From the IMG/VR virus record IMGVR_UViG_3300022700_000186: a stretch of 20,000 nucleotides of DNA, one strand, 5' to 3'. The notes under the pieces are model-generated. The model was not told the origin of the DNA. It saw nothing but the letters and a program-made list of their open reading frames with translations, and searched no databases. A program made the position numbers and the translations under genes. The DNA comes from an uncultured virus (IMG/VR IMGVR_UViG_3300022700_000186) (lineage: Duplodnaviria > Heunggongvirae > Uroviricota > Caudoviricetes). Shown here piece by piece: positions 1-20,000 of this stretch (position 1 is its first letter; each line of letters opens with the position of its first letter).

Positions 1-396
1 GGTTTTATCTGGGCATATATATTCGAACCTTACACAACAGGTAGTGGTTGGTTAGATGTATCAACAGGTGAAGTTGACCCCATAGTAGAACATGATTCTC
101 GTTTCTCACATTGGGCAGCTAAATCAAACGGTATGGTAGTAAATATCAACATAGGATTACTTGTACTTTCTTCTATTACATTCCTAGCAAGTCTATTCAA
201 ATCGAGAAAACAAGAAACATTACAAAGTATTTCTTTCTATAGTTTCTTTTTTGCTATCTGTATATTCATTATACATGCATGTTATTGTGTCTCAGGAATT
301 GGAGCATTAGTTTTAGGATTCTTAGGTTTTATACTATTAATTTCATTGTTATGTGGTGTGGATGCAGAAAAAATAAAAAGAATGGAAAATTTATAA
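1..396 (+). CDS. Multi-pass membrane protein, 5'-truncated by window edge
   Basis: Frame 1 is open from base 1 (GFIWAYIFEPY...) through the ORF-track ATG at 133 to TAA 394-396; about three hydrophobic segments in the C-terminal part. Confidence 0.7.
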   Translation, partial: GFIWAYIFEPYTTGSGWLDVSTGEVDPIVEHDSRFSHWAAKSNGMVVNINIGLLVLSSITFLASLFKSRKQETLQSISFYSFFFAICIFIIHACYCVSGIGALVLGFLGFILLISLLCGVDAEKIKRMENL

Positions 397-534
397 TCCA
401 GCTTTCTTTCTCCATTGCCAGACAGTAGACCGAGGGATATTATGAATCCTGGCTACCTTCCGAATGGACTTTCCATTCTTCATTTTTTTAATTACTTTTT
501 TCTTACGCTCTTCCGTGTAGCTTTTTCTTTTCAT
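391..534 (-). CDS. Small helix-turn-helix DNA-binding protein (47 aa; HTH_psq/CENP-B-N/HTH_Tnp_1-like)
   Basis: Hand translation: MKRKSYTEERKKKVIKKMKNGKSIRKVARIHNIPRSTVWQWRKKAGL*. It has the classic SYTxExK...GxSIRxVARxxNIPRSTVxxW pattern. It is below the ORF-track cutoff and has its own TATA box upstream. Confidence 0.85.
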   Translation of the reverse strand: MKRKSYTEERKKKVIKKMKNGKSIRKVARIHNIPRSTVWQWRKKAGL

Positions 535-555
535 ACTTATTACTATATTTACTGT

Positions 556-570
556 ACTATAAATACTTTC
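556..570 (-). promoter_or_regulatory. Archaeal BRE-TATA promoter for a leaderless HTH transcript
   Basis: Minus strand reads GAAAGTATTTATAGT. TTTATA starts 29 nt upstream of the ATG at 534 and there is no SD in between. Confidence 0.6.
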
Positions 571-629
571 TCCGCCTAAACCATTATTTTGTAGGTATTT
601 CGAAGTCCTAACCTTTAATGAATGATAAT

Positions 630-684
630 TTTAACGCAACCTTTATATACTACAAAGTGTATACATATTATTGAAGTGATTGAA
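630..684 (+). promoter_or_regulatory. Archaeal promoter/leader A (BRE, TATA, dyad, GTGAT RBS)
   Basis: CGCAACC-TTTATATA at 635-649; imperfect dyad TATATAC-N6-GTGTATA; GTGATTGAA before ATG 685. 630-673 is 38/44 nt identical to 11675-11718. Confidence 0.8.
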
Positions 685-852
685 ATGGAAAACAACAAAA
701 AGACCCAAAAACAAACAACCCTCCCAGATGATGAATATCTGGCAAGGAAAGACGCAGTTGAACAACTCGAAGCAGAAAAAGAAGTAATGGAAAAAGAACT
801 CTTTGGTTGCAAAGAACCCTACTTTGATGAGCAATACGAGGAGGTTTTCTAA
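685..852 (+). CDS. Small acidic hypothetical protein (55 aa)
   Basis: Start moved to ATG 685 (MENNKK) because of the GTGAT RBS and promoter A; its 3' end carries the GAGGAGGT RBS of the next gene. Confidence 0.7.
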   Translation: MENNKKTQKQTTLPDDEYLARKDAVEQLEAEKEVMEKELFGCKEPYFDEQYEEVF

Positions 853-1638
853 ATGCATAACTTTATTTGGAAACATGGAAAATCAACCGTGCAAGTCCCA
901 GTAAAAATAAAAAACGCAACTTCATACGGTTCACACCGAAATGGTAAATTAGTTTGCCCTGATTGCAACTCCCCAGTAACTCAACTATATCGTTGTGAAC
1001 ATGAATTAAAAGATGAAGACGGTAAAACAATTCGTTACAAATCTGGTAACAAAAAAGGTCAAGCTAAAACAGGTGGTTGTGGAAAAGAATACAAACTCCG
1101 AGATATCAACACCCGATATGATAAAGAATTCGATGTTGTTTATGATAAGTCAGAATACAGCAATTTCGTAAAAGGTGAAATCGACACAAAAATAACCGTT
1201 GAAAAAGAAATCAACACATCAGATGTATTACTTAATATCGAACTTCTAAGTGCTTTTAAAGAAATGTACACCAATGAAGATGATGTTGGAATAGCAACCA
1301 TGCAAAAGGTTTACAAATGGTTATCAAAACACAACAAAGCATTATTGGTTACATTCGGTTACAGAAACAAACAACGTAGTGGTGTTATCATGGCATCAGC
1401 AAATCGTATTGTAATTGCTGAACTCCGTGATTATCGAACTCTTAAAGAAACCTATCAAGAAGGTTTAGAAGAAGCATCAAATCCTAATGAAGAAACAATC
1501 AACGCAGTTTCTGAAGATAAGGAAAACGACCTTTACATGAAATTCATGGAAGCAAAAGCAAACGGTGAAGAAATCAAAAAACCAAAAACCAAAAAAACAG
1601 AAAAGAAAATTGAGGTAGCTTCATTCTTGGATGAGTAA
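853..1638 (+). CDS. ku: Ku-like DNA end-binding protein with a four-Cys Zn site
   Basis: Collinear with prokaryotic Ku: VQVPVKIKNAT (cf. VNIPVKLYxAT), CPDC...YRC...CGKE...DINTRY (bridge region), WLSKHNKALLVTFGYRNKQRSGVI, IVIAELRDYRTLK, and a basic C-terminal tail. Confidence 0.8.
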   Translation: MHNFIWKHGKSTVQVPVKIKNATSYGSHRNGKLVCPDCNSPVTQLYRCEHELKDEDGKTIRYKSGNKKGQAKTGGCGKEYKLRDINTRYDKEFDVVYDKSEYSNFVKGEIDTKITVEKEINTSDVLLNIELLSAFKEMYTNEDDVGIATMQKVYKWLSKHNKALLVTFGYRNKQRSGVIMASANRIVIAELRDYRTLKETYQEGLEEASNPNEETINAVSEDKENDLYMKFMEAKANGEEIKKPKTKKTEKKIEVASFLDE

Positions 1639-1657
1639 TCATCCAATATTTTATTTT
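1627..1657 (+). terminator. Hairpin over the Ku stop codon followed by a T-rich tract
   Basis: TTGGATGA-gtaa-TCATCCAA is a perfect 8-bp stem, followed by TATTTTATTTT. Confidence 0.5.
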
Positions 1658-1670
1658 ATGGTGATTTAAA

Positions 1671-1811
1671 ATGGGATACATGAAAAATCTTTACATTCAT
1701 TTGATGAATAGCAAACCAACCAAATGCCCAGAATGTGGTAATGAAACATTAAGAAACCATGAAGATGTTTACTACTGCACAGAATGTGGGCATAGTAACA
1801 TGAAGGTGTAA
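1671..1811 (+). CDS. Small Zn-ribbon protein (46 aa)
   Basis: MGYMKNLYIHLMNSKPTKCPECGNETLRNHEDVYYCTECGHSNMKV*; GGTGAT RBS; CxxC...CxxC. Confidence 0.8.
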   Translation: MGYMKNLYIHLMNSKPTKCPECGNETLRNHEDVYYCTECGHSNMKV

Positions 1812-1814
1812 ATA

Positions 1815-2609
1815 ATGAAAGCAATCCAAATGAAACCACAAAAAACCGATACAATCCCCGATGGGGATTACATATACGAATTAAAGTACGATGGTGGTTC
1901 TGCTTTCATTGTAAAAGAAGATGCAAAGGTATCAATCTATCATAGCAATAACGGAACTAATCAAGCTTGGAAATACCCAGAATTAAAAAAAGAATTACTA
2001 TCACTTAAAAATGGTGTTTATGTTGCTGAAATCTGTTGTCAATCACAAGAGGACATTGGTGGAAATTTCACCAATTTCCTCAAACGACAATGCGAAAACA
2101 AATTCATTATATCAAACCGAGCAAAGAAATTCCCAGTTACCGCTATGATATACGATATAACAGAACTGAATGGAGAAGATTTAACCTATAAAACAATACT
2201 GGAACGTAAAAAAATCTTGTCAGAATCCGTTTCTGTAAGTCCTCATGTAAACTTAGTGCAATTCTACAACTCACCTGAACCAATCCTTGAATTAGCAGAA
2301 AAACAACAAATCGAGGGTGTCGTAGCAAAACATATTAATTCAGTATACACATTCAACAAACGAGTCGGTTGGTACAAAGTAAGATTCAATAAAGAAATCA
2401 CCACCACTTGCACATCATATGAAGAATGGGAAGACAGCAAAGGAAAACTAAAAGGTATTGTATTAATCGATGAAAATCAAAACGACCGATACAACTTGCC
2501 TGGAAACCGACGGAAAAAAGCAATGCAATCAATTGATAAAAACGGAAAAGTAACCGTCGAGGTATCAATCTACGGTCGAAGATTTCCTGTTGTTAAGAGG
2601 GTGTTATAA
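1815..2609 (+). CDS. Compact, divergent ATP-dependent DNA ligase-like nucleotidyltransferase
   Basis: Motif I YELKYDG, III AEI, IIIa MIYDI, ERKKIL, IV EGVVAK, SVY, V WYKVR, and C-terminal RFPV; adjacent to the Ku-like gene. Confidence 0.85.
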   Translation: MKAIQMKPQKTDTIPDGDYIYELKYDGGSAFIVKEDAKVSIYHSNNGTNQAWKYPELKKELLSLKNGVYVAEICCQSQEDIGGNFTNFLKRQCENKFIISNRAKKFPVTAMIYDITELNGEDLTYKTILERKKILSESVSVSPHVNLVQFYNSPEPILELAEKQQIEGVVAKHINSVYTFNKRVGWYKVRFNKEITTTCTSYEEWEDSKGKLKGIVLIDENQNDRYNLPGNRRKKAMQSIDKNGKVTVEVSIYGRRFPVVKRVL

Positions 2610-3136
2610 TGAAAATAACCTGCCCAGAATGTAACAGAAGAATACGAATTCGAAAGAACAAACGCATCAATACTTGTAAATGTGGTTATGGTTTCTCACA
2701 CAATCGTTATTTTGGAAATGGAAGAAATGTTTTTCTAGTAGATGCAAACGTTTTCATATACGCAATAAACAACGATAGATTCAGAGGAAAGCATTGCATC
2801 AATGTGTTAAACAGTGGTCATTCATTAGCAACAACTAAATCTGTTATCAAAGAAGTCAAACAATGGAACAAGTACAGAGTTAAAATATATCATGTTAAAA
2901 AAATATCAAAGGATGTTGATGAACTTCAATACAACAGTCTAAAACAACCATCAAAAGCAGATAAAACACTTATTCAGTGCGCAATAGATAACCCAGAAAT
3001 TTCAGGTATAATAACAAACGACCCAGATATCAAAAATGTTGTGCCAAGCAGATTGATACAAAGCGAAAAGAAATTCTTTATTGGTAGACCAAATGAATTC
3101 TTAAAAAAATATGATAGTTTGAAAAACTTAAAATAA
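2609..3136 (+). CDS. Zn-ribbon plus PIN-domain nuclease
   Basis: N-terminal CPEC...CKCG. PIN motifs FLVDANVFI, VIKEV, SKADK and ITNDPD retain the acidic residues. Confidence 0.85.
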   Translation: MKITCPECNRRIRIRKNKRINTCKCGYGFSHNRYFGNGRNVFLVDANVFIYAINNDRFRGKHCINVLNSGHSLATTKSVIKEVKQWNKYRVKIYHVKKISKDVDELQYNSLKQPSKADKTLIQCAIDNPEISGIITNDPDIKNVVPSRLIQSEKKFFIGRPNEFLKKYDSLKNLK

Positions 3137-3169
3137 TCGAATTGAATACTATAACAGGAAAGTATTAAA

Positions 3170-3598
3170 ATGAACCTAACCGATAAAGCATTAAGCATAA
3201 TGCACAAATCACATGGTGGTCATCCGAACCACTATTTCACTATTCGAGGGTACAAAATCTGTGCTCGATGTAGTGGAATGTTACTCGCTTTATTTGTTGT
3301 TTACCCTGTATTTACATTTCTTTATAGTCAGGGAATCAAATTTCCATTTCTTGTTGCATTGCTTATTGCTCTATCATTAGGCACTATCAACCTACTCAAT
3401 TGGATTATCGGACAATACAAAGACATATCAAACGAATCCAGATTTATATCTGGAGCTTTCTTTTCTTTAGGATTAGCAATATATCTGTTTATGTTACCCG
3501 AGCAACCTATCAAATACATAATCCTTCCCGCTTATTTTATTTTAGCAATGATAATCATATCAAACATACGAAGAAAGAGGTGTTGTAAACATGAGTAA
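3170..3598 (+). CDS. DUF2085-like membrane protein
   Basis: H...HYF-x-IRG-x-KICARCSG motif followed by about four TM helices and SNESRFISG. Confidence 0.75.
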   Translation: MNLTDKALSIMHKSHGGHPNHYFTIRGYKICARCSGMLLALFVVYPVFTFLYSQGIKFPFLVALLIALSLGTINLLNWIIGQYKDISNESRFISGAFFSLGLAIYLFMLPEQPIKYIILPAYFILAMIIISNIRRKRCCKHE

Positions 3599-3704
3599 CA
3601 TAGATGAAATACTAGCTGATAATATCACAAAGTACGGAACTCTATTGTTGATTGTAGCAGGGTGTTGTTATACTGCATATAAGATTGCTCATTTATTTGT
3701 ATAA
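3591..3704 (+). CDS. Small single-TM protein (37 aa)
   Basis: MSNIDEILADNITKYGTLLLIVAGCCYTAYKIAHLFV*; GAGGTG RBS. Confidence 0.55.
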   Translation: MSNIDEILADNITKYGTLLLIVAGCCYTAYKIAHLFV

Positions 3705-3717
3705 GAGTTGATAAAGA

Positions 3718-4005
3718 ATGTGTAAACCGCTAAAAGGAAAAGGAACTACAAACGAATTCTTGGAACGTGATTCTATTGTATATAGAAAAGAAGACATCAA
3801 ATCTGCAATGGAATGGATGATTCAATTTCATGAAGAACAAATTGAATTTCTAATATCAACATTACAAGAAAATTTTTGGTATCCAGAAGATTCACATAAA
3901 TACGGAAAACAAGAAGCAGTTTTAATGAGAATTCTACTGAGAAATATAGTATCACAGTATCAAGCAATCATGGTCATAGAAGAAGGATTAGAGGATGTAA
4001 TATGA
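3718..4005 (+). CDS. Hypothetical viral protein (KPLKGK...KEDIKSAMEW)
   Basis: ORF track; coupled to the next gene by an ATGA overlap. Confidence 0.7.
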   Translation: MCKPLKGKGTTNEFLERDSIVYRKEDIKSAMEWMIQFHEEQIEFLISTLQENFWYPEDSHKYGKQEAVLMRILLRNIVSQYQAIMVIEEGLEDVI

Positions 4006-4295
4006 AATATATGTATTTAACAAAAGATTGGAAATGGAAGGAACACAACAAACCATTAAAAGGAAAACAATTCGGTTTCTTTGGTACAAGGAAAGACGGT
4101 TCGTATGGTGAACTTCATTGGAACAAAAACACAGAAGTAAGAAGATGTTATAGTCGTTCTTGTTTATTCGGTTGGTTTCATGAACATGTTCTAATTCCAT
4201 GTTGGGGTGACACTGGAATTTTCGAAATTTCTGACAAAGGAGAACCATTGAAAGATGGGAAAGTATACTGGAAATATAAGGATTTGATAGAATGA
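4002..4295 (+). CDS. Hypothetical aromatic-rich protein
   Basis: ORF track; GAGGATG RBS; ATGA overlap with the previous gene. Confidence 0.7.
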   Translation: MKYMYLTKDWKWKEHNKPLKGKQFGFFGTRKDGSYGELHWNKNTEVRRCYSRSCLFGWFHEHVLIPCWGDTGIFEISDKGEPLKDGKVYWKYKDLIE

Positions 4296-4301
4296 TTACT
4301 G

Positions 4302-4478
4302 ATGAAATTAGAAAATCCAAAATCGACATATATGATTGGTATTTCTGGAATCATCTTCTCTTTCATATTATTTATAATCCTAACAATCATCCATCCATTC
4401 ATAGCATTAATCGTATCAATATTCTTCCTTATACTTATCGTATCATATGTAATCTATAGGATAGAAGAAATAGAGTGA
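4302..4478 (+). CDS. Small two-TM membrane protein (58 aa)
   Basis: MKLENPKSTYMIGISGIIFSFILFIILTIIHPFIALIVSIFFLILIVSYVIYRIEEIE*; fills the gap between neighbouring genes. Confidence 0.65.
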   Translation: MKLENPKSTYMIGISGIIFSFILFIILTIIHPFIALIVSIFFLILIVSYVIYRIEEIE

Positions 4479-4482
4479 TAAA

Positions 4483-4743
4483 ATGAAATTCAAAACCAAA
4501 GAAGATTTAATGAAAGAATTTGATTATTTCAATGGTGAATCTGTACAAACAGGAATTGAAATATCTTTCAACTCCTTCAAAGAACGTATTGACTTCTATA
4601 ACAAATACAAAGATAAACCATATAAAGATTATATAAGAGATTATGCACTCACAGAAAAAGTACATAACATAGAAAGAACAGGAAATATTAAAGATGATTG
4701 GAAAGATTGGCTCTTCGACTTCTGCTTCGGTGATATAGAATGA
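4483..4743 (+). CDS. Paralogue 1 of the MKFKxKE / SFKERIDFYNK / WLFxxCFGDIE family
   Basis: Three conserved blocks shared with 6967-7281 and 7399-7695; GAGTGAT RBS. Confidence 0.85.
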   Translation: MKFKTKEDLMKEFDYFNGESVQTGIEISFNSFKERIDFYNKYKDKPYKDYIRDYALTEKVHNIERTGNIKDDWKDWLFDFCFGDIE

Positions 4744-4848
4744 AAAGAAAAATGAGAAAGGTTTATGGAGAAATAAAAAATGACAAGTAGAGACGATACA
4801 TTCTGGTATGTAACTATCATAACACTAAAAGTATTTGAATTGATATAA

Positions 4849-5163
4849 ATGGAGAACGAAATTATGAATAGAAACGACAAAGAAACATTAATACTTGGAG
4901 GCTGGCTTATATTCGCAATCATACTTGTTTGGTTTGCCTTCTTCACACGTTTTTATGATGGAGAAGCATACTTTGGTGCAATTCTTTTAACTGGCATACT
5001 ATCACTCTGTATTGCAGTCCTTCTCTGCATCTGGATAGAAGAAAGAGAAAAATCAGACATCAAAAAACTTAGGGAAAGACTTTCAAACGAAAGAAGGAAA
5101 ATTAGACAGTATGAAAGTGAAATTCGAAAATACAAAAGAAAATTATCTGAACAGGAGAAATAA
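4849..5163 (+). CDS. Two-TM membrane protein with C-terminal coiled coil
   Basis: ORF track; two hydrophobic helices then a charged tail. The start may be 4864. Confidence 0.75.
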   Translation: MENEIMNRNDKETLILGGWLIFAIILVWFAFFTRFYDGEAYFGAILLTGILSLCIAVLLCIWIEEREKSDIKKLRERLSNERRKIRQYESEIRKYKRKLSEQEK

Positions 5164-5164
5164 A

Positions 5165-5497
5165 ATGAGAGAAGTAAAACATGGAGGTCCAACAGTACAT
5201 GGAGCTTTCCAAAAACTCTATGAAGAAGCAAGAAAGAACAAAGAAATTCTTTACATGAAAGTTAATGGAAACGTCTTTATGGTTTTCCCAGAAGATAGCT
5301 TACGATTTCCTGTGATGAAAAATGTTGAGGATTCAGCATTAAAAGATGAAGCTGACAAACGTGGATTTGAGATGATTCCAAAAAAAGATATTGATGTTGA
5401 TTATCTATACGATGAAGAACTAAAAGACATTATCAGAAAACAACAATATGAATTGGAAGTATGGGCGAAAAACAAAAAGAAGATATCTAAAAAATGA
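5165..5497 (+). CDS. Hypothetical protein
   Basis: Start moved to ATG 5165 (MREVKH) after an AGGAG RBS. Confidence 0.7.
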   Translation: MREVKHGGPTVHGAFQKLYEEARKNKEILYMKVNGNVFMVFPEDSLRFPVMKNVEDSALKDEADKRGFEMIPKKDIDVDYLYDEELKDIIRKQQYELEVWAKNKKKISKK

Positions 5498-5507
5498 GAG
5501 AAAGATT

Positions 5508-5684
5508 ATGCAAAGAAAATGTCCAAGTTGCAATCAAGAAATGGAAATGAAGGGTAGTTGTGGTTATTGCAGAAATAAAAAATGCCATATATTCAATGTG
5601 TTTTTTGCAGGTACTACTGGATTTAAATCAACAAAAACGAGTAGTAAATTCTTGAATCCTATAACTACAGAGTTTATTAGGTGA
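5508..5684 (+). CDS. Small Zn-finger protein
   Basis: MQRKCPSC...CGYCRNKKC; probable start at ATG 5508. Confidence 0.6.
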   Translation: MQRKCPSCNQEMEMKGSCGYCRNKKCHIFNVFFAGTTGFKSTKTSSKFLNPITTEFIR

Positions 5685-5685
5685 C

Positions 5686-5841
5686 ATGATGGTAGATATT
5701 GAAGCATTGCAGAAACAAGCAGATGAATATCAAGAGCTAATGGATTTGGTGTATGAGTATTTGGATGATTTGAGTAAAGGTGGATACAATTCAAACAGTT
5801 ATATTGATGCTCTTTGTAAAAAGGTTGGATTCATAAAATGA
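5686..5841 (+). CDS. Small acidic helical protein (about 51 aa)
   Basis: MMVDIEALQKQADEYQELMDLVYEYLDDLSKGG...; AGGTGA RBS; ATGA overlap with the next gene. Confidence 0.6.
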   Translation: MMVDIEALQKQADEYQELMDLVYEYLDDLSKGGYNSNSYIDALCKKVGFIK

Positions 5842-6335
5842 ATAAAGAAGAATTATTAGAAAAAATCCAAAGTCACAACTTCATAGTAATAACAGGTACA
5901 TCTGATGGAAGAAAACAAGTAAGACAGATAGTAAACAGAAATATCCCTAAAAAACGCATAATCGAAACACGAAAATATCCCGAATACATCAAAAATCGAA
6001 AATCGGTTGATTCTTATAACCTCAGTACAGAATCTCCACAACCATACGAAGCATTAATGTCTCTCTTAAAAATACTCGAGAAAAAACGATTACCAGTAAT
6101 CGTAGATTCTTTCACAGATATAAAATCAATATTACGTACTCATGTTCATGGAACAACAAAAAATTGGGTTCACTATAATTTCCTCATTAAAAACTCAATC
6201 ACTACACTTCAAAAATACAACACAAAACTAATATTATTCGTTGATGACGAAGTCATCCACCAACACCTACTATACCTTTCAGATTTAATAATTATAGCCA
6301 ATGATAATGAAACTAAAATCCTAAAGGAGAAATAA
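5838..6335 (+). CDS. Degenerate P-loop NTPase-fold protein (RecA/AAA_24-like), probably inactive
   Basis: FIVITGTSDGRK resembles an eroded Walker A. PVIVDSFTDI is Walker B-like. KLILFVD and YLSDLII match RecA-fold strands. Confidence 0.5.
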   Translation: MNKEELLEKIQSHNFIVITGTSDGRKQVRQIVNRNIPKKRIIETRKYPEYIKNRKSVDSYNLSTESPQPYEALMSLLKILEKKRLPVIVDSFTDIKSILRTHVHGTTKNWVHYNFLIKNSITTLQKYNTKLILFVDDEVIHQHLLYLSDLIIIANDNETKILKEK

Positions 6336-6337
6336 AA

Positions 6338-6706
6338 ATGTCACATTACGATTCCTCAAGATATGGGTATGATAAATACTGCAAATCATGTGGAAAATAT
6401 CTCGGTATGGGTGTATCAAGAGACATCTGCACCACCTGTGAATATTTCAAATTAAAAGAAGATACATTACAAGAAGCAACCATCTATCTAATTTCTGAAA
6501 TAAGATTATGGATATCGGCACACGGGGACGATGTAGAAGAGATAAAGGAAGAATTCAAAGAACCGATTGCTGATTCCCACATTGATGTCTACAAAGTAAT
6601 CGAAGACTACAACGACGAAAAACTACAAGAAAAACGAAACAATGACCCAATGTACAGAATCGAACAACTCGAAAAAAGAATCAAAAAACTCGATGAATCA
6701 CAATGA
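6338..6706 (+). CDS. Zn-finger hypothetical protein
   Basis: CKSC...CTTC; AAGGAG RBS. Confidence 0.75.
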   Translation: MSHYDSSRYGYDKYCKSCGKYLGMGVSRDICTTCEYFKLKEDTLQEATIYLISEIRLWISAHGDDVEEIKEEFKEPIADSHIDVYKVIEDYNDEKLQEKRNNDPMYRIEQLEKRIKKLDESQ

Positions 6707-6819
6707 AAAAATTAACAGAAGCAAGGGCATTCAAAGATAAATCACTCATTCCTGATAACCTCAACACTCAATTTAGAGAACCTCTAAACGATGAAGAAAA
6801 GAAACGGGGATGGTACTAA
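6703..6819 (+). CDS. Small hypothetical protein (38 aa)
   Basis: MKKLTEARAFKDKSLIP...RGWY*; ATGA coupling. Confidence 0.5.
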   Translation: MKKLTEARAFKDKSLIPDNLNTQFREPLNDEEKKRGWY

Positions 6820-6820
6820 T

Positions 6821-6970
6821 ATGTTCTTCAAATCAATACCTAAAAGAAAAATAGACTCAAGTAACATACACAAATATAACATCTTTATATATGGAAAATC
6901 AAATGGTGACAGTGGTTTGATAATACACAAGAAACCAGTTGAAGAAATTATGGGATGGAGTGTAATATGA
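6821..6970 (+). CDS. Small hypothetical protein (49 aa)
   Basis: MFFKSIPKRKIDSSNIHKYNIFIYGKS...; ATGA overlap with 6967. Confidence 0.5.
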   Translation: MFFKSIPKRKIDSSNIHKYNIFIYGKSNGDSGLIIHKKPVEEIMGWSVI

Positions 6971-7281
6971 AATTCAAAACAAAAGAAGAATTAATTGAAG
7001 AGTCAAAAACAAGAAAGGGTAAACATCAATTAGCATCTCACGTTGATGTTGAAAGTTATAAATCTGGAAGGATGAACGGAATACTGGTAGCATTTTATTC
7101 TTTCAAAGAACGCATCGACTTCTACAACAAATACAAAAAATCACCTATCAAATTATATGAAGATTATCCAGAATTATATGCCAAATATGATTCAGAAACA
7201 CAGTTTAAAGAAAATGAATACAAATTACAAATAGAATATCAAGACTGGTTATTCCACTACTGTTTTGGTGATATAGAATGA
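6967..7281 (+). CDS. Paralogue 2 of the MKFKxKE...CFGDIE family
   Basis: Start set to ATG 6967 by alignment with the other paralogues. Confidence 0.85.
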   Translation: MKFKTKEELIEESKTRKGKHQLASHVDVESYKSGRMNGILVAFYSFKERIDFYNKYKKSPIKLYEDYPELYAKYDSETQFKENEYKLQIEYQDWLFHYCFGDIE

Positions 7282-7409
7282 ACTCATACATACAATGTTT
7301 AATTGATTCAGGAATAATCGAAAAGAGAGATAACAAATACTACATTGCTTGTGAAAAAGGTGAAGAAGTAACTATCGAACTAAAGGAGATATTTGAAAAT
7401 GAAATTTAA
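7278..7409 (+). CDS. Small hypothetical protein (43 aa)
   Basis: MNSYIQCLIDSGIIEKRDNKYYIACEKG...; starts in the GGTGATATAGAATGA coupling motif. Confidence 0.55.
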   Translation: MNSYIQCLIDSGIIEKRDNKYYIACEKGEEVTIELKEIFENEI

Positions 7410-7695
7410 ATCAAAAGAAGATTTAGTACCATATGGAGGATTTATCTCTCCGATATCATCAAAATCATTTATAGATGGGGTAAACTATTCTTTCAACTCT
7501 TTCAAAGAACGCATAGATTTCTACAATAAACACGAATGTACTTCACCATTTAAAGGAGGATATTCAGAACACTTAGAAAGAATAATCAAAGAAAATCCAG
7601 AACTGTACCATAAATTCCTTAAAGATATCACAAACGAAAAAGGTATTTTTTGGAACACATGGCTCTTCCAATACTGCTTCGGTGATATAGAATGA
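7399..7695 (+). CDS. Paralogue 3 of the MKFKxKE...CFGDIE family
   Basis: Start set to ATG 7399 by alignment; AAGGAGAT RBS upstream. Confidence 0.85.
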   Translation: MKFKSKEDLVPYGGFISPISSKSFIDGVNYSFNSFKERIDFYNKHECTSPFKGGYSEHLERIIKENPELYHKFLKDITNEKGIFWNTWLFQYCFGDIE

Positions 7696-7794
7696 ATAGA
7701 GACGAATTATCAGTTATATCTGGAATTATTATGGTTATGTCTTTATTGGATTTTGCAGTTAGAGAAATTCGGAGAGATTAAGGAGAAATGAAAA

Positions 7795-7995
7795 ATGGGA
7801 TTATCATGGATAGGTGGAACAGTTTTAAAAGCAGGTGGTAAACATATTATCATTTTTGGTTTTGAAAAAGCGAAATCATATCAAAATTATATCGCTGAGT
7901 TGTTTAAGAACGATGATGATGTTTTGGTTTATCGTGAGGAAGGTCAAGATAGATACTATGATTTAAAAAAGAAAAAGATGGTTAATTTAGAATAA
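7795..7995 (+). CDS. Hypothetical protein
   Basis: ORF track; AAGGAG RBS. Confidence 0.65.
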   Translation: MGLSWIGGTVLKAGGKHIIIFGFEKAKSYQNYIAELFKNDDDVLVYREEGQDRYYDLKKKKMVNLE

Positions 7996-8012
7996 TTAGG
8001 AAAGGTAATTGA

Positions 8013-8252
8013 ATGATAAAAGAAGAGACAATGAAGAAACTTGATGAATTTGGAGATAAAGAGGAACATATCTTTTCTGCTGAAAGGTATCTTTTGCGTA
8101 ATGTGTTTGATGCAAGCCGTGATTTGGTTCAAGGTTTTCATGATGATGATTTTGCTGATGCTAATGGTGGTATCAACAAGTTGGTTCGTGAACATGAAAT
8201 TGCAGTTGATGAATTGCAGGAATGGATAGATGAAGGATGGAATCCTGATTGA
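8013..8252 (+). CDS. Acidic hypothetical protein
   Basis: ORF track; AAGGT RBS. Confidence 0.7.
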   Translation: MIKEETMKKLDEFGDKEEHIFSAERYLLRNVFDASRDLVQGFHDDDFADANGGINKLVREHEIAVDELQEWIDEGWNPD

Positions 8253-8353
8253 ATAACATCAAACAAGGAGATATAATGAATGAAGATTACAAAAAAGTAA
8301 AAGTAAAGATTGTGAAAAAAAGGAAATTATGAACAGTTTTCAAAAGGGGGACA

Positions 8354-8482
8354 ATGAAAAAGGTTAAGTGTCCACATTGTGGAAAGGAATTTGAGGTTGA
8401 AACAACACCAAGATTAAAACTAAAATTAGACCCTGAAAAAGTATTGAGAAGTTTTGAAGATGATGGATTGATTGAAGAATGA
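8354..8482 (+). CDS. Small protein with a CPHCG knuckle (42 aa)
   Basis: MKKVKCPHCGKEFEVETTPRLKL...; GGGGGA RBS; ATGA overlap. Confidence 0.6.
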   Translation: MKKVKCPHCGKEFEVETTPRLKLKLDPEKVLRSFEDDGLIEE

Positions 8483-8784
8483 GAAATATTTTGATAATGA
8501 TGGTTATTTTGAGTACTTTGATAATTGTTGGTATTTCTTCATTTGATATACAACAATCACAAATATCATTGGAAGCAAATAAAAATTATATTTATGATGA
8601 TGTTTTTTCTACACCCAATGTTCATTATTCAGAAGTGGGATATAGGGTTGAGAGAAGTTTCCCAGATTTTTGGAATATTAAAACTGTATATTCTTATGTC
8701 ATTGCTTCAGATTTTGATGGTGATGATGAGTATTATACAGTTGTCACAGATATAGATTCAATGCAATACAAGGTGATTAAATAA
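8479..8784 (+). CDS. Protein with N-terminal signal/TM anchor
   Basis: ORF track; hydrophobic N-terminus. Confidence 0.7.
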   Translation: MRNILIMMVILSTLIIVGISSFDIQQSQISLEANKNYIYDDVFSTPNVHYSEVGYRVERSFPDFWNIKTVYSYVIASDFDGDDEYYTVVTDIDSMQYKVIK

Positions 8785-8805
8785 AAGGAGCTGAGTAGCA
8801 TAAAA

Positions 8806-9102
8806 TTGAGTGATGGTATGAAAGGATATAAGAAAATTGAAGAACTTGTAGGTACTGAACTGGAAGATTATTCTTATTTTAAAGAATGGGAATTGAATTT
8901 TGAAGAAGAATTTGATAACAAAGAATTTTATTCAGTTGATGTTAAAACAATGGATGGTCGAAAGAAAACCCTCTCTTTTAGATATTTGATTGATTATCAT
9001 AAACTTGAGATTGAAGTAAGTGAAGATTGCTATCATGAAATAAATTATTTTTCTTATAATGTAAAATATTTGTGGATAGCATTACTTTCATGGGACATAT
9101 AA
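8806..9102 (+). CDS. Acidic hypothetical protein
   Basis: ORF track; the true start may be ATG 8818 after GAGTGAT. Confidence 0.7.
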   Translation: MSDGMKGYKKIEELVGTELEDYSYFKEWELNFEEEFDNKEFYSVDVKTMDGRKKTLSFRYLIDYHKLEIEVSEDCYHEINYFSYNVKYLWIALLSWDI

Positions 9103-9166
9103 AGATTATATAGGTGAAATAGAGGAAAAAATCAATGAAAAAATCAAACACTTAAAAGATGATTAG

Positions 9167-9316
9167 ATGAAATTCATAAAAAGATTAATCTGTCGTTTAA
9201 TAGGACACGATTTTGAAATTTATCCACACCCAATAGGTTACTATTCCTATGATGTAGAAAAAGCAGGAATATGCAAACGATGTGGCTATGACACACACGG
9301 AGAGTATGAAAAATAG
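9167..9316 (+). CDS. DUF1660-like small Zn-binding phage protein (49 aa)
   Basis: MKFIKRLICRLIGHDF...CKRCG matches the CxxxGHx...CxRCG pattern. Confidence 0.65.
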   Translation: MKFIKRLICRLIGHDFEIYPHPIGYYSYDVEKAGICKRCGYDTHGEYEK

Positions 9317-9335
9317 AACAGGAGTAAAGAAGAAT

Positions 9336-9680
9336 ATGGGACTATATGATGAAGAATCTGAAAAAAGATACTTAAAATTAGACGAAAAAATAATTATTGC
9401 AGATGTTATTGATTCACCAGATAATGAAATTTGCAGTATTGTTATATCTAAGATAGAAGATGATGAATTAGAATCAATTGGTTACAACAATGAAAAATTT
9501 GAACTAATTAATAGTAGAGGAAAATCTACAGTTAGTTTTCATCCATCCGACTTTAGTAATTTTTATTTTAGTCTTGTAGAGAAACTTTTAGAAGATAGAA
9601 TCGAGCAAGATGAATTAAAAGAAATTCTTGAAGAAATGAGAGAAGAAATAAAAGAGTCACATAACAATTGTATTATTTGA
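9336..9680 (+). CDS. Acidic hypothetical protein
   Basis: ORF-track frame; probable start at ATG 9336 (MGLYDEE). Confidence 0.7.
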   Translation: MGLYDEESEKRYLKLDEKIIIADVIDSPDNEICSIVISKIEDDELESIGYNNEKFELINSRGKSTVSFHPSDFSNFYFSLVEKLLEDRIEQDELKEILEEMREEIKESHNNCII

Positions 9681-9703
9681 TTTTCAGATTAAGGAGTAAT
9701 AAA

Positions 9704-10117
9704 ATGAACCAAGAAAAAACAGTCTTCCAAAAATATTGTTTACATTGCGAATTTACGCATATTTGTGGAAACGATATTGATGAATGTCCAATAGGAAACT
9801 GGGATTGGTACGATAAACAAAAACAGAAAGATTTTGTAATTTGTCCTGTCTGTGACGGAAGAAGAACTATTCCTTCAGACAAATTCAAGATTTGGCTCGT
9901 ATGGGATATATTCAAACCAGATTGGGATGTATCATTAAGAGCAGTTTGTACAGATGAATTAACTGCAAAAAAATACAAGAAAATGATAGAAAAACAACAT
10001 AATAAATTTAACAATACTGATAAATTTATTGTTGAAATAGAAAAGACAGAAACAAATCATTGTCATGGTTTCTTATCTTTAAAAAGAACAGGAGAAACAC
10101 CTGATATGGAGAAGTAA
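9704..10117 (+). CDS. Cys-rich hypothetical protein
   Basis: CLHC...C...C and CPVCDG; start at ATG 9704 after AAGGAG. Confidence 0.7.
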   Translation: MNQEKTVFQKYCLHCEFTHICGNDIDECPIGNWDWYDKQKQKDFVICPVCDGRRTIPSDKFKIWLVWDIFKPDWDVSLRAVCTDELTAKKYKKMIEKQHNKFNNTDKFIVEIEKTETNHCHGFLSLKRTGETPDMEK

Positions 10118-10121
10118 GAAA

Positions 10122-10301
10122 ATGAAAGCAAAACAAAAACAAATACTAATAGGAATAATATCTTGTGCAATAATCTTCATATTATCGATGTTCATCATTC
10201 CGTATCCAGCAAATATCATGATGATGTTAGGTTGTTTTCTTGTTATTATGTCTGGCATAATCGCATTAAAAAGAAATATAAAAGAGGAAAATAGAAAATG
10301 A
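10122..10301 (+). CDS. Small two-TM membrane protein (59 aa)
   Basis: MKAKQKQILIGIISCAIIFILSMFIIPYPANIMMMLGCFLVIMSGIIALK...; ATGA overlap. Confidence 0.65.
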   Translation: MKAKQKQILIGIISCAIIFILSMFIIPYPANIMMMLGCFLVIMSGIIALKRNIKEENRK

Positions 10302-10696
10302 AAATAACAAAAGAGTATCTCCGTTCTCACCCAAACGAAATCTTTGTCTACGGTGATAATGTAATCCGTCAAGGACACGGTGGAGCAGCAAAACTCAGAG
10401 ACGAACCTAACACCTATGGATTCATTACCAAAATCCGACCAAACAATCATCCTACATCATTCTTCACAAAATCAGAATACAAGAAAGTCCTTGACATGGA
10501 AATAACAAAACTTGAACAGTTCATATTCTACCGACCATTCAGTTTTGAAATAGACCGTTTTCTCATATCACCAGTCGGGTCAGGATTAGCAAACAAACAT
10601 GGTATATGGGAACTCATAGAACCACGATTGAAAATGTTGAAGAAATATGACTCAAGCGATAAAAGAATAGTCCTTTTATGGGAAGATGAAATATGA
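10298..10696 (+). CDS. Conserved phage protein of the IFVxGxN...GxGGxA family (possible Macro-like fold)
   Basis: IFVYGDN-x4-GHGGAA-x-LR-x-EPN-x-YGFITK and VGSGLA motifs; the fold assignment is an inference. Confidence 0.6.
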   Translation: MKITKEYLRSHPNEIFVYGDNVIRQGHGGAAKLRDEPNTYGFITKIRPNNHPTSFFTKSEYKKVLDMEITKLEQFIFYRPFSFEIDRFLISPVGSGLANKHGIWELIEPRLKMLKKYDSSDKRIVLLWEDEI

Positions 10697-10983
10697 TAAT
10701 AAATATTAAACATTTAAATAAAAAGGTAGAACTCACTGCTGAGTGGCAACACATCTACGATGACCTTTATGCAAAGGATGATGGTGAAGGTAATATTATT
10801 GTTGGTGAAAGAAAACCAGAAACAAAATCATATGTAATTGATTTCGACCTACTTGAAGAATTATTAGAAGTCGAAGGTAAAATAAAATACATCAAATTAA
10901 GAGAAGATTATCGTGATTTTATTGTCGTTACAACCACAGACCAAGAAATTATAGATGAAATAGAAAGGAGAGAATATGACTAA
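10693..10983 (+). CDS. Hypothetical protein
   Basis: ORF track; ATGA coupling. Confidence 0.7.
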   Translation: MIINIKHLNKKVELTAEWQHIYDDLYAKDDGEGNIIVGERKPETKSYVIDFDLLEELLEVEGKIKYIKLREDYRDFIVVTTTDQEIIDEIERREYD

Positions 10984-11053
10984 TCTAATATCTCATATAT
11001 TGGAAAACCCAGAGTTGATAGAATGATTTGGATATCAAAAAGGAGAATGAGAA

Positions 11054-11188
11054 ATGTTTAAAAGATTAAAAAACAAAATCAACAATTGGTTGAATAAAGA
11101 AGAAGAATATCTAAATCAAGCAATCGCAAGTAAGTACCGTCAAGAATTCAAAAAACAATGTCCATTTCTTTTCAAAGATGATGAGTAA
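11054..11188 (+). CDS. Small hypothetical protein (44 aa)
   Basis: MFKRLKNKINNWLNKEEEY...; AAGGAG RBS. Confidence 0.5.
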   Translation: MFKRLKNKINNWLNKEEEYLNQAIASKYRQEFKKQCPFLFKDDE

Positions 11189-11189
11189 A

Positions 11190-11378
11190 ATGCATGGTAT
11201 TAAAATCAAGAGCGGAGTGAACAACTGCCACTGGAATATCAAAGGAAAGTGTACGAATCCAAAAGTAACCAGAAATAACATTTCAGATACATATTCACGA
11301 GATTGGGAAAGTAGACAAAACTGTACCTTAACTATTATGGGAGTTCATCTTTGTAGCAAATATCAACCAGAAAAATGA
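11190..11378 (+). CDS. Small Cys-containing protein
   Basis: NNCHWNIKGKCTNP...C...C; probable start at ATG 11190. Confidence 0.6.
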   Translation: MHGIKIKSGVNNCHWNIKGKCTNPKVTRNNISDTYSRDWESRQNCTLTIMGVHLCSKYQPEK

Positions 11379-11387
11379 GGTAAGAAT

Positions 11388-11522
11388 ATGAGAAATCTTG
11401 TAAAAAGAAAAAAAGGATTAATGAGTGACCCACTTGTTAAAAAAAGTAACAAAAAATCACTTTACCGAACAGCCCGAGAAGACATTGACAAAAAATTCAA
11501 AAAGAAGAGGAAAAAGAAATGA
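11388..11522 (+). CDS. Small very basic protein (44 aa)
   Basis: MRNLVKRKKGLMSDPLVKK...; GAGGT RBS; ATGA overlap. Confidence 0.55.
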   Translation: MRNLVKRKKGLMSDPLVKKSNKKSLYRTAREDIDKKFKKKRKKK

Positions 11523-11653
11523 GTATATTCAGTTTATTCAAACCAAAAAAAGTGTTCATAATGCCTTGCCCTCACTGTGGTTGTATAGATGAATACTATG
11601 ATGGCGAGAACACTTGTAAAAAATGTAACAACACATTCAACATCAAAAGTTAA
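11519..11653 (+). CDS. Small Zn-ribbon protein (44 aa)
   Basis: CPHCG...CKKC; followed by a TTTTTCTT tract. Confidence 0.65.
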   Translation: MSIFSLFKPKKVFIMPCPHCGCIDEYYDGENTCKKCNNTFNIKS

Positions 11654-11674
11654 TTTTTCTTCCAAAGCCTTAAA

Positions 11675-11730
11675 TTTAACGAAACTTTTATATACCATAA
11701 AGTATATACATTTTATTGGTGATTGAAAAT
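11675..11730 (+). promoter_or_regulatory. Archaeal promoter/leader B, twin of promoter A
   Basis: CGAAAC-TTTTATATA; perfect dyad TATATAC-N6-GTATATA (11689-11708); GGTGATTGAAA RBS. Confidence 0.8.
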
Positions 11731-12810
11731 ATGACCACAGAAAAACGGAGCAACTTTTCCCTCAAGGAATTGGCGGAGGAGTTGGAAAGGCAGAAACACT
11801 CACGATACGACATCGTAGTCCCCACAGATAAATTGCTCGTTCTTAGAGACGGTAACACCATTAAAATGGATGTTCCTCAACTAGATGGTAATATCAAACA
11901 ACATGGTATTACAGACTGGGCTCATGGGCAGATAGCAAATAAAACAGGAATACCAAAAAAGTATTACGACAAAATGCGTGAAAAAGGTAAACTTGATTTA
12001 CTTGCAAAAAACATTAACACTTGGATGCCCGACCGAGAAAAACGTATGGTACGAGTTCTTGATAACAAAGTACGAGCGTTACTTTCGGATAGATACCGAG
12101 TAATTGATAACTACGATATTCTGTATCTTACACTCAAAAAATTCCGAGAACTCGGTAACAAACGCAACCTTAGCATCAACGTTCTTTCACAGAACCTTAC
12201 CCCGACTAACCTGTATATCAAAGCTACAAGTCCCGATTTATCAGGACAGGTAATGAAATACAAAGGAGAAACCGAACCAGTCGAAGGTGGTTTGATTATT
12301 CAGAACTCCGAGGTCGGAGCAGGTAGTTTTCAGGTTAAACCATTTATCAATGTTTTAGTTTGCACTAACGGTTTAATCAGTGAACAATCATTCAAAAAAG
12401 TCCACATCGGTCGAAGCCTTGGTGAAGGATTCGTTGATTGGAGCAACGATACACTCCGACTTGAAGACGAAGCACTTTGGTCAAAAATCAACGATATGAT
12501 TAGTTCTACATTCAAACCCGAAATATTCCAGAAATGGTTGGATGAAATCAACGATGTTTCTACTACTGAAGTTCCGAAACCAACCAAAGCTGTTGATAAC
12601 ATTATCAAACACTACAATGTTGATAAAGGTTTGAAAGATGATTTACTCGACCAGTTCACAAAACAAGCACCAACACAATGGGGCATGAGCATGGCAGTAA
12701 CACGAATTGCACAAAACGTTGATTCATACGAGAAACAAATCGAAATGGAGAAAATCGGTTCTGAACTTCTGAAAAAGAAAGCAACAAAAATTCTTACGGT
12801 TGATGAATAA
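11731..12810 (+). CDS. DUF932/DUF945-like phage/plasmid protein
   Basis: RALLSDRY-x-IDNYDIL and GLIIQNSEVGAGSFQVKPFINVLVCTNGLI signature; start at ATG 11731 after GGTGAT. Confidence 0.85.
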   Translation: MTTEKRSNFSLKELAEELERQKHSRYDIVVPTDKLLVLRDGNTIKMDVPQLDGNIKQHGITDWAHGQIANKTGIPKKYYDKMREKGKLDLLAKNINTWMPDREKRMVRVLDNKVRALLSDRYRVIDNYDILYLTLKKFRELGNKRNLSINVLSQNLTPTNLYIKATSPDLSGQVMKYKGETEPVEGGLIIQNSEVGAGSFQVKPFINVLVCTNGLISEQSFKKVHIGRSLGEGFVDWSNDTLRLEDEALWSKINDMISSTFKPEIFQKWLDEINDVSTTEVPKPTKAVDNIIKHYNVDKGLKDDLLDQFTKQAPTQWGMSMAVTRIAQNVDSYEKQIEMEKIGSELLKKKATKILTVDE

Positions 12811-12830
12811 TCAACCATTTTTATTTCTTT
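12798..12830 (+). terminator. Hairpin over the stop codon followed by a T-rich tract
   Basis: GGTTGAT-gaata-ATCAACC is a 7-bp stem, followed by ATTTTTATTTCTTT. Confidence 0.5.
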
Positions 12831-12846
12831 ATAGGAGCATGAAAAT

Positions 12847-13317
12847 ATGAGCACAAGAAGTCAAGTAATTATAAAAGATGCATATGATGAACAATGGTTT
12901 TACCGACATTCTGATGGATACCCTTCAGGAAATCTACCACAACTCCAAAAACTAATCAAATGGTATGATGAGGGATTAATCAGAGATAACGTTGAACAGT
13001 CAGCAGGTTGGCTTATCCTAATCGGAGCACGAGAATACGACCATTATCATGAATTCGAAAACGGAAAAGTACGAAAAATCCCAAAAGATGATATCTGCAA
13101 ACCGTCAAAGAAAGACTTATCATCATGGAAATGTGGTTCTTACGAAATTTCCGTTCCTCGAGAACATGGTGATATTGAATATCTTTACATTATCAATATC
13201 GAAGATAAAACACTAACTATCAAAAGAATGTACGATTCAATTGAAAAAACACTATCATGGAAAGAAATCATCAACATGAGTGAAGAAGACTTTAACAAAC
13301 TCGATGGGGGATTATAA
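12847..13317 (+). CDS. Conserved phage hypothetical protein (MSTRS...YxHxDGYP...HGDIEYLY family)
   Basis: Recognisable motif set; AGGAG RBS. Confidence 0.75.
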   Translation: MSTRSQVIIKDAYDEQWFYRHSDGYPSGNLPQLQKLIKWYDEGLIRDNVEQSAGWLILIGAREYDHYHEFENGKVRKIPKDDICKPSKKDLSSWKCGSYEISVPREHGDIEYLYIINIEDKTLTIKRMYDSIEKTLSWKEIINMSEEDFNKLDGGL

Positions 13318-13318
13318 T

Positions 13319-13828
13319 ATGAATGATGGATATATCCAATCAAAACAACGTGAACTTGATGACAAGCTGAATACCATGTTATCGAAAATCGAAATTCTTG
13401 AAAAGAAAACGGAAAACATCGATGAAAAATATGAGCAAATCAATCAACTTCTTGATAGTATCAAAAAGGAAAATAAACACCGAGATAATATCAAACATGA
13501 ACTCGAAAAGGAAACAAAACAAATCATCAATGAAATGGTACCAAAGGTTCAAAATAAAATAAGCAATAGGATTGATAAGAAATTCGATAAACATGAAGAT
13601 TACTTTAATGATAGATTAGGGGATATGCATAAATCAACTACAATGTTGGTAGATGAAACAAAAAGTCTGCTCCAAGCAAAACTTCAGTTAACAGTGCTTT
13701 CTTACCTTCTATACAAACAGGGTATCATTGATAGAAAGGAATTTCACTTAATAGAAAAAATGGATAACGTAAAAGTAACAAAGAACAAAAAAGTAATGGA
13801 TATACTAACCGAAATAAAGAGAATGTAA
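13319..13828 (+). CDS. Coiled-coil hypothetical protein
   Basis: Heptad-like charged sequence; probable start at ATG 13319 after GGGGGA. Confidence 0.75.
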   Translation: MNDGYIQSKQRELDDKLNTMLSKIEILEKKTENIDEKYEQINQLLDSIKKENKHRDNIKHELEKETKQIINEMVPKVQNKISNRIDKKFDKHEDYFNDRLGDMHKSTTMLVDETKSLLQAKLQLTVLSYLLYKQGIIDRKEFHLIEKMDNVKVTKNKKVMDILTEIKRM

Positions 13829-13905
13829 TTGGTGGAAAGGAAGTATGTTTGGTAATTTTTTCATCCCATCCTTAAAAATAGAATATACTTCCCCACAAAC
13901 AATTA
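13826..13905 (+). ncRNA. BHB element 1: predicted splicing-endonuclease substrate, excisable RNA 13838-13898
   Basis: TAATTG-GTGG-AAA-GGAAGTATGTTT ... GAATATACTTCC-CCAC-AAA-CAATTA: 6-bp outer stem, 4-bp central helix, two 3-nt bulges, 12-bp inner stem (2 G-U pairs). Confidence 0.7.
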
Positions 13906-13916
13906 GGTGATAACAA

Positions 13917-14300
13917 ATGAAAATAGCAAACCCAGATAGAGGCTGGCAAAAGTTCCATGATGATATAAAAAAGAAACGGAATAAAAACAAATCCGAACAT
14001 CGTAAACTGCCAACATACGAATCCATTGAATCATACACACCGCAACACCAATCAACACACCAATCACAACCATATCAAACACTACCGCAATCTCCAACAG
14101 TGAACTACAATATCAACCCACCTCAAACCACACAGGGCAACGTCAATGAAAACAAACCAGGACTAGGGTTAATTATCGGATTACTAATTGTTGTTGTTTT
14201 CCTTGCGTTTCTGTTTCAACCAGAGCAAACCATGAACGTATTCCAAACAATCTTTGAACGAATATCAAATTTCTGGTACACAATTAAAGGAGCGATGTAA
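13917..14300 (+). CDS. Membrane-anchored protein with a P/Q/T-rich linker
   Basis: AGGTGAT RBS; basic N-terminus, low-complexity linker, TM helix near the C-terminus. Confidence 0.8.
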   Translation: MKIANPDRGWQKFHDDIKKKRNKNKSEHRKLPTYESIESYTPQHQSTHQSQPYQTLPQSPTVNYNINPPQTTQGNVNENKPGLGLIIGLLIVVVFLAFLFQPEQTMNVFQTIFERISNFWYTIKGAM

Positions 14301-14572
14301 TGTCAAAAATAAAAGTACACGAAAAAGATTGCATCAACCGATTAGGAAAACCTTACACCCATGTACATCGCTTCCTTGACCAATACGCAAAACAGTATCA
14401 CGGTTCAAAACGCCATAGAAAACATTTACATAACAAAAAAGGATTATCAATAATAAAAAATAAATGGGGACAGAAAGCATACCAAGCTGGAAAAATCCAT
14501 TTATGGCGAGACCGAAAGGAGAACAGTAGAGACTACATTATGGCATGGGGAAAGAAGTTTGGTATGTTATAG
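14300..14572 (+). CDS. His-rich DUF6915-like protein
   Basis: H...VHRFLD...RHRKHLH...G...IHL-x2-D pattern; TAATG coupling. Confidence 0.6.
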   Translation: MSKIKVHEKDCINRLGKPYTHVHRFLDQYAKQYHGSKRHRKHLHNKKGLSIIKNKWGQKAYQAGKIHLWRDRKENSRDYIMAWGKKFGML

Positions 14573-14660
14573 GTGCAGATAGGTAGATGATTGAGTTGTG
14601 GGGTTCCGTTTCAATCACCAAATCCTATTTTTTTATCATCTATCCTGCAAAACCTTTAAT
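14566..14660 (+). ncRNA. BHB element 2: predicted splicing-endonuclease substrate, excisable RNA 14581-14650
   Basis: AGGT-GCAG-ATA-GGTAGATGAT ... ATCATCTATC-CTGC-AAA-ACCT: outer stem, 4-bp central helix, two 3-nt bulges, 10-bp inner stem (1 G-U pair). Confidence 0.7.
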
Positions 14661-14671
14661 ATTAAATTTTT

Positions 14672-14686
14672 GAAAACCTTTAAATA
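14672..14686 (+). promoter_or_regulatory. Archaeal BRE-TATA promoter
   Basis: GAAAACC-TTTAAATA; an AAAACCTTTAA copy also lies 24 nt upstream (14649-14659). Confidence 0.6.
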
Positions 14687-14708
14687 AAAAAAGGTACATT
14701 ATGATAGT

Positions 14709-14918
14709 ATCGGAAAAAAGAAGCGAAAACCAAGAGCAAAAATCGGTCCTATTTCAGGAAAGCGTCTTTACACTGCTGAACAGTATCTTAGAATGCCAGA
14801 ATACGAAATCAAAGGCAAACTCAAAAGAGATATAGATGAAATCGAAAGAAAATTCCAGAAACAACAAAAGAAGTTAAAACAAAAATGTAAATCAAAAAAG
14901 AAAAAGAAGTGGTTATAA
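14709..14918 (+). CDS. Basic protein, possible non-AUG (ATC) leaderless start
   Basis: Frame (I)GKKKRKPRAKIGPISGKRLYTAEQYLRMPEYEIKGKLKRDIDEIERKF...KWL* ends in TAATG coupling. The first ATG is at 14793; ATC 14709 is 30 nt after the TATA start. Confidence 0.5.
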   Translation: MGKKKRKPRAKIGPISGKRLYTAEQYLRMPEYEIKGKLKRDIDEIERKFQKQQKKLKQKCKSKKKKKWL

Positions 14919-15079
14919 TGAGAAAATATCTTTTTAGCTTTGGTTCTATTCTATCAGTCATCGGTGCATTAGGAATGTTCATGGTTAAGACAGCAACTAT
15001 GATGCTTGCTCCTTTTATCATTCTTTTAGTAGGATTATTCGCAATATCATTTGGTGGTGATGATTATCGGATTAGCTGA
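14918..15079 (+). CDS. Small two-TM membrane protein (53 aa)
   Basis: MRKYLFSFGSILSVIGALGMFMVKTATMMLAPFIILLVGLFAISFGGDDYRIS*. Confidence 0.6.
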   Translation: MRKYLFSFGSILSVIGALGMFMVKTATMMLAPFIILLVGLFAISFGGDDYRIS

Positions 15080-15497
15080 TACAATCAACGATATGGACCC
15101 GAAACTTAAGCAACTTTTTCAACAAATCCTTACCGTCGTCACTGTTGTTATGATTCTTTACGGAGCAGTAACATTTATTCTATCAATACTTGAAGGAAAA
15201 CCATTAATGTACTGGTTTGGAACTGAACATTTTATAACAACAGTTGTTGTAGTGGTAATCGTTCTTATCTGTAGTAGTATTCTTAGTGGTAAGGAAATCG
15301 TTTTACCAGAACAATTCAAAAAGAAGGAAGGAGAAAAGAAACAATTCAACTTCCCAGATACATGGGGAGTTAATCAGTTTAAAATGAATCAACCAAAACA
15401 AGAACCAAAAACAAAAACGCACGGTTCATGGCGATGCCCAAGTTGTAAAACGTTAGTGATTGGTAATAAATGCCCAAAATGTGGGAAAAGGAGGTAA
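15060..15497 (+). CDS. Two-TM membrane protein with C-terminal Zn ribbon
   Basis: Two TM helices and WRCPSC...CPKCG; the start is uncertain (ATG 15060 or ATC 15066). Confidence 0.75.
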   Translation: MIIGLADTINDMDPKLKQLFQQILTVVTVVMILYGAVTFILSILEGKPLMYWFGTEHFITTVVVVVIVLICSSILSGKEIVLPEQFKKKEGEKKQFNFPDTWGVNQFKMNQPKQEPKTKTHGSWRCPSCKTLVIGNKCPKCGKRR

Positions 15498-15499
15498 AC

Positions 15500-15988
15500 A
15501 TGAAAAAAGACGAAATACAGGAAATGAAAGAATCCCTTCGAAGAGAGTATGTCAAAATAACAGAAAATTTTCTTGATGAGATAGACAAAAAAATAGATAA
15601 AATCGTAACAAAAACATTAGGTTCTCATGTAGATATTATTGTTGATAAAACAACGCAATCGTTTGATAACGCAATCAAGAAGCAGGAAAACAAAGTTGAT
15701 GAACTATTAGATGCACTTGTTGATGTCATGTCCCATTTGATGGCTCAGAATGAACTTATTGCAGAGTTGTTAGTATCAAAAGAAATAATGAATTCTAAAG
15801 ATATAAAACACTTTCAGCACGAAACAGAGAAACGAATACCAGAACTGATTTATCTAATCAATGATAGTGTTGGCAGAGAAACAAATACAAAACTTGAAAA
15901 GAAAATAAAAACCATGTCAAAAAGACATCCAGAAACTATCAAAGCTTTGAAAAAGATAATCAAAGAAAAACATAAAAAAAGAAAGTAG
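15500..15988 (+). CDS. Helical/coiled-coil hypothetical protein
   Basis: Start at ATG 15500 after AGGAGGT. Confidence 0.75.
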   Translation: MKKDEIQEMKESLRREYVKITENFLDEIDKKIDKIVTKTLGSHVDIIVDKTTQSFDNAIKKQENKVDELLDALVDVMSHLMAQNELIAELLVSKEIMNSKDIKHFQHETEKRIPELIYLINDSVGRETNTKLEKKIKTMSKRHPETIKALKKIIKEKHKKRK

Positions 15989-16004
15989 TAGTCAGTGATT
16001 TAAA

Positions 16005-16364
16005 ATGAAATATCAAACAGGAATCCAAAACACCGTCCTTCAAATAATCAAGAAAGCTGACAAACTTGGTTTGCCATATATCACGAAAGACCAAATAGTC
16101 GAGGAAATAAAAAAATATATGGAATTAAAAAAACCAGAAGAACAAGTCGGTCAGGCACTTTACCAACTACAGAAGGAAGGAAAATTTGTCAAAAAAAGAA
16201 TTGAAAAAGTACGGATTCCTAAAAAAGAAAAGAAACTTAGACCAGAGGACGAATACTATAGTTATGGATGGAAACCAATCAAAAATGAACAACCAAAAAA
16301 CAAAATCATTCAAGAACTTATTGATTATGTAGAACAACAATTAGAAGATTCGACGATAGTATAG
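16005..16364 (+). CDS. Putative winged-helix DNA-binding protein
   Basis: ITKDQIVEEI...VGQALYQLQKEG pattern; GTGAT RBS. Confidence 0.55.
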   Translation: MKYQTGIQNTVLQIIKKADKLGLPYITKDQIVEEIKKYMELKKPEEQVGQALYQLQKEGKFVKKRIEKVRIPKKEKKLRPEDEYYSYGWKPIKNEQPKNKIIQELIDYVEQQLEDSTIV

Positions 16365-16419
16365 TTATCTTATGAATATTAAAAAAACAATAAACTATAA
16401 ATAGGTAAAACGTGATAAC

Positions 16420-16785
16420 ATTACTGAAGTAACAATCAGACTGAAAGCAGAAAACGTACATATCGCAATAGACGATGAAGAGGAGCTTTCAAAGAAACAT
16501 GATATCAGTCTCTCAGGAGCTGTTGCTAAATGCATCAAACACGTCTACCGATACAAAGCATTCAATATGCCAAAAGATATAATGATAGCAATCCTATGGC
16601 AAGCATTAAAAGGTCTGCATTGTAAACAGGAACATCTCGATGTATCACAACGACTATCAATTTACGAATACTTCCAAGACAAAGAAATCGACGACCCTTA
16701 CATTCAACAATTCATGAAAGAAACAAAGGAGAAATATACAATAATTGAGAGGAGAAAAAATGAACCCGATAAAAATAGAAGTTGA
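16420..16785 (+). CDS. Putative ribbon-helix-helix-like protein, probable ATT start
   Basis: The frame is open for 49 codons upstream of ATG 16567: (I)TEVTIRLKAENVHIAIDDEEELSKKHDISLSGAVAKCIKH. GTGAT lies 3 nt before ATT 16420. Confidence 0.55.
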   Translation: MTEVTIRLKAENVHIAIDDEEELSKKHDISLSGAVAKCIKHVYRYKAFNMPKDIMIAILWQALKGLHCKQEHLDVSQRLSIYEYFQDKEIDDPYIQQFMKETKEKYTIIERRKNEPDKNRS

Positions 16786-17629
16786 AATCTACGAAGTTCA
16801 AAACGCAGAAATCAAAAAACTTCGGTACAAGGACAAAATAATCAATGTATCATCAATCGAAGCACCAACTGAAATGAAGCCAGTTGAAAAACTTGGTGGA
16901 CAAATTGATATTACACCGAAACCGAAACAACCAAAGAAAAAATCAAACCCAATTACAAGAATAAAAGCACTTGGTAAACCAGTCGGAACCTCAGGACATA
17001 ACACCATTTTTGAAAATCCTTTGGAATGGATGAAAGAAAATATTGATGCTGACAAAGAAACTATATATCAAACATTCAAAAGTTTCTACCCAGGTCGAAA
17101 GGATAACTCAATCAAAACATACATTTCAGCATACAAAAGATACATTCGAGGACCTACCCGAGAAAAACAAGGGAAATATGGTAAAGTAGTTGGAACTTGC
17201 AAAGGTACCCTATTACATAAGAAAACATTGGATTTAATCGAGCAAACAGATAAATCTAGGGAATCCATTAGAAACGTAATTGATAACGTTTATAGGGGAA
17301 CCAAACTATCAACTCGAAGAACCTATGTTAGAGGTTACTACACATACTTTCAAAACGGAAGAAAACTTGACACACCTACATCAAACAACAAAAAACCAGC
17401 TGACACAGTTGGTAAGTCCAAAAAATATAAGATTTGGATAAAGAAAAATGAATACTTGGCAGTAAAACGAGCAATAAACAAATGGAACTTCGTCGCAACA
17501 ACAGACAGTATACATGAATTAACTGGTATATCAAAACAACGAGTAAGAGCAACATTGGATTATATGTTAGGAAAGCATGAAATCTATTTGAAATATGATA
17601 ATGCAGTTCCTCTTTACAAACCAGTATGA
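16760..17629 (+). CDS. Basic DNA-binding protein with an internal tandem repeat and C-terminal wHTH
   Basis: Two GKxVGT...Y-x-G-x-K...TY-x3-Y-x2-Y repeats; C-terminal TTDSIHELTGISKQRVRATLDYM; start at ATG 16760 after GAGGAG. Confidence 0.7.
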   Translation: MNPIKIEVEIYEVQNAEIKKLRYKDKIINVSSIEAPTEMKPVEKLGGQIDITPKPKQPKKKSNPITRIKALGKPVGTSGHNTIFENPLEWMKENIDADKETIYQTFKSFYPGRKDNSIKTYISAYKRYIRGPTREKQGKYGKVVGTCKGTLLHKKTLDLIEQTDKSRESIRNVIDNVYRGTKLSTRRTYVRGYYTYFQNGRKLDTPTSNNKKPADTVGKSKKYKIWIKKNEYLAVKRAINKWNFVATTDSIHELTGISKQRVRATLDYMLGKHEIYLKYDNAVPLYKPV

Positions 17630-17817
17630 GTATCGAAAGAAAAGTCCTCAAGTTCCTTGATGAAAAGGGTGAAAGAACCCTATCTGACATTAAGAAATAC
17701 GTTCATAAAGATGCTGAAGAACATGTAGCAAAACTCTTTAATGAATGTAAGATATACAAGGTCAGAGACAAAAAGGGAATAGAAAGGTACGGGAAATGCT
17801 TAAACGTGACATATTGA
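17626..17817 (+). CDS. Small winged-helix-like protein
   Basis: IERKVLKFLDEKGERTLSDI...LFNECKIYKV; ATGA coupling. Confidence 0.55.
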   Translation: MSIERKVLKFLDEKGERTLSDIKKYVHKDAEEHVAKLFNECKIYKVRDKKGIERYGKCLNVTY

Positions 17818-18197
17818 TTGTAACTTGGAAGTTGATAAATCCATTAACTATCGCAGTTATCATTAGCCTTTTAGGAATAAAAGGTATGAACCAAACCATA
17901 TCAACTTTCTTGATTTACTTTCTTTGTATATGGGTGTTAGCATTTCCTATCGTTTTTTATTTATCAACAAAGGTTATAGATGAGTGTTTTGTTTTATGCC
18001 CTTATTGCAAACGTTTATACAAGACCAGAAAGAACCTGATTGGTAATACATTCGTTATATGCCCTGTTTGTCGAGGAAAGGTGTTGTTGAATGAAAGTTG
18101 TACGATTGATACATATGGGAAGACAAATCAAAGTAAAATTTCCTTACGACAGAAATCTTATCAAAATAATGAAGATGTTCATGGGTCGTTACAATAA
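17796..18197 (+). CDS. Two-TM membrane protein with Zn ribbon
   Basis: Two TM helices then CPYC...CPVC. Confidence 0.65.
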   Translation: MLKRDILIVTWKLINPLTIAVIISLLGIKGMNQTISTFLIYFLCIWVLAFPIVFYLSTKVIDECFVLCPYCKRLYKTRKNLIGNTFVICPVCRGKVLLNESCTIDTYGKTNQSKISLRQKSYQNNEDVHGSLQ

Positions 18198-18321
18198 GAA
18201 CGACAAAACATGGTGGATAGAAAAAACCAAACTAAACGAATTAAAAGAAGAACTTCATTACAATAACTGTAAAATAATTGAAATTGGAGGAGATTCATAT
18301 ACAGTCACCCGTCAAAATTAA
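18091..18321 (+). CDS. Stand-alone HARP-like domain protein
   Basis: IKVKFPYDRNLIKIMK-x4-RYNKNDKTWWI resembles the HARP consensus FxYxxxLIxxxK...YxxxxKxWxF. Confidence 0.6.
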   Translation: MKVVRLIHMGRQIKVKFPYDRNLIKIMKMFMGRYNKNDKTWWIEKTKLNELKEELHYNNCKIIEIGGDSYTVTRQN

Positions 18322-18658
18322 AAAAGGAAAAAAGAGCTTCAAGGTATACTTTACATACAATCCAGATTTGGTTGATATAATGAAAGACCACGATGGATGG
18401 TATTTTAAAAAACAGAAAGCATGGACTTTTCCAAATAAACGATTCCGTAAAGTATATGATGACCTAAAAGAAGAGGGTTATAAAGTAAATATATCAACCG
18501 AAGTACCAAAACCAAAGAATATCAATGTTGATAAAAAGAAAGAACTAAGGAACAAAGATGTTATTGCTGTCTTTGGTACCTGCAAGAAATGTAAACAAAA
18601 GAACTTTGTTGGCGAAGATGATTTATGTTCAAGATGTAGAAATACGGTGAAAAAATGA
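18278..18658 (+). CDS. HARP-like domain plus C-terminal Zn finger
   Basis: FKVYFTYNPDLVDIMK-x4-WYFKKQKAWTFP; CKKC...CSRC. The start may be ATA 18299 after GGAGGAGAT. Confidence 0.65.
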   Translation: MKLEEIHIQSPVKIKKGKKSFKVYFTYNPDLVDIMKDHDGWYFKKQKAWTFPNKRFRKVYDDLKEEGYKVNISTEVPKPKNINVDKKKELRNKDVIAVFGTCKKCKQKNFVGEDDLCSRCRNTVKK

Positions 18659-18849
18659 AAGTACAAAGCATACATGATATGATTAAAATCAAGGCGGAAA
18701 AATACAAGAACATTAAGGAAATGAAAGACTACGAGGGAGAAATCGAAGCAATAGAATGTTTTGTGGAAAGGGCAATGGAAGATATGATAGATGGGATGCT
18801 TGATATGCTTGATGATGGGTTGATAATTGGTAGAAGGGAAAAATCGTAG
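18655..18849 (+). CDS. Small hypothetical protein
   Basis: ORF track; GGTGA RBS; ATGA overlap. Confidence 0.65.
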   Translation: MKVQSIHDMIKIKAEKYKNIKEMKDYEGEIEAIECFVERAMEDMIDGMLDMLDDGLIIGRREKS

Positions 18850-18867
18850 ACGAAAATTTATTATTGT

Positions 18868-19122
18868 ATGGTCGACCTTACACCAATTATGTTATCAATA
18901 TCAACGCCTGGTGTTGAGGAAGAGGTCATAAATTTTTTGAAGAACAAAAAAGAAGAGAAAGGTAGAAACTTTGTTATTACCGTTCTACGAATGAAGAAGG
19001 AAATTGATACAATGACACCTCAAATGATGGGTCGGATAATGCACAACCTAAATGATAAAGGAATTGTCAGGTGTATCAAAAGGAACGGTCCTCGAATTCG
19101 GTACATAACACAGTTTGATTGA
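18868..19122 (+). CDS. Putative winged-helix DNA-binding protein
   Basis: TPQMMGRIMHNLNDKGIV...RY pattern. Confidence 0.55.
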   Translation: MVDLTPIMLSISTPGVEEEVINFLKNKKEEKGRNFVITVLRMKKEIDTMTPQMMGRIMHNLNDKGIVRCIKRNGPRIRYITQFD

Positions 19123-19140
19123 TTCTCAAAAATTTTTCTG

Positions 19141-19206
19141 TATACCTAAACTATATACCGTAAACTATATATAGTTATAACCATATATCATGTATTAGTG
19201 ATTGAA
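19141..19206 (+). promoter_or_regulatory. Archaeal promoter/leader C with tandem repeat and palindrome
   Basis: TATACC(G)TAAACTA occurs twice; perfect palindrome AACTATATATAGTT at 19163-19176; GTGATTGAAATGGAAA is identical to 676-691. Confidence 0.65.
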
Positions 19207-19512
19207 ATGGAAACAAAACAAATATCAAAACATGAAGCAGGTCTTAACGAAATAAGCAACGCTGTAAAGAATATGGTTAAAAGGAACATCAAATACGCAA
19301 AAGGTATCTTGATTGAACGAAAAACAGTACATGAAGATACAATACAAATAGATGTTCAATTTGATAATCTTACCGTTTTTATATCAGACCTTAATGATAT
19401 GATTGGGGTACAATCAGTTCATTTTAACCAATATACGAAAAAACTTATTATTGAATTCGTTCTTTGGAAAAATGAAGCAGAACGCATCATAGATAATTAC
19501 AAGGAGGACTAA
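19207..19512 (+). CDS. Hypothetical protein
   Basis: Start at ATG 19207 after GTGAT. Confidence 0.75.
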   Translation: METKQISKHEAGLNEISNAVKNMVKRNIKYAKGILIERKTVHEDTIQIDVQFDNLTVFISDLNDMIGVQSVHFNQYTKKLIIEFVLWKNEAERIIDNYKED

Positions 19513-19514
19513 AA

Positions 19515-19778
19515 ATGGGAAGATGGAAAGAAACAGTAAATGTATTTATACAAAGAAAACTTAGAGAAGTGAAAGACTATGATGACTTTAAACATTTTCT
19601 TAAATCAGTAAGAGAGAATGATTTTGAACTTCACTCAAAAAGAAGTGGTCGAAGAGTGTTTGGTTTTAATGAATCATACAATCCAGAGTATTGTGATTAT
19701 GCAATTGATGACGGAGTATCAGTAGGTCATTGTAAATGGGAAAACTTGTATAGAGTAATATATGTAGAGGAGATTTAG
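19515..19778 (+). CDS. Hypothetical protein
   Basis: ORF track; AAGGAGG RBS. Confidence 0.7.
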   Translation: MGRWKETVNVFIQRKLREVKDYDDFKHFLKSVRENDFELHSKRSGRRVFGFNESYNPEYCDYAIDDGVSVGHCKWENLYRVIYVEEI

Positions 19779-19997
19779 ATGGGATACTGCTACACAACTG
19801 GCAAAAAAGTAAACGGTAGATGGAAATTCCTCAAATGTGATGGTCGCTCAAAAACGTGTGCTCAAGATGGTGGCGTTGTCCCAAACATATCACCATCAGC
19901 ATCAGACCAACGATGCAAAAATTGTGGTGAATACTGCAAAACATGGACTGAAGCAAAAGAAGCAGTAGAAGAATGTGACAGAATACAGGAGTGGTAA
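19779..19997 (+). CDS. Small Cys-rich protein
   Basis: ORF track; GAGGAGAT RBS. Confidence 0.65.
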   Translation: MGYCYTTGKKVNGRWKFLKCDGRSKTCAQDGGVVPNISPSASDQRCKNCGEYCKTWTEAKEAVEECDRIQEW

Positions 19998-20000
19998 ACA

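Follow-up and report, generated by a model that had tools for sequence, protein, structure and literature searches.

Bulge-helix-bulge hairpins between the genes of an uncultured mobile element: candidate substrates of a host EndA, with loops antisense to translation starts

Two intergenic spacers in a stretch of DNA from an uncultured mobile element, a virus or a plasmid, can each be drawn as a hairpin with the form of an archaeal tRNA splice site, and the question they raise is whether these are real RNA structures, whether a host enzyme might cut them out of the message, and what the released pieces might do. The stretch that was analysed, hereafter the window, is 20,000 nucleotides long. 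A sequence-only reading had described both hairpins as canonical bulge-helix-bulge (BHB) elements, from which the host enzymes EndA and RtcB would make small RNAs; it missed the antisense relation between the loops and the translation-initiation regions of the element's own genes, which supplies a likely job for the excised piece.

Element 1 (13826-13905) and element 2 (14571-14655) lie on the + strand where that reading had placed them, with the letters it gave, and both are canonical hBHBh' hairpins. Element 1 occupies the space between the stop of the ORF 13280-13828 and the GGTGA ribosome-binding site of the ORF 13917-14300. From the stop codon (TAA, 13826-13828), it runs through an outer helix of 6 bp (TAATTG, 13826-13831, with CAATTA, 13900-13905), a central helix (GTGG, 13832-13835, with CCAC, 13893-13896), two bulges (AAA, 13836-13838, and AAA, 13897-13899) and an inner helix of 12 bp with two G-U pairs (13839-13850 with 13881-13892) to a 30-nt loop. 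Element 2 opens at the TAG stop codon of the gene upstream (14570-14572) and has an outer helix of 4 bp (AGGT, 14571-14574, with ACCT, 14652-14655), a central helix (GCAG, 14575-14578, with CTGC, 14645-14648), the bulges ATA (14579-14581) and AAA (14649-14651), an inner helix of 10 bp with one G-U pair (14582-14591 with 14635-14644) and a 43-nt loop; it closes a transcription unit that seems to open at the DUF932 gene. The earlier claims of a start at the upstream stop codon, and of an outer helix, a 4-bp helix, staggered 3-nt bulges and an inner helix in canonical order on the + strand, thus agree with what we find.

Unconstrained folding of the + strand (RNAfold) returns the BHB geometry as both the MFE and the centroid structure of each element: the four pairs of each central helix are all Watson-Crick, and of the two 3-nt bulges one lies on either strand, 3' of the central-helix segment of that strand. 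The flanking helices are longer than the 2 bp that Marck and Grosjean reportedly set in 2003 as the minimum for the BHB motif. The tRNA-splice-type geometry of both hairpins is confirmed, and the orientation of their bulges is that of tRNA 37/38 introns as defined in the available text of PMC4090602. With a cut past the second nucleotide of both bulges, a rule deduced from the same text, the predicted excised pieces would be 61 nt (13838-13898, + strand) and 70 nt (14581-14650, + strand) long, and both open with AGGWAG, as had been pointed out. The A-run that follows CTGC in element 2 also permits an alternative register with a 5-bp helix.

The two hairpins are more stable than expected by chance (+ strand fold z of -2.05 for element 1 and -3.92 for element 2), and ten stretches from the other intergenic gaps of the window gave z values from -0.74 to +1.53, none beyond chance. 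A strict descriptor (span of at most 120, outer helix of at least 4 bp, central helix of 4 bp, a pair of 3-nt bulges and an inner helix of at least 10 bp) finds two matches on the + strand and none on the - strand; the mean in shuffled sequence is 0.04 and none of 150 shuffles reached two matches, which puts the geometry far above chance. When 100-nt flanks are included, element 2 retains its full motif, and element 1 gives up its weak A-U outer helix to long-range pairing in the MFE of the 271-nt fold; a scan in the manner of RNALfold returned long branched folds only. No Rfam family reached its gathering score in the window, and the two matches between 13700 and 14800 are at chance level (E of 2.2 and 6.1). 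Three other structures were considered and rejected: a K-turn, as the pairs that follow the bulges are Watson-Crick and not G-A; a box C/D RNA, as the hairpins have no C/D boxes; and a tRNA-like structure, as ARAGORN and Rfam were negative.

Nearly all genes of the window lie on the + strand, and searches of Pfam, PHROGs and NCBIfam with 30-33 ORFs recognised only an ATP-dependent ligase, DUF932, DUF2085 and DUF7831. The DUF932 gene (PF06067; phrog_1362; 11731-12810, + strand) served as the anchor for related loci. A TATA-box-like motif, AACTTTTATATA (11683-11694, + strand), stands 37-48 nt before its ATG and may be a promoter of archaeal type; another, AACCTTTAAATA (14675-14686, + strand), stands 15-26 nt before the ATG at 14701, where the next transcription unit, a leaderless one, probably begins. 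The pattern AAMYTTTWWATA, with one mismatch allowed, is not enriched (10 matches against 10.95 expected), and it is the placement of these motifs before gene starts that is suggestive of promoters. Two archaeal MAG labels, Methanomicrobia (45%) and Thermoplasmatales (38%), occur on homologues, and the next genome matches are to Bacillota (about 33%); together with the TATA-box-like motifs, these labels point to an archaeon as the likely host. No EndA domain was detected in the 30 scanned ORFs of the window or in the IMG/VR record of locus L100, no tRNA gene in the window or in 38 loci, and no Pfam match to Terminase_6N or to the HK97 capsid in three IMG/VR relatives, two complete ones of 31-33 kb among them. 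Perfect tandem repeats like those of Borgs were not found.

To ask how far the hairpins recur, we assembled a family set of 553 kb, the window plus 80 related metagenome loci located through the neighbouring DUF932 gene, and scored as good those 3-4-3 matches with at least 15 Watson-Crick pairs and at most three G-U pairs. Since the descriptor requires pairing, the pairing of its members is not independent evidence, and only the controls and the cases anchored in sequence count; the analysis is a descriptor search with its own controls, not a covariance model. The coding strand of the set holds 12 good matches and the other strand 4, and five shuffles gave 4, 3, 5, 6 and 0; at 17 or more Watson-Crick pairs, the counts are 8 on the + strand and 1 on the - strand. 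In a control of 1.0 Mb, mostly of bacterial-type loci, the + and - strands are nearly equal (9 and 8; 2 and 4 at 17 or more pairs). Other geometries are scarcer (plus/minus: mirror 5/4, 2-4-2 1/2, 4-4-4 2/1, 3-4-2 5/3, 2-4-3 2/3), and five of the six plus-strand sequences of the 3-5-3 geometry (6/1) are 3-4-3 elements read again. The relatives carry at least nine further 3-4-3 hairpins, intergenic, on the coding strand and with entirely different stem sequences. Each of the 12 elements examined occupies a gap that separates + strand ORFs, and no + strand ORF runs across any of them; 10 begin within the 8 nt before or after the end of the upstream ORF, the remaining two 30 and 57 nt past it. 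Five of them open the central helix with a G-C pair, six with G-U and one with C-G; because a G-U first pair forms only in + strand RNA, these six mark the + strand as the RNA strand, and the earlier suggestion that G-U pairs favour it is borne out.

The cases anchored in sequence combine shared cores with stems of other letters. Element 1 and its relative in L002 have a core in common and outer helices that differ in compensating positions (TAATTG/CAATTA against TGATTG/CAATCA), and their 12-bp inner helices are unrelated. Element 2 shares GCAG..CTGCAAA and a 16-nt loop motif with L023 and L030, again with unrelated inner helices; the family has three + strand copies of this loop motif, all of them within hairpins of this kind, as against none of 64 copies in IMG/VR, and none of 117 chance matches to the core sequence had an inner helix of more than 4 bp. 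Registers of 4, 5 or 6 bp are possible in several family elements, and the outer helix of L023 is too weak to appear in the MFE. In three MAFFT alignments (A2, A3, A4) the variable loops throw the helices out of register. Both elements persist in a strain about 92% identical, represented by DNA contigs from four runs, in which the elements were compared by their indels; in the outer helix of its element 1 there are indels after 13826 and 13827 and 13903 is lost, and TATTG/CAATA is a possible reading of this helix. Searches of IMG/VR with the flanking proteins (13280-13828 and 14300-14572) gave no close relatives, and a search of a phage DNA collection gave no match.

In the loop of element 2, a module (14604-14621, + strand), whose sequence TTCCGTTTCAATCACC recurs in L023 and L030, is antisense to a translation-initiation region: its part 14609-14621 is the exact 13-nt complement of the DUF932 ribosome-binding site at 11716-11728, within the predicted target 11716-11733 (+ strand) that extends to the ATG at 11731, and the DUF932 start lies 2.9 kb upstream of element 2. 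The conserved leader, AGTGATTGAAATGGAA, has a second copy at 675-690 (+ strand, ATG 685) and a third at 19197-19212 (+ strand, ATG 19207), and 14604-14618 pairs with them over 15 bp, one of them G-U (676-690 and 19198-19212). Across the family, the excised piece and the DUF932 start of its own locus form a predicted duplex (RNAduplex) that surpasses 195 or more of the 200 shuffled targets in eight of the 12 elements; the other four show no significant match to that start. In the four loci with a unique leader (L001, L014a, L025 and L029) the own target ranked first of ten. Exact antisense copies of at least 13 nt of the own start occur in 5 of 62 loci, compared with 18 of 3288 mismatched pairs of loci. 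Exact antisense matches of 11 nt or more (23, against 16 in reversed and 7 in complemented controls) are little above the controls because of the low complexity of the sequence. Sequence comparison finds complementarity to a ribosome-binding site for element 2 and, across the relatives, covariation of the putative regulator with its target, and we consider the antisense role of element 2 probable.

For element 1 the case is of another kind. The strand opposite its loop contains a sequence like a ribosome-binding site followed by ATG (AAGGATGGGATGAAAAAA); its duplex with its own initiation region was not significant (35 of 200 shuffles were equally good), no target was found in the window, where a 20-mer search returned element 1 alone, and in a genome-wide RNAduplex scan stem sequences outweighed everything else, which made it uninformative on targets. 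The target of element 1 probably lies beyond the window.

We propose that both hairpins are selected + strand RNA structures in the spacers of one operon, and that they would belong to a family of coding-strand hairpins that lie 3' of the DUF932 gene in related elements. That they are real elements at the RNA level we hold to be very probable; from their form we infer that they are processed. Each would be built of two layers: a closing module of canonical BHB geometry, which would be a recognition signal for EndA by structure only, and a pyrimidine-rich loop, which would be the antisense of a ribosome-binding site, spacer, AUG and first codons, its usual target being the start of DUF932, the first gene of the operon, along with genes that have the same leader. 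In a read-through transcript the hairpin would fold, host EndA would cut past the second nucleotide of each bulge and release RNAs of 61 and 70 nt, RtcB would reseal the mRNA and probably circularise the released piece, and this piece would pair with initiation regions and lower the translation of DUF932 and the leader-sharing genes; an unexcised hairpin could damp the same translation in cis. We judge cleavage by EndA in vivo to be slightly more likely than not, and a circular product to be rather less likely than not. The overall reading, BHB-framed antisense hairpins excised by host EndA, we see as evenly poised, and its widest form, in which a family of archaeal mobile elements programs host EndA and RtcB to carve antisense RNAs, probably circular, from the spacers of its own operon, is tentative and somewhat unlikely.

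The alternative that survives best keeps the antisense hairpins and dispenses with EndA: the loop would pair with the DUF932 start in cis, or in trans after trimming by an RNase, and the staggered 3-nt bulges would have been inherited with the repeat family or would be the site of another protein. The antisense relation is indeed the better supported layer, and several relatives have antisense hairpins with no BHB (L004, L035 and L042) or with relaxed shapes (L030, whose fold has a 5-bp helix and also a 1x1 loop; L014b, with a 3-bp central helix; and L048, which is non-canonical). However, the 3-4-3 form is enriched over other bulge geometries, the opposite strand, shuffled sequence and bacterial-type loci, it recurs, with the stems wholly changed, in at least nine further elements of relatives, and in an archaeal host EndA recognises a BHB anywhere, according to the parts of PMC4090602 and PMC7714728 drawn on here. 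We find this alternative serious and rather unlikely.

That the hairpins are terminators or stabilise the ends of mRNAs, with bulges that arose by chance, is improbable. Each element opens at a stop codon, the loops contain runs of T6 and T7, and a promoter-like motif and a T5 run lie 3' of element 2, all of which would suit such a role. Yet an intrinsic terminator has a G+C-rich stem, a short loop and a T-run directly after it, and these hairpins have loops of 30 and 43 nt; a terminator scan flagged neither, and directly 3' of element 1 comes GGTGATAACAAATG, with GGTGA and the ATG of the next gene and no T-run. Chance would not account for two exact 3-4-3 geometries, for the family or for the antisense loops. 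The caution in the sequence-only reading that the T6 and T7 runs (13856-13861 and 14628-14634) could end transcription early stands in part: they may still end some transcripts, but most loop T-runs are explained as the complement of the A-rich first codons that follow the ATG.

An inverted repeat acting in DNA, as a site for protein binding, recombination or replication, or a small mobile repeat with no role in RNA, would account for a repeated family restricted to intergenic DNA; we consider it very improbable, as the G-U pairs, among them the six that open a central helix, would turn into A-C mismatches on the opposite strand or in a cruciform, the strands are biased by 12 to 4, and the - strand folds are weaker (z of -1.78 for element 1 and -2.15 for element 2). 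Moreover, both elements are present, unspliced, in the DNA contigs of the four runs, and no contig skips either, although contigs show presence and not absence. Equally remote is the notion that the start-like sequences in the loops are true starts of small - strand genes that own the hairpins, for although most loops show on the - strand a sequence like a ribosome-binding site, a spacer of 4-10 nt and an ATG, with open frames of 12-33 codons (longer in L005), the encoded peptides are not conserved, element 2 has ACG at the position of the ATG and L002 has no ATG, L025, compared with its target, carries one extra nucleotide past the ATG, L014b spans codons 2-6 only, and nearly all genes are on the + strand.

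Should the proposed excision of antisense hairpins by EndA be true, each RNA would repeat, in inverted form, the ribosome-binding site and opening codons of DUF932, the lead gene, as well as those of the leader-sharing genes, so that a finished operon transcript would shut down the translation of early genes, a built-in timer, and EndA, in cutting, would punctuate the polycistronic mRNA as well. Such RNAs would be the first regulatory class defined by splice sites in an archaeal virus or plasmid. Archaeal mobile elements would then have borrowed the tRNA-splicing enzymes of their hosts for the production of regulatory RNAs, possibly circular ones; nature would offer a design rule for RNAs of this type, and the purpose of BHB introns outside tRNAs would become directly testable. 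Here the BHB motif surrounds a sequence whose predicted task is obvious, namely to pair with ribosome-binding sites; it does so in a mobile element, and it recurs in relatives. Even with no part for EndA, a covarying, same-strand antisense copy of the first ribosome-binding site of an operon is an unusual regulatory layout. The literature searched, which covered few subscription journals, describes neither a BHB element nor an antisense cassette of this kind in any virus or plasmid of archaea.

Antisense RNAs and anti-Shine-Dalgarno hairpins of bacteria and phages mask ribosome-binding sites. The hairpins described here resemble them in that an exposed loop complements a target's ribosome-binding site and start codon. 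Unlike the bacterial and phage antisense RNAs, they are encoded on the strand of the target and further down its own operon, as an inverted copy of it inside the frame of an archaeal splice site.

On the side of processing, the BHB is the critical determinant for recognition by EndA in the available text of PMC4090602. Like our hairpins, the archaeal tRNA-Trp intron is bounded by a BHB, and its interior is a box C/D guide RNA that is released and circularised through splicing (PMC4090602 and PMC12558985, as far as the available parts of these papers go). It lies in a tRNA, however, and guides 2'-O-methylation through its C/D boxes (same sources), whereas the hairpins here lie in mRNA, have neither C/D boxes nor an Rfam match and are predicted to be antisense to ribosome-binding sites. 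The BHB stems of archaeal rRNA operons offer a likeness in the punctuation of a polycistronic transcript, there with circular intermediates; these stems, according to the same parts of PMC12558985 and those of PMC7714728 used here, are long-range helices around 16S and 23S, and ours are local hairpins of 80-85 nt. In transcripts that encode proteins, the cbf5 pre-mRNA intron of Crenarchaeota also has a BHB and is removed by the tRNA splicing machinery (PMC2738675, in its available portion; Watanabe 2002 cited in PMC7714728). That intron splits a reading frame and its removal is needed for the protein (PMC2738675, same portion), whereas the pieces here are intergenic.

The closest likeness is to the 46-nt intron in the 5' UTR of Haloferax volcanii HVO_1309, which is likewise bounded by a BHB, comparable in size, situated in an untranslated region of an mRNA and without effect on the reading frames. 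In the portion of PMC7714728 consulted for this comparison, cbf5 and HVO_1309 are the two mRNAs among EndA substrates beyond tRNA and rRNA, and the excised pieces have no known function; recombinant Haloferax EndA cleaves the HVO_1309 intron, which is recovered as a circle, whereas the processing of the hairpins here is predicted. The HVO_1309 intron is, by the same account, chromosomal and single, in a 5' UTR, with its function unknown. The hairpins of the present element, unlike it, come two to an operon, lie between the genes of a mobile element, recur throughout a family and carry loops antisense to translation starts.

Both hairpins lie between genes of a window with 32% G+C, an A-rich + strand and plausible genes nearly all on that strand, and their sequences as given in the sequence-only reading agree exactly with the DNA. 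Element 1 (13826-13905, +) opens with the TAA of ORF 13280-13828 and stops 11 nt short of the ATG of ORF 13917-14300, with GGTGA directly 3' of it; element 2 (14571-14655, +) opens within the TAG of ORF 14300-14572 and is followed by a TATA-like motif at 14675-14686 and an ATG at 14701, so that each element starts at the upstream stop codon, as had been claimed. Unconstrained RNAfold of the + strand returned the proposed bulge-helix-bulge (BHB) geometry in the minimum free energy (MFE) and centroid structures of both: outer helix, 4-bp helix, 3-nt bulge and inner helix, mirrored on the return. The z-scores on this strand were -2.05 (element 1) and -3.92 (element 2), and the - strand folds of both were weaker, in keeping with the preference for + strand RNA suggested earlier. 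With 100-nt flanks, element 2 retained the entire motif, and element 1 kept its central helix, 5' bulge and inner helix, the A-U outer helix moving to long-range pairing. An excerpt of PMC4090602 defines the BHB as a 4-bp helix between two 3-nt bulges, the helix containing the first two anticodon bases; by this definition the bulges of both elements are oriented as in tRNA introns at 37/38, again as predicted. Both hairpins are genuine + strand RNA elements.

The expectation that the motif would stand out from shuffled sequence held: a strict descriptor (outer helix of at least 4 bp, inner helix of at least 10 bp, span of at most 120) matched the window twice on the + strand and nowhere on the - strand, against a mean of 0.04 in dinucleotide shuffles, none of 150 reaching two. 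A looser descriptor (inner helix of at least 8 bp, span of at most 300) gave three + and two - matches against a shuffle average of 0.76, and very loose ones matched hundreds of places and were uninformative. Folding ten stretches from other intergenic gaps gave z between -0.74 and +1.53, a stability no greater than that of shuffled sequence, so both structured spacers among those folded carry BHB geometry. A hairpin at 18823-18890 (ATAATTGG..CCAATTAT) has a symmetric 3x3 internal loop and is not a BHB; its span takes in the stop codon of ORF 18655-18849, and the next gene, ORF 18868-19122, starts inside it. Rfam gave no match. Contigs of four DNA runs contained a strain about 92% identical in which both elements are kept, and none of these contigs skips either; the strain has indels in the outer helix of element 1 that may represent a compensated change, and its T-run in element 2 is shorter by 3 nt. 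Between the elements, in a low-complexity part of ORF 13917-14300, an imperfect tandem repeat of 12 nt (ACACCAATCAAC, 3.3 copies) occupies 13978-14094; the related strain has 13979-14093 exchanged for 100 other letters, which, judged from the sequence, marks a hypervariable stretch.

Alignment of the DUF932 gene (11731-12810, +) brought in related loci: 80 from metagenomes (the L numbers used here), 76 from IMG/VR and 19 from genomes. The window and the metagenome loci, 553 kb together, held 12 good 3-4-3 matches (bulge, central helix, bulge) in the coding-strand orientation against 4 in the opposite one, with 4, 3, 5, 6 and 0 in five shuffles; at 17 or more Watson-Crick pairs the counts were 8 versus 1. 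A control of 1.0 Mb of mostly bacterial-type loci was symmetric (+ 9 / - 8; + 2 / - 4 at a higher threshold). Clear family members occur in L001, L002, L005, L014, L023, L025, L026, L029 and L046, the L007 copy being identical to the L005 element; the L005 and L023 elements, with more than three G-U pairs each, fall outside the good-match count, and three weak A-T-rich matches (L007 2568, L051, L071) probably arose by chance. Each of the 12 elements examined falls between + strand ORFs, with no + ORF running across it. Their stems have no sequence in common, but they share core features: the bulges are A-rich, and in 11 of 12 the central helix has G at position 1 of its 5' strand. None of 117 chance matches to the conserved-core sequence had an inner helix above 4 bp; in three family members it measures 10-13 bp. 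Other bulge geometries were rarer in the same loci: most 3-5-3 and all 3-6-3 matches are these elements re-read in another register because of A-runs, and 3-3-3 (+ 11, - 6, at a threshold one pair lower) held one convincing variant, L014b. About 100 nt downstream of the coding-strand BHB of L029, a strong hairpin (6046-6154) has BHB geometry on the opposite strand, the mirror geometry on the coding strand.

The loops of the family are pyrimidine-rich, in contrast to the remaining + strand, and, read on the opposite strand, they resemble a translation start: ribosome-binding site, spacer, ATG, then A-rich codons. Element 2 and the L023 and L030 hairpins share a 16-nt loop motif on differing stems; its complement is the leader (A/T)GTGATTGAAATGGAA, recurring at the starts of many + strand genes in the family and present in the window at 675-690 and 19197-19212 (+), and A/G variation in the motif preserves pairing with the U of AUG (A-U or G-U). 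Within element 2, 14609-14621 is perfectly complementary to 11716-11728, the ribosome-binding site of the DUF932 gene. The L001 loop has a 13-nt match to that locus's own, different DUF932 leader, the L025 loop a 19-nt match with one bulged base, and the L029 loop a match with two indels. Tandem bulged hairpins sharing one spacer in L014 (1719-1820 and 1824-1910; L014a, L014b) have loops antisense to adjacent parts of one DUF932 start, from ribosome-binding site to ATG and over codons 2-6. In RNAduplex, eight of 12 elements paired better with their own DUF932 start than with at least 195 of 200 shuffled targets; the other four failed, with 35 (element 1), 32 (L002), 105 (L005) and 104 (L026) shuffles of 200 as good. 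Exact own-start antisense copies of at least 13 nt occurred in 5 of 62 distinct loci versus 18 of 3288 mismatched locus pairs, and matches of at least 11 nt numbered 23 versus 16 (reversed) and 7 (complemented) in controls, a modest excess. Loop and DUF932 leader covary across loci. Beyond the family, the 16-nt loop motif has 64 occurrences in IMG/VR, most of them ordinary gene starts and none within a strong BHB.

All 17 nt of the 3' part of the element 2 loop (14622-14638, AAATCCTATTTTTTTAT) are exactly complementary to L030 11158-11174 (ATGAATAAAAAAATAGGATTT), which forms codons 2-7 of a small gene; a start of this kind is absent from the window, and this part of the loop may serve as a further antisense module with its target beyond the window. 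In L037 6451-6507 (= L038 8352-8408), a hairpin with two staggered 3-nt bulges flanking a 3-bp helix pairs a ribosome-binding-site-like GGATGTGAA with TTCACATCC and includes TTTTTCACATCC, a 12-nt antisense of the L037 DUF932 leader. A repeated cassette of TATA-like box, leader (A/T)GTGATTGAAA and ATG precedes several genes in the window (638-690, 11683-11733 and 19162-19212, +; weaker at 1660-1673) and in many related loci, with start contexts ATGGAA at 685 and 19207 and ATGACC at 11731; the genes behind it look like a co-regulated set.

The loops most likely regulate the DUF932 leader and its copies by antisense pairing, and the closing BHB module most likely passes the hairpins to host EndA. 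EndA would excise the hairpin piece at this module, and RtcB would reseal the mRNA and might circularise the piece. The rival that we take most seriously is that antisense hairpins function without EndA, and absence of the motif from some relatives speaks for it. Hairpins of L004, L035 and L042, found by the antisense criterion, are plain or have a 1x1 loop, without BHB; L030, the closest relative of the L023 element, adopts a 5-bp helix plus a 1x1 loop and in BHB register has a U-U mismatch beside the 3' bulge; the L023 outer helix is too weak to show in the MFE, the L014b central helix has 3 bp, and L048 has two bulges on one strand. Terminators are a poor fit: the terminator scan flagged neither element. 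The scan's only + strand site in 11500-15200 is a stem-loop (GGTTGATGAATAATCAACC then ATTTTTATTT, 12798-12826) overlapping the DUF932 gene end. A DNA-level element also fits poorly; the first central-helix pair is G-U in six, G-C in five and C-G in one of the 12 elements, and the G-U/G-C variation is compatible with + strand RNA only. Reading the start-like sequences as - strand genes is likewise poor, since these frames are short and unconserved, with ACG in element 2 and no ATG in L002.

The carrier of both hairpins is taken to be a mobile element, either virus or plasmid, probably of an archaeon, a host suggested by homologue labels and promoter-like motifs. Pfam, PHROGs and NCBIfam named only an ATP-dependent ligase (264 aa), DUF2085, DUF7831 and DUF932 among the window ORFs, and a phage collection searched with the window DNA gave no match. 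Among 301 DUF932 protein homologues the sole informative label was a Methanomicrobia MAG (45% identity); in the species-genome collection a Thermoplasmatales MAG locus was best (38%), followed by Bacillota (about 33%). Motifs of the AACCTTTATATA type stand 15-48 nt upstream of three gene starts, a placement that fits archaeal TATA boxes; the pattern itself shows no enrichment. Two complete IMG/VR relatives (31-33 kb, direct terminal repeats) had no match to Terminase_6N or HK97-capsid. The ligase (1815-2609) is a minimal enzyme with the adenylation domain alone recognised; its homologues share contigs of up to 182 kb with DUF932 homologues, which suggests that large elements may be among the relatives.

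Our literature search found no archaeal virus or plasmid described as carrying a BHB element or an antisense cassette. The nearest known cases are cellular: according to PMC7714728, Haloferax EndA cleaves a BHB intron in the HVO_1309 5' UTR, recovered as circular RNA, and cbf5 is the sole further mRNA case that the paper cites. According to an excerpt of PMC12558985, rRNA and tRNA introns yield BHB-derived circles, and other circles form without a BHB.

Follow-up and report, generated by a model that had tools for sequence, protein, structure and literature searches.

Within a stretch of 20,000 nucleotides of DNA from an uncultured virus (IMG/VR record IMGVR_UViG_3300022700_000186), called the window throughout, an 18-nt segment in the loop of an intergenic hairpin is complementary to the initiation regions of three genes (leader, ribosome-binding site and start codon), each gene being the first after a promoter-like region. 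A chance origin of this pairing is unlikely. The hairpin has a bulge-helix-bulge (BHB) geometry and is the second of two such elements in the window (element 2); it is probably a structured RNA with which the 13917-14572 transcription unit ends, the virus being tailed and its host probably archaeal. RNA-RNA pairing of the loop with the leaders, in whatever form the loop is presented, is the most economical account and, in our estimate, has an even chance of being correct, because the shared word consists of a ribosome-binding site, a spacer and an ATG and is mirrored at the apex of a strong coding-strand hairpin. The best single account, which is put forward tentatively, is that an RNA would be excised at the two bulges and would act as an antisense ring that blocks the three leaders.

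The antisense segment and its target leaders

The segment and its targets lie on the + strand, as do all plausible genes of the window:

14604-14621, + strand: segment antisense to three gene starts (leader, ribosome-binding site, start codon)
676-690, + strand: target 1, comprising the leader and the start codon (ATG 685) of the gene that comes first after promoter A, with TTTATATA at 642-649
11716-11728, + strand: target 2, leader ahead of ATG 11731 in the DUF932-like gene that follows promoter B, with TTTATATA at 11687-11694
19198-19212, + strand: target 3, comprising the leader and the start codon (ATG 19207) of the gene that comes first after promoter-like region C, with TATATATA at 19166-19173

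By direct reading, positions 14604-14618 are TTCCGTTTCAATCAC, and positions 676-690 and 19198-19212 are both GTGATTGAAATGGAA, each giving 15 contiguous pairs with the loop, in which the sole G-U pair sets G14608 opposite the U of AUG. Positions 14609-14621 (TTTCAATCACCAA) are the exact reverse complement, over 13 nt, of 11716-11728 (TTGGTGATTGAAA). A first-pass annotation of this DNA had claimed both the 15-nt pairing with its one G-U and the perfect 13-nt match to the leader of the DUF932-like gene, and had taken the targets for the first genes after promoters A, B and C; all of the coordinates were verified by direct reading, and TATA-like boxes stand at 642, 11687 and 19166. The inverted arm pair 676/14596 was also recovered independently by a repeat search. 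The likeness between loop and leaders was spotted post hoc, by a reader surveying many features.

The distance from the start of the TATA-like box to the G of the shared 10-mer GTGATTGAAA is 32-34 nt in A, B and C, and palindromic words of the GTATAC type lie between box and start in all three. Archaeal TATA-like boxes are centred near -26; this rule would place the transcript starts 2-4 nt ahead of the 10-mer's G, and the complementarity would therefore span essentially the whole leader. Over a length of 48 nt, promoters A and B share 85% identity, and A and C have 17 identical bases in common at the start. Since one leader motif is common to all three targets, and since promoters A and B are duplicates, the targets are not independent of one another. 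One flank of the segment (TTGG) fits target B and the opposite flank (GGAA) fits targets A and C, and this hybrid match is better explained by selection to pair with all three leaders than by the decay of a copy from a single source.

The pairing was compared with several backgrounds. The 10-mer occurs four times in the window, three times on the + strand at the target starts and once on the - strand in the loop, against an expectation of 0.22, and none of 200 shuffles reached four copies. Among 53 start regions defined within the window, the three targets rank 1-3 by duplex energy. They keep ranks 1-3 of 53 when the energies of the excised form are corrected for accessibility (-16.9, -16.2 and -14.3, followed by -10.2 for the start at 1671, GGTGATTTAAAATG, with a median of -3.7), these energies being identical under 'circular' and 'linear' settings and not vouched for as circular folding. 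The best duplex of the 18-mer (-21.6) was matched by 0 of 500 shuffles and by 0 of 500 random + strand segments; the annotation's prediction that the targets would stand above background in shuffled controls is thus borne out on the viral starts. For the whole 44-nt interior of the hairpin, the best energy was reached in 16 of 500 shuffles and the top-three sum in 1 of 500, and neither value was reached by any of 497 random segments.

To address the annotation's caveat that a common initiation motif makes matches likelier, a motif control, in which the ATCACC core was fixed and the flanks were randomised, was carried out in two sets of 4000 simulations. Watson-Crick runs of at least 13 arose in 14 and 18 of the 4000, respectively, and two starts with at least 15 pairs including G-U in 2 and 3. 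Resemblance to a ribosome-binding motif alone does not explain the complementarity. In plain cofolding, two targets scored -6.3 and -6.1 against -6.2 for an unrelated start, and the start at 11731 fell outside the top 7; this calculation was set aside for the opening-energy calculation because a cofold must melt the stem before the loop can pair. Fold, cofold and accessibility of the excised form were computed on 14581-14651, one base beyond the predicted excised RNA (14581-14650).

Two bulge-helix-bulge elements between genes

Element 2 occupies the interval between two genes and consists of the following parts, listed together with the neighbouring promoter-like region:

14564-14662, + strand: whole hairpin of BHB element 2, flanked by the stop codon of ORF 14300-14572 and the start codon at 14701
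14571-14574, + strand: H1, outer helix, 5' strand AGGT, pairing with 14652-14655 (ACCT) and overlapping the stop TAG 14570-14572
14575-14578, + strand: H2, central helix of 4 bp, GCAG, pairing with 14645-14648 (CTGC); three of the four pairs are G-C
14579-14581, + strand: 5' bulge of 3 nt, ATA, predicted cut after 14580
14582-14591, + strand: H3, inner helix of 10 bp, 5' strand GGTAGATGAT, pairing with 14635-14644
14588-14595, + strand: internal sense-like copy TGATTGAG, pairing with 14610-14617 in the truncated transcript
14598-14628, + strand: upper stem (14598-14605 with 14621-14628), closing the 15-nt apical loop 14606-14620 (CCGTTTCAATCACCA)
14628-14634, + strand: T7 run in the hairpin interior, just 3' of the antisense segment, candidate archaeal-type terminator
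14649-14651, + strand: 3' bulge of 3 nt, AAA, predicted cut after 14650
14651-14690, + strand: promoter-like region D, two copies of AACCTTTA (14651 and 14675) before ATG 14701, the first overlapping the 3' bulge and the 3' strand of H1

The fold of 14560-14665 has a minimum free energy of -31.1 kcal/mol (z -3.82), and 1 of 200 shuffles was as stable; the excised form has a z of -3.4. Two staggered 3-nt bulges on opposite strands, with a 4-bp helix between them, are seen both in the minimum-energy fold and in a geometric scan. On each strand the bulge lies 3' of the central helix, and helices flank both sides: H1 has its 4 bp and 6 more beyond one unpaired base, and the upper stem above H3 contains three G-U pairs. 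Bulge polarity and cut position in BHB substrates follow the rules established for pre-tRNA. The cuts, which we take to fall after the second base of each bulge, would release an RNA of 70 nt (14581-14650). The same 70 nt had been given in the first-pass annotation, which also called the hairpin a BHB element and placed the antisense segment in its loop. The canonical helix-bulge-helix-bulge-helix order was recovered here, and the antisense segment sits in the apical loop of both the full and the excised hairpin folds. The 4-bp H1 may be partly accidental, because its ACCT belongs to the recurring AACCTTTA, of which the + strand has four copies (610, 638, 14651 and 14675), in promoter-like regions only.

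The first element was found by the same scan, a short distance upstream:

13826-13905, + strand: BHB element 1, best match of the geometric scan on the + strand
13826-13831 with 13900-13905, + strand: H1 of element 1, 6 bp
13832-13835 with 13893-13896, + strand: H2 of element 1 (GTGG/CCAC)
13836-13838 and 13897-13899, + strand: bulges of element 1, both AAA
13839-13850 with 13881-13892, + strand: H3 of element 1, 12 bp
13851-13880, + strand: loop of element 1, with a T6 run (13856-13861) and the promoter-like CCTTAAAAATAG

The promoter-like word of element 1 (13870-13881) is positioned for a transcript start near 13900, and a GGTGAT followed by ATG 13917 lies directly 3' of the element. Elements 1 and 2 rank first and second on the + strand, with scores of 18 and 14. 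Shuffled sequences gave a mean of 0.18 hits of at least 14 per strand, two such hits in 2 of 60 and a highest score of 16; the score of element 1 was reached in none of the 60 and that of element 2 in 9. In a mirror-polarity control, hits on the + strand peaked at 13, and nine unrelated phage loci (88 kb, both strands) yielded two scores of at least 14. Both elements occupy intergenic DNA of the coding strand, each starting at the stop codon that ends the preceding gene, and their central helices are 75% GC, as compared with 32% for the genome. Neither predicted intron contains a C box (RTGATGA) or a D box (CTGA), the sequence covered for element 2 being 14581-14651, and neither joins reading frames; at element 2, the upstream frame ends with TAG 14570-14572, before the 5' cut. 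A consensus scan for bacterial-type intrinsic terminators returned 13 sites, none of them at 14560-14660 or 13826-13905; such terminators have a GC-rich stem, a loop of 3-8 nt and a T run directly behind it, as compared with the 15-nt loop and three G-U pairs of the upper stem of element 2. The loop of element 1 pairs only through G-U-rich, interrupted duplexes (8 random 71-nt controls) and is for that reason not counted as a second antisense.

Oligo-T runs alone serve as archaeal-type terminators. Although intergenic DNA makes up only ~10% of the sequence, 10 of the 26 T runs of at least 5 are intergenic, and at least one lies upstream of each of the promoter-like regions A-D; this enrichment and this position make the T runs likely terminators. 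At the T7 run inside element 2, most transcripts may end before the 3' half of the hairpin forms. When folded to minimum energy, a transcript that ends there (14560-14634) pairs 14588-14595 with 14610-14617 and so masks the segment, which is the alternative fold that the annotation had suggested.

Protein searches found relatives at 47-99% identity on other contigs. A collection scan for loci with relatives of ORF 14300 had no hit; a scan with the family alignment of ORF 13917 returned none in viral, metagenome or genome contigs; and the ligase had no relative locus in viral contigs. The DUF932-like protein has collection relatives at only 28-38%, and no hairpins comparable to the BHB elements occur at their loci. 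The stem 20-mer of element 2 was absent from viral contigs. The loop 18-mer and 15-mer were found at 31 and 57 loci, respectively, with unrelated flanks in all (best local score 27, to which the word itself contributes 18). Near-identical or related DNA is present in 15 DNA metagenome runs from 8 studies of aquatic, sediment, salt lake, soil and mat habitats, and none of the 16 runs listed was an RNA run carrying matching sequence. When contigs of four runs were compared with the window, those of the relatives X1 (~2% substitutions here) and X7 (~8%) were found to span both elements. Near element 2, X1 has lost 3 nt from the T run at 14628, leaving about T4. X7 has gained 9 nt after 14570 and 1 nt after 14590, where stem and interior loop meet, and has lost 1 nt each at 14628 and 14693. 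The bulges, central helix and apical loop of element 2 are free of indels in both. A further run, X5, carries an identical 290-nt piece, 14448-14737, and may be the sample from which the virus came.

Proposed action, rival readings and host

In the tentative excision account, read-through of the T7 run would allow the full hairpin to form, the host tRNA-splicing endonuclease would cut both bulges, and an RNA ligase would close a 70-nt ring (14581-14650). The exposed loop of the ring would then anneal to the three mRNAs at their 5' ends and keep ribosomes from binding. Because one of the targets heads the operon upstream of element 2, the RNA would accumulate during early expression and in turn silence it, whereas the next unit (start 14701), lacking such a leader, would escape repression. 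Transcripts that end at the T run would fold with the segment masked. A more ambitious extension, which is rather unlikely, would make the ring a stable timer of early translation and its loop a tailored copy of the anti-Shine-Dalgarno sequence, extended to full leaders and perhaps also hitting host mRNAs of the GGUGAU type; the T run would decide between a masked end and an active ring, and intergenic BHB sites would be to archaeal viruses what RNase III sites are to phage T7.

The same pairing could take place without excision, although we regard this as improbable: the segment would then belong to a linear 3' tail or terminator hairpin, which would join the ends of the promoter-B mRNA in cis or act in trans like a small RNA derived from a 3' tail. 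The T7 run just 3' of the segment and the enrichment of T runs between genes agree with such a tail, and the perfect 13-nt match, which starts close to the predicted transcript start, involves the leader of the operon on the upstream side. In plain cofolding, moreover, the truncated form scores four starts of the GTGATT type best (-12.2, -11.5, -10.8 and -8.5, the next being -6.9). After correction for accessibility, however, the segment being masked by 14588-14595, the scores are -11.5, -8.2 and -7.1 and the targets are no longer distinct. A linear tail also leaves the exact bulge geometry unexplained, and a single transcript running from promoter B to element 2 is doubtful because element 1 has both a T6 run and a promoter-like word.

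It is similarly unlikely, in our judgement, that the hairpins are real as processing, insulating or terminating structures and regulate nothing by pairing, the likeness of the loop to the leaders being either the remnant of a start region copied in inverted orientation or a rare chance event. The T runs of the two elements and the promoter-like word of element 1 do make their loops resemble ordinary terminator-plus-promoter spacers. The minus strand of the element 2 loop reads as a start region in which ACG replaces ATG, and the observation was made after the fact among many scanned features. On the other hand, chance is low even when the core is granted (14-18 of 4000), the similarity to the leaders is confined to 18-23 nt in an inverted-duplication test, the segment is a hybrid of B-type and A/C-type leaders, and it occupies a central position in the apical loop.

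The shared word could also be bound as DNA by a regulator of the virus or the host. At three promoters it lies over the transcript start, where binding would repress, and its inverted copy ~35-50 bp upstream of region D is placed where binding could activate. All four exact copies of the 10-mer lie beside promoter-like regions, the GTATAC-type palindromes of A, B and C suggest protein operators, and a frame at 16420-16785 looks, by eye, like a ribbon-helix-helix protein. Nevertheless, this reading is quite unlikely: the frame at 16420 has no supported family, the G-U position would be a mismatch in DNA, and a DNA site has no reason to occupy the apical loop of a strong RNA hairpin. That the word comprises a ribosome-binding site, a spacer and an ATG, and that one-mismatch copies on the + strand lie at gene starts without promoters (1661 and 15995), argues instead that it acts primarily in RNA.

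Excision by a host tRNA-splicing endonuclease presupposes an archaeal host, and such a host is likely, judging from the promoter-like motifs. The window, part of a 77,211-nt contig from a JGI/IMG metagenome, has a GC content of ~32%, and neither tRNA genes nor matches to Rfam families were found in it. Pfam and PHROG recognise an ATP-dependent ligase domain, a DUF932-like protein (phrog_1362), DUF7831 and DUF2085, and several small zinc ribbons are encoded as well; the same scans of the window's proteins returned no archaeal marker protein. The ligase and DUF7831 are grouped with tailed viruses by a protein atlas. When five proteins were searched against phage records, the DUF932-like protein, the ligase and DUF7831 matched bacterial phages only, and the remaining two had no match; as a counterpoint on the host, every protein homologue detected is thus from a bacterial phage. 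An archaeal host is favoured by boxes of the TTTATATA type, whose spacing to the leaders is constant, by the failure of promoters B and C to fit the sigma-70 pattern and by the depletion of sigma-70-like sites, of which the window has 74 as compared with 93.9 in shuffles (sd 9.8). It is favoured further by the frequency of stand-alone GGTGAT ribosome-binding sites and by the presence of two BHB elements.

In a further reading, the host is a bacterium, the hairpins are RNase III-type processing sites between genes or weak terminators, the BHB geometry is a coincidence and any antisense is an ordinary phage small RNA. This combination agrees with those homologues, with terminator-like sites of hairpin and T run at 462-489, 1627-1655 and 12798-12826, and with stems of ~18-22 bp, a length that suits RNase III. 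It is very unlikely in view of the scarce sigma-70-like sites, the boxes that precede the leaders of A, B and C by 32-34 nt, the GGTGAT sites, and two staggered 3-nt bulges exactly 4 bp apart and of correct polarity that were found twice here, against two loci scoring at least 14 in the nine other phage loci.

Comparison with known systems

Coverage of a ribosome-binding site and start codon by a short exposed RNA sequence is known from OOP of phage lambda, sar of P22 and sRNA162 of Methanosarcina mazei. Unlike these RNAs, which are linear primary or processed transcripts, the element 2 RNA is predicted to be released at a BHB, and we know of no RNA of the OOP, sar or sRNA162 type that is released by BHB cutting. 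In phage T7, bulged hairpins of ~20 bp lie between early genes and are cut by RNase III. There the internal loops are opposed and no loop is antisense to another gene, whereas element 2 has staggered 3-nt bulges 4 bp apart. To our knowledge, only two kinds of mRNA are known as substrates of the archaeal tRNA-splicing endonuclease, and the rings released by this enzyme have no known function except for the box C/D guide of tRNA-Trp.

These mRNA substrates are cbf5 and the HVO_1309 leader (PMC7714728). The HVO_1309 mRNA of Haloferax volcanii has a BHB intron in its 5' leader, at which the splicing endonuclease cuts and from which a small circular RNA of 46 nt is released (Schwarz et al., 2020; PMC7714728). 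Element 2 resembles HVO_1309 in being a BHB in an untranslated part of an mRNA, outside tRNA and rRNA. The HVO_1309 element is cellular, lies in a 5' leader, measures 46 nt and yields a ring without a known function; element 2, by comparison, is viral and intergenic, measures 70 nt and has an antisense loop, and its cutting is predicted. The intron of cbf5 pre-mRNA in Crenarchaeota is another archaeal tRNA-splicing substrate (Watanabe, 2002; Yokobori, 2009, PMC2738675; cited in PMC7714728). The cbf5 intron interrupts the coding frame and its removal is needed for the protein, whereas element 2 joins no frames.

The tRNA-Trp intron of Haloferax, Halobacterium and Pyrococcus is a circular box C/D guide RNA (PMC12558985). 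Like this intron, element 2 would give a BHB-excised ring that works by base pairing, which for element 2 is a prediction. It differs from the guide in having no C/D boxes and in having as its target the start region of an mRNA rather than a methylation site.

In the titles and abstracts of the best-ranked literature matches (the best 15 of 124 and the best 12 of 254), no report of a BHB element or of an antisense RNA to a ribosome-binding site in an archaeal virus was found. If the hairpin is cut and its loop blocks the leaders, element 2 would be the first virus-encoded regulatory RNA from the tRNA-splicing pathway; the virus would be borrowing host tRNA splicing to time its genes, and the ring would offer a natural scaffold for stable circular antisense RNAs. 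On a more modest reading, the leader word and the hairpin loop that mirrors it form a pair for the control of translation in an uncultured virus, which can be tested cheaply.

The second hairpin and the gene downstream of element 2

Besides element 2, the bulge-helix-bulge hairpin at 14564-14662 whose apical loop is antisense to three leaders, a second hairpin of this type, element 1, is predicted and is the better of the two.

13826-13905: element 1, predicted bulge-helix-bulge hairpin (6 + 4 + 12 bp, both bulges AAA)

Element 1 begins at the stop codon that closes ORF 13319-13828, and its 3' end directly abuts the GGTGAT site of ORF 13917. The 30-nt loop contains a T6 run and the promoter-like CCTTAAAAATAG, the position of which suits a transcript start close to the predicted 3' cut.

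The next gene after element 2 (14701-14918) is in two frames, with the break at an A run (14714-19). In X1, a relative from a metagenome run that covers both elements, a 5-nt deletion at 14719 places the ATG at 14701 in the same frame as the lysine-rich open frame whose end is at 14918. Misassembly, a genuine frameshift, or slippage may account for the break. Five metagenome contigs (L013, L014, L020, L031, and L033) carry the same 18-mer as the antisense segment of element 2 (14604-14621), and approximately 100 nt around it, including …CTGTCCGTTGCTTTCCGTTTCAATCACCAAGAAAA…, are conserved among these contigs; this conserved stretch has no relation to the window.

Promoter-like regions and their shared words

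Promoters A (626-673) and B (11671-11718), which precede antisense target genes, are duplicates with 85% identity; in both, a palindromic GTATAC-type word (TGTATACA and GTATATAC) lies downstream of the TATA-like box and ahead of the start. Region C (19140-19175), which precedes the third target gene, contains TGTATAC and CTATATATAG. These words of A, B, and C are possible operator sites. Another word, AACCTTTA, occurs in four copies on the + strand (610, 638, 14651, and 14675) and one on the - strand; the + strand copies form two tandem pairs, spaced by 28 and 24 nt, and are confined to promoter-like regions A and D, the latter preceding the ATG at 14701. The unit preceding promoter A ends in a hairpin, which is followed by a T7 run and then by T6 and T5 runs.

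462-489: 7-bp hairpin (GAATGGA/TCCATTC)

Small paralogous genes and an additional open frame

Three small paralogous genes have N-termini of the MKFK(T/S)KE type and have repeats D1-D5 in common.

4483-4743: small paralogous gene
6967-7281: small paralogous gene
7399-7695: small paralogous gene

A weaker copy of their start sequence is found at 18638-18687.

A further promoter-like sequence precedes an open frame in which the first ATG, GTG, or TTG is only at 16567.

16391-16785: promoter-like TAAACTATAAATAGG, then GTGAT, then open frame

A Pfam search with this frame supported no family; judged by eye, the frame from the ATT at 16420 reads like a ribbon-helix-helix protein.
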